Shown: in pieces, positions 1 through 64,000 of the stretch
Layout: every line of letters begins with the position of its first letter
Position numbering within the stretch: the first letter of the stretch is position 1
Translations under genes and position numbers: made by a program
The notes under the pieces: generated by a model
The model's database searches: none
Seen by the model: the letters and a program-made list of their open reading frames with translations, nothing else
Told to the model about the DNA's origin: nothing
DNA from: Candidatus Krumholzibacteriia bacterium
Lineage (GTDB): Bacteria > Krumholzibacteriota > Krumholzibacteriia > Krumholzibacteriales > Krumholzibacteriaceae
Direction of reading: 5' to 3'
NCBI GenBank assembly: GCA_963836185.1
Contig: CAWIIQ010000001.1
Coordinates: 1,856,001 to 1,920,000 of the forward strand
Length of the DNA stretch: 64,000 nt

Positions 1-673
1 AGAGGACGACATTTGCAACATCGTCTCCCGATCCGAAACGGCCGAGCGGTATCATGCGGCGCATCTGCTCCTGAACATCCTCCGGGAGGACACCCGTCAT
101 CGGCGTGTCAATGAATCCCGGGGCGATGGCGTTAGCGGTCACTCCCCGGGGAGCAAACTCCTTAGCCACCGATTTTGTAAACCCTATGATGCCGGCCTTG
201 CTCGCAGCGTAATTACTCTGTCCCGCGTTACCCATCTGGCCTATCACCGAAGCTATGTTCACTACGCGTCCGTAACGCTTCTTGAACATGTGCCTGGTGA
301 CGACCTTCGTCATGTTGAACGTGCCGGTGAGGTTGATCTTTATCACGGTATCCCATTCTTCCTCCCCCATGCGGAGAAGGAGATTGTCACGTGTGATCCC
401 GGCGTTGTTGACCAGTATGTGTACCTGATCACGCCAGCCGAGTACCTCCTTGACACATTCCTGGACCTCGGCGTAGTCGGCAACGTTGCACTTTACAGCG
501 ATCGAGCCCTGTCCGGCCTCTTCGATGAGCCCGGCGGTCTCCTTCGCTCCCTCGATATCGACATCGAGGACCGCAACATCGGCACCCTGCCCGGAGAGCG
601 AAAGGGCTATGTCCCTCCCGATCCCTCGCCCGGCGCCTGTAACTATCGCCGTATTTCCATTCAGTCCGGTCAT
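1..673 (-). CDS. fabG: 3-oxoacyl-ACP reductase (3' end runs off the window)
   Basis: Read by hand, not in the ORF track: ATG at 673 gives MTGLNGNTAIVTGAGRGIG (TGxxxGIG), then NAGITRD and GQSNYAASKAG (YxxxK). Lies directly downstream of fabD. Confidence 0.93.
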   Translation of the reverse strand, partial: MTGLNGNTAIVTGAGRGIGRDIALSLSGQGADVAVLDVDIEGAKETAGLIEEAGQGSIAVKCNVADYAEVQECVKEVLGWRDQVHILVNNAGITRDNLLLRMGEEEWDTVIKINLTGTFNMTKVVTRHMFKKRYGRVVNIASVIGQMGNAGQSNYAASKAGIIGFTKSVAKEFAPRGVTANAIAPGFIDTPMTGVLPEDVQEQMRRMIPLGRFGSGDDVANVVL

Positions 674-720
674 TTGGAAAACCTCTATATCAGAAACGCT
701 TCCGCTCGTAAAGGAAATCT

Positions 721-1662
721 TTACGCTACGGTCTCGCGCTCTATGACCTGGGTCAGCTGATCGGCGGTGCCGACAGTCTCTACGCTCCTGGCCCTGTCTA
801 TCCTCTTCATGAGACCGCTGAGCACCTTGCCCGGTCCGACTTCGAGGATCTCCCCGTCCCAACCGGCGGTAAGCACACTCATGGAATCGGACCAGAGGAC
901 CGGGCTGGTAAGCTGCCTCGACAGTGCGTCGATTATCTCCTCGCGCCGTCTTATTATCTTCGCGTCGGCATTGCAGACGACATCAGCCGTAGTATCCTTT
1001 ATCTCGAAACTCTTTATATATTCGACCAGCTCATCCTGCGCCGGAGCGACGAGCGGAGAATGAAACGCCCCGCTGACATTCAGCTTGACGACCTTGCGTA
1101 CACCCTTATCTTCGGCGAGCTTCATAGCCCTGTCAACGGCTTCTATATGACCGGAGATGACGATCTGACCCGGCGAGTTTATATTAGCCAGCACGACCAC
1201 AGTATCGCCCGTACTCGCTTCCTCGCATACGGCTCTTACATCCTCAGTCTCCATACCGATGATAGCGGCCATGGTGCCGGGCTGCCTCAGCCCCGCGTCG
1301 AACATAAGCTCTCCGCGCATGCGCACTATACGCAGGGCATCCATGTCGTCGAACGCACCGGCCGCTGCCAGCGCCGAATACTCACCGAGGCTGTGACCAG
1401 CGACGATAGACGGCTCCAGGCCCGCCTCGTCCTTCATGACGCGCGCGACGGCCAGGCTGTTTAGAAGGATCGCCGGCTGGGCGTTCCTCGTCTCGGTAAG
1501 CACTTCGGTATCGCCTTCGAAAGAGAGCTTCGATATGCTGAATCCGAGGATATCGTCAGCCTCTTCGTAGATCCTCGCGACTGCGGGGAACCGCTCGGCC
1601 AGATCCTTTCCCATTCCTGTAAACTGTGACCCCTGACCCGGGAACAACATCGCTGTCTTCAT
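721..1662 (-). CDS. fabD: malonyl-CoA-ACP transacylase
   Basis: FPGQGSQ, GHSLGEY and GAFHS motifs; fab operon context. Confidence 0.97.
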   Translation of the reverse strand: MKTAMLFPGQGSQFTGMGKDLAERFPAVARIYEEADDILGFSISKLSFEGDTEVLTETRNAQPAILLNSLAVARVMKDEAGLEPSIVAGHSLGEYSALAAAGAFDDMDALRIVRMRGELMFDAGLRQPGTMAAIIGMETEDVRAVCEEASTGDTVVVLANINSPGQIVISGHIEAVDRAMKLAEDKGVRKVVKLNVSGAFHSPLVAPAQDELVEYIKSFEIKDTTADVVCNADAKIIRRREEIIDALSRQLTSPVLWSDSMSVLTAGWDGEILEVGPGKVLSGLMKRIDRARSVETVGTADQLTQVIERETVA

Positions 1663-1690
1663 TCTTGTGTCTCCTCTATAATATCCGCGG

Positions 1691-2689
1691 TCAGTACTTG
1701 ATCAGCGCGGCGCCCCATGTCAGGCCGCCGCCGAACGCGACCATTATAACGAGGTCGCCCTTCTTGAGGGTACCGCTCTCTTTCAATTCGGAGAACGCTA
1801 TCGGTATACTCGCCGACGACGTGTTTCCTACACGGTCTATATTTACTACTACCTGTTCTTTCTTCAATTTCAGGCGCTTCCTGACCCCTTCGATTATCCT
1901 TATATTCGCCTGATGCGGTATCAGGAAACTTACATCCTCTGCCCCGAGGCCCGCTTCCTTGAGCGTATGTCTGGCGGCATCTACCATCGCCCTGACAGCG
2001 TACTTGAAGAGTCCGTCGCCCTTCATCTTTATATACTGATCCCCCGCCTCGATACTTTCGGCCGTAAGTGGCGTCTTCGAACCGCCGGCGGTGATGTAGA
2101 GCAGTTCCTTTTCGCCGCCGTCGCTCTGCATGAAAGTGCTAAGTACCCCTTCTCCCGGTTTCCCCTCCTCAAGCACAACCGCGCCGCATCCATCTCCGAA
2201 AAGTACACATGTCGTACGGTCGGTGTAATCGGTGATGCTTGAAAGTGTCTCCACACCGATGACAAGGACCTTCTGTGCTTTACCAGCCGAGATCATCGCC
2301 GAACCGACCGAAAGCCCGTATATGAATCCCGAGCACGCTGCGGCAACATCGAATGCCGCGGCTTTTTTCGCGCCGAGCTTCTCCTGCAGCAGGCAGCCTG
2401 TAGACGGGAGAGGCATATCGGGTGTCACCGTAGCAACGATGATCATGTCGAGATCTTTCGGGTCGACTCCCGCATCGGCAAGAGCCATCTTTGCCGCTTC
2501 GAACGCCATATCGCTCGACACCTCACCATCGGCTGCGATATGTCTTTCCCTGATCCCCGAGCGGGTCAGGATCCACTCATCGCTCGTGTCGACAATCTTC
2601 TCGAAATCGGCGTTGGTCAGGATCTTTTCGGGAAGGTAATGCCCGATCCCGGTTATCCTGGCGCCTTTCGGCTCACACGGTTTTATCAC
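1691..2689 (-). CDS. fabH: beta-ketoacyl-ACP synthase III
   Basis: AACSGF, PHQAN and GNTSSAS catalytic motifs. Confidence 0.97.
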   Translation of the reverse strand: MIKPCEPKGARITGIGHYLPEKILTNADFEKIVDTSDEWILTRSGIRERHIAADGEVSSDMAFEAAKMALADAGVDPKDLDMIIVATVTPDMPLPSTGCLLQEKLGAKKAAAFDVAAACSGFIYGLSVGSAMISAGKAQKVLVIGVETLSSITDYTDRTTCVLFGDGCGAVVLEEGKPGEGVLSTFMQSDGGEKELLYITAGGSKTPLTAESIEAGDQYIKMKGDGLFKYAVRAMVDAARHTLKEAGLGAEDVSFLIPHQANIRIIEGVRKRLKLKKEQVVVNIDRVGNTSSASIPIAFSELKESGTLKKGDLVIMVAFGGGLTWGAALIKY

Positions 2690-3690
2690 TGCGTTTCCTT
2701 TATTCTATCCTTTATGCTCCCGTTCACGTCGAGTTTCACGAATTTCTCGGCGGCCAGGACGGCGTTCTTGACAGCCTTGGCGGATGATCCGCCGTGACCG
2801 ATTATCGTTACGCCGTCGATTCCGAGGAGCGGCATACCGCCGTACTCCGCGTAATCGAGCGATCTTCCCATCTTTTTCAAGACCGGTTTGAGGAATCCAG
2901 CACCGATCTTCGCCCTGAAGCTTTCCTCGATACCTTCCTTGATGATGTTGCCGAAATAGTGAGCGACACTCTCGGCAAACTTCAGAAGGACGTTCCCGGT
3001 GAACCCGTCTGTTACGACGACATCCACCTTACCCGCGATCACGTCCATTCCCTCGACATTACCTGCGAAGTTCAGTCCGCTCGCAGCGAGAAGCTCGTGG
3101 GCTTCCCTGGTCAACTCGCTCCCCTTGGAGGATTCCTCGCCAATATTGAGCAACCCGACCTTAGGGTCCTTCCTGCCGAGTATCAGCTCCGCATAGGCGG
3201 CGCCCATGTACCCGAACTGCTCGAGATGCATCGGCACGTTGTCCGAATTCGCCCCCCCGTCGAGCACTATCGTCCCGCCGTTACGCGATGGAAAGAAGAG
3301 GGCTATCGCGGGCCGGTCGATGCCCGGCATCCTGCCGAGTGAAAGGAGCGAACTGGCGACTGCAGCTCCGGTATTACCGGCGCTTACCACCGCGTCCGCC
3401 TTTCCCTCCTTGTGAAGCCTTGTCGCAACGACGATAGACGCCTCGCGTTTGCGCCTTATAGCGGTCGCCGGACTCTCCGACATGCTGATCACATCAGGAG
3501 CGTGGACGATCTCGATATTTCCAGTGGAAAGTCCGCTTTCGGAAATATAGCGTTCGAGCTCATCCTGCCGGCCGACGAGTATCAGCTCGAAACGTCCATT
3601 GGCTTCATTCGCTGCTTCGACAGCTCCATCTACAATAGCCTCGGGCGCATTGTCGCCGCCCATGGCATCAAGTGCTATCCTCATCGCCAT
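2686..3690 (-). CDS. plsX: phosphate acyltransferase PlsX
   Basis: IALDAMGGDNAP, SAGNTGA, DGFTGNV and GHGGS motifs. Confidence 0.97.
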   Translation of the reverse strand: MAMRIALDAMGGDNAPEAIVDGAVEAANEANGRFELILVGRQDELERYISESGLSTGNIEIVHAPDVISMSESPATAIRRKREASIVVATRLHKEGKADAVVSAGNTGAAVASSLLSLGRMPGIDRPAIALFFPSRNGGTIVLDGGANSDNVPMHLEQFGYMGAAYAELILGRKDPKVGLLNIGEESSKGSELTREAHELLAASGLNFAGNVEGMDVIAGKVDVVVTDGFTGNVLLKFAESVAHYFGNIIKEGIEESFRAKIGAGFLKPVLKKMGRSLDYAEYGGMPLLGIDGVTIIGHGGSSAKAVKNAVLAAEKFVKLDVNGSIKDRIKETQ

Positions 3691-3750
3691 ACCCGCTCCG
3701 GACCTTCAGTCCGGGTAACAGCCTCTAAAGGAGAGTGCGGCAAAGATGGC

Positions 3751-3939
3751 CTAACTCTCTTCTTCCTGGGGCTTGATTACCTCACGTCCCGCATAATAGC
3801 CACAGCTGGGGCATACCACGTGGGGCTGCTTGGGCTGATGGCAGTGCGAACACTTGGCTGCGGTAGGGGGCTGGGCTTTCCAGTGAGCCCGCCGCATGTT
3901 CTTTTTAGATTTCGATGTCCTTCTCTTCGGGACTGCCAT
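3751..3939 (-). CDS. rpmF: 50S ribosomal protein L32 (zinc-ribbon type)
   Basis: MAVPKRRTSKSKKNMRRAH, two CxxC motifs; GGAG SD upstream. Confidence 0.97.
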   Translation of the reverse strand: MAVPKRRTSKSKKNMRRAHWKAQPPTAAKCSHCHQPKQPHVVCPSCGYYAGREVIKPQEEES

Positions 3940-3954
3940 ATCTACTCCTCACGA

Positions 3955-4115
3955 TTCCCGGGAATATTGTCCCGGTTCCCGTCAATATTGCTCCGTTTCT
4001 CTCCGTCATATCCCCGGTTCCCGGGAATATTGCTCCGTTTCTCTCCGTCATATCCCCGGTTCCCGGGAATATTGCTCCGTTTCTCTCCGTCATATCCCCG
4101 GTTCCCGGGAATATT
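3955..4115. repeat. 42-bp tandem repeat, 3 full copies plus 2 partial
   Basis: Unit ttcccgggaatattgctccgtttctctccgtcatatccccgg at 4018-4059 and 4060-4101; a 2-mismatch copy at 3976-4017; partial copies at 3955-3975 and 4102-4115. Confidence 0.95.
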
Positions 4116-4648
4116 CACTTATCGTCTTCTTCTTTCAACAGTTTTTTAAGGGGGCCCCACCTCGGATCGACAGTCTTCTCACCGCAATCACAGGCTCCCT
4201 CGTTCAGATCCGTCCCACAACCGGGACAGATACCAGCGCAACTCTCTGCGCACAAATACTTTATGGGCATATCGAGGACTACCGCCTCGTGGACCGCGGG
4301 GAAGATATCGAAATCGAATTCCTGCGCCTCATTGATCTGCACGAAATCCTCTTCCTCGTTCCCCCCGTGCCCCCTGCCTCCCCGGTGCAGCATCATGCTG
4401 AATTCCGCAACTACCCTGAAATCAAACGCTTTCAGGCATCTGCTGCAGTCGCCGCTGATGTCTGCTTCTATTCGCCCCTCGAGCAGATACCTGCTGCCCG
4501 TCCGGGTCGATTCGGCCGTTACGGATGCCCTGCAGGGTATATCCTTCCCCTCGGGACCGCGGACCGGAAACTCCTCTTCGAAGGTGAAGGTATCCCTGTC
4601 AGCACTATGACCGAGATCCAGCCCCATTCTTGGAAAATCCTTTTCCAT
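4115..4648 (-). CDS. yceD: YceD/DUF177 family protein
   Basis: CSRCL, LCAESCAGICPGCG and DPRWGPLK; canonical position upstream of rpmF. Confidence 0.92.
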   Translation of the reverse strand: MEKDFPRMGLDLGHSADRDTFTFEEEFPVRGPEGKDIPCRASVTAESTRTGSRYLLEGRIEADISGDCSRCLKAFDFRVVAEFSMMLHRGGRGHGGNEEEDFVQINEAQEFDFDIFPAVHEAVVLDMPIKYLCAESCAGICPGCGTDLNEGACDCGEKTVDPRWGPLKKLLKEEDDK

Positions 4649-4660
4649 GAAGCGTTTATA

Positions 4661-5068
4661 TTAGTCTTCAGTGAAGACTATAGCAAGTTCTTTTTCAGCC
4701 GACTCGGGCGCATCTGAGGCATGAACGGCATTTGCCTGCAGAGAAGTGCCATACATGTACCTGATCGTCCCCGGCCGGGCGTCGGCAGGATCGGTAGCCC
4801 CTACCAGTTCCCTGGTCAGGGCGATCACGTCCCCCTCCTTCTCCAGTTCGAGGCCGATCACGTCGCCTGAGACGATATATTTCATCAGATCGGCGAAGAA
4901 CGGCTTATCCTTATGGATACCATAGAATTCGGCTGCCTGAGCATCGTCGAATCTGAACATCTTCATCCTTCTTATGGTCCACCGGTTCTTCAGAAGGAGA
5001 TCTATTATCTGACCCTGGAGGCCGGCAGCGACCGCCTCGGGCTTTATCATCAGGTATGTACTCGGCAC
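4661..5068 (-). CDS. ndk: nucleoside diphosphate kinase
   Basis: MIKPEAV, GATDP, PGTIR and NAVHASD; GTG start with GGAGG SD. Confidence 0.95.
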   Translation of the reverse strand: MPSTYLMIKPEAVAAGLQGQIIDLLLKNRWTIRRMKMFRFDDAQAAEFYGIHKDKPFFADLMKYIVSGDVIGLELEKEGDVIALTRELVGATDPADARPGTIRYMYGTSLQANAVHASDAPESAEKELAIVFTED

Positions 5069-5079
5069 TTTTCCTCCAA

Positions 5080-5949
5080 TTAAACAAGTCTCTTCATTAT
5101 ATCCACTATCTGAGCAGGCGTGTCGGCCACCTCGACGCCCACTGCGGCGAACGCGGCGACCTTCTCTGCCGCTGTTCCCGTTCCTCCTGATACGATGGCG
5201 CCGGCATGGCCCATCCTCTTGCCCGGAGGGGCGGAATGCCCGGCGATAAAGACTCCCACCTTCTTTGGATAGCCGTTCTTTATCATCTCAGCTGCGAGTT
5301 CCTCGTCGTTCCCTCCGATCTCACCGATCAGTACGACCGCATCGGTCTCATCGTCGGCGGCAAAGAGTTCCATCGTATCGAGCAGGTTCGTCCCCACGAT
5401 CGGATCGCCTCCGATACCGATGCATGTCGACTGCCCCAGGCCATTCTGCGTGAGATGGTACACGATCTCGTATGTAAGCGTACCGCTTCTCGACACGACG
5501 CCGATGTTACCCTCGGTATGGATGTCGCCCGGCATGATCCCGACCTTTGAGCGTCCCGGAGAGATGATCCCCGGGCTGTTCGGCCCGATCAGCCTCGTCC
5601 CGCGCTCGGTGATGAAGGGAAGGACCTTGACCATGTCCTTGACCGGCAGTCCCTCGGAGATGCAGACGACCAGCTCGCAGCCCGCATCCGAGGCCTCGCA
5701 GATCGCATCGGCTGCGAATGCCGCGGGAACGTAGATCACGCTCGTGTTCGCTCCGGTAGCGGCAACTGCATCGGCCATCGAGTCGAATACCGGAACGCCG
5801 TCTTCGGTCTTCTGCCCACCCTTGCCAGGAGTGACTCCTCCGACCACGTTCGTCCCATAAGAGACCATCTGGCTGGCGTGGAAACCGCCGTCCCTGCCAG
5901 TGATCCCCTGGACGACCAACTTCGTCTTTTTATCAACAAGAATACTCAA
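5080..5949 (-). CDS. sucD: succinyl-CoA synthetase alpha subunit
   Basis: [15 protein letters not shown] and RMGHAGA phospho-His motif; TTG start. Confidence 0.96.
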
Positions 5950-5968
5950 GACCAGATTCCTTTCGATT

Positions 5969-7099
5969 CTAACCGGCCGCTTCTATTGCCTTCTTTACAG
6001 CGTCCTCCATATCGTCGGCCGCGATCATCTCGGTACTCGCGAGGATCTCCTTCGCCTCACGTTCGTTCGTACCGGTGAGCCTGACGACAAGCGGTATATC
6101 GAGTCCGAGCTTTTTCTTCGCATCGATCAATCCGTTAGCCACATCGTCGCACCTCGTGATCCCTCCGAATATATTTATCAGGATCGATTTAACATTGTCG
6201 TCACGGAGGATGATCTTCATGGCGGAGAGGACCTTCTCGGGACTCGAGCTCCCTCCGATGTCGAGGAAGTTCGCAGGCTCGCCGCCGAAATGCTTGATCA
6301 TGTCCATCGTGGCCATCGCCAGCCCTGCGCCGTTGACGATGCAGCCGATCCTTCCGTCAAGTTTGACGAAAGAGAGATCGGCCTCCCTCGCCTCGACCTC
6401 GCCCTGGTCCTCAGCCGCATCGTCCCTCATCTCGGCGATATCCGGATGCCTGAAGAGGGCGTTGTCGTCGAGATTTATCTTCGCGTCGATCGCCCATACC
6501 TTGCCGTCCGGATCCTCGACGAGAGGATTTATTTCGGCCAGCGAGGCGTCCGAGCCCATAAATGCGGTGTAAAGACCGGCCAGTGCCTTGCCTATCTGCT
6601 TCGCTACAGCCTTGTCCCCGCTGAGGAAGGACGACAGCCTTCTTACCTGGAAGGGCAAGAGCCCCCCTTCAGGATTGACGGGCAGCTTGAGGATCTTCTC
6701 CGGAGTACTCCTGGCTACTTCCTCGATATCGACTCCGCCTGCCGGAGAGACCATAATCATCGGCCTCCTCGAACCGCGGTCGAATATCATCCCGACATAG
6801 AACTCCTTGTCTATATCGACAGCCTTCGCCACGAGGACCTTCTCGACAGTCAGTCCCTTTATGTCGAGCCCCAGTATCGCTTCAGCCTTCTCGACGGCCT
6901 CTTCGGGAGTCGACGCGAGCTTGACGCCGCCAGCCTTTCCACGCCCGCCCACGAGTACCTGGGCCTTGACCACCACGGGACAGCCGAGTTCCGCCGCCGC
7001 GGCTTTAGCGTCCTGAGCCTTCGTGATCATCCTGCTCGGCGGTACGGGGAGCCCGTAAGAGGCAAATATTCCCCGCGCGTCCGCTTCGTGAATCTTCAA
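5969..7099 (-). CDS. sucC: succinyl-CoA synthetase beta subunit
   Basis: [25 protein letters not shown] and [10 protein letters not shown]; TTG start. Confidence 0.96.
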
Positions 7100-7116
7100 T
7101 GCAAACCTCCAGCTCT

Positions 7117-8433
7117 TTACTTCAGGTAGTCAGCCAGTGCGTCCTTCAGATCGGGCTTGCCGATCTCTGCCAGGTCGTAGCTGACCCTGACGGAAGGCTG
7201 CGGAATATTGATGATGCGCTGGAGATCGATCGGCGTACCGATGACTACCGCGTCGCATTCGACCTTCGCCATAGTCTTCTCGAGGTCCTTGATCTGCTCC
7301 TCGCCGTATCCCATCGCCGGCAGAAGCTGCCCGACCTCGGGATACCTCTCGAACGTCCTCGCGAGTTTTCCCGTCGCCCATGGGCGCGGATCTACGAGGT
7401 CGGCCGCTCCGAACTTGAGCGCGGCCATTACGGCGGCGCCGTATTTCATCCCGCCGTGAGTCAGAGTCGGTCCATCCTCGATACAGAGGACCTTCTTGCC
7501 CTTGATCAGTGAGGGATCAGAGACAGTAAGCGGAGACGCCGCGTCCACGACCATTGCTTCGGGGTTCCACTCAGCGATATTCTCCCTTACCTCTTCGACA
7601 CCGCAGAGATCAGCCGTGTCGATCTTGTTGATGACGATCACGTCGGCCATCAACAGGTTGGTGAATCCGGGATAGTACTCGAGCTCGTGTCCCGCCCTGT
7701 GAGGATCGACGACCGTGATCGCCAGGTCCGGCTTGTAGAAAGGCAGATCGTTATTGCCGCCGTCCCAGAGGATGACGTCCGCTTCCTTCTCCGCCTCACG
7801 CAGGATCGCCTCATAGTCGACACCGGCGTAGATGATGACACCGGCGACGATGTGGGGCTCGTACTCTTCCATCTCTTCGATGGTGCACTCGTGCGTCTTG
7901 AGGTCCTCGAGTGACGCGAACCTCTGGACGGCCTGCTTCGCGAGGTCGCCGTAAGGCATCGGGTGACGGATCGCGACGACCTTCTTGCCCGCCTCGATCA
8001 GGAGCTCGGCGACGCGCCTCGTCGTCTGGCTCTTGCCGCATCCCGTACGGGTCGCGCATATCGAGATCAGAGGTTTTGTCGACTTGACCATCGTCGGATC
8101 GGCGCCGGCTATCGTGAAATGCGCTCCGAGTGAGTTGACGATCTGGGCCTTCTCCATCACGTACTGATGCGAGACGTCGCTGTATGAGAACAGGACCTCC
8201 TCGACATCCTTGTTGACGATCAGGTCCTCGAGTTCCGACTCGTCATGGATGGGAATACCGTTCGGATAGAGATCTCCCGCGAGTACGGCGGGGTACTTCC
8301 TGCCTGCGATATCGGGGATCTGCGTAGCTGTAAAAGCGACTATCTCCACCGAATCATTCTCACGGTACAGCGTGTTGAAGTTATGGAAATCCCTTCCTGC
8401 CGCGCCCATTATAAGGATCCTTCTCTTGTCCAT
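7117..8433 (-). CDS. arcE: COG2403 P-loop protein (cDPG-synthetase-like 'GTPase' family), probable arginine synthetase
   Basis: GAAGRDFHNFN, AFTATQIP, RTGCGKS, RHPMPYG, TIEEMEEYE, WDGGNND, EDGPTLTHG and PAMGY signatures. The ArcE assignment rests on recalled family similarity. Confidence 0.7.
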   Translation of the reverse strand: MDKRRILIMGAAGRDFHNFNTLYRENDSVEIVAFTATQIPDIAGRKYPAVLAGDLYPNGIPIHDESELEDLIVNKDVEEVLFSYSDVSHQYVMEKAQIVNSLGAHFTIAGADPTMVKSTKPLISICATRTGCGKSQTTRRVAELLIEAGKKVVAIRHPMPYGDLAKQAVQRFASLEDLKTHECTIEEMEEYEPHIVAGVIIYAGVDYEAILREAEKEADVILWDGGNNDLPFYKPDLAITVVDPHRAGHELEYYPGFTNLLMADVIVINKIDTADLCGVEEVRENIAEWNPEAMVVDAASPLTVSDPSLIKGKKVLCIEDGPTLTHGGMKYGAAVMAALKFGAADLVDPRPWATGKLARTFERYPEVGQLLPAMGYGEEQIKDLEKTMAKVECDAVVIGTPIDLQRIINIPQPSVRVSYDLAEIGKPDLKDALADYLK

Positions 8434-8489
8434 TCTTCTTCGACCTCCACTTTCCTGTGGTTTGAAGTTACCTGCGGTTTTAAAGCTGT

Positions 8490-8999
8490 CTATTGATCCT
8501 TCGGCGGCATCTTCTCGATGATGCCGCTTGAAGAGTATCCTTTTACCATCTCGATCCTCTCGACCCTTCCGCCATTCGCGAGGACAAAATCTTCGCCGAC
8601 TATCTCCCCGCTTCCATACTCGGCACCCTTGACGAGGACGTCGGGCTCAAGGGCCTCGATCGTCTCGATCGGTGTATCCTCTCCGAAAACGGTCACGTAA
8701 TCTACGCTTCTGAGCCCGAGCAGGACATGAGCCCTGTCCAACTCGCAGTTCAGCGGCCTTCCCTCACCCTTAAGGCGCTTTACCGAATCGTCGCTGTTGA
8801 TCCCGACGACAAGGCAATCACCCATCGCTCTTGCCTGATCGAGCAGCGTGACATGCCCGCGATGAATTATATCGAAGCACCCGTTGGTGAAGACTATCGA
8901 AAGGCTGGAATTCTCCCTGCGGAAGTCACCGAGGCCTTCTCTCGCTATCGTTCTTCTCGAAAGGTCGTTCATATTATCAGGCCGGGAAAGCCCCGGCAA
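8490..8999 (-). CDS. rfaE2: D-glycero-beta-D-manno-heptose 1-phosphate adenylyltransferase
   Basis: FTNGCFDIIHRGH, NSDDSVKRLKG and PDVLVKG. The true start may be a few codons downstream. Confidence 0.92.
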   Translation of the reverse strand: MPGLSRPDNMNDLSRRTIAREGLGDFRRENSSLSIVFTNGCFDIIHRGHVTLLDQARAMGDCLVVGINSDDSVKRLKGEGRPLNCELDRAHVLLGLRSVDYVTVFGEDTPIETIEALEPDVLVKGAEYGSGEIVGEDFVLANGGRVERIEMVKGYSSSGIIEKMPPKDQ

Positions 9000-9951
9000 G
9001 CTCTTCGGGAGTGACCGCGGCCGTTCCGATCTCCCTGACCACGATACCGGCCGCCGCGTTGGCCAGTTCTATAGAATCGTAGAGCGATGCTCCGGCAGCG
9101 AGGCCGGCGGCGAGCACGCTTATCACCGTATCGCCGGCGCCCGTGACATCGTATACCTCGCTCGCCCTTGTCGGGAAATGCCTCGACGCCCGGCCCGTCT
9201 CGAAGAGGGTCATCCCCTCTTCGCCCCGCGTTATAAGGACGGCCTTTGCCTCGAGGTCTGAGAGAAGCGAGCTCCCTACCTTCTTCAGCTGCCTGTCATC
9301 CGAGATCCGGATGTTATAGAATGCACCCGCCTCGTTGAGATTCGGCGTCACTGCCCATGCGCCCTTATAGAGAGGGAAATGGCCGACCTTGGGATCTATG
9401 ATGATCGGAACACTGTCGCCGCAGATCTCGCGGAGAGCGTCCATCACGGCCATGGATACGACGCCTTTGCCGTAATCGGATACGATCACCGCGCCCGCGC
9501 CTTCGACCGCCTTCTTCACTGAAGTCTTCAGCCTGCCGAGCGAGCGCCCCTGCAATTCATCACTCGTCTCGAAATCAGCGCGCACGACCTGCTGGCTGTG
9601 AGCGAGTATCCTTATCTTCTCTGTTGTAACGCGGCCACTGTCGGCCATGATGTAACCGGTCGGTATCTTCATCCCGCGCAGGAGTTTCTTCATCTCGGCG
9701 CCCTGAGGGTCCCTGCCGATCACGGATGCAAGCCGCGCGTCGCAGCCCAGTGAGACGAGGTTCCACGCAACATTGGCGGCGCCGCCCGGGCGTACGCCAG
9801 TTCTCTGGACATCGACCACGGGAACGGGAGCCTCCGGACTGATACGGTCGACTCGGCCCCAGAAATATCTGTCGAGCATCAGGTCGCCCACAACCGCTAC
9901 CGAGGATTTTCCAATGGCCCGGCATATCCGGCGGGCCTTGCGCCTCTTCAT
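8977..9951 (-). CDS. rfaE1: D-glycero-beta-D-manno-heptose-7-phosphate kinase
   Basis: RISPEAPVPV, GGAANVA, SDYGKG and DVTGAGD (PfkB family). Confidence 0.94.
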   Translation of the reverse strand: MKRRKARRICRAIGKSSVAVVGDLMLDRYFWGRVDRISPEAPVPVVDVQRTGVRPGGAANVAWNLVSLGCDARLASVIGRDPQGAEMKKLLRGMKIPTGYIMADSGRVTTEKIRILAHSQQVVRADFETSDELQGRSLGRLKTSVKKAVEGAGAVIVSDYGKGVVSMAVMDALREICGDSVPIIIDPKVGHFPLYKGAWAVTPNLNEAGAFYNIRISDDRQLKKVGSSLLSDLEAKAVLITRGEEGMTLFETGRASRHFPTRASEVYDVTGAGDTVISVLAAGLAAGASLYDSIELANAAAGIVVREIGTAAVTPEELAGAFPA

Positions 9952-10130
9952 CTCTAGCTCCTGGACTGGATTACGGCGGCAGAGCCGCCAGTCGAAGCAG
10001 CGGCGCCCCCATCATCGGGGCCGCGCCGTCGGTGGGGAATATACCTTCTACCGCATCGGGCAATCAAGGCTTAATATAGCCTGCATAAACGGGATATATC
10101 CATGGCCTGGATGGGAAGTCCTCTGAAACT

Positions 10131-10173
10131 GAAAAAGGAAAGCAGGCCGGTCTCCAGAATCGACCGGCCTGCT
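10131..10173 (-). terminator. intrinsic terminator after the outer-membrane barrel gene
   Basis: 12-bp perfect stem agcaggccggtc/gaccggcctgct (10141-10173), followed on the - strand by TTCCTTTTTC. Confidence 0.75.
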
Positions 10174-10202
10174 CCCTTATGGTTCTGAACTCCAGGCGGT
10201 TA

Positions 10203-10835
10203 TTAGAGAGCTATGATAACGCCGCCGACAAGATCCATCTGCACGATGCCGGTGCCGCCGAAGCTCATCCCGCCCGTGCCGATCCCCAGGAACGCATCGG
10301 TGAAGGTGAACGGCATCTGCCCGGAAAACATCAGGCCGATCCTGTCATTGAGATAGACCTTGGCGCCGATGCTCAGGATGATCGAGAACTTGTAATCATC
10401 GTCATACCCGTCAACTATGTATCTCGTTGTTCCAAGCGTGAAGGCTGTGAAGGGCATGACCTTGCCCTTCTGCATCCCGGCGACGCCGCCGATGTGCCAG
10501 TACTCGACTCCGATTTTGCCTTCATCGTCAGTCTGGCCAGCATATTTAAACATCACTTTTGTATCCTGGCGCCTGTAGAGAAGACGGACCGCCATGCCCG
10601 GCTTCACATTGATATCACCGGCGATGCCCCAGAAATCTCCGCTCTCCAGGTCGACTTCTCCGCTGTAGGCCCCATAATAAGCGCTCTTGGACCATGTCCA
10701 GGCATATCCATACATCGGTATGATCTCTAGCTTATGGTCCTGCGCCGTGAACTCGAACCCGCTCTGCGCCCAGGCGGACGACGAGAAGAGCATAAGCCCG
10801 GCAAGGAGAAGAAGTACTGATTTACGATTCATCAC
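10203..10835 (-). CDS. small outer-membrane beta-barrel protein
   Basis: Sec signal peptide (SAWA|Q); alternating aromatic/Gly beta strands; hydrophobic C-terminal strand. Confidence 0.7.
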   Translation of the reverse strand: MMNRKSVLLLLAGLMLFSSSAWAQSGFEFTAQDHKLEIIPMYGYAWTWSKSAYYGAYSGEVDLESGDFWGIAGDINVKPGMAVRLLYRRQDTKVMFKYAGQTDDEGKIGVEYWHIGGVAGMQKGKVMPFTAFTLGTTRYIVDGYDDDYKFSIILSIGAKVYLNDRIGLMFSGQMPFTFTDAFLGIGTGGMSFGGTGIVQMDLVGGVIIAL

Positions 10836-11037
10836 TTAACCTCCGAATGTTAAAAGACTGCTGTATTGCAGTGGGTTGCCACATAGGGATTAAGCACTTT
10901 AGCCCCTCCCGAGTCAAGCAGGAACAGGCAACCTCACGGACACCGTGGGAGGATTACTCGAAAAAAAAGAGTTTACCGACGATAACGATTCTTATAATAT
11001 TCCGTTCCTACAGCTTACGAAAGGATGAGCAAAACTG

Positions 11038-11526
11038 ATGGCGATATTCTTGGCGAGACTGCTGCTGGCAGCCGTGCTTGTATTGATATATATAGCCTGG
11101 ACTGGATCGGCCAACGGATCGGACATCATTGTTGTATCCGCCGCAGCCCTGCTCGTCTCGCTCTTCTTCTCGAAGGTCCGGCGCCTGCCCCGGATCACCC
11201 CGGCACGGGTCGCCTGGTCGATCGCGTATATCGCCTATCTCTTCATAGCGATCGTAAAGGCCAACTTTGACGTCGCCAGCAGGATCGTCAGAATAAAGAT
11301 CCCCCTCAATCCCGGCATCGTCACAGTCCGTACAAGACTCAGCTCACCGCTTGGCAGGACCGTGCTGGCCAACTCGATAACTCTGACTCCAGGGACACTG
11401 TCGGTAGAGATAAAAGGCGATATACTATACGTACACTGGATCGACGTCGCGTCGACGGACCGGGAAGAAGCCACCGAGGAGATAGTCGCGGGTTTCGAGA
11501 AATACCTGGAGGTCATCTTTGGCTGA
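11038..11526 (+). CDS. MrpE/MbxA-like Na+/H+ antiporter subunit
   Basis: NPGIV and LANSITLTPGTL motifs; HWIDV. Confidence 0.92.
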   Translation: MAIFLARLLLAAVLVLIYIAWTGSANGSDIIVVSAAALLVSLFFSKVRRLPRITPARVAWSIAYIAYLFIAIVKANFDVASRIVRIKIPLNPGIVTVRTRLSSPLGRTVLANSITLTPGTLSVEIKGDILYVHWIDVASTDREEATEEIVAGFEKYLEVIFG

Positions 11527-11779
11527 GACGATCCTCCATATATCTCTCGTGATCTCTATGATGGGGATCCTCGTAGCAACGATCAGACTCTTCAAGGGTC
11601 CCGCTCCCTGTGACAGGGCGGTCGCTCTCGACACGATGACCCTCATCTCGATATCAACGATAGTCCTCGTAGCCCTTTTCGCCGGCAGAGTCATCTATCT
11701 CGACGCCGCTATGGTTTACGCGATACTGAGCTTCCTGGGAATCGTAGCGATAGCGCGACACATCGAGGGAGGCCTCTGA
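11519..11779 (+). CDS. MrpF/MbxB-like subunit
   Basis: GPxxxDRAVALD; three TM segments. Confidence 0.9.
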   Translation: MAETILHISLVISMMGILVATIRLFKGPAPCDRAVALDTMTLISISTIVLVALFAGRVIYLDAAMVYAILSFLGIVAIARHIEGGL

Positions 11780-12117
11780 TGGAGATCCTGAAGATGGCAG
11801 GAGCCCTCGTGACATTTGTCGGATCGCTTTTCCTCTTTCTCGGCGCAGTCGGGATATTGCGGATGCCCGACCTCTACAACCGGATGCAGGCAGGGACCAA
11901 GGCGACTACGCTCGGGACTATCCTCACCCTGCTCGGCATCGGCATCTACAATCCAGCCTGGCTCAGCAGGATGCTGCTGCTCGTAATATTCGTAGCAATC
12001 ACAAATCCGATATCATCACATGCCCTCGCGCGCGCAGCCCACTTTATCGGAGTACCTCTTACGAAGGGAAGCGTGTGCGACACCCTCGCCGACGATGAAG
12101 AGGGGGAAGACACATGA
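11779..12117 (+). CDS. MrpG/MbxC-like subunit
   Basis: RMPDLYNRMQAGTKATTLG and TNPISSHALARAA. Confidence 0.92.
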   Translation: MEILKMAGALVTFVGSLFLFLGAVGILRMPDLYNRMQAGTKATTLGTILTLLGIGIYNPAWLSRMLLLVIFVAITNPISSHALARAAHFIGVPLTKGSVCDTLADDEEGEDT

Positions 12118-12368
12118 CGATGACTTTACTCTTTATTGTAATCAGTGTCGTCATGCTGCTCGCTGCCCTTCTGGCTGTTCATATGAAGAGTCTTCTCGGC
12201 GCGGTCATTGCCGTCGGTGTGGTCAGCCTCTTTGTCAGCATACTCTTCCTCATTCTCGGAGCTCCCGACGTCGCCATGACGGAGGCTGCGATAGGCGCAG
12301 GCCTCTCGACGGTCATATTCCTGTTCGCCTTGAGCAGGACCGCGGGAAAGGACGCCGGCGATGATTAA
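12114..12368 (+). CDS. DUF4040/MbxD-like subunit
   Basis: APDVAMTEAAIGAG motif. Confidence 0.9.
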   Translation: MTMTLLFIVISVVMLLAALLAVHMKSLLGAVIAVGVVSLFVSILFLILGAPDVAMTEAAIGAGLSTVIFLFALSRTAGKDAGDD

Positions 12369-13059
12369 ACGCGTCCTGGTACTAGTGGTGCTCGCGTTCT
12401 TCCTCTTCCTGTTCCTCAGCAGGGTCTCGAGGATTGACACTCCCGTTCAGCTGACCGGGGTCGGGGCCGGTTATGTAGACAGGAGCCTCGGGGAGCTCAA
12501 CTCACCCAACGTCGTTACGGCGGTGGTCGTGACCTACAGGGGAATCGACACACTCGGAGAGATAAGCGTCCTCTTCCTCGCCGCGGCGGCGATATCCCTT
12601 CTGCTCAGATCCGCCTCGAAGAAGGATAGTGAGGGCGGCACAAAAGAAAAAAGACAGGCCAGCGAGATCCTCACTACGGGAACGGACTTCCTCGTACCGG
12701 TGATAGTCTTCTTCGGTGTCTACATATTCCTCAACGGGCACCTGTCTCCAGGGGGAGGATTCCAGGGCGGCGCTGTAGTGGCATCGGCGGTCCTCCTTCT
12801 CTTCCTCGCCTACCCGGATTTCAGGCTGAGGCATGGGATACTCACTGCTCTCGAATCACTTTCAGGGACGGCCTACGTCGTGATCGCGGTCCTGGGGCTG
12901 GTACTCGCCTCGGGATTCCTCGACAGCAGGCTGCTCGCACTCGGAGAGACGGGAAGGATAATAAGCGCGGGAACGATCCCGCTCATATATACGGTAATAG
13001 GCCTTAAGGTGGGCACCGAGCTCGCGGGGATCATCGAGAGCCTCGGAGGTGACAGATGA
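12361..13059 (+). CDS. MrpB-like subunit (MbhE+MbhF-type fusion, as in MBX/MBS)
   Basis: NVVTAVVVTYRGIDTLGE and GHLSPGGGFQGG. Confidence 0.9.
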   Translation: MIKRVLVLVVLAFFLFLFLSRVSRIDTPVQLTGVGAGYVDRSLGELNSPNVVTAVVVTYRGIDTLGEISVLFLAAAAISLLLRSASKKDSEGGTKEKRQASEILTTGTDFLVPVIVFFGVYIFLNGHLSPGGGFQGGAVVASAVLLLFLAYPDFRLRHGILTALESLSGTAYVVIAVLGLVLASGFLDSRLLALGETGRIISAGTIPLIYTVIGLKVGTELAGIIESLGGDR

Positions 13060-13397
13060 CCTCCCTTGCAATGATCACAGGCGGACTTCTCATGGCGGTA
13101 GGGTTCTGGGGGATCCTCACCAGAAGGAACCTCATAAGGATCATACTTTCCCTTGCCATAGCCGAGACGGGGCTGCACCTCGTAATGATAGCGGTCGGAT
13201 ACGTGCGCGCGGGAAAGGCTCCGATACTCGACCAGGCCGCCGCGGGTCAGACCGTCGATCCTGTGCCGCAGGCGCTGGTCCTGACGGCGATCGTGATCGG
13301 TGTGGCAGTCAACGCCCTCCTGCTCGCACTCGTGATCAGGCTCTACAGGAAAAAGGGCACGCTGAACGTTGAGGACTTCAGGGAGCTGAAATGGTAA
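13056..13397 (+). CDS. MrpC/MbxG-like subunit
   Basis: DPVPQALVLTAIVIG. Confidence 0.92.
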   Translation: MTSLAMITGGLLMAVGFWGILTRRNLIRIILSLAIAETGLHLVMIAVGYVRAGKAPILDQAAAGQTVDPVPQALVLTAIVIGVAVNALLLALVIRLYRKKGTLNVEDFRELKW

Positions 13398-16300
13398 ACC
13401 CTGTATGGATAATCGCGGCAGGCCTCGGCGCCGCATTCCTCATGCCGCTTGCTGAAAAGGCGGGCAGGCCGGTGATGCGCCTGCTTATATCAGCCGCGCT
13501 GCTCTTTATGACATACATACCGGTGAGGCATTTCATCGAGATCGTGTTCTGCCGTGCCGACGCTGTGATGGTATATACGGCCGGGTTCCGGCCTCCGTTC
13601 TCAATCGTACTCAGGATGGGCGCGGAAGAAGCAGCGCTGGCAGCGGCGGCAGGGCTGCTCGCTCTACTCGGTTATCTGTATATGAACAGGCAGCTCGGCA
13701 GCGGAGGGAGCGCCGCCCACTCTCTCTTTCTTCTCTTCGTCATGGGTATCGACGGTATGGTGATGACGAGGGACCTATTCAATCTCTTCGTCTTCCTCGA
13801 GGTCTTGGCGATATCGAGCTATGCTCTGATCGCGATGGAAGGCTCGCTGAGATCGATATCCGCCGCGCTGAAGTACGCTCTGGCCGGCGGGGTCGCGACG
13901 ATCTTCCTCCTCATAGGGATAATCTTCCTCTACAGGGCCGGGGGATCACTCGACATCGACCTTCTCGCCTCATCGGCAGCTGCCGCTGCAGCGCCGGTGG
14001 CCGCCTTCATGCTCGTCTTCGCCCTCCTCATAGAGTCGAAGCAGTTCCCGGCCAACGGGTGGGCCCTCGATGTCTACGAGGCGGCAGATCCTGGAATGGC
14101 CGCGATGATATCGGCCGGTTCGACAGGCGCGGTGCTCTTCGCTCTCTGGAAGATCATCCCCCTGGCCGGAGAGACCTGGTACGGCGTGATAGCGATCGCG
14201 GGTATAGCGACATTTGTGCTCTCCAACCTGATGGGCCTCAAGCAGACCAGCGTCAGAAGAATGCTCGGCTATTCGTCTGTTGCCCAGACCGGACTTATCA
14301 TATTCGTCATAGGAGTCGGCAGGATATCTGACTTCTCCGCAGGGACCTGGGGATTTATCCTCGCTGCCCTCTTCTTCAACCATTTCCTGGCCAAGGCGGG
14401 CCTGTTCTGGCTGGCAGGGATCATCGGACGAGATCGCATCAACGAGTGGAAGGCCATAGCAGGACGCCCCCTTCTGCTCGCTCTCATGGGGTTGTTCATC
14501 ATCTCACTCGTCGGGATTCCGCCGTTGGCAGGCTTCTGGGGAAAATACGCCCTGATAATGAGGCTGCACGGCGAAGGCGAATGGATATTCAGGGGACTCG
14601 TCCTTCTCGGCTCTCTTCTCGAGGCGGCCTACCTGCTCAGGTGGTTCGGTTACGCCGTTGGCGGAGAGAGATCCGGCAATGAGGAGATCTCGATAAGCTT
14701 CTCATCGATACTGCCTCCGGTATTCTTCGCCGTACTGTCTCTGGCCACAGCCTGGTTCCTCTCGATACACTCTCTCGGCGATCCTCCCCTCTTTATGGCT
14801 GTCCTGCTCGCCGGCATCATACTCTTCGCCCTCGGCAGGCTCCCCGATATGATAAAGGGGCTCCTCTCGACAGGAGCCATTGGCTGGCTGGCCTGGCATA
14901 TCATCCCGGCTTCATCGGGCTATCCCCAGTTCTTCGCCGGAGTTTTCCTGATCGGAGGAGGAGTGATCCTTATCGCTTCGATGGCGAGGCGAGGACACTC
15001 TTTCGGCTTCCACGCGCTGGTAGTGACGATGCTCGGCTCTCTCGCCGGCCTCACGACGGCGGCGGGGCCGGCTGAGTTCTTCATTTGCTGGGAACTGATG
15101 ACTGTATCTTCATATCTTCTCATACTCCGGGGCAGGAAAGCCGGTCTGCCCGCGATGATGTATATCCTCTTTTCGCTCGGAGGAGCATACCTACTTCTCG
15201 CAGGACTGGCCGCGGGCAAGCCGCCAGGTTCAGGCTGGGCGGGATTCTCCGGAGGTTGGGAAAACTTCACCTGGACCGCTGCGGCCCTTTCTCTCGCCGC
15301 GGCCGGCTTCCTCGTAAAGGCCGCGACTCTCGGTGCCCATATCTGGGCCCCCGGCTCATACGCGGAAGCGGAAGACGACGCGAGCCCGATCCTCTCAGGG
15401 GTCCTTTCAAAGGCCGGGATATTCGGGCTAGTCACAGCGTTCAGTGCCGCTGCCGCCTCAGGTCTCGAAGCTGACACACTCTACACTATAATCGGATGGC
15501 TCGGGGCGCTGACCGCCCTCTTTGCCACGCTGTACGCATGTTTCCAGGAAGACATGAAGAAACTGCTCGCGTGGTCGAGCATCGGCCAGGTCGGGTACAT
15601 CGTGCTCGGGCTCGCCGCGATGAACAACATGGGATGGACCGCGGCAGCCTGGCAGACTGTCGCCCATCTGCTTTTCAAGGGACTTCTCTTCCTTGCCATC
15701 GCCGGCGTGATACTTCGCACCGGCACGCGGAACATGTACGAGACGGGCGGACTGATCAAGAAGATGCCGGCGACCTTCATCTCGGTCCTGATCGGGATAA
15801 TCGCCCTTTCCGGCGTCCCCCCGCTGACCGGTTTCGCGGCGAAGTGGCTGCTCTACCAGGCGCTGATCGAGAGGGGCTGGTATCTGCAGGCGGGGATGGC
15901 CTTCTTCTCGAGCACTATCGCCTTCCTATACTGCTTCAGGCTGATACACGCGATATTCCTCGGTCAGGCTAAACCGAAGCACGCCCATGTGAAGGAAGCC
16001 CCGATCCTGATGCTGATCCCTCAGTACATCCTGATAATGGGGATAATGCTTTTCTCGACCTTCCCCGGCAGGCTGATCCAGCCCGCCTCGGCCATGGCAT
16101 CGAAGCTCTTCCCATCCCCGTTCGTATGGGACGGCTTCTCCGTGTCGACGCCGCTCGGACATCTCAACGGGACATTCCTGATGCTCCTGGTCTGCGCCCT
16201 CTTCGGCCTGATGCTCCTCTTCCTTCTGCTGAAGGGACCGAGGCCGAGAAAGATCGGGCAGCTAAATATAGTATTCGCCGCGGAGAGGCCGGAGTCTCCG

Positions 16301-16522
16301 GCGACGACGCACTACGCGTGGGCATTCTTCGAACCGTACCGCCGCGCCGTCTCGCCGGTCCTCAAACCGCTCGTCAGAAATTTCTGGGAAGGGGTCTGTG
16401 AGTGGACGGTCACGCTCGGAGCGATGCTCAGGCACATATATACAGGTAACGCGCAGACCAACCTGCTCTTTATCCTCATTTACGGTATCGCGCTCTTCTT
16501 CATCTCGGGAGGCTCACTATGA
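13391..16522 (+). CDS. fused tandem antiporter-like proton-pumping subunits (MbxH + MbxH')
   Basis: 1043 aa with two MrpD/NuoM-like modules: DLFNLFVFLEV..RMLGYSS..GIPPLAGF and EFFICWELMT..KLLAWSS..GVPPLTGF. Confidence 0.88.
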   Translation: MVNPVWIIAAGLGAAFLMPLAEKAGRPVMRLLISAALLFMTYIPVRHFIEIVFCRADAVMVYTAGFRPPFSIVLRMGAEEAALAAAAGLLALLGYLYMNRQLGSGGSAAHSLFLLFVMGIDGMVMTRDLFNLFVFLEVLAISSYALIAMEGSLRSISAALKYALAGGVATIFLLIGIIFLYRAGGSLDIDLLASSAAAAAAPVAAFMLVFALLIESKQFPANGWALDVYEAADPGMAAMISAGSTGAVLFALWKIIPLAGETWYGVIAIAGIATFVLSNLMGLKQTSVRRMLGYSSVAQTGLIIFVIGVGRISDFSAGTWGFILAALFFNHFLAKAGLFWLAGIIGRDRINEWKAIAGRPLLLALMGLFIISLVGIPPLAGFWGKYALIMRLHGEGEWIFRGLVLLGSLLEAAYLLRWFGYAVGGERSGNEEISISFSSILPPVFFAVLSLATAWFLSIHSLGDPPLFMAVLLAGIILFALGRLPDMIKGLLSTGAIGWLAWHIIPASSGYPQFFAGVFLIGGGVILIASMARRGHSFGFHALVVTMLGSLAGLTTAAGPAEFFICWELMTVSSYLLILRGRKAGLPAMMYILFSLGGAYLLLAGLAAGKPPGSGWAGFSGGWENFTWTAAALSLAAAGFLVKAATLGAHIWAPGSYAEAEDDASPILSGVLSKAGIFGLVTAFSAAAASGLEADTLYTIIGWLGALTALFATLYACFQEDMKKLLAWSSIGQVGYIVLGLAAMNNMGWTAAAWQTVAHLLFKGLLFLAIAGVILRTGTRNMYETGGLIKKMPATFISVLIGIIALSGVPPLTGFAAKWLLYQALIERGWYLQAGMAFFSSTIAFLYCFRLIHAIFLGQAKPKHAHVKEAPILMLIPQYILIMGIMLFSTFPGRLIQPASAMASKLFPSPFVWDGFSVSTPLGHLNGTFLMLLVCALFGLMLLFLLLKGPRPRKIGQLNIVFAAERPESPATTHYAWAFFEPYRRAVSPVLKPLVRNFWEGVCEWTVTLGAMLRHIYTGNAQTNLLFILIYGIALFFISGGSL

Positions 16523-17433
16523 ACCGCGAGCTCCTCGTGATGATCGGGAAGGCGATCGCCTCCCTCTTCCTTATCGCTAATTACGGCCTGATTCTCTCTG
16601 GCGTGATGTACAAGATCATAGCGAGAGTGCACGGCCGGTACGGCCCCCCTGTCTGGCAGCCGTATATCAACCTCTTCAAGCTCCTCTCGATGAGGACCGC
16701 CGTCTCGCACGGGATCATGTTCTATCTCGGCCCTGTTTTCCGGATCACGGGAGGCGTCGGACTCTACCTCCTGATCCCCGCGGTATACGGTTCCTCATGG
16801 CTGAGCAACTTCAGCTTCACAGGTGACGTCATCCTCGTGATGTACTTCATATTCTTCGGGATGCTCGGGATGGCTCTCGGCGCCGCCGAGAGCGGCCACC
16901 CCTATTCGGCGATCGGCGTGATGAGGGGACTGGTGCAGAACACGGCATCGGAGCTCCCCTTCGTGCTTGCCGTCCTGGCACTCGTCGCTCAATACAAGAC
17001 GCTTTCCATAACTGGTATCGTCGCGGCCCAGCAGGGCGGCTTCGCCAACTGGACGGTATTCACAAATCCGCTCGCTACGATCGCGGCGATGCTCGCGTTT
17101 ATCGGCATGATGCACAGGTCGCCGTTCGACGTACACCTCGCTCCGCAGGAGATCCCGGTCGGTCCGCCGACCGAGTTCCACAGCAGCTATCTGTTCATGA
17201 TGTCGCTGAACCGCTCCTTCTTCGGCTCGGCAAAACTCGTTCTCTTCGCCAACCTCTTCTTCGGAGGAGCGACCTCCATCCCGGAGCTTGTCGCGAAGAC
17301 GTTCCTTATAATGCTATGGACGGTCTTCGTAGGAGCCGTATTCCCGCGCTACCGCCTCGAGCAGTCGGTGCGATGGCTCCTCAAGGTACCGACACTTATC
17401 GGATTACTGGCGCTGGCGCTGCAGATGTTTTAA
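16519..17433 (+). CDS. NuoH/MbxM-like membrane anchor subunit
   Basis: ARVHGRYGPPVWQP, RSPFD..APQEI..GPPTEF and PRYRLEQ. Confidence 0.9.
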   Translation: MNRELLVMIGKAIASLFLIANYGLILSGVMYKIIARVHGRYGPPVWQPYINLFKLLSMRTAVSHGIMFYLGPVFRITGGVGLYLLIPAVYGSSWLSNFSFTGDVILVMYFIFFGMLGMALGAAESGHPYSAIGVMRGLVQNTASELPFVLAVLALVAQYKTLSITGIVAAQQGGFANWTVFTNPLATIAAMLAFIGMMHRSPFDVHLAPQEIPVGPPTEFHSSYLFMMSLNRSFFGSAKLVLFANLFFGGATSIPELVAKTFLIMLWTVFVGAVFPRYRLEQSVRWLLKVPTLIGLLALALQMF

Positions 17434-17444
17434 AGGACAGCAAT

Positions 17445-18101
17445 ATGGATGACCAGAAGATGAAACACAGATCACCCGTCCCGGAAGAGGAACTCCTCTC
17501 CCCCGACTCTTTCCTCGCTCCCGAGGAACGAGGTCTCTTCTGCCAGGACAGGCCCGAGCCGGCAGAGCCGTCGAAGATCAAGATCGTCCGCGACTTCTGC
17601 AACTGGGCACAGGCCAACTCGGTATTCATCCTCGCCTTCGGAACGGGATGCGGGGCGATAGAGATGAGGCCGCTCTTTACGGCTCGCTACGACATCTCCC
17701 GCTACGGGATGTTCCCGAGGCCGACCCCGAGGATGTCCGGCCTGTTTATCATCGGCGGATACGCGTCGGTCAAGACGATGAAGAGGATCGTGCGAAGCTA
17801 CGAGCAGATGCAGAATCCCAAGTTCGTGATGGGGCTGGGAAGCTGCACTGTCAACGGCGGGATGTACTGGGACAGCTATAATACAGTGAAGAGACTCGAT
17901 CATTACATACCGGTCGACACATATGTCGCCGGATGCATGCCAAGGCCCGAATCGCTGATAGCGGGATTCGGCCGTATCAAGGAACTCATCAAGGAAGGCA
18001 AGGCCGAGGGCGCGAACGAGTACGCGAAGAACTTCGAATGGTACAAGCGCAATCAGCGAAGGATCATCAAGGACTGGAACATGCCGGAGTACAACTGGTA
18101 G
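17445..18101 (+). CDS. NuoB/MbxJ-like Fe-S subunit
   Basis: FGTGCGAIEM, GSCTVNGGMYWDSY and GCMPRPE; ATG 17445 preceded by AAGGA. Confidence 0.9.
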   Translation: MDDQKMKHRSPVPEEELLSPDSFLAPEERGLFCQDRPEPAEPSKIKIVRDFCNWAQANSVFILAFGTGCGAIEMRPLFTARYDISRYGMFPRPTPRMSGLFIIGGYASVKTMKRIVRSYEQMQNPKFVMGLGSCTVNGGMYWDSYNTVKRLDHYIPVDTYVAGCMPRPESLIAGFGRIKELIKEGKAEGANEYAKNFEWYKRNQRRIIKDWNMPEYNW

Positions 18102-18106
18102 TCGAT

Positions 18107-18712
18107 ATGGAAAAGACACTGAAGATACTGGAGCAGCGATTCGAGGGAAAGGATCCCCGCGTCAGGCGCGGCGACCTCTCCTTCATCTCAATTCCGAAGA
18201 AACATGCCGTTGAAGCGGTGATGTGGATGCGCGACCACGGAGGATTCACGCACCTCGTGATGATATCCTGCGTCGACCGGATCGAGGATGAAGTATTCGA
18301 ACTCATCTACCTGCTTAACAATCCTGGCGAACGGATCGATATCGGCATATGCGTCGAGATCAGCCGCGATGGGGCCGTGATGGAAAGCATGCATCACCTC
18401 TGGGCGGGCGTGAGGGTCTATCAGCGGGAGATGCGGGAGATGTTCGGGATAGATTTTCCGGGAAGCCCGGGCGTCGAAGAGCCGATGATCCTCGAAGGGT
18501 GGGACGATATCCCCCCGATGAGGCGGGACTTCGATACTCTCGAGTACGCGGAGAGGACATATTATCCCCGGGAGGGGCGTTCGACGTGCGACCCGGCATC
18601 CGAGATGGAAGAACGCTCGTATCCTCTCGAGGCCGACGTCAAGCGAGGCATCAGGAAGCTTACGAGATCGGGATACGGCGATAATGGGGAAAAGACAAAG
18701 GAAAAGGAATGA
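18107..18712 (+). CDS. NuoC/MbxK-like subunit
   Basis: YQREMREMFGIDFPG and PPMRRDFD; ATG at 18107. Confidence 0.88.
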   Translation: MEKTLKILEQRFEGKDPRVRRGDLSFISIPKKHAVEAVMWMRDHGGFTHLVMISCVDRIEDEVFELIYLLNNPGERIDIGICVEISRDGAVMESMHHLWAGVRVYQREMREMFGIDFPGSPGVEEPMILEGWDDIPPMRRDFDTLEYAERTYYPREGRSTCDPASEMEERSYPLEADVKRGIRKLTRSGYGDNGEKTKEKE

Positions 18713-19881
18713 CCGGCGCCGACGAACATAAAGATCCCTGGTACCCCTTCTGGGCGGAGCGCCCGCACTGCGACCTCGAGTCGGAGAAGTACCTGAAGAT
18801 CTGGCAGGGGCCCCAGCATCCCGGCGTCACCGGGAACATGGCGCTCGAGCTCACTGTCGAAGGTGACATCGTCGCGGACTGCAAGGTCCACGTCGGATAC
18901 CTGCACAGGGGATTCGAGAAACTGATGGAACGAAGGAAGTATATGAACTGCTTCCCGATCGTATGCCGGATCTGCGTCCCCGAACCTGACTACAACGAGT
19001 ACCTCTTCGCCTCCGCCACAGAAGAGCTGGCCGGCGTAGAGATCCCCGAGAGAGCGAAATGGATCCGGGCCCTGACGCTCGAGCTCGCGAGGATCGCCTC
19101 ACTGACCATGGGCCTCGGCGGCCAGGCAGGGTCCTTCGGCCTCGGCACGGTCGGCCAGTGGTGCATAGTCCACCGCGATTACGTGCTCGACCTGTTCGAG
19201 GAGCTCTCGGGACACCGGATATATCACATGTACATCCTGCCCGGCGGCGTCAGGCACGACCTCACTCCAGGTTTCAGGGAAAAGACCGATGCGGTCCTTC
19301 TCAAGATAGAGAAACTGATGGACGACGTTCAGAAAGTACTCTTCGATAACGCCGTGATCAAGGCAAGGACCAACGGACTGGGCATAATACCGAACGAATG
19401 GATCGATCCGTTCGGCATAGTCGGCACCAACGCGAGGGCGGCAGGCGGCGACAGGGACGTTCGAAAGGACCATCCTTACCTCGTCTATGACCAGCTCGAC
19501 TTCGACACGATAGTCGGAGACCTCTCCGATGCCTACGGCCGGTCGTTGCTTCGCAAGAGAGAGATCCTGATGGCCTGCGATCTGGTCAGGCAGATATTGA
19601 AGAATATGCCTGAGGGCCCGGTAAGGACGAAGCTGCCCAATCCCCTTCACTGGAGGATCCCGGCAGGCGAGACATACGTTCGAGCGGAATCGGGGCGCGG
19701 GGAGATGGGATATTTCATAGCCTCGGACGGAAGCGGATTCCCGAGACGCGTACATGTGCGCGGCCCGAGCTATACGCACGCGATGGCACTCTTCGAGGAA
19801 CTTATCAGGGGCATCAGCATTGCCGACGTCGCCGGACTGATGACATCTCTCCAGACATGCCCGCCGGAGATAGAAAGATAG
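18709..19881 (+). CDS. NuoD/MbxL(MbsL)-like large subunit, no NiFe site
   Basis: GPQHP, GYLHRGFEK, RICVPEPD (Cys89) and C-terminal TCPPEIER (Cys384). The second Cys of each hydrogenase CxxC is Glu. Confidence 0.9.
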   Translation: MTGADEHKDPWYPFWAERPHCDLESEKYLKIWQGPQHPGVTGNMALELTVEGDIVADCKVHVGYLHRGFEKLMERRKYMNCFPIVCRICVPEPDYNEYLFASATEELAGVEIPERAKWIRALTLELARIASLTMGLGGQAGSFGLGTVGQWCIVHRDYVLDLFEELSGHRIYHMYILPGGVRHDLTPGFREKTDAVLLKIEKLMDDVQKVLFDNAVIKARTNGLGIIPNEWIDPFGIVGTNARAAGGDRDVRKDHPYLVYDQLDFDTIVGDLSDAYGRSLLRKREILMACDLVRQILKNMPEGPVRTKLPNPLHWRIPAGETYVRAESGRGEMGYFIASDGSGFPRRVHVRGPSYTHAMALFEELIRGISIADVAGLMTSLQTCPPEIER

Positions 19882-19883
19882 AT

Positions 19884-21674
19884 ATGTGGAAGCTTAGAGA
19901 TATAATTTCCCCCTTTTACGCGTGGAAGCGAGCGTTCGAGAAACCGTACACGATCAAGAAACCCATGGTCGAACGTGACGGGCCTCCGCTCTATCGCGGG
20001 TTCCATACGAACGATCTCGGCAAATGCATCGGCTGCGGTTCGTGCGAGGAGATCTGCCAGAACGCGGCCATAGACATGAATCGTGTCGAAGGTATAGAGC
20101 CGGCTCTCGGCGACAGCGGCCTGCGTCCCGCAATAGATTACGGCCGCTGCTGCTGGTGCGCCCTCTGCGTAGATATCTGTCCGACCACTTCTCTCGCGAT
20201 GTCGAACCAGTATAACTGGATCTCGGACGACGGTGAAGACTGGGTCTTCACTCCGGGTGTCGACGACGGCGGATGGAACGAAGACAAGCTCGGCTACAAG
20301 AGGGACGAATGCGCATGGCTCCTCGACCCGGCAGAACAGAAGATGCCTGTCATCGATCCCGATGAACGAAAAATGCATTTTGACGAGATGGCCCTCGGTT
20401 ATGGCGACAGTGAGGCCATGGACGAGGCGATAAGGTGTCTCGACTGCGGCCTCTGCGTCGAAGCCTGCCCAACGCACATGGATGTCCCCGCGTATATCAG
20501 ATCTATCCGGGACGGCGACCTCAATGAGGGGCTCCGGCTCCTCTACGACACGAATCCCTTCTCGGAGAGCTGCGGCCGCGTATGCACGGCGAAGTGTCAG
20601 GACGCATGCGCCCTCGGTCACCTCGGTGAGCCGATAATGATCAGGTGGCTCAAGAGGTATATCACCGACAACACCCTCGACCGCAGAAACACGGTCCTCG
20701 GTATCGACAACCACGCTCCCCGTACGGGAAAGAAGATCGCCGTCGTCGGCGGCGGCCCCTCCGGCCTGACCGCGGCCTTCTACCTCGAGCGATTCGGTCA
20801 CGACGTGACCGTGTTCGAGCGTTCCGAAAAACCGGGCGGGATGCTCAGGACCGGGATACCCGACTACCGTCTCCCGGCCGGCGTCCTCGCGAGAGAGATC
20901 GATGTGATACTCGATTCGGGCGTAGAGCTTCGGACAGGCGTCGATATAGGCGGCGAAGTGACTGTATCGAAGTTAAGAGAAGAATATGATTCGGTATACA
21001 TCTCCGTCGGCGCGCAGGAAGGATCGAGTATGCCTATTGAGGGCATCGACCTGCCGCGCGTACTGATCGGTGTCGATCTTCTCGCCCGTATCGCGGCTGG
21101 TGAACGTCCCTCCCTCGGCGACAAGGTCGCCGTGATAGGTGGCGGGAACACTGCTATGGATGTCTGCCGCTCCGCCGTACGGCTCGGAGCCGCGAAGGTC
21201 AACGTCCTCTACCGCAGGACCGAGAAAGAGATGCCGGCAGACGCGCTGGAGATCGAGGAGGCGAAAGAGGAAGGCGTCGAATTCGAGTTCCTCGTCTCCC
21301 CCGTTCGCATCACTGAAAAAGGCGGGAAACTCGACGTCGAATGCCAGAGGATGGAACTGGGCGAACCTGACGACAGTGGCAGGCGCAGGCCGGTCCCTGT
21401 CGAGGGCTCCGAGTTCACCGTCCCGGTCGATACCTGCGTGATGGCCGTCGGCCAGCAGGTCGAGGGCTCCTTCGCTACGGCGGCCGGCGTAAAGATCACG
21501 CGTTGGAACACGTTCGATGTTGACGGCGACACGCTTGTCACTGACATCGAGGGCGTATTCGCCGGAGGAGACTGCGAGACCGGACCGGACGACGCTATAA
21601 GGGCAATCGCGTCGGGGAAGAAAGCCGCCTGGTTTATCAACGAATATCTCGGGAGGAAAACCGATGGACGATAA
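19884..21674 (+). CDS. NuoI/MbxN 2x[4Fe-4S] domain fused to a GltD/NfnL(SudA)-type FAD/NADPH oxidoreductase
   Basis: YRGFH, CIGCGSCEEIC and CCWCALCVDICP; then CLDCGLCVEACP, CGRVC, VGGGPSG, GIPDYRLP, IGGGNTAMD, YRR and FAGGD. Confidence 0.9.
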   Translation: MWKLRDIISPFYAWKRAFEKPYTIKKPMVERDGPPLYRGFHTNDLGKCIGCGSCEEICQNAAIDMNRVEGIEPALGDSGLRPAIDYGRCCWCALCVDICPTTSLAMSNQYNWISDDGEDWVFTPGVDDGGWNEDKLGYKRDECAWLLDPAEQKMPVIDPDERKMHFDEMALGYGDSEAMDEAIRCLDCGLCVEACPTHMDVPAYIRSIRDGDLNEGLRLLYDTNPFSESCGRVCTAKCQDACALGHLGEPIMIRWLKRYITDNTLDRRNTVLGIDNHAPRTGKKIAVVGGGPSGLTAAFYLERFGHDVTVFERSEKPGGMLRTGIPDYRLPAGVLAREIDVILDSGVELRTGVDIGGEVTVSKLREEYDSVYISVGAQEGSSMPIEGIDLPRVLIGVDLLARIAAGERPSLGDKVAVIGGGNTAMDVCRSAVRLGAAKVNVLYRRTEKEMPADALEIEEAKEEGVEFEFLVSPVRITEKGGKLDVECQRMELGEPDDSGRRRPVPVEGSEFTVPVDTCVMAVGQQVEGSFATAAGVKITRWNTFDVDGDTLVTDIEGVFAGGDCETGPDDAIRAIASGKKAAWFINEYLGRKTDGR

Positions 21675-22137
21675 GGGAAAAGTCAGATCATTCGCCTCTG
21701 TCGACGAGATCCTCGAGTTCGCGGTCGCCATGGAAGACGCATCGTGGAAATTCTATACCGACTGGGCGGAAAAAGCCGACAACGAAGCGATATCGACTGT
21801 CTTCAGGGAATTCGCCGGCGAAGAGCTGAAGCACAGGAAACTGATAGAAGATGTACGTGCAGGAGAAAAGGAACTGAAGGCGCGCCACGGCGTCGCCGAT
21901 CTGAAGCTGGCCGATCATTACGTGAAACCGGAGCCGTCTTCCGCTATGTCGTACCAGGATGCGCTGCTCGTCGCCATAGACCGTGAAGTAGCAGCCGTCG
22001 AGCTTTACGCACATCTCACAACGGTCTGTGTCGAAGAGTCACTCTGCACGGTATTTGACGCTCTCGCCGACGAGGAAAAGAAGCACAAGCTGAAGCTCGA
22101 GACGATTTACGACGACAACTTCATGAGAGAAGACTAG
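21664..22137 (+). CDS. rubrerythrin/ferritin-like diiron protein
   Basis: Two repeats of E..FY/LY..EExxH (EELKH, EEKKH); overlaps the preceding gene. Confidence 0.85.
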   Translation: MDDKGKVRSFASVDEILEFAVAMEDASWKFYTDWAEKADNEAISTVFREFAGEELKHRKLIEDVRAGEKELKARHGVADLKLADHYVKPEPSSAMSYQDALLVAIDREVAAVELYAHLTTVCVEESLCTVFDALADEEKKHKLKLETIYDDNFMRED

Positions 22138-22143
22138 ACCCCT

Positions 22144-22948
22144 TCACAGTGCTGTCGCGAGCCTAACCTTCATCCAGGCCTCGATCTCTTCCTCCATAGT
22201 TTCACGCATACCGCCGCCGGGCCTGCCCCCACTCATTCCACCCATGCCTCCCATTCGGCCGCCGCCAGGAGGCCTCTGGCCCTGCATCTGCTCGCGCATC
22301 TCGTCCACGTCGATCTTTCCCATCTCGAGTCCGAGTCCGGCCAGGCCGCCTTCAGCCATGCCATCGGGGAAAGGAAGCCCCTCTCCTCCCGTCAGGGGGA
22401 CCTTCAGCTCGTAGACGAGTATCCTGTCGTCGAGATCGAGCACAGCTTCGATGCCCAGTTCTTTTCCGTCCTCGACGAACATCCAGCTTCCATCATGGTC
22501 TTTCGTTCTGCCGACGATCATCTCGCTTCTCGATCTTACAAGCAGTTCCTCTATGGCCTTCGCCCTGTCTGCGGCAGCTGTCTCGCGCAATTCGTTCGCA
22601 GCTCCTCCGGGGCTCTTCGTCATCGGAAAGTCGATTCCGTACGTCCTTTTATCGCCGCCCTTCGCGTCGAACCATACGGTCAGCCCGCGGACGAGGATCT
22701 GCTGCTGCGTCCTTGCGTTCCAGGTAGTCAGGCACATATAGAGGTAATCCCCATCGTTGAATACCGCGAACCTGACACCCTTGTCATCGTCACTGTACTG
22801 TTCGGTGCCGCGCCACTCGGAAGCGTCGCCGTCTATTGTGATCTCCCGGTCGCGCCATCGGCTTTCGAATTTCCTCCCCACCACATCCTGGCAGGAAAAA
22901 AGAAACGGCAAACAGGATGGCGGCCGGGACAAAGGTCGTTCGAGACAT
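22144..22948 (-). CDS. secreted lipoprotein with CBM9/DOMON-like region (apparent +1 frameshift ~22877)
   Basis: MSRTTFVPAAILFAVSFFLPG|C joins GGRKFESRW if one G of GGGG is removed; ITIDGDASEW; Gly/Met-rich C-terminal stretch. Confidence 0.65.
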
Positions 22949-23053
22949 GAAGGTATCCTCCTCAAGCAGTACGGGGTACAGGTGTGGCTCATGGTAATAC
23001 TGTCGGCGGTGATCCCGCAACGGTTACAAAAGAGGATGGCGTGTTCGAGAACG

Positions 23054-24794
23054 TCAGTTTACGCCGGGATTCGGCTTTCCCATGCCTTCCCTTACGACGA
23101 TGCTGCTCTCGGCCGGATCCGCTTCCTTGATCCCTCCATAAGGATTGAGGGCAGCCCGGCCCTCTGTGACCGTCAGAGAACGGCCCGAAGTGAGAACGAT
23201 GGGGATATCTTCCGCATGACGGCCCGGCGCGGGGTAAATAAGGGCCGCCGATGCCTGGTCGTCAGGTTCGAAACAGACATCGAAGAGATCATCATCCTGC
23301 CACTGGTTCTTACTGGCGACATCTTCCAGTTGATTGGCGCACTCGTACAAGACGACAGCGAAGTCATAGCATTCGCGGGCGAGGCCGCTAATTTCCATGG
23401 AGAAAGTGTCGGCTGTCGAGGTTCCGTGTATCCACTGACACTCGGTCTCACCGTACTTCATCCAGACCTCCGTGCCGTTGACAAGATAGAATATCTTGCT
23501 CATGACATCGCGCGCTCGTGCCCTCATCGACATTCGGGTCCCATACAAGCGTATAGCTCTCGTGATATCCGTCGTTGTCAGCATCTACGCCTCCCGTCCA
23601 CCATACGTCCCTTATAATGAAACCGGTCGGATCCGGAGGAGGCTCGTATTCATCGAAGCACTGGTCCGCAAGGTCAGGATCGTCCTCGTTGCTGCGCTCG
23701 GCGGCCTTGCCGTGCCCGTTGCACTCATAGAGGTCTATTATGAACTCGTACCTTCCGGGCTCGAGCCCCTGGATACTCAGGAAGTACGCGTCGTCACGGC
23801 TCTTACCCGTGATGTCATAGCATTCGGTGGAATGGTAGTAGGTCCAGCCGTACTCTCCGACGAGCCTGTAATAGACATGCCCCTGGACCGATCTCGTGAG
23901 GCCCTCGTCCACGTCCGCATCCCACGCGAGCAGGCCGCTGTCCCTGCATCCATCCCCGTCCGCATCCTTTTCATCGGCCCACCAGGCGTCGTATATCGAA
24001 TAGGTAACGAGCGACTCGAGGCAGATGTTGTCGAGGTCGCTGTCGTCTTCGTTGTCGCGTGTTGCTACAGGATCGGATCCTCCGCACTGGTAGAGTATGA
24101 TCGAGAATTCGTAATCACCGCGCGGCAGGTTATCGACTGTGACAAAATAGGTGTCGTCGGTCTGCTCTCCAGTTATCGTCCAGCATGCGGTCGTGTAGTA
24201 ATATGTCCACTCAGAGGTGCACTCCGGCCTGTAGAATACCTGCGCACTTACCTGACGCGTCGAACCGTCGAGGACGTCGGCATCCCATGTCAGCCTCCCG
24301 CTCTCGATGCATCCGTTCGAGTCAGCATCGGCCGTATCGCTCCACCACGCGTCCTTAATCAGAAATATGTCGCTTAGAGATACGACCGAATAGGTGACCG
24401 TGATCTTCCCGGGATCATTGTCCGCGTCATCGGACTGTATATATATCTCCCCCGTGTGAGTGCCTTTGTCGAGGGAAGAGCTGTTCACTGATATGCGCAG
24501 TGTATCTGTATCTCCACAGCTTCCCGTGAATCCGGAGTCAGGACGGCACTCGAGCCATGCGTCGCTGCTTGACGCCTTCCATCCGAGGCATGAACTGCCC
24601 GAGTTGAAGAGGAATACCTCCTCCGGGGCCGGGAGCTGGCCGTACTGGACCGCGCTGAAACTCAGGCTGCCCGGATGTAGTTCGATATGAGCATATCTCG
24701 TCTCGGGAGTCACACTGCAGCATTCGTTGTCACAGCCGTTGATGAACGCCGCAAAGACGCAGGCGCAGATAAGTATGATCAGTCTTCTGTACAT
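23054..24794 (-). CDS. lipoprotein with a BACON-like Ig domain and three ~120-aa DxDxDG repeats (apparent +1 frameshift ~23512)
   Basis: INGC lipobox; WKASSSDAWL (BACON-like); three repeats of IxDxWW..DADxxG..SxxLxWDxxV..FY..YEF..LYEC. The third repeat continues in ORF 23054..23584. Confidence 0.7.
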
Positions 24795-24935
24795 CGGAAC
24801 ACCCCCGAAAAACTCATTCAGAACGGATATTAACTTCCAGTATCTTACAAGGTAATTTTATCAAAATATTACTACTATGTCAATTACAGCATCGGGTAAC
24901 GCCCTGCTGCCGCACTTTAAAAGTGAAGCTCTCGC

Positions 24936-24965
24936 TTGCCGTAACGGATGAAGAGGCAGTATAAT
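24936..24965 (+). promoter_or_regulatory. putative sigma70 promoter for the DUF3467 gene
   Basis: TTGCCG-N18-TATAAT, 40 nt upstream of ATG 25005. Confidence 0.45.
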
Positions 24966-25004
24966 GCACTGGTGTATCGCTGAAAAATCAATGAAAGGAT
25001 CACG

Positions 25005-25328
25005 ATGCAGAAACAGCCACAGCAGCAGCAGATCCAGGTAGAACTGGACGAGACCGCCGCCGAAGGGATCTATTCGAACTTCGTTCTGACGGGAAACACT
25101 GCGGCGGAATTCATCCTCGATTTCGCCAGGATGCTCCCCGGCCTCAAGAAGGCCAAGGTCTTCTCGAGGATAATCATGACGCCCCAGTCGGCTAAATCAC
25201 TGCAGGCCGTCCTTTCAAGGACGATCGAACAGTATGAGAAGAACTTTGGCGAAATCAAGGTCCAGGGAGGCAAGGACCCTTCACAGATAGGATTTCAGGC
25301 TAATCAGGCTGAAGCCGAAACGAAGTAG
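25005..25328 (+). CDS. DUF3467 family protein
   Basis: GIYSN, EFILDF, SRIIMTPQSAK and YEKNFGEI. Confidence 0.85.
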   Translation: MQKQPQQQQIQVELDETAAEGIYSNFVLTGNTAAEFILDFARMLPGLKKAKVFSRIIMTPQSAKSLQAVLSRTIEQYEKNFGEIKVQGGKDPSQIGFQANQAEAETK

Positions 25329-25336
25329 CGGGATCA

Positions 25337-26240
25337 TCAGGAAGGTTTTGTCTTCCATCTCCGGTGCGGCCCAGAAATAATGGTCGGGGTTCTTTCTGAT
25401 CGCATTCTCAAGTTCCTTCGTAAAGGCGGCTGTGAGGCGATGTATCTCTTCCTGTGCGTCCGCGCCGGGTACGGCATGCATCGCCGGCAGGAACCACGCG
25501 TCGTGGGTCTCGTCCCCTCGCCTTATTATGCAGCAGAAGATCATCGGGCATCCTGTCTTCTGGACGAACTGAGCCGCGCCGGGGTATGTCGATGAGGGAA
25601 TACCGAAAAAATCTACGAATATCCCCGCGCTTCTCGCGTCCTGATCTGAAAGGATCGCTATGGAGCGGTTCTTTTTCAGAGAGCTGAACACACCGCGGAC
25701 CGCGATCCCCTTAGGTATCACTTCTATCCCCGTCGAACTCCGCAGCCCGTTTATGTAATCATCGACAAGGCTGTTCGTCTGTTCCCCGACGATGAAATCT
25801 ACAGGGAGGCCCTGAGCGACTCCGGAAGCGCCGAGCAGTTCCCAGCTCCCGAAATGCCCGGTCACGACGATCACTCCCTTCCCCTCAGCGAACGCCGCGT
25901 CCATGTTCTCCCTGCCGTGGATCCTTACCAGGCTGCGCAATTTCTCCGTGCTGAGCCTGCGCAGAGAGGCGAGTTCGACCATCGACTTTGTGAAATTGAC
26001 GTAGGAGCGCCTGCCAGTACGCACCCTCTCGGCATGAGTCATTCCGTCTCCGAAAGCCCTTTCCAGATTCTCCAGGGTCACACGGCGACGGACCCTGACA
26101 ACGTCGAAGGCGAAGGCGCCGACGCGGCCGCCGACCTTGATAGACCACTTGTAGGGAAGAAGCAGTGGCAGAGAGCTGAGCAACTTTACTCCCAGGAGCT
26201 CCAGCCTGTGCTTTACAGATTTCCATCCCTGCGAAGACAT
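25337..26240 (-). CDS. lpxL: lipid A lauroyl/late acyltransferase (apparent +1 frameshift ~25365)
   Basis: GHFGSWEL, LSDQD and VDFFG. Removing one base restores the conserved WxHRRWKT end and a stop at 25337. Confidence 0.85.
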
Positions 26241-27371
26241 CTATGACCACTTCCTGGCGAGCCAGCTCAGATTTATCTCGACCGCGTTCTCCGGGCACAG
26301 CTCATGGCAGCACATGCACTGTACGCACTCATCGTGCACCACCCGGAATTTCTTCTCATCCGGCACGATCGTCTTGACCGGACAGCTCCTGAAGCACATT
26401 CCGCATCCGGTGCACTTCTCCGTGTCGATGACGAGTTTCAGCCAGACCAGGGGCGCCACCATCTTGGCGAGCGGCCCGGGTATGAGCCTCATGCCCAGAT
26501 TGGATGGAAGATCGAAATCCTCGATGACTGTTCCGGCGGCGTCACCGGCGACTTCTATCCTCTCGCGCTCGCTCACACCGAGCCCGCGTTCACCGGCCAG
26601 CCTTGTCGTATCGATCTTCCCGGGTTTGAACCCGATCACCTCCGATATCACGGCGTCCATCGCGACCGCATCATCAGAGACGGCTATCAATCCGGTCTCT
26701 TTCGGCACTCCCGAGCTTGGACCGTTCCCTTCCATCGCGAGCACGGCGTCCATGATGTTCAGCGACGGCCTTACATGGCTGTACAGTTCGACCAGCATCG
26801 CCGCGAATTCAGAAGGTTTCGGGAAGATCTTGTGCATCTCCGCTTTCCTGAATCCCGGCACGACTCCGAACATGTTCTTGACCGCCCCGGTAAGAAGGGT
26901 AAGCGAATGTGTCTTGAGTTTCGGGAGGTTGATGACAACATCCGCATCGAGAACCGGCCTTGCGATATACAGCTTGTATTTCCCGGTATCGATCTCCTGC
27001 GAGCTGGAAGCCTCGAAATTCACAAGCTCAAGCCCGGCCCTTTCGGCCATCTCCCTCATCAGGGTGTTTTCCCAAACCCTCTCGATCCCGCGGATGGCGC
27101 CTCCGGGGCTGTCACCGACAAACGGCTCCCCTCCAGCTTCCCTTACGAGAGCGGCTACAGTCTCCACGATATGAGGATGCGTCGTTATTGCCCGGGAAGG
27201 ATCCTTTGCTGACAGCAGATTCGGTTTGAGGAGCACGCGGTCGCCGCGTGATACGAATGCGGCCATCCCTCCGAATGGAGCGAGCCCCGTCGAGATGACG
27301 CTGCGCAGCGTATCGATATCGTATGCTGCGCACCGGTTGAGGGATACGATGGTTCTGCCTGCGCGTTCCAT
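26241..27371 (-). CDS. DUF362 domain protein with C-terminal 2x[4Fe-4S]
   Basis: VLLKPNLL, TTHP, NLPKLKTH, MEGNGP; CTGCGMCFRSCP and CVQCMCCHELCP. Confidence 0.9.
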   Translation of the reverse strand: MERAGRTIVSLNRCAAYDIDTLRSVISTGLAPFGGMAAFVSRGDRVLLKPNLLSAKDPSRAITTHPHIVETVAALVREAGGEPFVGDSPGGAIRGIERVWENTLMREMAERAGLELVNFEASSSQEIDTGKYKLYIARPVLDADVVINLPKLKTHSLTLLTGAVKNMFGVVPGFRKAEMHKIFPKPSEFAAMLVELYSHVRPSLNIMDAVLAMEGNGPSSGVPKETGLIAVSDDAVAMDAVISEVIGFKPGKIDTTRLAGERGLGVSERERIEVAGDAAGTVIEDFDLPSNLGMRLIPGPLAKMVAPLVWLKLVIDTEKCTGCGMCFRSCPVKTIVPDEKKFRVVHDECVQCMCCHELCPENAVEINLSWLARKWS

Positions 27372-27394
27372 ATGACGGGATTCCGGGAAGTACC

Positions 27395-28552
27395 CTAGAA
27401 ATTACCTGCCGCGTGGTCTTTCCACGACCCGGCCAGCGCGTATGTGCCGCCGCCGCAAGATTCGATCATCCCGCGCATCTCCAGATCGAGGAGAAGCGGC
27501 AGGATAACGGTCGAAGAAATATGGCAGATTTGCGCAAGCTCATCAATATGTTTCGGGGCGAGGTCGAGAGCCATGACGACCTTCTTCTCGTCCCCTTCCA
27601 GGGCCCCCTTTCCCGGATCCAGCCCGGCGTAGTGATGGAATCCCCTGGGTTCTTCCACTACACATCCGCAGGGCGGCAGGGCTGACAGGATATCATCGAC
27701 GTCTTCGACGAGGCAGGCGCCCTCCTTTATTAGGCGGTGCGGTCCCCGGCAGGTCTCCTGTTCAACGGGACCGGGGACGGCAAATACTTCCCTCCCCTGA
27801 TCGGCGGCCCATCTCGCTGTTATCATCGCCCCGCTCGCGAGTTTCGCCTCGACTACCACTACTCCGAACGACATCCCGCTCAGTATCCTGTTGCGCATCG
27901 GAAAGTGATGCTTCATCGGAGGCGTTCCCGGAGGAAACTCGGAGAGTACGCAGCCGTGCCTTGCGATCTCCATCGCCAGCGGCGCGTTCTCGGGAGGATA
28001 CGCTATATCGATCCCGCATCCGAGTACGGCACAGGTGGACCCTCCACCCGCGAGAGCGCCGTCATGTACCACAGTGTCGATACCTCTCGCCATCCCGCTA
28101 ACCACAAGAAATCCGCGCCTCGACAGTTCCCATGCCAGCTCGCGCGCTACGACCAGCCCGCGGCGGCTGGAACGACGAGAGCCGACGATACAGATCGCCG
28201 GCCCGGAGGTCGTCTCGATATTCCCCCTGTAAAATAGCACAGGAGGGGCCTCGGCTGTCTCGGCCAGCATATCGGGATAGCCCGGATCGGAGATGCACAG
28301 GACCCCGTGATCCTCGTCCTCAAGAAAGCGTTCTATCTGCCTCAGCATGGAGAGATCAGGTTCACCGACATCCTTGCGGATGAGCCGGGACAGTTCCCTA
28401 CGTCCTGACCTGCTGGAGATCATCGAGGCCACACGCACGGTCCCCAGCCTCGCGCACAAAGAGAGCCATGATGTGATCTTGATTCCTCTGACAGAAAGTA
28501 TCTCGAGCCAGTGGCGGGCTTCATCTGAACACTTCATCATCATCCTCCTCAT
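27395..28552 (-). CDS. dprA: DNA-processing protein DprA
   Basis: IVGSR, VSGMARGID, FPMRNRILSG, SGAMITA, GREVFAVPG; C-terminal winged helix. Confidence 0.93.
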   Translation of the reverse strand: MRRMMMKCSDEARHWLEILSVRGIKITSWLSLCARLGTVRVASMISSRSGRRELSRLIRKDVGEPDLSMLRQIERFLEDEDHGVLCISDPGYPDMLAETAEAPPVLFYRGNIETTSGPAICIVGSRRSSRRGLVVARELAWELSRRGFLVVSGMARGIDTVVHDGALAGGGSTCAVLGCGIDIAYPPENAPLAMEIARHGCVLSEFPPGTPPMKHHFPMRNRILSGMSFGVVVVEAKLASGAMITARWAADQGREVFAVPGPVEQETCRGPHRLIKEGACLVEDVDDILSALPPCGCVVEEPRGFHHYAGLDPGKGALEGDEKKVVMALDLAPKHIDELAQICHISSTVILPLLLDLEMRGMIESCGGGTYALAGSWKDHAAGNF

Positions 28553-28838
28553 CAGACGCCGGGAGTCCGGGTAGCGTCTATATCCCTATATACGGATCTG
28601 CTCCCTTTTTGTGCCGGGATTTCTGAAATTCCCCGGGCACCTCGCGATCGATCGCGGGGTCAGGGAGAGGTATCACTGGCAGGAACGGTCGTGTGGCTTT
28701 CCTGAGCCTGAGGATCGGGGACCGCATCCTCCTGACCCCACCATGAGGTTACGGCCCCGGTCCCGGCCCTGGCAGCGGAGACCGGGCCCCTGCCCGGTTT
28801 CCGCTTCGGGGATCCCGTCGGATCCCCGGAGGGGGATC

Positions 28839-30519
28839 CTAGATCCCCTTTGTCGCGACGTCTTCTTTCTCGAGTTCGTCGATCTTGGCGAGCATCTTCT
28901 TCCCGTTCTCGTTCTCGGGATTCATGGCGATCGACTTCTCGTAGTACTTCCGGGACTTTTCGTATTTCCCGGCCACGAGCAGCGCCTCGCCCATGCTGTC
29001 ATATGTATTCCACGATTCGGGATACATATTGATGGTCGTCTTGAAGACGAATATCGACTCGTCGACATGCTCGTTGAAGAGGAAGACGTAACCAAGCGTG
29101 TTGAATTCGGCTTCCTTGAAATAGATGTCCTTGTCGCCGCTCGCCTCGAGCGTCTTCAGTTTCTTCAGGACATCATTCGCGTAGTCCTTGCCCTTTTTCT
29201 TGAGAGCATTCGCGAAGTAGACGGCTGCGGAGCTCTCTCCGCTGTTCTCCACGATCTTCTTCCATGATATCTCGGTCTTTTCCTTCGGCGACATCTTGGA
29301 ATATTCTTCCTTCATCTTTTTCTTCTTGAGCTGCTGCTCCTTGAGCTCCTGATCCGTCATCTCCTTCTTCTGTGTCTGCTTTTCCTGCTCCTGTTTCAGC
29401 TGCTCTTCAGTCTTCTCCTGTTTCTCCTGGGCCTGGGTCTGTCTCCCAGATACCGGAGAGGGAAAGAGGAAGGATCAGCGTGAATACCAGTATGACGGCT
29501 ATCGTCGCCGCCCTGCGGCTCCCGGTGCTGCGGTTGATCGAAGGATTGAGGATGCACAGAAGCCTGTCCTTGAGATTAGATCCCTGAGAAATCGTAACCA
29601 CCTCCCATGCCGGCCTCGCCGCGCTGCCAAGATCGGCGGCGATATCCATCAGCAGCGACGCGTATTCCGAAGGACGCGCGCCGCTGTTGAGTACGGCATT
29701 GTCGCAGTCGCGTTCGCGCTCTATACGGAGCTGCTTTACGGCGACCCATACCAGTGGATTGAACCAGTGGATCGTCGTGGCGACATGCGCAAATAGTTCG
29801 ATCCAGCCGTCGCGTCTCATCACGTGCGCGAGCTCATGAGAGAGGACGAGCCGGACCCGTTCGTTGGACCAGGCGGCCGCGCATGAAGGAAGGATGACTA
29901 CAGGCTTGATCACTCCGGTAGTGATAGCCGTTCTGAGCCGGTCGGAAAGGAGGAGCCGGACGTCACGGTGCAGGCCCATGTTCGATGAGATCCTATCGGA
30001 CTCCTCGAGCAGATAACCTTCCGCAAAGACGGCGCTGTGTTCGACCCTCCTTATCACGATCTGCGTGAAGAGGAACCATATCGTCATAACCAGTGCTCCG
30101 AAGGCCCACACTATCAGCAGGGCCTCGGACCAGTGGATGCTTCCCAGGTCGAATCCCGATGCCGCTCCGGGCACGGAAGACGTCGTACGGCCGGGCTGGA
30201 CCGGGCCGATTGTCATCTCCTTGCCGGATTCGGTTCCGGGATTAGCGTAGGAATAGGCGCCCGAAGGCTCACCTATCCCCGGGATTATCGAAAGGTTCCA
30301 TACCGGCGAGAACGCCGCCATGACAGGCATGAGTATCAGACCCGCCAGGGCAGCGACCCATATCATCTTCCTCGCATACGCCGAAAAACCGCGCATGAGA
30401 AGGGTAGCTATTCCCGCTATTCCGCAGACTAGGCCGACCTTGAGAGAAATCCCTGCGAAGACCTCGAGGAATCCGTACCGCGGAGTGCCGGAGATCAGGT
30501 CCATGAAGAAGTTTTCCAT
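28839..30519 (-). CDS. BlaR1/MecR1-type M56 peptidase sensor with Q/E/K-rich linker and C-terminal TPR domain (apparent +1 frameshift ~29440)
   Basis: HELAH, HWFNPLVW, ERERDCD and YASLL. The frame of the TPR ORF stays open upstream of 29360 as TQAQEKQEKTEEQLKQ, joining the two ORFs; the TPR has NTLGY..YPESWNTYDSMGEA. Confidence 0.8.
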
Positions 30520-30520
30520 G

Positions 30521-30913
30521 TTACCTTCCCTCCTTCCTCGACTTCTCGATCAGTTCGATGATCGACGCGGCTTCCTCCTCGGAGAGCTTCCCCTCCGATT
30601 CCTTCAGGATCGACATGACGGCGCTCGCCTCGGCTCCCTTGTAGAAGGTGTCGAGGACATTGTACAGCGCCGCCTTTCTCGCTTTTGTCAGTGGAATTGT
30701 CGGGTAGTAGATAAACCGTCCCTTTTCCCGCTCGTGCTCCAGGAAACCCTTGTCTTCCAGAACGCCGAGCATAGTACGCACAGTTGCGTTGACCGGCTTG
30801 TCCGGAAGGGCCTCCATGACCTCCACCGCACTGACCTTCCCGAGACGGTAGACGATCTGCATGATCTGCCTTTCCCGCCTGGTAAGATCTCCTAGTTGTG
30901 GTGTCTTGCTCAT
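30521..30913 (-). CDS. BlaI/MecI/CopY family transcriptional repressor
   Basis: LTRRERQIMQIVY, TVRTMLGVLEDKG; adjacent to M56. Confidence 0.92.
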   Translation of the reverse strand: MSKTPQLGDLTRRERQIMQIVYRLGKVSAVEVMEALPDKPVNATVRTMLGVLEDKGFLEHEREKGRFIYYPTIPLTKARKAALYNVLDTFYKGAEASAVMSILKESEGKLSEEEAASIIELIEKSRKEGR

Positions 30914-30998
30914 GAGACAGTCCGCTCCCTTCGTTTCATCGCGCGTTCCCGGTTTGGCCGTTCCGGTTCCGCATAATTGATTGTAGAACGACTCAACA

Positions 30999-31080
30999 TG
31001 TTAAATCTTTCACATGAGTAATATTTAACACTTTTGTGATCCTGTCAAGGGCAAAAATGAAAAATGTTAAATTTTTCTCA
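30999..31080. promoter_or_regulatory. three 16-bp dyad boxes (TGTTAA-N4-TT[A/C]ACA-like), candidate operators
   Basis: TGTTAAATCTTTCACA (30999), TGAGTAATATTTAACA (31015) and TGTTAAATTTTTCTCA (31065) in the divergent intergenic region upstream of blaI. Confidence 0.55.
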
Positions 31081-31190
31081 TATTGGGAATACGACCGGGC
31101 CCGCTGGAAGTTCCGGGCAAAATAAATATATGCTGCATACAACAGGCTCATGATATATTGAGGCAGTGTTTCGCGGCAAAGGAGGGGTCC

Positions 31191-32303
31191 GTGTCGAAAC
31201 TCAGGGTCTATATCCCAATATTATCAATTCTCATACTTTCAGCAACATCTCTGTCGGCCCAGGAGCCGTACTTCTATGACGGTACCCGTCCCCTCTCGAT
31301 AGGCAAGGCTTTTATCGCCCTGGCGGATGCCGAGAACGCGATCTTCTACAACCCGGCTTGTCTTACCAGGATCGAGGGCCACAAGGTCTCCCTCTCCGGA
31401 TATATCCAGCAGTACTCATGGGAGATCACAGTCTGGCCGCTCGCCGGCAGGAGACCGAATTTTACCGATCGGGGATTCACCGCCTCATACGTGCAGAACA
31501 GGTTCGGGATCTCATTCAGCTTCACCGGAAAAGGGTGGTGGGAGGATGTAACCATAGGCGACTGGATGAGCGGAACCTCGTATACAAAAAAGTTGATGGA
31601 TTACGAGCGGTACGTCGCAGCATCGTATGCTCATGATATCCTGCCCTGGTTCAGCCTCGGCCTTACGGGCAAGTACCTTCATTTCTCCCCTGCCGCGGAA
31701 ACCGACCTGCTCGAAAATTCGGACGGTGTGACTCTTGATCTGGGATTTCTCTTCGACCCGGTAGACAGGCTCTCGATAGGAATCAATCTAGTAAACCTTC
31801 TCTCGTCAGACATCAACTATGCTGTCTACAACGACTATACGGGAATCAACTGGCTGAACGAGCTTCCTATAAACGTGACATTCGGCCTCGCATGGGCCCC
31901 GATTGAAGCCCTGTCTCTGACCGCCGATGTGAGGAACCTCTTTCAGGACGATGTCAGCCCTGCAGTGGGCGACTACATCCTGGAGTTCAAGCGGTCTTAT
32001 CATCTGGGGCTCGAATGGAGGCCGGCTGCCGGCATATCCCTGAGAACCGGATACTATCTGGCTGATAGAGCGGTGGACCGGATATATCCAGTCGTTCCAT
32101 TCGGTTCACCATCGGGCACCGATTACTATGAATATGAGAAATACAACAACTTTGCTTTCGGAGCGGGATTCCTCTATCACGGGGTCACATTTGATATAGG
32201 CGTGAAAATCGATGACAGGAGTTCGAAAATGGAGGAGTCGGAGACCAGCGAACTGCAGGACAATACAGCGATGGGCTCCGCCTCGATATCTTACAGCTTC
32301 TGA
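31191..32303 (+). CDS. PorV/FadL-like outer-membrane beta-barrel protein
   Basis: GTG start after GGAGG; signal peptide; GTRPLSIGKAFIALAD..AIFYNPA (FadL/PorV N-terminal motif); C-terminal SYSF. Confidence 0.7.
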   Translation: MSKLRVYIPILSILILSATSLSAQEPYFYDGTRPLSIGKAFIALADAENAIFYNPACLTRIEGHKVSLSGYIQQYSWEITVWPLAGRRPNFTDRGFTASYVQNRFGISFSFTGKGWWEDVTIGDWMSGTSYTKKLMDYERYVAASYAHDILPWFSLGLTGKYLHFSPAAETDLLENSDGVTLDLGFLFDPVDRLSIGINLVNLLSSDINYAVYNDYTGINWLNELPINVTFGLAWAPIEALSLTADVRNLFQDDVSPAVGDYILEFKRSYHLGLEWRPAAGISLRTGYYLADRAVDRIYPVVPFGSPSGTDYYEYEKYNNFAFGAGFLYHGVTFDIGVKIDDRSSKMEESETSELQDNTAMGSASISYSF

Positions 32304-33361
32304 TCCCTGATGATACCCCCGCCGATTACGATATCTCCACGGTAGAGCACGACCGACTGACCCGGTGTCACCGATTTCTGTGGTTCGTCGAACCGGACCT
32401 CGAGGTTATCCCCTGTCAGGCTGAACTCGCACGGCTCCGGGCCGTGGGCATACCTTATCTTCGCCTCCGCCCTGCCGCCCGTCTCTCCTGGAAGGAAATT
32501 GACGGGGTCCGCGACAAGGTTGTCCGAGTAGAGGCGTTCCTCTTCCCCGACAACGATCCTGTTCGTTTCCGGTTCGATCGATATCACGTAGAGAGGATTC
32601 GGGGCGCTGATGCCGAGTCCGCGCCGCTGGCCGATCGTGTAGTTGAAGATCCCGTCATGCCTGCCGAGGATGTCGCCGCCGACTGAGACAATATCACCGG
32701 GGACAGGCTCTATCCCCCTGCTCCTGAAGAAGGCGGCCCCGCCTCCTTCGGGCCAGAAACAGACGTCCTGGCTCTCCGGTTTCTCCGATACCTTGAGCCC
32801 GGCCTTTGCCGCGATCCTCCTGACCTCCTCCTTCGTCAGGTCCCCGAGCGGAAAGACCACCTTCCCGAGTCTCGCGCGTTCTACGGAGTAGAGAAAATAA
32901 GTCTGGTCCTTTGTCCTGTCTTTCGGCCTCGCCAGCGCCGGCACCCCGCCCTCATCGGTTATCTTCGCGTAGTGGCCGGTGGCGAGCAGGTCCATCCCGG
33001 AAGCGCCGAGGCTGTCAACAAGCGCCCTGAACTTGATATGCTCGTTGCAGAGGATACAGGGGTTGGGGGTCCTTCCCGCGAGATATTCATCGACAAAGGG
33101 ACCTATTACGCGTTTTTCCATCTCGCCGCTCATCGAGAGGACATGATGCTCGATCCCGAGTTCCCTGCAGACTTTTCTCGCGTCTGTAATATCCTCGGGG
33201 CTGCAGCACTTCTTCCCGCCTCCCGCCGGTTCGGCTGCGATACACATCGTAATACCGGAGACATCATACCCGCCCCGTTTAAGCAGGATAGCGGCGACCG
33301 AAGAATCTACTCCCCCGCTCATCGCGACAAGCACCTTATCTGTATCAGGGTGATCCATCAC
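32291..33361 (-). CDS. mnmA: tRNA 2-thiouridylase
   Basis: AMSGGVDSS, TPNPCILCN, ATGHY, KDQTYFL, ESQDVCF, YTIGQRRGL and TPGQ. Confidence 0.96.
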   Translation of the reverse strand: MMDHPDTDKVLVAMSGGVDSSVAAILLKRGGYDVSGITMCIAAEPAGGGKKCCSPEDITDARKVCRELGIEHHVLSMSGEMEKRVIGPFVDEYLAGRTPNPCILCNEHIKFRALVDSLGASGMDLLATGHYAKITDEGGVPALARPKDRTKDQTYFLYSVERARLGKVVFPLGDLTKEEVRRIAAKAGLKVSEKPESQDVCFWPEGGGAAFFRSRGIEPVPGDIVSVGGDILGRHDGIFNYTIGQRRGLGISAPNPLYVISIEPETNRIVVGEEERLYSDNLVADPVNFLPGETGGRAEAKIRYAHGPEPCEFSLTGDNLEVRFDEPQKSVTPGQSVVLYRGDIVIGGGIIRDQKL

Positions 33362-33415
33362 AAGACAGGTTAGTACATGTTGAGGTGCCTGTTCCAGTCA
33401 TTTGAATATAATACT

Positions 33416-33442
33416 GGCCGGCGGCCCTGAGGGCCGCCGGCC
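33416..33442. terminator. GC-rich hairpin after the RQGEWFF gene
   Basis: Perfect 12-bp stem ggccggcggccc-tga-gggccgccggcc, 10 nt past the stop; only a weak U-tract. Confidence 0.5.
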
Positions 33443-33452
33443 TTCTCTCGAG

Positions 33453-34262
33453 TCAGTCAAGGAAGACGACGTTCCGTGAGCTCCTCTCATCGTTGAGGAG
33501 CACCTCGTGCCAGCTGTCGAGATGTATCGTCCTGTGGTCCGGGTGCCGCACATATCCGCAGGCGAAGACGCGCGCGTTCATCCTCATCGGCTGGGCACGG
33601 CGCCTGTGTACGGCTGCAAGGAACTGGTAGTGCCTCTGCTTAAACACCTTTCTACCGAGGATGTAGACAGTCTCTCCCCCCTCGCGCACCAGCATCTCGC
33701 ATACGTGAGCTTTGCTCCCGGCGTTTCGCTGTATCGGTTCGTCCCTGTGGATAACGGACTCGTCGAACTCCTTATCCACCGGGATAAAGAACCATTCTCC
33801 CTGCCTTCTGAAGATATCGTTCTTCCTGCTCTTGAGATCCGCGGTCCTGATCGACCGGGATACACCCTGCATGGTGGGCGGGAGAAGGGCCCGCCATGCG
33901 TCGCGCACAGTGCTGACCGGTTTCCTGATCTCGGTGACGAACCAGTGCCTCTCGTCGTGACCGCAGAGAAACCTGCGCCCTCGTGATGTCATCATGAGAA
34001 GATGCCTCTGCTTCGGCAGGGACTGAAGGACACGGAACCCGATATCCCGGCCTTTTCTTATCCGGATATCGAAGTACTCGCCCTTTTTATCGTCCGAGAT
34101 ATCGATCGTGAACGCGGGAAGACGACGCTCCCTTTGACGGCGGAACCTTTCCTGACGCAGCGTCTTCGGTTCGCTCCTCAGCCGTTCGGGAAGTTCCACC
34201 TCCCCGAACCTGACGCGGCCGCCCATCGACTCGAAATGTTTCGAGAGGGAATCCAGCCTCAT
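33453..34262 (-). CDS. uncharacterised basic, His-rich protein (LCGHDERHWFV / RQGEWFF / HPDH motifs)
   Basis: 269-aa ORF with strong GGAGGTG SD; Arg-rich; His/Cys-containing motifs; C-terminal VFLD. Confidence 0.8.
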   Translation of the reverse strand: MRLDSLSKHFESMGGRVRFGEVELPERLRSEPKTLRQERFRRQRERRLPAFTIDISDDKKGEYFDIRIRKGRDIGFRVLQSLPKQRHLLMMTSRGRRFLCGHDERHWFVTEIRKPVSTVRDAWRALLPPTMQGVSRSIRTADLKSRKNDIFRRQGEWFFIPVDKEFDESVIHRDEPIQRNAGSKAHVCEMLVREGGETVYILGRKVFKQRHYQFLAAVHRRRAQPMRMNARVFACGYVRHPDHRTIHLDSWHEVLLNDERSSRNVVFLD

Positions 34263-34431
34263 GGCTCACCTCCATTTCATGGCCCGCGGTACGGCTTACC
34301 TCAGGGGTATGGTGCGGCAGGTGCCGCCCCGCGGGCCGTCAGCGTCCGGCGTATGCCCGCCGCACTAGGCTACCGGACGCAATACGCCTGTGAATCATGA
34401 ATGACCTGTTACGCGGTCAAAGCCGCGTCAT

Positions 34432-34485
34432 TCATAATTCAATACTAAAATATTTAATGGAGGTGCTAAGGCTGGTCACGGACAT
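34432..34485 (-). CDS. putative 17-aa leader peptide MSVTSLSTSIKYFSIEL
   Basis: GGGAG SD 7 nt before the ATG; TGA stop inside a hairpin arm; lies in a long structured 5' leader. Confidence 0.4.
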   Translation of the reverse strand: MSVTSLSTSIKYFSIEL

Positions 34486-34596
34486 GGCGAGTCTCCCGTG
34501 ATAAAGAATTGGTTACCCTTGTTCCTGTCACCCCTGACAGGAATATTTTCGCAGAACGCTTCCTGAAGGGTCAAGAAATATTTTCGCCGGACGTTT

Positions 34597-36795
34597 TCAT
34601 TCCTGCCCGAATTCCTCGAGATAAACACGGATGAACTCGGCGAGCGACCATGCCTGGCTTGCCGCCCCGCCGAACTCCTCTTTGCCCGGAATGAAGCGGC
34701 CGTCCCTTATCTCGCGAAGGGAACCCGTACACCCCTCGTCGAGGATCTCTTCGATCATCGGGGCGAAGAGCTCTCGGGCAGCCTGCTCTTCTCCGGCCGC
34801 GACCATGCATGAGATCGCCGGGCCGGCGAGCCATACCCAGACGTCTCCGTTGTGATAGGCAGCGTCATAGTAGTAGCTGTCCAGATCGAGATGCAGCGTT
34901 TTGAAATCGGGATCGTCAGGATCGAGAGAAGTGACGCCATGCGGCAGGATCACGGTCTCCATCGCCGTCGAGACTATCTCCCTGAACTGTACCCAGGTGA
35001 CGAGCCCGGCATACTCAGGTGTCTCGCCGAGCCGGAAGGAGTCCATGAGGCCGAGCATCCTGAGGGTATCGAGATAGACCCACAGGGCCAGCAGGGCGTT
35101 GGGCCTGACCTGGGTGTCCGCTGAACCGTCCGTGTTGAGATGATCGTGGAGATATTTGCGCTCCTCCCACCAGTAACTGCTCCTGAACGACTGCGCGAGC
35201 ATCCCTGCGTGTGCCATCCACGTTTCAGCGCTGCTGCCGGTATCCACGCCCACTTCCGATACCGCTTCGGCCCACATCGAACCGACGAGCAGCCCGTGAT
35301 GGAAAAGTACCTGCAGTTCTACCGCCCTGTCGCCGCGGGGCGAGAAGGGATTGTGCTCCCCGCCTGCGTCCATCCAGGTCTCGCCATCGCCATGCGTGAG
35401 AAATCCACGGTGATCGACCGCCTTCTCGAGGGCGCCGTCGATGGCAAGCCTGATCCTCGGCCATGCCTCGAGGAGGAATTCCCTGTCACTCGTTGCCAGG
35501 TAGTACTTCCACGCGGCACGCACGAACCACCATGTGCCGTCTACCCCGGCGTACTGGAGATTGTCCGGATTGACGATGTTGGGCATCCTGCCCAGCCTGT
35601 CACTGCCGGAATCTGTCTGCTGGTATTCCATAAACGAGGTAAGGATCTCTCTTGCCGTCTCGAACTCGCCTGTAGCGAGGCAGGCTCCCGGAAGGCAGAT
35701 GAAAGAATCTCTTCCCCAGTAGTTGGGGAACCAGTGGAACCCCGCGTAGATGCCCCTTCCTCGCTGGTCCATGATGAGGTTGTCCATCGAGGCGCGCGCC
35801 CAGCAGTAAGCCTTGAAGTCCCTTGTCGGAGGATGTGGATCCGGACGCCTGAATCCTTCCGCATCCTGTTTCGAGAATTTCGGCGGATCGTTCTCCCGGT
35901 CGATCAGCTGGAGCTTATCAGCGATCCTCCCGTATTTCGCCGCCTTGAGTTCGAGCCTGTGCTCGAGGATCCTCTCCGCCTGCTCGACCGCGTCGTTCTC
36001 TGTAACACCGAGCCCGAAGGCAAATACGACCTCCCCGACCGATCCCGCATGAGGGGTGAAGGTGAGCCTGCCCGGCGAGAATGGCGAGGTCCTCCCCATC
36101 GCCTTTCGAGCCATGTCTGTCGGATAAGTCCTGTCCTCGAACCTCTCTTCCGGCTCGAACTCCATCTCCGTGTCGCTCTTGATCGCTATCCAGCGGGGCC
36201 TGCCCGGCTCGAACGGGTCGTCCGAGCGTGATATGAGCAGGACATTGTTCTTCTTCTCCCAGAAGATCCTGTAATCAGGCTTCGGGACATCCCAGATATA
36301 GCGCATATCGACCCAGGGAACGAGGGTGCAGGAGTCGCCGAGCATCCCCGCGTACCTTACGGCAAGGCCGTTCTCACCGTCGGGGAGCATTATCTCCTCG
36401 ATGACCTGGTTCAGCTCATACCACCTGTATAACGTTTGCGGATATGCCCTTGTGAGCTTCACCTCATCTGGATTCAAATGCGATTGCCCGTTATGGAAGT
36501 CCCACGAGTCGAGATATTCATGCATCGCGCAGTAGAGCCCGTGATAGCTGCGCCTGTTCCGTGAATTAGTCTCGCAGCTGAAGTGGGTCGCGACCTTGTT
36601 GGTCGTGATATATTCTCTCGAGTGGCCGCCGGCGACCCTTATCTCCCAGGTCTCGCGGAGATCGAACGGTTCCTCTACGAGCGTCTCTCCAGTGACATCC
36701 TCTTCCATCTCTTTAGAGCTCCATGTCTGTGTGCCGGAGCACCCTGTGATCAATACCAGCGCGGTCAAAACAGCGATCGTGTATCTCGTGTTCAT
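34597..36795 (-). CDS. amylo-alpha-1,6-glucosidase (GDE C-terminal/GH133-like), lipoprotein
   Basis: LITG|C lipobox; [37 protein letters not shown] and QAWSLAE. Confidence 0.85.
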
Positions 36796-36909
36796 CCTTA
36801 CCCCCTTGTCACGGGCATCTTACCCGATAGAGACCGGAGCGGCAACCATTCCTATCCACTTGACTCCCCCGGCGGCGCCGTTGTAAAGTCCCCGGGAAAG
36901 GAAATCTCC

Positions 36910-38008
36910 ATGGCAAAGGTAGAATTCAGGGACGTAGACAAGATATATCCGGGCGACGTAAGGGCCGCCTCAGATATCAACCTCACCGTCGAGGACAAGG
37001 AGCTTCTCGTCCTGGTCGGCCCCTCAGGATGCGGCAAATCGACTGTACTGAGAATGGTAGCCGGCCTCGAGGAAGCGACAAACGGGCATATCTACTTCGA
37101 TGATACAGATGTTACCGACCTTCCTCCCAAGGACCGGGACATCGCGATGGTCTTCCAGAACTACGCCCTTTACCCTCATATGAACGTCTTCGACAACATG
37201 GCCTTCGGCCTCAAGCTCCGCAAGTACCCGAAGCAGGAGATCGAAGAGCGCGTCCGGGAGGCCGCGAAGATACTCGGGATAGACCAGCTCCTCGAGCGCA
37301 AGCCGAAGGCCCTGTCAGGCGGGCAGCGCCAGAGAGTCGCCCTTGGAAGGGCGCTCGTCCGAAAACCGAGCGTCTTCCTCTTCGACGAACCGCTCTCGAA
37401 CCTCGACGCGAAGATGCGCGTCCAGATGCGCACCGAGATCCGCAAACTCAATCTCGATATTCAGACGACGATGATATACGTCACCCACGACCAGGTAGAG
37501 GCGATGACCCTCGGCGACAGGCTCGCCGTAATGGACGTGGGAACGATCCAGCAGGTCGGCACCCCTATCGACCTCTACAACAGGCCGGTGAACAGGTTTG
37601 TCGGTTCGTTCATCGGATCGCCCGCGATGAATTTCGTAGAGGGAGAGGTCAAGGGCGGGGATACCCCGGTATTCGAGACGACGTTCACATCCCTGCCCGT
37701 ACCGGAGAGATTCAGGCCGGCCCTCGGGCAGCGTGAAGCTGACACTCGGCATCCGGCCCGAGGACCTCTACATCTCCGTACCTGACGAGGACCAGGGCAG
37801 CTTCCACCAGATAGATGCTGTGATAGATGTCTCCGAGACACTCGGCAACGAGATGATATTCCACGTCGACGCCGGCGGACAGAGGCTCGTCGTCAGGGAA
37901 GATCCCGACGTCAGAGCTTCCCACGGGGACAAGGTCAGGCTCAGCATCGACCTCGACAACATCCATTTCTTCGACGGCGAGTCGGGAGCTTCCCTGCTAG
38001 CAGGCTGA
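36910..38008 (+). CDS. MsmX/UgpC-type sugar ABC transporter ATPase (apparent +1 frameshift ~37727)
   Basis: [28 protein letters not shown] and DEPLSNLD; the OB tail LGIRPED continues in the next frame. TTGACT-N18-TAAAGT promoter candidate at 36860-36889. Confidence 0.9.
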
Positions 38009-38016
38009 GTACAGGA

Positions 38017-39871
38017 TCACTCCTCCCCAAACCTCAAGATCGATGTCCTGCCACCGACGATGAGTTCATTATCTGAATCACCCAGGATGCAGTGCAGAAT
38101 ATCAAACGGAATAGATATCTCATGCCACTCATTACCGTCAAAGTGCAGAATGCGATCGTACTGACCTGCGATGTACAGATCTGTATCAGAATCGCCCCAG
38201 ATCGCGACCAGATTTCCCGAATTGTCAGAATAGAACTCGCTCCAGCCAGTGCCGTCATAATGGATGACCGTTCCTATATCCTGATACCCGCCGACTGCGT
38301 AGACATCAGATCCTGACCTGCCCCAGATATCGAAAAGCGCATGATCCACAGGAGAGGTCATTTCTTCCCATCCGCTGCCGTTGTAATACTGAATAAGAGT
38401 CCCAGAATTATGAGATCCACCTACCGCGAAGATATGTTCAGCCGAGCTTCCCCATATCGCGTTGAGATCGTCATCGACTGCCAGCTCTTCCTCCCAGGTC
38501 GAACCATCGAAATGCACGATCCAGCCTGGCCCCACTCCATAGACATCAGATCCGGAACTTCCCCAAAGATCCAGTATTCTGGTCGTTCCGGGATAGTCCA
38601 TCATGCCCCATCCCGTGCCATTATAGTGGTAGACCCTTCGGCTCCAGTTGGTGGAAGCGAATATATCGCTGCCGGAACTCCCCCATATCGACATGAATTC
38701 ACCAGTCAGTTCAGGCGTAGCCATCCTGCTCCATTCGACTCCGTCGAAACTGATGATCTTGTTATTATTCACTCCGTACAATTCGTTCATGGAAGTACCC
38801 CAGACATCGGTGAGTCCGCACAATGCCCCCTCTGCCTCCACCTGGCTGGTTCCTTCTTCCGAGACCAGGATCGTCCCTTCACTGCCGACCGATATGAATT
38901 GTCCATCAGGCCCACCGCTGACCGAGTTCAGATCATTCGTCGTCCCTGTCGTGACAACACGCCACAGGATTCCATCGAAATGCAGAACCGTGCCCTCTTG
39001 CCCTGAAACATAGACATTATCGGCCGATGTCCCATGCACCCCCGTGAATGTTGGATATCCACACTGAACGTCGGTCAGCACACTCCACTCGTTTCCGTCA
39101 AAATGAAGGATCGTCCCCCTCCACAGTGGATTCAGCCATGGATCCTCATCATCCATGCAGTTAACCCGTCCCACGGCGTAGATGTCATTCGGAGATGATC
39201 CCCATATCCCGGTGAATCTCTCTACATAAATGTCAAATTCATCCACGTGCCAGGTCTCACCGTCGAACCTGGCAATGATGCCAGTGGGAATCGTGTCGGG
39301 AAATGTCATTATATCTTTTCCCGCAACATACAGATCCGCACCATCCGCAGTCCAGATATCATTGATTTCCCAATCCTCCATGCTCTCTAACGGTGTCCAT
39401 TCAACTCCATCATAGTGCATGAGCAATGGCCCATCCGCGGCATAGACATCTGAGCCTGACCTTCCCCAGACAGCAGTGAAATAGCCATTTCCGCTCGACA
39501 GGCGCATAGGCGCCCAGGAAGTGCCGTCATAATGCGAGATCCCTTCGTGATTACCCGCCCAGCTCGTTCCAGGATTCTCCAACAACAAAGACATCAGTCT
39601 CAGAACTGCCCCAGACACTGTTGATCGATGAGAATACCTTGTTAGCCATCGGATTCCATTGGCCGTCCTTGTACCTGAATATCATTCCATATTCGCCAAC
39701 GGCATAGGCTACGCCGTTGTCTGCTCTCCAAACGTCGAACAGGTCGGATGAAGTACATTCCATGTACCAGGTGCCGGTCTCCTGCGGCGTATCATCTTCC
39801 GGTAATACCGGATCAGTACCGCAGGAGAAAAAAATGGAAGTAAAGATGACAGCGAGAACGGAAAGAACCAT
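38017..39871 (-). CDS. secreted beta-propeller repeat lipoprotein (apparent +1 frameshift ~39560)
   Basis: FFS|C lipobox; about 14 repeats of xxWGSSxxDVYAVG..ILHFDGxxW; visibly more AT-rich than the flanks. Confidence 0.75.
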
Positions 39872-40223
39872 CGAACGCAGTGTGGATCTGCAGACATTAT
39901 GCCACCTGCCTTCTCAAAAATCCTTACCGGGTCATCAGGTGAGTTGTCTCTATATTTAAAAGTTACATCTTGATAAGCTATACATCAAGAATATTCTAGA
40001 ACATACGCCAAAAATAACCCGAAGCACCTAAGACTCCAGTAATATGCAGATTACAAGACTATTTACAGACAGTGAATACAATTAGAGGGTGATCCTGAAT
40101 GATAAAAATAGCTGATTAAAATCGAATGTCTCGTTCTGCCTCGTTTGCTTTTTATTGGAACTGTCGGGAAGAAATGGGTAGAATCTACCGCATGTAGCCT
40201 GCCCGTATTGTCAAAGGAGCGGC

Positions 40224-41782
40224 ATGAACGAACAGACTTACAAAATGAGACGAAGCCATATCTCCCTGTACGTCATCGTCTCGATGAGCGGCGCCGCGGT
40301 GCTGGCGTTAGAGCTTCTCGGCACGAGGGTACTCGGACCATTCTACGGGGTGAGTCTCTATCTCTGGTCCGCCCTTATCTCCGTGACACTTGCCGCTCTC
40401 AGCGCGGGGTACGCCGTGGGCGGACGGATAGCGGACCGCAGGGGAACGATGAAAGGACTCGCATTCATACTCGCGGCGGCAGGTGTCTGGATCTGCCTCA
40501 TCCCGCTGATAAGGCATCCCGTCATACTTCTTCTCGAGCCACTAGGCCTGAGGATCACTGTGCTGCTGGCCGCGATGATCCTGTTCTTCCCTCCCCTGAT
40601 GCTTCTCGGGATGGTCAGCCCCTGGGCGGTGAAGCTGAGGACCGCCTCCCTTTCAGAGGTCGGACGTTCCGCCGGCAACCTCTACGCGATATCGACTATC
40701 GCCAGCGTAGCGGCGGCCCTGCTCACGGGATTTGTGCTTATACCGGGATTCCCTGTATCGAGGCTGATACTGGGGATAGGCGCCTTCCTTCTCCTGGCGT
40801 CCCTGATCGCCGTTCTCAGTGACAGGTCGAGGACGGCTGTATCCACGGCCGTTCCCCTCGTGCTCTTTATAGCCGCAGCGGCTGGCACGATGACATTACC
40901 GGCGCTGCCTGCCGCGACAGGAAACGCCACCATCCTGGCGAGCGGACAGAGTCCGTATGCTGAGATAAGCGTCGTCGAATACAGGGAAGCGAAGTTCCTC
41001 CTGATAGACGGCTCAAATCATACCTTCACTGATGCCGGTTCGGGAGACAACCTCTTCCCATACGTGAATGTCCTCGATATCCCCAGATTCATGTTCAAAG
41101 GGGCGCGGGCAGGCCCTTCTGATCGGACTCGGCGGAGGATCGGTCGCAAAGAGACTGTCCCTGTTCCAGTGGGAAGTCGACGCAGTCGAGATAGACCCTC
41201 TTGTCATCAGGTATGCCAGGGAACACTTCGGACTCAGGCCGGACGATGCGGTGATACACGAGATGGACGGCCGCAATTTCCTGATAAGCACCGACGGACA
41301 TGTGGGACATGATAATCCTCGACGCCTTCGGAAGCGGAGCGGTGCCGTTCCACCTTATCACCGAGGAGATGATGGAACTCGTCTCCCGACGGCTGCGTCC
41401 AGGAGGAATCGTCGCGGTGAACGTCCTCACTGTAGGATGGAAGAGCGATATCGTCCTCTCGACCGCCGCCACCCTCGAGACCGTCTTCGACGAGATAGTG
41501 GTCCTTCCGATACCCGAGCCGCCCAACACACTCGGCAACGTGATCATACTCGCCGCCCACCGCCCCCTCGAACTGCGCACCGAGCTCGACCGCCCCTACT
41601 CGAGGTTCAGCGAGGAGTACGACATGAACCACGCGTGGGAAAACCGCTTCAGGCCCGACACGGAGAACGCACTCATATTCACAGACGACAGGAATCCCGT
41701 GGACCTCTGGGGAGAAAGAATCAATGTCGTCGACCGCAGGCACATCCGCGACTATTTCAGGGATGCCGGCTTCAGCTGGTAG
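40224..41782 (+). CDS. fused membrane (MFS-like)/spermidine synthase-like methyltransferase (two apparent +1 frameshifts, ~41100 and ~41299)
   Basis: SGAAVLALELLGTRVLGPFYG, GNLYAISTIAS; then LIGLGGGS, VEIDP, DGRNFL; then DAF..PFHL and FTDDRNP. Confidence 0.82.
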
Positions 41783-41799
41783 GAATACTACCACTCAAT

Positions 41800-41840
41800 A
41801 AAAAGCCCGCCCGGCTACTGTGGCGCCGGACGGGCTGTAT
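41800..41840 (-). terminator. hairpin between convergent genes
   Basis: agcccg(c)ccggc..gccgg(a)cgggct stem preceded by an A-run (U-tract on the - strand). Confidence 0.5.
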
Positions 41841-41874
41841 TGGCGGTATTTATCGTCTCACGAATACATCTACT

Positions 41875-42981
41875 CTAGTTCCCAACCATGTAGAGGCCAA
41901 AGTAATCGAGGACGTTGTCGATCGGGTTGGCGATACCCGTCTGCGTGCTGCCCGCGAAAAGCAGGCCGACAGCATGAGGATTGGTCGCAACGTCTTCGAC
42001 CAGCAACGAACCGGAGTCGCCACCGAGGAGGAACTTTCTCCCCGAAATGACGATCTGACCCGTGAAGTACTCGGTAGTCGCCTCGCCGCCGCACTCTGTC
42101 GATCCGCCGACATTGAATGCGCCGTTGATCGCGCTTACCGTTCCACGAGTGAGACCCGAGGTCCGCCCGCTCTTCTTCACGGCAAGGCCGACATAGGCAT
42201 CCATCGTCGTGCCCGAGATCGGTCCGATCTCGTAGATGGTGCCGGTCGGATCGACCGTTCCGGGAATTACCTCGGCGATAGCGCAGTCGATGTTGAGGTT
42301 ATCCTCACACCACTCTGTCAGGTTCGCGACGTAGTCAGCCGGGATGTCCTGGCAATTGACGTCGATCAGACCGGGCTGGTTTATAGCCTGTCCTACCTCT
42401 GCGACATCGGGATCGTTCACGCTAGCGTCCTGATCGCCCGCAAATACGTGCTTGTTGCTCAGGATGTACTGCGTGCCGCCGCCGTCACGGAGCAGGCCTC
42501 CGAGTGTGCCGCTGCAGCAGTAAGGCGCAGCGTAGTCTTTGCTGTTACCACCGGAGACACCCATCGGAATCGGCCGGGGATAACGGGCAGTATGCCCTGT
42601 CGTGGAGGATCCGCCGCCCCTGAGCATTCTGATCTTACCAGAGACGACCTTTACGACCTCGACACCCTCAATAGAGGCTGGGACCCTGGTACCGTGCATC
42701 TCTGACTCGAGATAGACCATTATGGCGGGGCTTCCGTTGCGATCAAGACCCGTCGCGGTACCAACAACACCGGTCATCGAAAGCAGATCAGATGTGTGGC
42801 GATTCTGAACTGCCATGACGTCCATGACTCTGGGATCCGTCCTGCTGAGCAGGACCTGTCCCTGATCTACTGGAGCATTGATGTTCTCGCCCGTCTCGGA
42901 ACAACCGAAGACAAGAGACAGGGCGACGATCATCAGAACCGCAGATACCCACCGAGCCGGAACGTGTGGGAAGTGGTTCAT
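41875..42981 (-). CDS. secreted trypsin-like (S1, Nal1-like) serine protease lipoprotein with pro-domain
   Basis: VFG|C lipobox; GTLG, LSNKHV (His), IDCAIA (Asp), KSGRTSGLT and GDSGS (Ser); ATG 42981 follows GGAGG. Confidence 0.8.
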   Translation of the reverse strand: MNHFPHVPARWVSAVLMIVALSLVFGCSETGENINAPVDQGQVLLSRTDPRVMDVMAVQNRHTSDLLSMTGVVGTATGLDRNGSPAIMVYLESEMHGTRVPASIEGVEVVKVVSGKIRMLRGGGSSTTGHTARYPRPIPMGVSGGNSKDYAAPYCCSGTLGGLLRDGGGTQYILSNKHVFAGDQDASVNDPDVAEVGQAINQPGLIDVNCQDIPADYVANLTEWCEDNLNIDCAIAEVIPGTVDPTGTIYEIGPISGTTMDAYVGLAVKKSGRTSGLTRGTVSAINGAFNVGGSTECGGEATTEYFTGQIVISGRKFLLGGDSGSLLVEDVATNPHAVGLLFAGSTQTGIANPIDNVLDYFGLYMVGN

Positions 42982-43512
42982 CAAACCCTCCTGTGGAAAG
43001 GGGTTGAGGAGTGTGGTGAATTGATTAGATAGTATAACCAGATTCTGACATTCCCTGTCAACTATAATATTCACAGCGCATTACATAGTATATTAGTATG
43101 TTATTACATGACCTATTAACACTGTTTTTCAGTATGTATTACTTGCGCAACTGTAACCTGGATCGATTCTTTCTACTATCATTTCTTATCTTATGCTGAT
43201 CGCGGTAAATATTCCCGTACCCGTGAAGGACGGATCCCGTAATCTAATGATTACCATCCATGTCAAATACAGAGATCGGCGCCCCTCCCCGCGGCTCCAA
43301 CCGCTATAAATCTATTTTCATACACGATTTCGTCAACGAGATGTGTACACTTTGCGTTACTGCGTATACGTAAACTATTCTTTACATCTAATTTATATTT
43401 TTATTCTTGCCGGCATTGACGGATTCTGATACCATGCTGGCGCATTTGACTGGGGGAAGATCGATAGCGGCAACGGACGGTGTAACCTGACCATATTATC
43501 GGGGGTGGGGTA

Positions 43513-43905
43513 ATGAACAGCGGAACATCACAGAGTAAAAGAACGGGCACTTATCCCGATGAGTGTTTCCTGCAGGAGATCGTGGACTCGCATTTCAGGG
43601 AAAGAGGATTCCACCGCATCGAGACCAACTGCGTCGATTACGTATGCGAACATCCCGACACGGGGGACAGATGGCACATCGAGGTACATGGAGCTTCTGC
43701 CGCTGTGGGCCTGGATTTCCGGCTCGGCATCGGACAGCTCGTTCGCGGTATCTCCCACCGGAACACGAAGTACGCCCTCGCCCTTCCCGACATGCCACAG
43801 TTCCGTAACCAGATCAAGAACATAGAGCCCTGGGTCTGCAAGGCGCTGAATATTCACTGGGTACTGGTAAACCAGGATGGCGGGATGACGATCCTGGAGC
43901 CTTGA
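43513..43905 (+). CDS. small PD-(D/E)xK nuclease-fold protein
   Basis: VDYVC..WHIEVHG..GIGQLV..YALALP pattern, with His in place of the usual Lys. Confidence 0.55.
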   Translation: MNSGTSQSKRTGTYPDECFLQEIVDSHFRERGFHRIETNCVDYVCEHPDTGDRWHIEVHGASAAVGLDFRLGIGQLVRGISHRNTKYALALPDMPQFRNQIKNIEPWVCKALNIHWVLVNQDGGMTILEP

Positions 43906-44018
43906 GCCCGGATTTGTATTCTCACCTGAATCCGTGATAAACCCGTATACCATTGACAAATGCCGGTACTACAGGCAGAATCCTCACCGTAACACTCGAT
44001 TATTCATTAAAGGAGAAG

Positions 44019-45689
44019 ATGATGAGAAAGATATCGATTCTTTCCGCTATCGCTGCACTGCTTTTAGTCACTTTTATCCCGGCCTTCGCGGCAGAGGTGG
44101 AAGACAGTATCAAGGAAGCGGAAAAGCTCGCGGACAGCGGAGATCTTCCCGGGGCGGTAGCTCTGCTCGAGAAGGTCACCACCGATAATCCTGAAAACTC
44201 CGACGCATTCGCCTACCTCGGGCTCTATACAGGCATGAGCGCCGGACAGGCCCCGAACTACGAGGAAGCGGGCAGGCTCATGATGCTCTCCTTCGAGCAT
44301 CTGGACAAGGCGGTCAAACTCGATGGAAAAAACCCCGAAGCATATCTCTTCCGCGGGATCATCGGCATCAATGTTCCCGGATTTTTAGGAAGACTTGAAG
44401 CGGGTATCTCCGACCTCGAGCAGGCAGTCGAGCTTTACTCGGCGTCCTCCTCCCCTGAGGCAGGCAAGGGGATGTTAGCGGGATTGACCAATCTTGCAGA
44501 AGGGTACGCGAAAAACGAGGATCCTGCCGGCCAGAAAAAGGCTCTTGAGAAGATCGTCGCGATCGCTCCCGGCACTGAAGCTGCGGCGGCCGCACAGAAA
44601 CAGACCGATGGACTCGGGGATGTCGAGGAAAAGCCGGAAATCGATACCGGCCTCTTCGAACCGAAAGAAGGGGACAGCGAGAAGGTCCTCGCCCTCAAGA
44701 GTTCTCTGCTGAAAGATCACAGCGATCCCTCCCTCCTCTTTCAACTGGGATCGGAATATTACGAGGCAGAATCGTACGGAAACGCCAGAGAAATTCTGAA
44801 GGTGTATGTATCGATCGACAAGACAAGAGTCGAGGCCTTCAGGATGCTCGCCCTTTCGACGGCCAACATGGCAGAGCGTGGCTACGATGAGAGCATCTAT
44901 GAGAACACCGACACAAGGTCCAATCTCGCCTTCGAGATCATGGCCGCGTGGGACAGGGCTGTCGAGCTTTCCCCTGACGACATGGAACTGAGACTGACCC
45001 GCGGAACGTTCGGCCTGATGTTGCCGTTTTTTCTGGGCAAGTTCGACCAGTCGGCCGCGGATCTTGAGATGGTCATAAGCAGTGAAGCGTCCGAAGAGAT
45101 GAAAGCAGAGGCGCTCTTTTACCTTGGATACGCCAGCGAACGCAAGGCACTCACGACCTACATCAAGCTGGCAAAGAACTACCCGAAGACTGAAGGGGCC
45201 AGGATGGCCTTCGAACGAATGAGACCGCATGTCGAGAGGCTTGACGAGAGTAAGCTAAATACCCCGTGTGTCAAGATAGACTTCGTGCTGGGATTCCAGG
45301 ACGAACTCCCCCCACAGACCGCCGTCTGGATAGAGGACGAGAACGAGAACCATATCAGGACACTCTACGTATCGGGATTCGCCGGCTACGTCAAAGAGAA
45401 GCAGGTGACCCTTCCCCTCTGGGGAGCTATAACAAAGTTCGAAGGGATAGACGGTGTCACCAGCGCGAGTATCGACATAGGGCACTATATCTTTGTATGG
45501 GACCTGAAGAATTATAACGACGAGAAGGTAAATAAGGGCAAGTACAGGATCAGGGTGGAGACCTCGCACTGGCCTTCCAACCTCTACCAGAACGTCGAAG
45601 CGCTGATCGAGATCGGGAAGAAAGAGAACAGTGTCAGGGTCGAAGAAGGCGACTTCATACCCTTCTTCGAGGTTACATACCTCAAATAA
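44019..45689 (+). CDS. secreted TPR protein with C-terminal DUF2271-like domain
   Basis: AGGAG SD; signal peptide (AFA|A); TPR repeats; PQTAVWIED..IRTLYVS..DGVTSAS..WD..GKY. TTGACA-N17-CAGAAT promoter candidate at 43953. Confidence 0.75.
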   Translation: MMRKISILSAIAALLLVTFIPAFAAEVEDSIKEAEKLADSGDLPGAVALLEKVTTDNPENSDAFAYLGLYTGMSAGQAPNYEEAGRLMMLSFEHLDKAVKLDGKNPEAYLFRGIIGINVPGFLGRLEAGISDLEQAVELYSASSSPEAGKGMLAGLTNLAEGYAKNEDPAGQKKALEKIVAIAPGTEAAAAAQKQTDGLGDVEEKPEIDTGLFEPKEGDSEKVLALKSSLLKDHSDPSLLFQLGSEYYEAESYGNAREILKVYVSIDKTRVEAFRMLALSTANMAERGYDESIYENTDTRSNLAFEIMAAWDRAVELSPDDMELRLTRGTFGLMLPFFLGKFDQSAADLEMVISSEASEEMKAEALFYLGYASERKALTTYIKLAKNYPKTEGARMAFERMRPHVERLDESKLNTPCVKIDFVLGFQDELPPQTAVWIEDENENHIRTLYVSGFAGYVKEKQVTLPLWGAITKFEGIDGVTSASIDIGHYIFVWDLKNYNDEKVNKGKYRIRVETSHWPSNLYQNVEALIEIGKKENSVRVEEGDFIPFFEVTYLK

Positions 45690-45699
45690 TGGAGTGAAG

Positions 45700-46068
45700 A
45701 TGAAAGTAGTGCGTATCGCCGACGCGGAAAATTACGAGCCCGAGAAGGACTGGAAGCGTATCAGTCTCTGCGGAGAGTGCGACATATCCGTCGAGCATTT
45801 CGTTAAACCGCCCGGCCACTCCTCCCCCGACCACAATCATCCCAACTCCCAGGTCCTCATCGTCCTCGAGGGCAAGCTCGTGATCATCACCGAGAAGGAC
45901 GGCGAGCAGGAACTAGGCGTCGGGGACGCAGCGTACATCCCGGGCGACGAGATGCACATCGTCAAAAACCCGCTCGATATTCCCTCGAAAGGAATCGATA
46001 TCTTCGTACCTGGCCGCTCGTTCGATTTCTGGACGAAGAGAAAAGCGGCGGAATGCACCGATGACTAG
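45700..46068 (+). CDS. cupin domain protein
   Basis: HNHPNSQ..VLEG and GD..YIP..MH motifs. Confidence 0.85.
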   Translation: MKVVRIADAENYEPEKDWKRISLCGECDISVEHFVKPPGHSSPDHNHPNSQVLIVLEGKLVIITEKDGEQELGVGDAAYIPGDEMHIVKNPLDIPSKGIDIFVPGRSFDFWTKRKAAECTDD

Positions 46069-46235
46069 GTAGCCTTCTGCGCCAAAACACTCTCACCTCG
46101 AAAAAATATTTCCCCGGAATGTGAAATTTTTCGCATCATTTCGGAACAGATATCGTATTAAGACTTATAAAGTTCATGCTCGCGGGATATTCCCCTTATC
46201 CCACCGGGTCTCGCAGCAAGGTAAGAACGAGAAAT

Positions 46236-48509
46236 ATGAGAAAAACAGCACAGCCCGCAATCGCAGGACTGATTGCACTCCTGCTCCTGTCGTCAAACGC
46301 ATCGGCGCAGGATGACCAGGCAGAGAAAGAATTCGTCCCTGTATATCATCCCGAGATGACTATCCGCCGCGCCGCGGGCCCGATCAAACTCGACGGCGAA
46401 CTCGACGATGAAGGCTGGAAAGGTGCCGCGAAGGCAGATAACTTCGCCGAGCACAATCCGGGAGACCAGATAAAGCCGGCCGTCGATACAGAGGTACTCA
46501 TCACATTCGACGACGAGAACCTCTACGTCGCCTGGATCTGCTACGACGACCCGGACCAGGTACGCGCCTCGTTCTGCGAGAGGGACCGGATATTCCAGGA
46601 TGACTTCGTCATGCTCATGATCGACCCATACGGCGAAGCTACATACGCATACGAGATCGCATCCAATCCATTCGGTATACCGGGGGACCTTCTCTTCTCC
46701 TCCTCTAATGGAGAGGATATCTCCTTCAGCATGATCTTCGAGACGAGGGGAAGGATCACGGACTTCGGCTGGGTAGTCGAGATGAAGGTCCCGTTCAGGT
46801 CCCTTCGCTTTCCCAACAGCGAAGAACAGGTCTGGCGGGTCGACTTCTGGCGAAACCGGCCGCGGGAGGTAAGGTACCAGTATTCCTGGGCCGCCTATGA
46901 TCGCGATGTCGACTGCTGGCCCTGCAAGTGGGGAACGATGAAGGGGCTTTCGAATATAGACTCAGGATCGGGCCTCGAGCTCCTTCCCTCGGTCGTAGCA
47001 CATCAGGCCGGAACCATCGACGAGGACGGAATCTTTCAGAACGATGATGCCAAGGCCGAACTCGGCCTGGGGATCAAATACGACTTCACCTCCGAAATCT
47101 CCGCAGGGATCACGATAAACCCCGATTTCAGCCAGGTCGAATCGGATGCTGCGCAGATAGACGTCAACACGACATTCGCCCTTTTCTATCCCGAAAGACG
47201 GCCGTATTTCCAGCAGGGCAGCGATATCTTCAATACCGACTTCAATGCTATATACACACGCTCGATCAACGATCCATCAGTCTCGGGCAAACTGATCATG
47301 CGCAAGGGAAGAAACAGCCTCGCTTTCCTCTCCGCGCTCGATGAGCACTCGATCGTCATCCTCCCCTTCGAGGAGGAGAGCAGATACGTCGCCAACGGCA
47401 AGAGTTTTTCCAACCTCCTGAGATACCGCCGCGATCTGGGCGAAGGATCGCATCTTGGAATCGTCGCGACGGACAGGCGTTTCGACGGAGGCGGGTCGGG
47501 AACGCTGGCAAGCGTCGACGGACAGATCCGCCTGACCCAGAGCAACTCTATCGAGTTCCAGATCCTCGGGACCTATACTGAAGAGATAAACAATCCCGCT
47601 CTGACAGACAGCGCATTCAACGAGGAGACCTTCGACGACGGGAAATACACCAAAGCTCTGGACGGCGAGGAGTTCTGGGGCCACGCCTTCGAGGTCCAGC
47701 TGGGCAGAAGCACAGGCACTTACTGGCTCAGCGGAAACTATCAGGAAAAAAGCCCGACCTTCCGGGCAGATAACGGCTTCGAACCGCAGAATAACAACAG
47801 GCTCGGCAGATTCAATATTGGCGGAATCAAGAGATTTGAAGACAGTAAGGTGATGGAAAACATCAACGGCAGTCTGGATCTGGGCAGGAAGTGGAACTTC
47901 GATAACGTCCAGAAGGATGAATGGGTCAACGCCAGCTTCGAGTTGAAGTTCCGCGCCGCCCAGACGGGGATCCACAGCAGTTTTATGGGAAGCAACGAGC
48001 TCTTCGGCGGGATACAATTCGACGGTATCTGGCAGGCCCACACCTGCATTCATACTCAGCCGTGGGAAGTCCTTAACATGGGCGCCAACTACAATTACGG
48101 CCACCGGATCGCCAGGCACGACCTCGTGATGGGCAAAGAGATAAGCTACGGGGCCTGGGCCGATATCAAGCCGATCCCCCGGCTTCTCGTCGCTGTAAAC
48201 TACAACCACGTATTCAGCGACGACCTGGAGACTGATGAGAGGCTCTTCTCGCAGTCGATATTCCGGCTGCGGACCGACCTGCAGATGTCACGCAGGTTCT
48301 CTATCAGGTTTATCACCCAGTACAATGACAGGTACCGCTCCTGGGACTTCGACCCCCTGCTCACATACAGGGTCAACTCCCTCTCTGTCTTCTACGTCGG
48401 CTCGACCTATCATTACAGGGAATACGCGCTGACCGAGGGCTCGCTCGAGGACTGGCGACTGGAGTCGAGACAGTATTTCCTGAAGTTCCAGTACCTCTTC
48501 CAGCTCTGA
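46236..48509 (+). CDS. CBM9-like + DUF5916 secreted/outer-membrane protein
   Basis: Signal peptide; IKLDGELDDEGW, EMKVPFRSLRF, INPDFSQVESD, FYPERRPYF, YTRSI; C-terminal FLKFQYLF. Confidence 0.8.
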   Translation: MRKTAQPAIAGLIALLLLSSNASAQDDQAEKEFVPVYHPEMTIRRAAGPIKLDGELDDEGWKGAAKADNFAEHNPGDQIKPAVDTEVLITFDDENLYVAWICYDDPDQVRASFCERDRIFQDDFVMLMIDPYGEATYAYEIASNPFGIPGDLLFSSSNGEDISFSMIFETRGRITDFGWVVEMKVPFRSLRFPNSEEQVWRVDFWRNRPREVRYQYSWAAYDRDVDCWPCKWGTMKGLSNIDSGSGLELLPSVVAHQAGTIDEDGIFQNDDAKAELGLGIKYDFTSEISAGITINPDFSQVESDAAQIDVNTTFALFYPERRPYFQQGSDIFNTDFNAIYTRSINDPSVSGKLIMRKGRNSLAFLSALDEHSIVILPFEEESRYVANGKSFSNLLRYRRDLGEGSHLGIVATDRRFDGGGSGTLASVDGQIRLTQSNSIEFQILGTYTEEINNPALTDSAFNEETFDDGKYTKALDGEEFWGHAFEVQLGRSTGTYWLSGNYQEKSPTFRADNGFEPQNNNRLGRFNIGGIKRFEDSKVMENINGSLDLGRKWNFDNVQKDEWVNASFELKFRAAQTGIHSSFMGSNELFGGIQFDGIWQAHTCIHTQPWEVLNMGANYNYGHRIARHDLVMGKEISYGAWADIKPIPRLLVAVNYNHVFSDDLETDERLFSQSIFRLRTDLQMSRRFSIRFITQYNDRYRSWDFDPLLTYRVNSLSVFYVGSTYHYREYALTEGSLEDWRLESRQYFLKFQYLFQL

Positions 48510-48573
48510 TCCTTCATCGAAAATACTTTCGATTCAGGATACGCCATGTGCTACGATGTGCAGGGGTGATCAT

Positions 48574-49767
48574 ATGAAAAGCTCAAGACGTGATTTCCTT
48601 AAATCCGGCCTCGCCTGTGCCGCGGCCGCGGCACTTCCCTCCTGCTCAAAAGACGAGAAGAGCAAGGCCGGCATCGTTCCGGAATACCAGCTGGTAAAAC
48701 GTACACTCGGCAGGACCGGGATCGAGATACCGATAATCAGCATGGGAGCCAACTCCTGGGATGAATCCCTCTACTACGCCGCAATGGAATCGGGGATCAT
48801 CTTTATCGACACAGACCACATGTATCGCAATGGAAAACATGAGAAATTAGTCGGACGCGTGATCAAACGACGGCCACGCGAATCGATGTTCGTATCGACG
48901 AGGATAAACATCGACAAGGAGAGAAGAACCGACATGTACCCGAAAGGCACCAGGGGCGAGCAGTTCCTCAAGCCTTTCGAGAAGTGCATCTCCAACCTCG
49001 ACGTCGAGTATCTCGATCTCCTCTCACTGCACAGCGTAATGAGCGTGAAGGAGGCGATATTCCCTCCTGCCCTGGAAATATTCCGGAAGCTCAAGTCAGA
49101 AGGCAGAACGAGGTTCCTCGGCGTCTCGATCCACGGATACGAACCGGACGTGATCAGGGCGGTCACCGACTGCGGAGTCTACGACGTCATATTCATCTCG
49201 TACAACTTCAAGCAGCGCCACCGCGAGCAGATCAAAAAAGCGATCGCGTATGCCGCGGATGCCGGGCTGGGTATAATCGCGATGAAGACCCAGGCGGGCG
49301 CTTTCCTCGACAGGGAAAGGACGAGACCTGTCAATCACCGGGCGGCGGTCAAATGGGTCCTGGGCGACACGAACGTCCACACTGTCATCCCGGGATTCAG
49401 CAACATCGAGCAGATGAAGATGTTCCTCTCGGTGATGAGCGATCTCAAGCTTACCCCCGAGGAAGAAGCCGACCTGGCCATGGCGCATTCAGAGGAGGGC
49501 CTTTACTGCCAGCAGTGCGGGAGCTGCAGGGGGCAGTGCCGATATGGTATTGCGATACCAACCTACATGCGCGCCTACATGTACGCATACGGGTACAGGA
49601 ACCCCGGACAGGCGAGGGATACGATAAAGGATATCGTCCCCGCCGTCCCTTCATGCGGACGCTGCGCTGAATGCAGCGTCTCATGCCCGATGGGATTCGA
49701 CGTCAGGGACCGTGTACTGGACATCGCGCGGGTAAGAGATATCCCTGAGGATTTTCTGACCGTCTAG
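48574..49767 (+). CDS. Tat-exported aldo/keto reductase-family protein with C-terminal Fe-S dicluster
   Basis: SRRDFLK, LPS|C, RTLGRTG, DTxxxY, GVSIH, IAMK; CQQCGSCRGQC and CGRCAECSVSCP. Confidence 0.82.
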   Translation: MKSSRRDFLKSGLACAAAAALPSCSKDEKSKAGIVPEYQLVKRTLGRTGIEIPIISMGANSWDESLYYAAMESGIIFIDTDHMYRNGKHEKLVGRVIKRRPRESMFVSTRINIDKERRTDMYPKGTRGEQFLKPFEKCISNLDVEYLDLLSLHSVMSVKEAIFPPALEIFRKLKSEGRTRFLGVSIHGYEPDVIRAVTDCGVYDVIFISYNFKQRHREQIKKAIAYAADAGLGIIAMKTQAGAFLDRERTRPVNHRAAVKWVLGDTNVHTVIPGFSNIEQMKMFLSVMSDLKLTPEEEADLAMAHSEEGLYCQQCGSCRGQCRYGIAIPTYMRAYMYAYGYRNPGQARDTIKDIVPAVPSCGRCAECSVSCPMGFDVRDRVLDIARVRDIPEDFLTV

Positions 49768-49786
49768 TTACTAACGAAAGGTAATC

Positions 49787-50226
49787 ATGCGTTCTGAAGT
49801 CTGGGCCCTCATGACTGCCGCCTGCTGGGCGGTCGGTTCGATGCTGGAAAAGAAAGGCGTGAAGCTCGGGAACCTCTCCCCCGTGATGGGAACGACGATC
49901 CGTACCGCCTTCTCCCTCATCCTTCTCTCGTTTCTATCCTTCCCTTTCTGGCACCAGCTCAGGACCGCGGGTCCGAAATCGATATCACTTGATAGCCATC
50001 GGCGGCGGACTGCTCTCGGGATGCCTCGGGAATAATCTTCCTCTATACGGGACTGAAGAACGGAAGCCTCTCGACAGTGATGACTATAGCCTTCTGCTTC
50101 GCCCCCGTACTCGGGGCGGTACTCGGGTATTTCTTTCTCAATGAAAGGCTGTCGCCGATCCAGGTGACGGGGATAGCGCTCTGTGTGGTCGGCGCCGCTA
50201 TGACGGTCTATTTCCGGGGGAATTGA
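49787..50226 (+). CDS. single-domain EamA family transporter (apparent +1 frameshift ~49988)
   Basis: WALMTAACWAVG..LEKKG; continues IAIGGGLLSG..LKNGSLSTV..FLNERLS..GIAL in the shifted frame. Confidence 0.75.
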
Positions 50227-50679
50227 GTCGAGCCCTGAGGCTGATCGTCCTGATCGAGCCTGATCTGAAGGTTCCAGCCCTTGTCGTCGGCCCTCTTGCC
50301 GCCGTACAGAGCCCCGAATACCGCCATGTGCACCTGCGATAGCGAACGCGGCATCCTCGTTCCAGGCGCCTGCCATCTCACCGAAAGCGCCGGCCATGAA
50401 TCCCGCTGTCATCCCCATTCCCGCACCCTTGAGGGTGCACTGCATCTGCGAGAGCCGGTAGACCTCGTAGCCGGAGAGGTTCGGAGTGCCTGGAGAGGTT
50501 GACGGCGAAAGAGAGTAGTCGATCTTTGTCTGGTAGTAATGTGCCGGCAATGTCAGGCAGGATGGTTTCGGCTTGACTACGATCGTATCGACCGCGGCGC
50601 TGTCCGCTATCCCCTGCCCTGTCACCGACAAAGGCAGGACCATAATAGACAGAAACAGGATGGTTGTTGTTCTGCGCAT
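50208..50679 (-). CDS. small secreted hypothetical protein with glycine-zipper-like segment (apparent +1 frameshift ~50330)
   Basis: Signal peptide MRRTTTILFLSIMVLPLSVTG; GAGMGMTAGFMAGAFG; the repaired frame gives AMAVFGALYGG..stop 50208. Confidence 0.5.
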
Positions 50680-50829
50680 CGATACGACCTCTCTGACCCG
50701 GCATTGATTATCGCATATTCATGTTCGGTTCACAAGCCCCGTCCCGGCCCCTTTCCTGTTGCCCGGATGATCATTTGTCTGGATAATGGAACCATGTCAG
50801 TTTGAACGTCTCAACGATCAGGAGGTTCC

Positions 50830-52209
50830 GTGATACATACCAGTAAATATACGGCAATCATATCGTTGTTCTTTCTGATTCTGACCGTGACTCTCACCGT
50901 GTCAGTATGGTCCGCTCAGGATGACTGGGAAAGGCTCACGGCGGAGTCATTCGATCTCTATCAGCTGCAGCAGTACGACGAGGCGATACTGCTGTCGAGG
51001 GAGGCACTTGAAGCAGCTGAGATTGAGTTCGGAGCGAGGCACCAGGTCGTCGGAAAATCGATGAACAACCTCGGCGCGATGCTCTCCAGTCACGGCGATC
51101 CCGCCGAAGCCGAACTCATGCTCACCGGGGCCCTCGAGATCCTCGAGGAGGTCCTCGGAAAGGATGACCCGGGGACCGCATCCACCCTCAATAACCTCGC
51201 CGAGCTCTACTCCAGCCAGGACAGGTACGGCGAGGCTGAACCGCTGTTCAAGCGCGCTATCGCACTGAGGGAGATAGAACCGGGTGAAAGACATGCGGAC
51301 CTTATCACTTCCCTCGATAACCTGGCGGCGCTCTATGTGAAAATGGACAGGTTCCGCGACGCGGAACATCTCTATGAGATGGCGCTGGAGATCAAGGAAG
51401 AGTATTACAGAAAAGAGCATCCGGATTCGGAAGCGATCACGGAAAAGATCATCCAGTTGTATATCCGTGAGGGTAATTACCATGAGAGCCGCGACAATGT
51501 CGATGAAGCGGCTGCAGCTTATGAGACGGCCCTCGAGATGATGAAAGTACTCAGAGATCCCGACCTGGCTTCAATGGCCGCGCTTCTCGATATCATCACG
51601 GTAATAAATATCCGGTCAGGGGAGTACGAGGAAGCGGTCTATAATTACAAAAAGCTCATGAGCATTCACTCAGAGCTTCACGGAAAACGATCCGAGGAAT
51701 ACGCGAAGGCTGAAAGGGATCTCGCGAGGACCTATGTGAGGCTGGGACAATACGAGAAGGCCGTCCCTCTCTATGCATCGGTCATAGATATCGAGACTGA
51801 AAGAGCAGGCAGCGATTACCCTGAACTCGCCAGGACACTGGCCGAGCAGGCATCGGCCATGACATCGCTGGCGAATTCATATCTTGAGGAAGGCAAAGCC
51901 GAGGATGCCATCCCCCTCTTCGCCGAAGCAATAGAGATCAGAAACAGGACAGGCAAGGCTGACGATTCCTCCCAGGCGGTGAGAATGAATAACCTTGCCG
52001 GACTCCTTGTCGATCTGGAAAGGTACGAGGACGCTGAACGGTTCTATCTGAAGGCGCTGGAGGTCCTGAAGCGGTCTTCGTCGAAAGGGACCGTTATCAA
52101 CAGTACACTTATCCTGCAGAACATGAAACAGCTGTACAGCCGGACCGGGGACCTGGAAAAAGCCGCGGCCGTCGACAGCCTGCTGACCGAAGAGACAGGA
52201 GGTCCCTGA
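50830..52209 (+). CDS. secreted TPR protein (kinesin-light-chain-like 42-aa repeats)
   Basis: GGAGG SD and GTG start; signal peptide; repeats xNNLAxLY..AEPLFKRAI. Confidence 0.85.
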   Translation: MIHTSKYTAIISLFFLILTVTLTVSVWSAQDDWERLTAESFDLYQLQQYDEAILLSREALEAAEIEFGARHQVVGKSMNNLGAMLSSHGDPAEAELMLTGALEILEEVLGKDDPGTASTLNNLAELYSSQDRYGEAEPLFKRAIALREIEPGERHADLITSLDNLAALYVKMDRFRDAEHLYEMALEIKEEYYRKEHPDSEAITEKIIQLYIREGNYHESRDNVDEAAAAYETALEMMKVLRDPDLASMAALLDIITVINIRSGEYEEAVYNYKKLMSIHSELHGKRSEEYAKAERDLARTYVRLGQYEKAVPLYASVIDIETERAGSDYPELARTLAEQASAMTSLANSYLEEGKAEDAIPLFAEAIEIRNRTGKADDSSQAVRMNNLAGLLVDLERYEDAERFYLKALEVLKRSSSKGTVINSTLILQNMKQLYSRTGDLEKAAAVDSLLTEETGGP

Positions 52210-52334
52210 TCGCCTGAAATTCCTGTTGCGCCATAATATGATTTTTGAGACAATCCGCAGGCACGATTACCTGTTTCTTTAAGTGAATAAACGTTTTCTG
52301 GACTCTCCACTTCAATGGATAGCGAGGTGAAGGA

Positions 52335-53487
52335 ATGGTCAAACGAGTCGCTATTGTCGGCATCGGGACCACGGGATTCCGTCCTGTCACGCCCGATGTC
52401 TCATTCCGCGAGCTGATCTTCGAGGCAGCGCGGAAGGCATACACCGACGCCGGGATAGAACCCAGTGAGATCGACGGATTCATCACAACGGCAGAGGACT
52501 TCATGGAGGGCTACTCTATCGCTGACGAGTACTGCCCCGACCAGCTTGGATCGGTCCTCAAACCGACGCAGACGATCCCGGGCGATTTCATCCATGGACT
52601 GGCCACCGGCTATATGATGATCATGACCGGGGCTTTCAAAACCATCGCTATCGAGGCTCACAGCAAGGCTTCGAACGTTTTGAACATCAGTGAGACGATG
52701 GGATTCGCACAGGATCCGGTCTATAACCGGCCCCTGAGGGAAACTCCTCACGCCGTGGCGGGCCTGGAGATGACGAGGTATCTCTTCGAGTCGACCACCT
52801 CATCCGAGCAGTGCGCCAGGGTCGTCGTAAAGAACAAGAGGAACGCGATGCGGAATCCGTACGCGGCATTCGGCGCCGACCTGTCAGAGGATGATATCCT
52901 CGCTTCCGAACCGGTCTCCCTCCCGCTGCACAGACTCGATATCGCTCCCCACGCGGACGGATGCAGTCGTCGTAGTGCTGGCAGCAGAGGACATGGCCGA
53001 CGCGATGTGCGAGACCCCGATCTGGATCGAGGGGCTCGGTTGGTCGACCGACACGCCGACACTCGAGATGCGCGACTGGGGCGACGCAGCCTACGCGCGG
53101 CTGTCGGCAGAGATGGCCTACAGGATGGCGGGGATCGAGGATCCCGCAGCTTTGATAGATTTCGCGGAGATATGTGACGAATACTCCTACAAGGAGCTCC
53201 AGCACATGGAAGCGCTGAAGCTCTGCATGCCCGGCGAAGCGGGCTTCATGCTCGAGAGTGGAGCGACTTCGTACCAGGGCGAGCTTCCAATCAACATCTC
53301 AGGTGGCGCGCTCGGCGTCGGGCACCTCTTCGAGGCATCCGGCGCGCACAAGATACTCGAGCTCGTCGAACAGCTTCGCGGTGAAGCGGGCGCCCGGCAG
53401 ATCCCCGACGTAAACGTCGGTCTTGCTCAGGCCTGGCGCGGTGTTCCGACTGCTTCCGGAGCGGTCGCCATCCTTTCGAACATGTAG
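52335..53487 (+). CDS. thiolase-fold (SCP-x/archaeal-type) protein 1 (apparent +1 frameshift ~52961)
   Basis: VAIVGIG, VKNKRNAMRNPYA, ADG(A)VVVVL, EICDEY, INISGGALGVGH; no CxS nucleophile motif. Confidence 0.85.
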
Positions 53488-53500
53488 GAGGTCTTTTGAG

Positions 53501-54664
53501 ATGGGAATGAGGAAAGTAGCAATGGTGGGAGCCGGCATCACGAAATTCGTGCGCCGAGCGCAGGAGACGGGAAAGGAGCTGTCATGGCAGGCCTCCAAAA
53601 TGGCCCTCGACTCCTGCGGCCTCACTCTCGATGACGTCGACATGGTAACGCTCGGCACCGCGCCCGACGCTTTCGACGGAGTCCACATGAAGGGTGAGTA
53701 TCTGGCAGACGGAGCGGGCGGTATAGGTAAGCCGTACATGCGCCATTTCGTTGGCGGAGGAACGGGAGTATTCAGCCCGATACACGGCTGGTTCCACGTG
53801 GCGAGCGGCATGGCTGATATCGTTCTCGTCGTTGCCGAGGAGAAGATGTCGAGTTGCCACCCGCACCCCGCGGGAGCCTTCCTGACGATCTTCGACCACA
53901 CGACCGAGCAGCCGCTCCTGCCGACTCTGATCTGGATATTCGCTCTCGAGATGAACCGTTACATGGAAACCTACGGCATCACGAAGGCGGACATCGCCCA
54001 GGTCTCGGTAAAGAACAAGCTCAACGCGATGGATCATCCCTCGGCGCAGGTCGCCGAGAAGATCACCGTCGAGGACGTACTTAACAGTGAGACTCTCTGC
54101 TGGCCGGTAAACCGCCTCGACATCTCCCCCGCCTCAGACGGCGCCGCGGCGATTGTACTCTGCAGCGAACGCGTCGCACGCCGGCTTACCGACAAGCCGG
54201 TCTGGATCGACGGCGTGGGACACGCGATCGATACGGCCTACTGGGCCACACGCGATCTCTCCTATCCGCGCTACGTCGAAACGGCGGCGAGGCAGGCTTA
54301 CGAGATGGCCGGCATCACCGAGCCCGACAAGGAGATCCATATCGCCGAGCCGTACGATCCGTTCGATTACAAGGAACTTCACCACATGGAAGGGCTGATG
54401 CTCTGTCCGCGCGGCCAGGCTGCACAGCTGACCGCAGACGGAGTCACCGCCCGTGACGGCAATATGCCGATCTGCCCCTCGGGCGGCGCCCTGGGAGTCG
54501 GCAATCCTATCGCCGCTACCGGCCTGATGAAGATCATCGAGATCTACCTTCAGCTCCGCGGCGAAGCGGGCAAGCGCCAGGTACCGGGCAATCCGCGCTG
54601 CGGGCTTGCCCAGGCCTGGGGCGACCTGATGCAGATGGGCACAGTCGTTGTGATGAGGAACTAG
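53501..54664 (+). CDS. thiolase-fold (SCP-x/archaeal-type) protein 2
   Basis: VAMVGAG, VGGGTG in place of CASG, EEKMS, SDGAAAIVL, EPYDPF and GNPIAATG. Confidence 0.88.
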   Translation: MGMRKVAMVGAGITKFVRRAQETGKELSWQASKMALDSCGLTLDDVDMVTLGTAPDAFDGVHMKGEYLADGAGGIGKPYMRHFVGGGTGVFSPIHGWFHVASGMADIVLVVAEEKMSSCHPHPAGAFLTIFDHTTEQPLLPTLIWIFALEMNRYMETYGITKADIAQVSVKNKLNAMDHPSAQVAEKITVEDVLNSETLCWPVNRLDISPASDGAAAIVLCSERVARRLTDKPVWIDGVGHAIDTAYWATRDLSYPRYVETAARQAYEMAGITEPDKEIHIAEPYDPFDYKELHHMEGLMLCPRGQAAQLTADGVTARDGNMPICPSGGALGVGNPIAATGLMKIIEIYLQLRGEAGKRQVPGNPRCGLAQAWGDLMQMGTVVVMRN

Positions 54665-54697
54665 TATTTCGAACGGAACGAACAAGGAGCATAAGAG

Positions 54698-55267
54698 ATG
54701 AAACTCGAAGATTTTGAACTCAGGGGGACCAACCTGAAGTCCTCCGATTTCAAGACGGGCAAGGTGCTCACGGTGGAGTGGGAGCCCGACCTGAAGTACG
54801 CCTGGGATGACGGCGTCGCTATCGGCCGATACCTCGCGGAACTCGGGAATGGCAGGATCATCGCCAGGACATGCTACAAGTGCAACCGGACGATGCTGCC
54901 GCCGAGGATGTTCTGCGAGCTGTGCTTCCGGCCCACCGATGAGTGGACATTTGTCAAGGACACAGGCGTGATCGAGACCTTCAGCATAGCGAAGGTCAAC
55001 TGGGACGCCTCGAGGCGCGGCCCCAAGGAGCCGCCCCTGCTTCCCGCGGTCATCGTGATCGATGGCGCATCGGAGGGCATGGGCATCATGCACATGCTCG
55101 GCGAGGTCGATCCGAAGGACCTGAAGATCGGCATGAAGGTGCAAGCTGTCTGGAAGAAGCCCGAGGACCGCACCGGCGCAATAACAGACATCCTCTATTT
55201 CAAGCCTGTCGGGGCGAAGAAAAAGGCAAAGAAAAAAGCCGCTCCTAAAACGAAGGGAAAGAGGTGA
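54698..55267 (+). CDS. DUF35 Zn-ribbon + OB-fold protein
   Basis: CYKC..PPRMFCELC, DTGVIETFS and IGMKVQAVW. Confidence 0.9.
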   Translation: MKLEDFELRGTNLKSSDFKTGKVLTVEWEPDLKYAWDDGVAIGRYLAELGNGRIIARTCYKCNRTMLPPRMFCELCFRPTDEWTFVKDTGVIETFSIAKVNWDASRRGPKEPPLLPAVIVIDGASEGMGIMHMLGEVDPKDLKIGMKVQAVWKKPEDRTGAITDILYFKPVGAKKKAKKKAAPKTKGKR

Positions 55268-55274
55268 GATAAGC

Positions 55275-55751
55275 ATGGCGATAACAGAGAAGATAACAAA
55301 CACGACGACTCCTACCTTCTGGGAAGGAGCCATCCCCGTCCGCTACGTCTACACCTACGGACTGGCCGGCGAGAAATTCTTCCGTACCGTCAAGGACAAG
55401 GGCACCTTCCTCGCGACGTACTGCGAGGACTGCGATATCTCCTTCGTCCCTCCGAAGATCTATTGCGACCGCTGCTTCAACGAGCTCGATTCGTACATAG
55501 ACGTCGGCACGATCGGATACGTCGAGACTTTCACCCTTTCGTTCCAGAATATGGACGGATCGGAGAAGCCGGTCCCGGAGCTCCTCGCTATGGTCCGTAT
55601 CGGGGATACGGATGGAGGACTGATCCACTACCTCAAGGGATTCGAGATCGATGAGATAGGGATAGGGATGCCCGTAAAGGCCGTATTCAAGCCGAAGGCG
55701 AAAAGGAACGGTTCGATAGAGGATATCATCGGGTTCGGCCCGCTGAAGTAG
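55275..55751 (+). CDS. DUF35 Zn-ribbon + OB-fold protein
   Basis: CEDC..PPKIYCDRC, GYVETFT and IGMPVKAVF. Confidence 0.9.
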   Translation: MAITEKITNTTTPTFWEGAIPVRYVYTYGLAGEKFFRTVKDKGTFLATYCEDCDISFVPPKIYCDRCFNELDSYIDVGTIGYVETFTLSFQNMDGSEKPVPELLAMVRIGDTDGGLIHYLKGFEIDEIGIGMPVKAVFKPKAKRNGSIEDIIGFGPLK

Positions 55752-55847
55752 GATCGGCGAACCGTAATGATCAGGCCGGCGCCCTGTATCCCGGGGCGTC
55801 GGCTTTTGCGTTGTTACTCTCCCTCCCCTGCTGTTATATTCGTTGCC

Positions 55848-56945
55848 ATGACTACCTGCATTCATGTCATACATTCGCTCGAGTACGGTGGAGCCCAGAA
55901 GGATATCTACTACTACGCGAAATTCCACGACCGGAAAAAGCACAACGTGGAAGTCGTCACATTCTGTCCCGGCGGGGAGATGACCGCAGAGATCGAGACC
56001 CTCGGTATAAAGGTCCATGTCATCGGTTCGAAATCGTCCGACCTGAGCGCAATTTTCCGCCTCTCGAGGATTTTCAGTAACAGAAAAGCGAAAATAGCTC
56101 ATTTCCACAACCCCCTTCCCGTATTCACGGGCGTCCCCGCGGCTGAGGCCAGCCGTGTCCCCGTGAAGATACTGACCGAACACAGCATCGACTATACGGG
56201 AAGAACGGGCGGCCGCCTGGCGACAGCCCTCTACGGGAAGCTCCGCCGAAGGCTCGATCTTGTGATCGCGTGTTCGGAGGAAGTCAGGAACTCACATCTT
56301 CACGCGCTGAAACCGGAACGCCTGATCACGATACCGAACGGGGTCGACCTCGAGTCATTCGACACGCCGCTGACAGAGAGTGTTGATCCCGGCATATTTC
56401 ACATCGGGTGTATCGGCAGTCTTACGCCCCAGAAGGGGTACACCCACATGATCGAAGCGGTCCGGATCATAAAATCCAGGGATATCCCGGTGAAGCTGAC
56501 ATTTGTTGGCGACGGACCGCTGAGAGGAGAACTGGAGGAGCAGTCGATCCGCTCAGGACTTGAAGGAACTGTCATATTTAAAGGACTCCTTAAGGATGTC
56601 GCGAACGAATTGAAGACATTCGATGTCGTCGCGGGGTCCTCGCTGCGCGAGGGCCTGCCGATCGGGATCCTCGAGGCGATGGCATCAGGCAGGGCAGTTG
56701 TGACTACCGACATCGGAGGGAACAGGGAAGCTGTCTCAGATGGAGTAACGGGACTTCTAGTACCTCCCTCCGACCCCGATGCGCTGGCTCAGGCCCTCGA
56801 ATCGTTGTGGGCAGACGGGGAGAAACGTACGTCGATGGGGCTGGCGGGCCGCGCCCGGGTCGAGGAGCGTTTCTCCGCGAGAAAGATGGTCGCCGATACT
56901 GAACGTATCTACGGCACACTTCTTCACAAGGGAGCCGCTCATTGA
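55848..56945 (+). CDS. glycosyltransferase family 4
   Basis: YGGAQK, IPNGVD, QKG, GDGPLR and EGLPIGILEAMASG. Confidence 0.9.
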   Translation: MTTCIHVIHSLEYGGAQKDIYYYAKFHDRKKHNVEVVTFCPGGEMTAEIETLGIKVHVIGSKSSDLSAIFRLSRIFSNRKAKIAHFHNPLPVFTGVPAAEASRVPVKILTEHSIDYTGRTGGRLATALYGKLRRRLDLVIACSEEVRNSHLHALKPERLITIPNGVDLESFDTPLTESVDPGIFHIGCIGSLTPQKGYTHMIEAVRIIKSRDIPVKLTFVGDGPLRGELEEQSIRSGLEGTVIFKGLLKDVANELKTFDVVAGSSLREGLPIGILEAMASGRAVVTTDIGGNREAVSDGVTGLLVPPSDPDALAQALESLWADGEKRTSMGLAGRARVEERFSARKMVADTERIYGTLLHKGAAH

Positions 56946-58036
56946 TGAAGGAGTCGCTTCATATCTGCGCCACGGGCGATATCGGCTTTCACGGCAGAGC
57001 TGGCGAAGACATCGCGGCCCATGGAGCTCAATATCCCTTCGAGAAGATCTCTGGATCCCTTTCGCGCGCCGACATAGTCATCGGCAACCTCGAGATCCCC
57101 TTTGTCCCTGAAGGCGCACGGCCGGAGCGCCGCGACATCTCGCCGGAGTTCCGTTCCGATCCCGCCGCCGCCGGAGCGCTGAGGGCGGCAGGATTCGACA
57201 TCGTTTCCCTGGCAAACAATCACATCATGGACTACGGCATCAGGGGGCTTGAGACGACACTGGAAACACTGGACAATAGCGGTATAGCGCACACCGGCGC
57301 CGGAATGAATCTCGCCGAGGCAAGGCAGCCGGCGGTCATCGAGAAAGAGGGCAGACGGCTCGGGATGCTCTCATATGCCATGAAAGGAAAGCATACTGCC
57401 AGATCCGAGACACCCGGGGCAGCTCCACTCGACGAAGCGATCATTCTCGAAGATATTGCGCGTTTGAAGGAGAGAGCCGACGACCTTGTCGTATCACTAC
57501 ATTTCGGCATGATCTATACCGACTACCCGAAGCGTGAGCATCAGAAACTGTCCAGAAAAATCATCGATGCCGGGGCCAACGCAGTGCTCGGTCACCACCC
57601 TCACCTCATCCAGGGAATCGAGGATTACGGAGATGGGATCATCGCCTATAGTCTCGGGGAGATCCTTTTCGACCCGTCTTCCGGATATGTCGAGGCATCT
57701 CACGTGGAAGACTTGAGAAGACAGTCTATGATACTCGAGCTTATAATATCGAACGAAGGAACCGTGGCGACAGTTCTGCCTGTATGTACCGGTGAGGACC
57801 TGCGGCCGGGTCTCTGCGGGGAAGAGATGGAAAACATGATCCTGACAAGGCTTCAGGCGATATCATCCGTCCTTCCTGGATATGATATAGATTTTGACCG
57901 TCACCTGGCGCGGCGGACGACGGGGCATGAGACAAGGGTCCTCATGTACAACCTGCGCCGGCTGAATTTCGGTTATGCGGTGAAAAAGCTCACGAAGTTG
58001 AGGTTCTCGCATATCAGGTCGCTTTTCCGGAAGTAA
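56945..58036 (+). CDS. CapA/PgsA family metallophosphoesterase-fold protein
   Basis: GDI, GNLE, SLANNHIMDYG, SLHFG, GHHPH and YSLG. Confidence 0.88.
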   Translation: MKESLHICATGDIGFHGRAGEDIAAHGAQYPFEKISGSLSRADIVIGNLEIPFVPEGARPERRDISPEFRSDPAAAGALRAAGFDIVSLANNHIMDYGIRGLETTLETLDNSGIAHTGAGMNLAEARQPAVIEKEGRRLGMLSYAMKGKHTARSETPGAAPLDEAIILEDIARLKERADDLVVSLHFGMIYTDYPKREHQKLSRKIIDAGANAVLGHHPHLIQGIEDYGDGIIAYSLGEILFDPSSGYVEASHVEDLRRQSMILELIISNEGTVATVLPVCTGEDLRPGLCGEEMENMILTRLQAISSVLPGYDIDFDRHLARRTTGHETRVLMYNLRRLNFGYAVKKLTKLRFSHIRSLFRK

Positions 58037-58051
58037 GATGGAGGCGTCATC

Positions 58052-59149
58052 CTGAAACGAAAACGTGTCCTTCTCGTCGGCCCCCTGCCTCCCCCTGTAG
58101 GTGGAGACACCGTATCGACCTCGACCCTTCTAAAAAGCATGTACTGGGATACGGCCGGGCTCGAGATCGACCACATCGACACATCGGCGGGTGGAGAAGT
58201 AAAACTCACCGAAGTGAAAAGAAGCTGGAAAGACATACCGCGCGCGCTGAGTATACTCGCACAGCTGCTGGTGAAGCTGCCCGGATCAGATATCCTTCTA
58301 CTCTGGGCCAACAGCAGCTTTATCTGTTCTCTCGGCATACCGGTGATGCGGATAACTCGCATCTTCAGAAAGCCGTACATGGTGAAGATATTCGGTGCGA
58401 TGCTTCCAGAGAGAATCGACGCCCTGGGGCCCAATCGCAGAAAGACGGTCTTGTCACTGCTCGGCAGGGCGCGCTATGTGCTTCCACAGACAAGATTCCT
58501 CGCGGATGAACTCGCCGTTCGGAGCGGCCTCGATCGAGAACGTATCGTACAGTTCCCCAATTTTCTTCCAGATTCATATTTCACGAAGGCAGCGCCGAAA
58601 GAGAAATTCTCGGGCAGATGTGTCTTCATCGGACAGATAAAGAGCGAGAAGGGTGTTTTCGATATCATCGAGAGCATCGGTGGCAGAAAGGATGTCAGCT
58701 GCGATTTCTACGGCCAGCATCTGGAGAGGGACGCTGAACGTTTCATGCTCGAACTTAAAGCTTCCCCCAACTGCTTCTACAGGGGCACCCTCACCCGGGA
58801 TGAAGTGATGAAGGTCCTCGAGCGATACGATATCCTCCTCCTCCCCACCACACATCCCGGAGAGGGGTATCCGGCTGTCATACTCGAGGCATTCGCCGCC
58901 GGGATGCCGGTGATAAGCACAAAATGGATGGCGATACCTGAACTGGTCGAAGATGGAGAGAGAGGACTCCTTGTACCTCCATCCTCCCCTTATCACATCT
59001 CAGCCGCCCTGGATCTCCTTCTCAAGGATCAGCAGCTCTACTCGACCCTCGCGAGAAACGCTTACGAGTATGTCGGACGTTTCTCTGAAAAAGCGGTAGT
59101 TGGCGATCTTTTAACCGGCCTTGTAACAGGTACGTCAGGTGATAAATGA
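58052..59149 (+). CDS. glycosyltransferase family 4 (probable CTG start)
   Basis: The frame is open upstream of ATG 58139 with KRKRVLLVGPLPPPVGG; GGAGG lies 7 nt before CTG 58052; EKG and EGYPAVILEAFAAG. Confidence 0.82.
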   Translation: MKRKRVLLVGPLPPPVGGDTVSTSTLLKSMYWDTAGLEIDHIDTSAGGEVKLTEVKRSWKDIPRALSILAQLLVKLPGSDILLLWANSSFICSLGIPVMRITRIFRKPYMVKIFGAMLPERIDALGPNRRKTVLSLLGRARYVLPQTRFLADELAVRSGLDRERIVQFPNFLPDSYFTKAAPKEKFSGRCVFIGQIKSEKGVFDIIESIGGRKDVSCDFYGQHLERDAERFMLELKASPNCFYRGTLTRDEVMKVLERYDILLLPTTHPGEGYPAVILEAFAAGMPVISTKWMAIPELVEDGERGLLVPPSSPYHISAALDLLLKDQQLYSTLARNAYEYVGRFSEKAVVGDLLTGLVTGTSGDK

Positions 59150-60474
59150 GTTCCGGAATCTACAGGACAATATACATCATCGGGAGCCGGCTGCGCGGCA
59201 CGCCGGTCATCCCCTTCCTGCGCGAACTCGAAGAGTCCCAGTGGTGGGATATCGAGCGCACCCGCGAGTACCAGCTCGAAAGGCTGCGGAAACTCCTGCG
59301 CCACGCCGAAGAGTTTTCACCTTTCTATAGAGATATCATCCGTCAGCGCGAGTTCAAGGCTGATACAGTATCGCTCGATGAGCTTAATAGCCTGCCTGCC
59401 GTTAGCAAGGATCAGATAAAAGAAAACTTCGCGGATATACAGAATCATGGGCTCGGCGGGAGCCTCATCCCCTCGAAGACCTCGGGCAGCACCGGCGAAC
59501 CGCTCAAGTTCTACCGCGGCTCCGAATGGGACGCCCAGCACCGGGCCGCCGTCGCGAGAGGCTACAGCTGGTACGGAGTCTACCCGTGGACGAGAAGCGG
59601 CCTTCTCTGGGGGCTGCCCGCTGGTAGATCAGCTCTCCTCAAGACAAAGATCGAAGATTCCCTGCAGAACCGTTTCCGGGAGAAAAGATTCGATCTCTCA
59701 CCTGATACGCTCGAAAGGTTCTACAGACAACTTTCCGGCGCGGGATTTATCGAGGGTTACTCGAGCATGATCTATGAGCTGGCAAGATTCATCAATACGC
59801 ATCATCCCGGCGAGAAATATATCTCCCTGTCGCTCGTAAAGGGGACTTCTGAGAAGATATATCCTCGATACCATGAGGAATCACGAAAAGCCTTCGGGCG
59901 AAGGATGACGAGCGAGTATGGAGCCGCCGAGACGGGGATCATAGCCTTCGAATGTCCCGATGGGAACATGCACATCAACATGGAACATGTCATCGTCGAA
60001 GAAGAGGACGGCGAAATCATAGTCACCAACCTGCTGTCATACTCCTTCCCCTTCATAAGGTACAGGCTGGGCGACCACATCAGGATGGCAGGCTATATTA
60101 ACTGTCCGTGCGGGAGAAAGAGCCCGGTCATAAGCGAGATAACCGGAAGGATCGGAAAGAGAATATTCGGCACTGGAGGCAGCGAGTTCCCCAGCCTTAC
60201 CGTCTATTATATAATCAACGCACTGTACGAGGATTTCCCCGGCCTCTCGAGACTGCAGGCGCGGCAGGAATCAAAAGGAGAAATTGATTTTCTGGCGACA
60301 TATGATAGCAAGCCTGACAGCGGGAAGCTCTCCGCAATGGAGAAACGGCTCGATACCCTTATCGGTAAATACTACGGGGAGAATATCGAAGCGAAACTCG
60401 CTCTCGTCGAATCGATCGTCAACGAGGGAGACAAGAAACTCGACTTCATCTCACACCTTCCCCAGGGGAGCTGA
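59146..60474 (+). CDS. phenylacetate-CoA ligase-like (CapK-type) adenylate-forming enzyme
   Basis: TSGSTGEP, EYGAAE, IRYRLGD, CPCGR and GR; lies in a glycosyltransferase cluster. Confidence 0.85.
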   Translation: MSSGIYRTIYIIGSRLRGTPVIPFLRELEESQWWDIERTREYQLERLRKLLRHAEEFSPFYRDIIRQREFKADTVSLDELNSLPAVSKDQIKENFADIQNHGLGGSLIPSKTSGSTGEPLKFYRGSEWDAQHRAAVARGYSWYGVYPWTRSGLLWGLPAGRSALLKTKIEDSLQNRFREKRFDLSPDTLERFYRQLSGAGFIEGYSSMIYELARFINTHHPGEKYISLSLVKGTSEKIYPRYHEESRKAFGRRMTSEYGAAETGIIAFECPDGNMHINMEHVIVEEEDGEIIVTNLLSYSFPFIRYRLGDHIRMAGYINCPCGRKSPVISEITGRIGKRIFGTGGSEFPSLTVYYIINALYEDFPGLSRLQARQESKGEIDFLATYDSKPDSGKLSAMEKRLDTLIGKYYGENIEAKLALVESIVNEGDKKLDFISHLPQGS

Positions 60475-61147
60475 CCGGCAGGTCGGGCATGCCCTCGTAC
60501 CTGACCACATTATCCGGCATTCCACAGTAGACGAAGCTGTTGTTCATATGATCGCGTTCATCGAGGCCGATACGCATGAAAACATCAGCCCATGTATGAA
60601 GCGTGCCTGTATCGTCAACGACCGGATTGTTCACCGGCTGATCGGCCCACTCGGGATGATCCTCGACGAATTTCGCGTAGACATGCTCGGCATGGTCCTC
60701 GAACTCGGCGTTGAAGAGGAAAGCCCTGCGGATATTGCATACAGCCATCAACCGCGTCATGATCACGTAACCAGTCACCATGACCCAGGGAATCAGCGGC
60801 ATGAGATACCAGGGATCTTTCAATCCTTCTTCCTTCATCTTCTCGTTGATCGCCAGCAGGTGCCAGTACTCGTTGTCCTGAGCAGCTCTTCCCCACTCCT
60901 TGATGCCGTCTGCGTACCTGACCCTGTCAAGATCCCTATATATCCTTGTCAGCCTGGTATACTGCCGTATCTCCCACGACCTGTACGGGATGCTGGCAAG
61001 CGTCTCGATAAGTTTGGTCTTCGCTAGGGTTGTCTTTTTACCGGTGACCATATCCATAAGGCCGAAGAAGATCTTCGCCGCCAGGGAATACCGGTACCTC
61101 GGCCTGCCAAGACTCACCTGCTGTTCTTTCTTAAGGTCTATCTGCAT
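60446..61147 (-). CDS. alternative oxidase/PTOX-like diiron carboxylate protein
   Basis: IETLASIPY, NEYWH, EFEDHAEHVY and IGLDERDH; GGAGG SD. Confidence 0.72.
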   Translation of the reverse strand: MQIDLKKEQQVSLGRPRYRYSLAAKIFFGLMDMVTGKKTTLAKTKLIETLASIPYRSWEIRQYTRLTRIYRDLDRVRYADGIKEWGRAAQDNEYWHLLAINEKMKEEGLKDPWYLMPLIPWVMVTGYVIMTRLMAVCNIRRAFLFNAEFEDHAEHVYAKFVEDHPEWADQPVNNPVVDDTGTLHTWADVFMRIGLDERDHMNNSFVYCGMPDNVVRYEGMPDLPVSSPGEGVR

Positions 61148-61212
61148 ATTGAAGCCTCCTGTGGGCAGAAATGTACATAATTTCCATCAATATTTCACTT
61201 AAAATTGTTCTT

Positions 61213-61248
61213 AAATAAAAAATGCGCTGTTTCAAAAACACAGCGCAT
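61213..61248 (-). terminator. intrinsic terminator after the acid phosphatase gene
   Basis: atgcgctgt/acagcgcat stem followed by TTTTTATTT on the - strand. Confidence 0.7.
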
Positions 61249-61272
61249 CTTATTCTCAAGTCAGCAAGTGCC

Positions 61273-62052
61273 TTATTTACTCATCGCTGCGACTTCTTTC
61301 TTCGCATGCTGCAAATCAGCGAGAAAGCCTGGGTCGGCATGAAGCCGGGCTACGGTCGCAGCCCCCATGAACCTTCCCTCGTTCACGTCACTCTGCCAGT
61401 GTACATTGCAGACTACTCGGCTTTCACCGAACTCCCTCCCCCTGGCAAGGATGTCGTCAGCGTGCTCAGGGAAGATCTCGCACAGGATCAAGGCCCATGC
61501 CCAGCCGATCGCCGTATGGCCCGAAGGATAGGAGCCATCCCCTCGCAGGAGCTCTTCGCCATCCGGTGTACAGATCGGCTTTCCATTCATCATGAACGGG
61601 CGCTTACGCGCGTAATGATTTTTCGCGGTATAGGTCGAGAGCCCCGCATCAGTGAGACTCCGGCGAAGAAGCATGTAAAGATATGGCGTCACCTCCTCGG
61701 TGATCGACATGCCGATGACTTCTGAAAAAGCTTCGGCAGCTGCAGGGAAATGAAGTTCGGCGTCCCTGAACGCAAGCTCCCATCGAGGCGTGTCCTGAAA
61801 TTCCAGGGACAAACTGCTCATCTCCATATCCAGTGCGAATGCGGCCGACCCCTCGAGCGGAGGAGGCGGTATCAGCCCGAGGGCGTTGGGCAGGGTCTCT
61901 TCAGCAAGATACCCCTTCAATAACCCGGGGCGGATCTCTTCGACAGGAGCCGGTCCGCTTTCCTTTTCAGCAAGCGAACATCCGCCGATGACAGAAAAGC
62001 TGGCCAACAGGAATAATCCGAGTGTCAGGTTACCGTATATGTTCCTTTTCAT
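61273..62052 (-). CDS. class A nonspecific acid phosphatase (PAP2, PhoN/PhoC-like), lipoprotein
   Basis: IGG|C lipobox; KxxxxxxRP, SYPSGH and SRVVCNVHWQSD. Confidence 0.9.
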   Translation of the reverse strand: MKRNIYGNLTLGLFLLASFSVIGGCSLAEKESGPAPVEEIRPGLLKGYLAEETLPNALGLIPPPPLEGSAAFALDMEMSSLSLEFQDTPRWELAFRDAELHFPAAAEAFSEVIGMSITEEVTPYLYMLLRRSLTDAGLSTYTAKNHYARKRPFMMNGKPICTPDGEELLRGDGSYPSGHTAIGWAWALILCEIFPEHADDILARGREFGESRVVCNVHWQSDVNEGRFMGAATVARLHADPGFLADLQHAKKEVAAMSK

Positions 62053-62081
62053 TTTCTCACCTTTCAAGCTGAGGTTAAGGA

Positions 62082-64000
62082 TCACTTGCCTCGCTGACTG
62101 GGCTTCTTCCACGTTCTTTTTCTCTCGAATATCGTATAGACCACCGGAATAAGTACCAGGGTGATCAGTGACGAGCTGAGGAGCCCGCCGATCACGACGC
62201 GAGCGAGCGGAGCCTGAGCCTCGCCTCCCTCTCCGAAGCCTATGGCGAGGGGCAGAAGGCCGAGGACGGTGGTCATAGTGGTCATGAGAATAGGGCGCAG
62301 CCTGTCGGAACCTGCCTGCCTGACCGCGGCGACAAGTTCCATCCCGCCTTCCCGGCGGAGCTGGTTCGTATGATGGACGAGCAGGATGGCGTTGTTCACC
62401 ACGACACCGGTCATGATAATACAGCCTATGTAGGCCTGCATGCTGAAGGTCGTGCCTGTCAGGATCATCGTCAGCACGACGCCGATGATCGCCATGGGGA
62501 TGGAGAAGAGGACCACGAACGGATCCCGGAACGATTCGAACTGCCCCGCCATCACCATGTAGACAAGGAAGATGGCCAGGATGATTCCTACGAACAGTTC
62601 CCTGAATGCCTTCTGCTGTTCCTCGTAATCACCGCCGAACAGGATAGCGAAGTCCTTCGGTATGGGAATATGACGGATCTGTTCGCGGATCTCCTCTATC
62701 ACCGTTCCCATATCCTTGCCGGTAAAATTCACTTCGATCTGGATTATTCGTTCCTGATCCTTACGTTCGATCCGTACCGGCCCTTCCTCCCGGACTGTTT
62801 CCACGACATTACGCAGGACGACCGGTTCACCACGGTCATTTACGACAGTGAGGTCGAGCAGCTCCGCCAGGTTCATCCTGTCCTCTTCGCTGAGCCGTAC
62901 GATGACCGGGTGCTGCTTGCCCCCTTCACGGAAGAATGTCGCTCGTTTTCCGCCGACCGCCGTCTCGAGCGCGTCCCCGATACGCGATACTCCCAGGCTG
63001 AGATCGGCCGCCTTGTTCCTGTCGATCCGGATGATCTGCTCGGGGCTCCCTTCCTCCCTGCTGATCCTCGTATCGGTTACGCTGGGGATCGCCTTGACCG
63101 CCTCGTTGATACGCTGGGCAAGCAGGTGAGCGGTCTCCAGGTCGTATCCGCGGACCTCCAGGTTGATCTCGCTCTCTGACGAAGCTCCCATGCGTAAAAT
63201 GAACAGCCCCTGGCCGGCGCGGGTCCTGCAGGTCACTCCGGGAAGGGTGCCGAGCAGCGAGCGAAGATCGTTTGCGACCTGTTCGCTGCTGCGCTTGCGC
63301 TCTCGCCGCGGAACGAGGGTTATCCTTACCTGCGCCGTATGGCCGCCGCGCGCCCTCCATCCCCCGCTACCGACGTAGGAAAGCACCGAAACAGCCTCCG
63401 GCACGTTCTTCTTGACGATCTCCTCGACCGTGCGTGTGGTCTGGTCAACTACCTCGAGCCTCGTGCCCACCGCCATCTCGAGACTTATCCTGACCTCGCC
63501 CTCATCGGTGGCAGGCATCAGTTCAACGCCGATCAGACGGATCAGCAGGATCGAGATGACGAGCAGCGCGCCGGCAGTGATCAATATAGTCTTCTTGTGA
63601 TCAAGGGCCCAGGCGAGCAGCAGTGAGTACTGCCCCTGTACTCGCTGAAAGAGAGCCTCGCTCGAGGCATAGATCCGGTGGACCCGGCTTTCGTCCTTGT
63701 AATGCTGCGCCGACTGGAACCTGAGGAACCGCGAGGCCAGCATCGGTATCAGTGTGAGCGCGACGATAAGGGAACAGAGCAGCGAAAAACTCACCACGTA
63801 GGCCATCTGCCTGAACATGATCCCCGACATACCGCGGATAAACACAACGGGGATGAATACGGCGAGCGTCGTCATCGTACTTGCCAGTATCGCCGACCAG
63901 ACCTCGGAAGTGCCGTCGAGGGCGCTTGCCACGTACGATTTTCCCGATTCACGGTGCCGATAGATGTTCTCGAGCACCACGATCGCGTTGTCCACGAGCA
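62082..64000 (-). CDS. RND efflux permease, AcrB/MdtB family (5' part outside the window)
   Basis: VDNAIVVLENI, ASTMTTLAVFIP, GVVVNNAILL, RLRPILMT and PLARVVIGGL. Confidence 0.93.
   Translation of the reverse strand, partial: LVDNAIVVLENIYRHRESGKSYVASALDGTSEVWSAILASTMTTLAVFIPVVFIRGMSGIMFRQMAYVVSFSLLCSLIVALTLIPMLASRFLRFQSAQHYKDESRVHRIYASSEALFQRVQGQYSLLLAWALDHKKTILITAGALLVISILLIRLIGVELMPATDEGEVRISLEMAVGTRLEVVDQTTRTVEEIVKKNVPEAVSVLSYVGSGGWRARGGHTAQVRITLVPRRERKRSSEQVANDLRSLLGTLPGVTCRTRAGQGLFILRMGASSESEINLEVRGYDLETAHLLAQRINEAVKAIPSVTDTRISREEGSPEQIIRIDRNKAADLSLGVSRIGDALETAVGGKRATFFREGGKQHPVIVRLSEEDRMNLAELLDLTVVNDRGEPVVLRNVVETVREEGPVRIERKDQERIIQIEVNFTGKDMGTVIEEIREQIRHIPIPKDFAILFGGDYEEQQKAFRELFVGIILAIFLVYMVMAGQFESFRDPFVVLFSIPMAIIGVVLTMILTGTTFSMQAYIGCIIMTGVVVNNAILLVHHTNQLRREGGMELVAAVRQAGSDRLRPILMTTMTTVLGLLPLAIGFGEGGEAQAPLARVVIGGLLSSSLITLVLIPVVYTIFERKRTWKKPSQRGK

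Follow-up and report, generated by a model that had tools for sequence, protein, structure and literature searches.

A structured leader with a short upstream open reading frame as a probable stall-activated attenuator of an uncharacterised gene in Krumholzibacteriia

The 64,000-nt stretch of Krumholzibacteriia DNA that we analysed (the window) carries, on its minus strand, a leader of about 283 nt which is probably a stall-activated translational attenuator: a ribosome held on a short upstream open reading frame (uORF) would free the start site of a predicted translation-stress gene, which encodes an uncharacterised protein of 269 aa. The locus runs in the order glycogen-debranching-family gene (GDE), leader, 269-aa gene, GC hairpin and mnmA (Table 1). 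A ribosome-sensing riboregulator on such a gene had been proposed in the first-pass annotation, and the proposal is now backed by a conserved helix between the uORF and the main ribosome-binding site (RBS), by a model of RBS opening and by the neighbourhood of the protein family. The predicted folds fit activation by stalling and activation by translational coupling alike; the sign that we favour would follow from the precedent of Escherichia coli toiL-topAI together with the family context.

Table 1. Features of the leader and its gene, in window positions
Feature	Position	Strand	Remarks
Sigma70-type promoter candidate	34545..34574	-	-35 at 34574-34569, extended -10 at 34550-34545; positional conservation
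11-nt direct repeat	34587-34577 and 34552-34542	-	Sequence
Hairpin 1	34522..34543	-	Top (34537-34529) can alternatively pair with 34309-34301 in hairpin 5 (cross-pairing B, 9 bp)
Hairpin 2	34476..34501	-	uORF SD (34497-34493) at stem top, uORF ATG in loop
17-aa uORF, predicted sensor	34432..34485	-	Homologous uORFs 4-20 aa
Anti-start (34475-34468) and anti-SD (34465-34456), uORF codons 4-10	34456..34475	-	5′ strand of closing helix; 19.2 expected pairs, -28.6 kcal/mol
Hairpin 3	34397..34435	-	Starts at uORF stop; compensatory changes in G001 and G003
Mini-ORF 2	34431-34417	-	Ends TGA
Mini-ORF 3	34398-34339	-	Ends TGA
Alternative helix D, 7 bp	34388-34382 with 34354-34348	-	One double change
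Hairpin 4	34380-34342 (element 34342..34388)	-	Fold
Cross-pairing C, 10 bp	Hairpin 4 loop 34365-34356 with 34321-34312	-	One G-U to A-U change
Hairpin 5	34281..34337	-	Encloses the 3′ strands of cross-pairings B and C (34309-34301 and 34321-34312), 2 bases apart
Main SD, spacer, ATG (34262), codons 2-3	34253..34276	-	3′ strand of closing helix, predicted hidden in OFF state
269-aa uncharacterised protein P0001	33453..34262	-	Mostly beta strands; family linked to tRNA arrays and RNA-repair genes
GC hairpin, 12 bp, weak T tract	33416..33442	-	3′ of 269-aa gene; terminator-like or stabilising

All element coordinates were re-extracted from the window and agree with those first given for them. The five consecutive stems of the first-pass annotation (hairpins 1 to 5) are common to the minimum-free-energy and centroid folds, and a 291-nt stretch of the leader folds at −127.2 kcal/mol, whereas its shuffles average −98.8 (z −5.26; 0 of 200 equalled it). 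A search of Rfam 15, which had been proposed as a check, places the leader outside all Rfam families: nothing in the window reached the gathering threshold and the leader had no match even at E-values up to 10. No intrinsic terminator was found between the uORF and the 269-aa gene, the only terminator-like site lying 3′ of the gene, where comparable hairpins also occur in L083, L003 and L084. Nor was an antisense promoter-like site found in the leader region.

The promoter candidate stands where it had been placed, and TTGAC is found in the corresponding place in 11 of the 14 homologous leaders examined, with two of the three misses being contig ends; the motif match taken alone, however, is at chance level (one found, 0.6 expected). 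The direct repeat flanking it is present too, but it is not kept in the congeneric genomes G001 and G003 and an operator role is unsupported; of 292 control upstream regions, a set that includes the 269-aa gene, 8 contain an exact 11-nt repeat whose copies lie within 60 nt. Hairpin 2, retained in all three genomes of the genus, had been thought to bury both the Shine-Dalgarno (SD) sequence and the ATG of the uORF. The SD does lie at the top of the stem, but the ATG is in the loop, and opening the uORF's own RBS is predicted to cost 8.6 kcal/mol, below the genome median of 10.3, so that the uORF would be accessible.

The largest helix of the leader had been overlooked. Part of the uORF is predicted to pair with the main start site in a closing helix of about 19 bp (34475-34456 with 34276-34253), which in the unconstrained fold encloses stems 3-5 as a multiloop. 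To each of 292 genes of the source genome (G000) with at least 250 nt of free upstream DNA and a strong SD, their starts crudely called, we assigned the best pairing of an SD-led short ORF with the main RBS, a score defined after the locus had been seen. The 269-aa gene ranked first with a duplex of −30.7 kcal/mol; 3 of the 292 genes reached −25 kcal/mol and 22 reached −20 kcal/mol.

The energy required to open the main RBS was modelled with a ribosome at successive uORF positions and compared with a median of 10.3 kcal/mol over 60 control genes. Opening is predicted to cost 21.7 kcal/mol in the free RNA, 17.6–17.9 with a ribosome at codons 1-2, 13.3 at codon 3, and 7.7–11.6 at codons 4-13; the modelled cost rises again to 18.3 at codon 14 and 21.5–22.6 from codon 15 to the stop, which lies 170 nt before the main start. 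Since a ribosome at codons 1-2 lowers the opening energy only to 17.6–17.9 kcal/mol, agents that stall ribosomes at start codons may induce weakly here. Two further mini-ORFs had been described alongside the uORF. Their positions, the reading frame that all three share (the main gene is in a different one) and the three TGA stops are as described, but a function finds no support: ribosomes on these two leave the main RBS at 20.9–22.5 kcal/mol in the model, and mini-ORF 3 is not conserved, its ATG being absent in G003 and its length altered in G001. The earlier suggestion of termination or UGA sensing falls, as homologous uORFs end in TAA, TAG or TGA and a ribosome at the stop codon leaves the RBS closed.

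Homologous loci were collected from the best 80 of 562 genome, the best 80 of 115 viral and the best 80 of 556 metagenome matches, together with genome searches, and a tree was made from 110 of 195 full-length proteins (all high scorers and every second other; the fragment L086 was omitted). The leader-bearing loci fall in one clade of 22 (support 0.948), or 23 loci with L086. The first-pass annotation would have given up its proposal if homologues lacked long leaders, uORFs or covarying stems. Judged by eye, the layout of promoter, uORF, stems and SD is present in 13 of the 23 clade loci among the matches listed, across two phyla, and such a leader is absent from nine; the remaining locus (L176) is cut 27 nt upstream. 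Six of these leaders belong to the family of the window or to a close relative from a metagenome, and seven to a second phylum, where the gene is present in 8 of 31 genomes; the L003 leader has the same sequence as that of L085 (G036, a genome of the same family). What is kept is the uORF:RBS layout, not the peptide or the UGA stops.

Duplexes of −20 kcal/mol or stronger were found in 12 of 20 scored clade loci versus 5 of 179 non-clade loci, among the matches listed; for L010 and L256 the best score came from another short ORF. All but one of the 13 leaders have 11–21 expected uORF:RBS pairs. The modelled opening energy drops by at least 5 kcal/mol in nine of them, by about 4 in L011 and L258, by about 2 in L086 and not at all in L256, and among four further loci that were modelled a drop was seen in two and none in two. 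In the seven second-phylum leaders it is the beginning of the uORF that pairs with the SD and start of the main gene, with 91.7% of cells paired. Covariation of this helix, measured on seven related sequences, is 0.325 (1 of 500 shuffles), compared with 0.03–0.16 in slid controls, and one pair is seen as U-A three times, C-G three times and G-C once. Double changes occur in only 2 of 12 pairs (221 of 500 shuffles). The second codon of these uORFs tracks the spacer between the SD and AUG of the main gene, a spacer that could otherwise vary freely.

The 269-aa protein belongs to a large family, with 1,567 homologues among 2,166 candidates, in bacteria and large phages; P0002-P0009 are 57–68% identical to it, and the invariant motifs are GHDERHW-like, RQGEWFF and HxDH. 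Its predicted structure is confident (pLDDT 89.5). Pfam and NCBIfam gave no match to it, and among 45 alignment members weak Pfam matches occurred in only one or two, with one weak PHROG match. Foldseek against PDB and BFVD returned nothing at E 0.001, the best hit being an unnamed viral model (E 0.002, TM 0.35); VIA-align with the whole-chain model reached a best Z of 4.3, matches in the Atlas were to unnamed clusters only, and tblastn of plasmid and phage collections matched none. In the literature, mostly open-access main texts, no paper was found on the leader or on the protein family. Many homologues from large phages (L124-L167, viral contigs) align only from about residue 80–98 on, and the Atlas holds viral clusters of 159–191 aa for the C-terminal half; the C-terminal part may be a stand-alone domain. 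A resemblance of this half to the small ‘RQGD’ proteins beside DUF6745 was considered, and no confirmation of it was obtained.

The link to translation stress comes from the genes around the family. At least three same-strand tRNAs lie nearby in 27 of 78 genome, 26 of 51 viral and 15 of 78 metagenome loci among the matches listed, and neighbours there include HNH (80 loci), TROVE (28), RtcB (28), RNA ligase (11), band-7 (6), GNAT (6) and RlaP (4) genes. Altogether 133 of 192 non-clade loci listed have at least three tRNAs or an HNH, TROVE, RtcB, RNA ligase, band-7, GNAT, RlaP or EF-Tu neighbour. None of the 23 clade loci has tRNA or RNA-repair neighbours, and the stress link of the gene studied here is thus borrowed from distant relatives. 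On this neighbourhood the protein likely acts in RNA or tRNA repair or in ribosome rescue, and we infer that the leader-bearing clade left the stress cluster and has a stall sensor of its own. Translational stress induces tRNA arrays, rtcB and an HNH gene in Anabaena (PMC8421152), where the regulon of the same repressor, TrcR, also takes in slipin and GNAT genes (PMC10272220); the repair systems described for jumbo phages include tRNAs, RNA ligases and TROVE (PMC7824862). The gene kinds of the TrcR regulon and the cyanobacterial L-arrays, as reported there, are the same (tRNA arrays, RtcB, HNH, slipin, GNAT), but TrcR is described as a DNA-binding repressor at direct repeats (PMC8421152, PMC10272220). 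At the present locus the direct repeat lacks conservation, and regulation would act on the RNA.

An SD-led short ORF stands just upstream of the family gene in 21 of 40 array-adjacent loci among the matches listed, against 1–4 in shuffles; no such enrichment was found in 97 other cellular or 46 viral loci. RBS occlusion was considered for these array-embedded homologues and set aside, being mostly absent, with opening at 3–12 kcal/mol in 18 of 18 loci. In seven loci mostly beside tRNA arrays (L017, L058, L199, L216, L219, L220 and L032), SD-led ORFs of 24–30 aa lie about 185–100 nt upstream and share a nucleotide motif at the 3′ end of the ORF, followed by stems; this element is probably a separate conserved attenuator RNA. 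L017, L058 and L032 are from Pyrinomonadaceae or Acidobacteriota. Another seven loci (L015, L193, L195, L026, L198, L210 and L247) have uORFs of 16–21 aa about 120 nt upstream, which overlap or precede a hairpin with a T-rich tail and, with their alternative pairings, look by eye like transcription attenuators. The family therefore seems to carry different uORF switches by lineage, with RBS occlusion at the present locus and terminator-like hairpins in arrays.

The attenuator that we favour would work as follows. Transcription would start from the promoter near 34545, as its positional conservation suggests, and the accessible RBS of the uORF would, according to the model, be loaded first. A ribosome translating normally would presumably have left by the time that the main RBS, about 220 nt further on, is transcribed, or shortly afterwards; the closing helix, for which folding and covariation argue, would then form round stems 3-5 and the gene would likely be silent. 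A ribosome held at codons 4-13 would instead cover the anti-SD, the main RBS would open, as modelled, and the gene would likely be translated. By analogy with topAI, Rho may shorten an untranslated main ORF and leave a leader-sized RNA; rho scored over the cut-off in a search for it, and the leader has no clear C>G tract and no evident C-rich rut. Cross-pairings B and C and helix D would likely make up an alternative ON fold that occupies internal anti-SD-like segments. Because the peptide is not conserved beyond the demands of pairing, the trigger would be a general slowing of translation (antibiotics, damaged tRNA) rather than one ligand.

The closest described system is E. coli toiL-topAI, in which a uORF pairs over a long range with the main RBS and stalling is proposed to unmask it; it is described as sensing translation stress broadly, with Rho termination as a second layer, and its topAI leader has 171 nt (PMC12121999). 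The present leader likewise has a long 5′ region, a uORF paired to the main RBS and, by prediction, unmasking on stalling. It departs from the published account of toiL-topAI in its phyla, its target gene, its length (about 283 versus 171 nt), the three large stems within the closing helix and the conserved cross-pairings, and, unlike toiL, which pairs along its length, only codons 4-10 pair here (PMC12121999). As in systems of the toiL/ermC kind, prediction and covariation indicate an upstream short ORF with an accessible RBS and a uORF pairing that hides the main SD and start, and in the model the RBS is freed by a ribosome within the uORF though not by one at the stop codon.

In ermC/ermB and cat/cmlA, the position of the ribosome on the leader ORF sets access to the downstream SD, with drug-specific stall motifs, adjacent hairpins and resistance genes as targets; here, in contrast, there is no conserved peptide and the uORF is itself the anti-SD, 180–220 nt away. 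The whiB7/wblC, vmlR and cplR attenuators act through intrinsic terminators, and in this they differ from the leader, where a terminator-like site is absent; terminator-like hairpins do follow uORFs in some array-embedded homologues, as judged by eye. The toiL account names ermB/ermC, whiB7/wblC, vmlR and cplR alongside as uORF attenuators, and, as is proposed there for the last three, the uORF here would sense several ribosome-targeting drugs (PMC12121999). An amino-acid attenuator or arrest peptide (trpL, tnaC, secM, ermCL) was also considered and rejected, conserved control codons or an arrest motif being absent.

Some RNA evidence comes from a library of one study (a single run with 0.09 of words present, depth 2.1, contigs only). 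One contig from a relative spans 34270-34527 of the leader; it is single and shallow, and DNA is not excluded as its source. It has seven differences, of which the five listed (three unpaired, two pair-keeping) all fit the fold, one of them changing U-G to C-G in the closing helix. No contig of this run lay on the 269-aa gene, which may be too divergent to map. The contig end at 34270 was considered as evidence of termination and rejected on account of the one study, the depth of 2.1 and a gene that is possibly unmappable. Over the tuf/ribosomal-protein region, patchy contigs about 94–96% alike reach a depth of 3–6.5, here too with DNA not excluded, and a relative was probably present in the run.

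Within the genus the leader is conserved beyond what an attenuator of this kind explains. Compared with G000, and with loops included, stems 4-5 are identical at 103 of 109 positions in G001 and 97 of 109 in G003, against 40–50% of 4-fold sites in the flanking genes; between G000 and G001 the figures are 94% for stems 4-5, 67% for coding sequence and about 50% for 4-fold sites (19/37, 75/151, 54/113). For the 269-aa protein itself the identity of G000 and G001 is 61%, against 495 of 566 residues for GDE and 298 of 356 for MnmA; the divergence may reflect either fast evolution or separate acquisition. Four helices of at least 8 bp are shared by all three genus leaders, versus a null mean of 0.025 (maximum one in 40 shuffles), and the helices compatible with all three include the two non-nested ones, B and C. 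Covariation over these three sequences falls short of significance (170 of 500 shuffles were as good), and hairpin 1 and cross-pairing B are invariant in all three genomes, with covariation absent. A shorter analogue of C was seen by eye in G008, and in L009/L011 the 5′ end makes a compensated pairing with the interior.

In G003, which is 97% complete, the 269-aa gene is absent. At the locus (L271:2030-2400), GDE is followed by the promoter, a uORF of 13 aa and every stem, after which come the end of the gene region and mnmA; the main SD is lost, the anti-SD core is changed and the hairpin after the gene region is shortened, a state that a recent deletion may have produced. An effect of the orphan leader on mnmA was modelled and rejected, the mnmA RBS opening at 8.4 versus 8.4–8.6 kcal/mol. 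BLAST of 208 genomes found no leader copies outside G000, G001 and G003, with seven further matches of 23–39 nt at E 0.001–0.006, and a covariance model run on 43 family genomes matched only G000, G001, G003 and G008; it picked up no g2 leader and no leader from the second phylum. The leader is present in one copy per genome, always at the same locus. The attenuator model does not explain the conservation of stems 4-5 or the retention in G003; B and C may be part of the ON state or of an RNA with its own function. Since G003 keeps the leader without the gene, the leader could still be a small RNA partner of the 269-aa protein, as the first-pass annotation had offered.

These observations would be accommodated by a two-state leader, in which the uORF-closed fold alternates with a double kissing-loop of hairpin 5 with hairpin 1 and the hairpin 4 loop and the residual RNA is functional. 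In such a leader, a leader-sized RNA left by premature termination and having its own function would explain why G003 retained the leader when gene, SD and anti-SD core were lost. We consider this combination unlikely; if true, stalling would be reported both by switching on a protein of apparently undescribed fold, one from the RNA-repair systems of bacteria and large phages, and through a change in the amount or conformation of a structured small RNA.

Translational coupling would have the opposite sign: each ribosome translating the uORF would melt the closing helix and the cross-pairings would lock the ON fold, so that output tracks active translation, or an antisense RNA or protein gates it at hairpins 1-2. 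The same closing helix and RBS-opening model apply to coupling, the conserved non-nested pairings B and C and the compensated 5′-end pairing of L009/L011 suit it, and repZ of IncI plasmids provides a precedent with a leader peptide and a pseudoknot (PMC8053102). The likeness to IncI/IncB repY-repZ lies in a leader peptide plus long-range loop pairing tied to the main RBS; in the published accounts that system concerns a plasmid rep gene with antisense control and an adjacent start, whereas here the locus is chromosomal, the uORF lies far upstream and no antisense RNA was seen (PMC8053102, PMC10724649). We nevertheless judge coupling quite unlikely, given that the uORF ends 170 nt short of the main gene and that the RBS stays closed in the model while a ribosome sits at the uORF stop, that constitutive output poorly suits a family from stress clusters, and that the region yielded no antisense promoter-like site. 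Coupling of exactly the IncI repY/repZ kind was rejected on the 170-nt gap and the chromosomal position between GDE and mnmA.

A structured RNA with its own job would be a double kissing-loop with a ligand or protein as its partner (possibly the 269-aa product, in autoregulation), or would act in trans after premature termination, for which a leader product, peTrpL, is a precedent (PMC7298713). The conservation of stems 4-5 far above neutral, loops included, the excess of shared long helices, the library contig on the leader and the G003 locus, which retains promoter, uORF and stems without gene or SD and with no modelled effect on mnmA, all speak for such an RNA. We would nonetheless be surprised if this were an additional or the main role of the leader: the case is built on three genomes in which covariation is not significant, G003 may be a recent deletion, and the RNA is confined to a single copy at this one locus. 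In the other leaders, moreover, the interior is wholly different and the common element is the uORF:RBS helix.

A ligand- or peptide-specific attenuator (an arrest peptide, an amino-acid sensor or a UGA/RF2 termination sensor) appears improbable. The uORF starts are rich in Ser and Thr, and chloramphenicol is reported to stall ribosomes after Ala, Ser or Thr (PMC12121999); the length and frame of the uORF are also kept from G000 to G001. The uORF peptides, however, have no motif in common beyond the paired codons, codons 11-18 are identical at 14 of 24 positions, which is near neutral, and any stop codon is used, with the RBS left closed by a ribosome there. Chance structure in GC-rich intergenic DNA, or the remnants of a mobile element, is highly improbable, as the patchy distribution that favours it (the gene is present in 11 of 208 phylum genomes, and in G002, G006 and G009 GDE joins mnmA directly, with neither leader nor gene) is outweighed by the z of −5.26, the conservation above neutral, the covariation, the rank of 1 in 292 and the single copy, which largely refute it.

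As a stall-activated attenuator, the leader would be an apparently undescribed, covariation-supported cis-regulatory RNA from uncultured phyla, toiL-like and among the few broad stall sensors described. It would also place a large nameless family in the response to translation stress and in RNA repair by two independent routes, the array neighbours and the stall-type leader. Should a function be shown for the double loop pairing and for the gene-less copy, the leader would in addition represent a new structured RNA.

Minor observations concern the surrounding DNA and one distant relative. A short stretch 5′ of mnmA (33362-33405 of the window) is kept in G000, G001, G002 and G003 and looks promoter-like by eye. 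In G292, about 1 kb separates the two pieces of a family member (L266/L267), each of which contains a TGA; this would be an insertion or a pseudogene. Genes at 28839-30913, 36583-38008 and 40224-41782 of the window are apparently split across two frames, as assembly indels or pseudogenes; we take them to be a BlaI/BlaR-like pair, an ABC ATPase and a spermidine-synthase-like gene.
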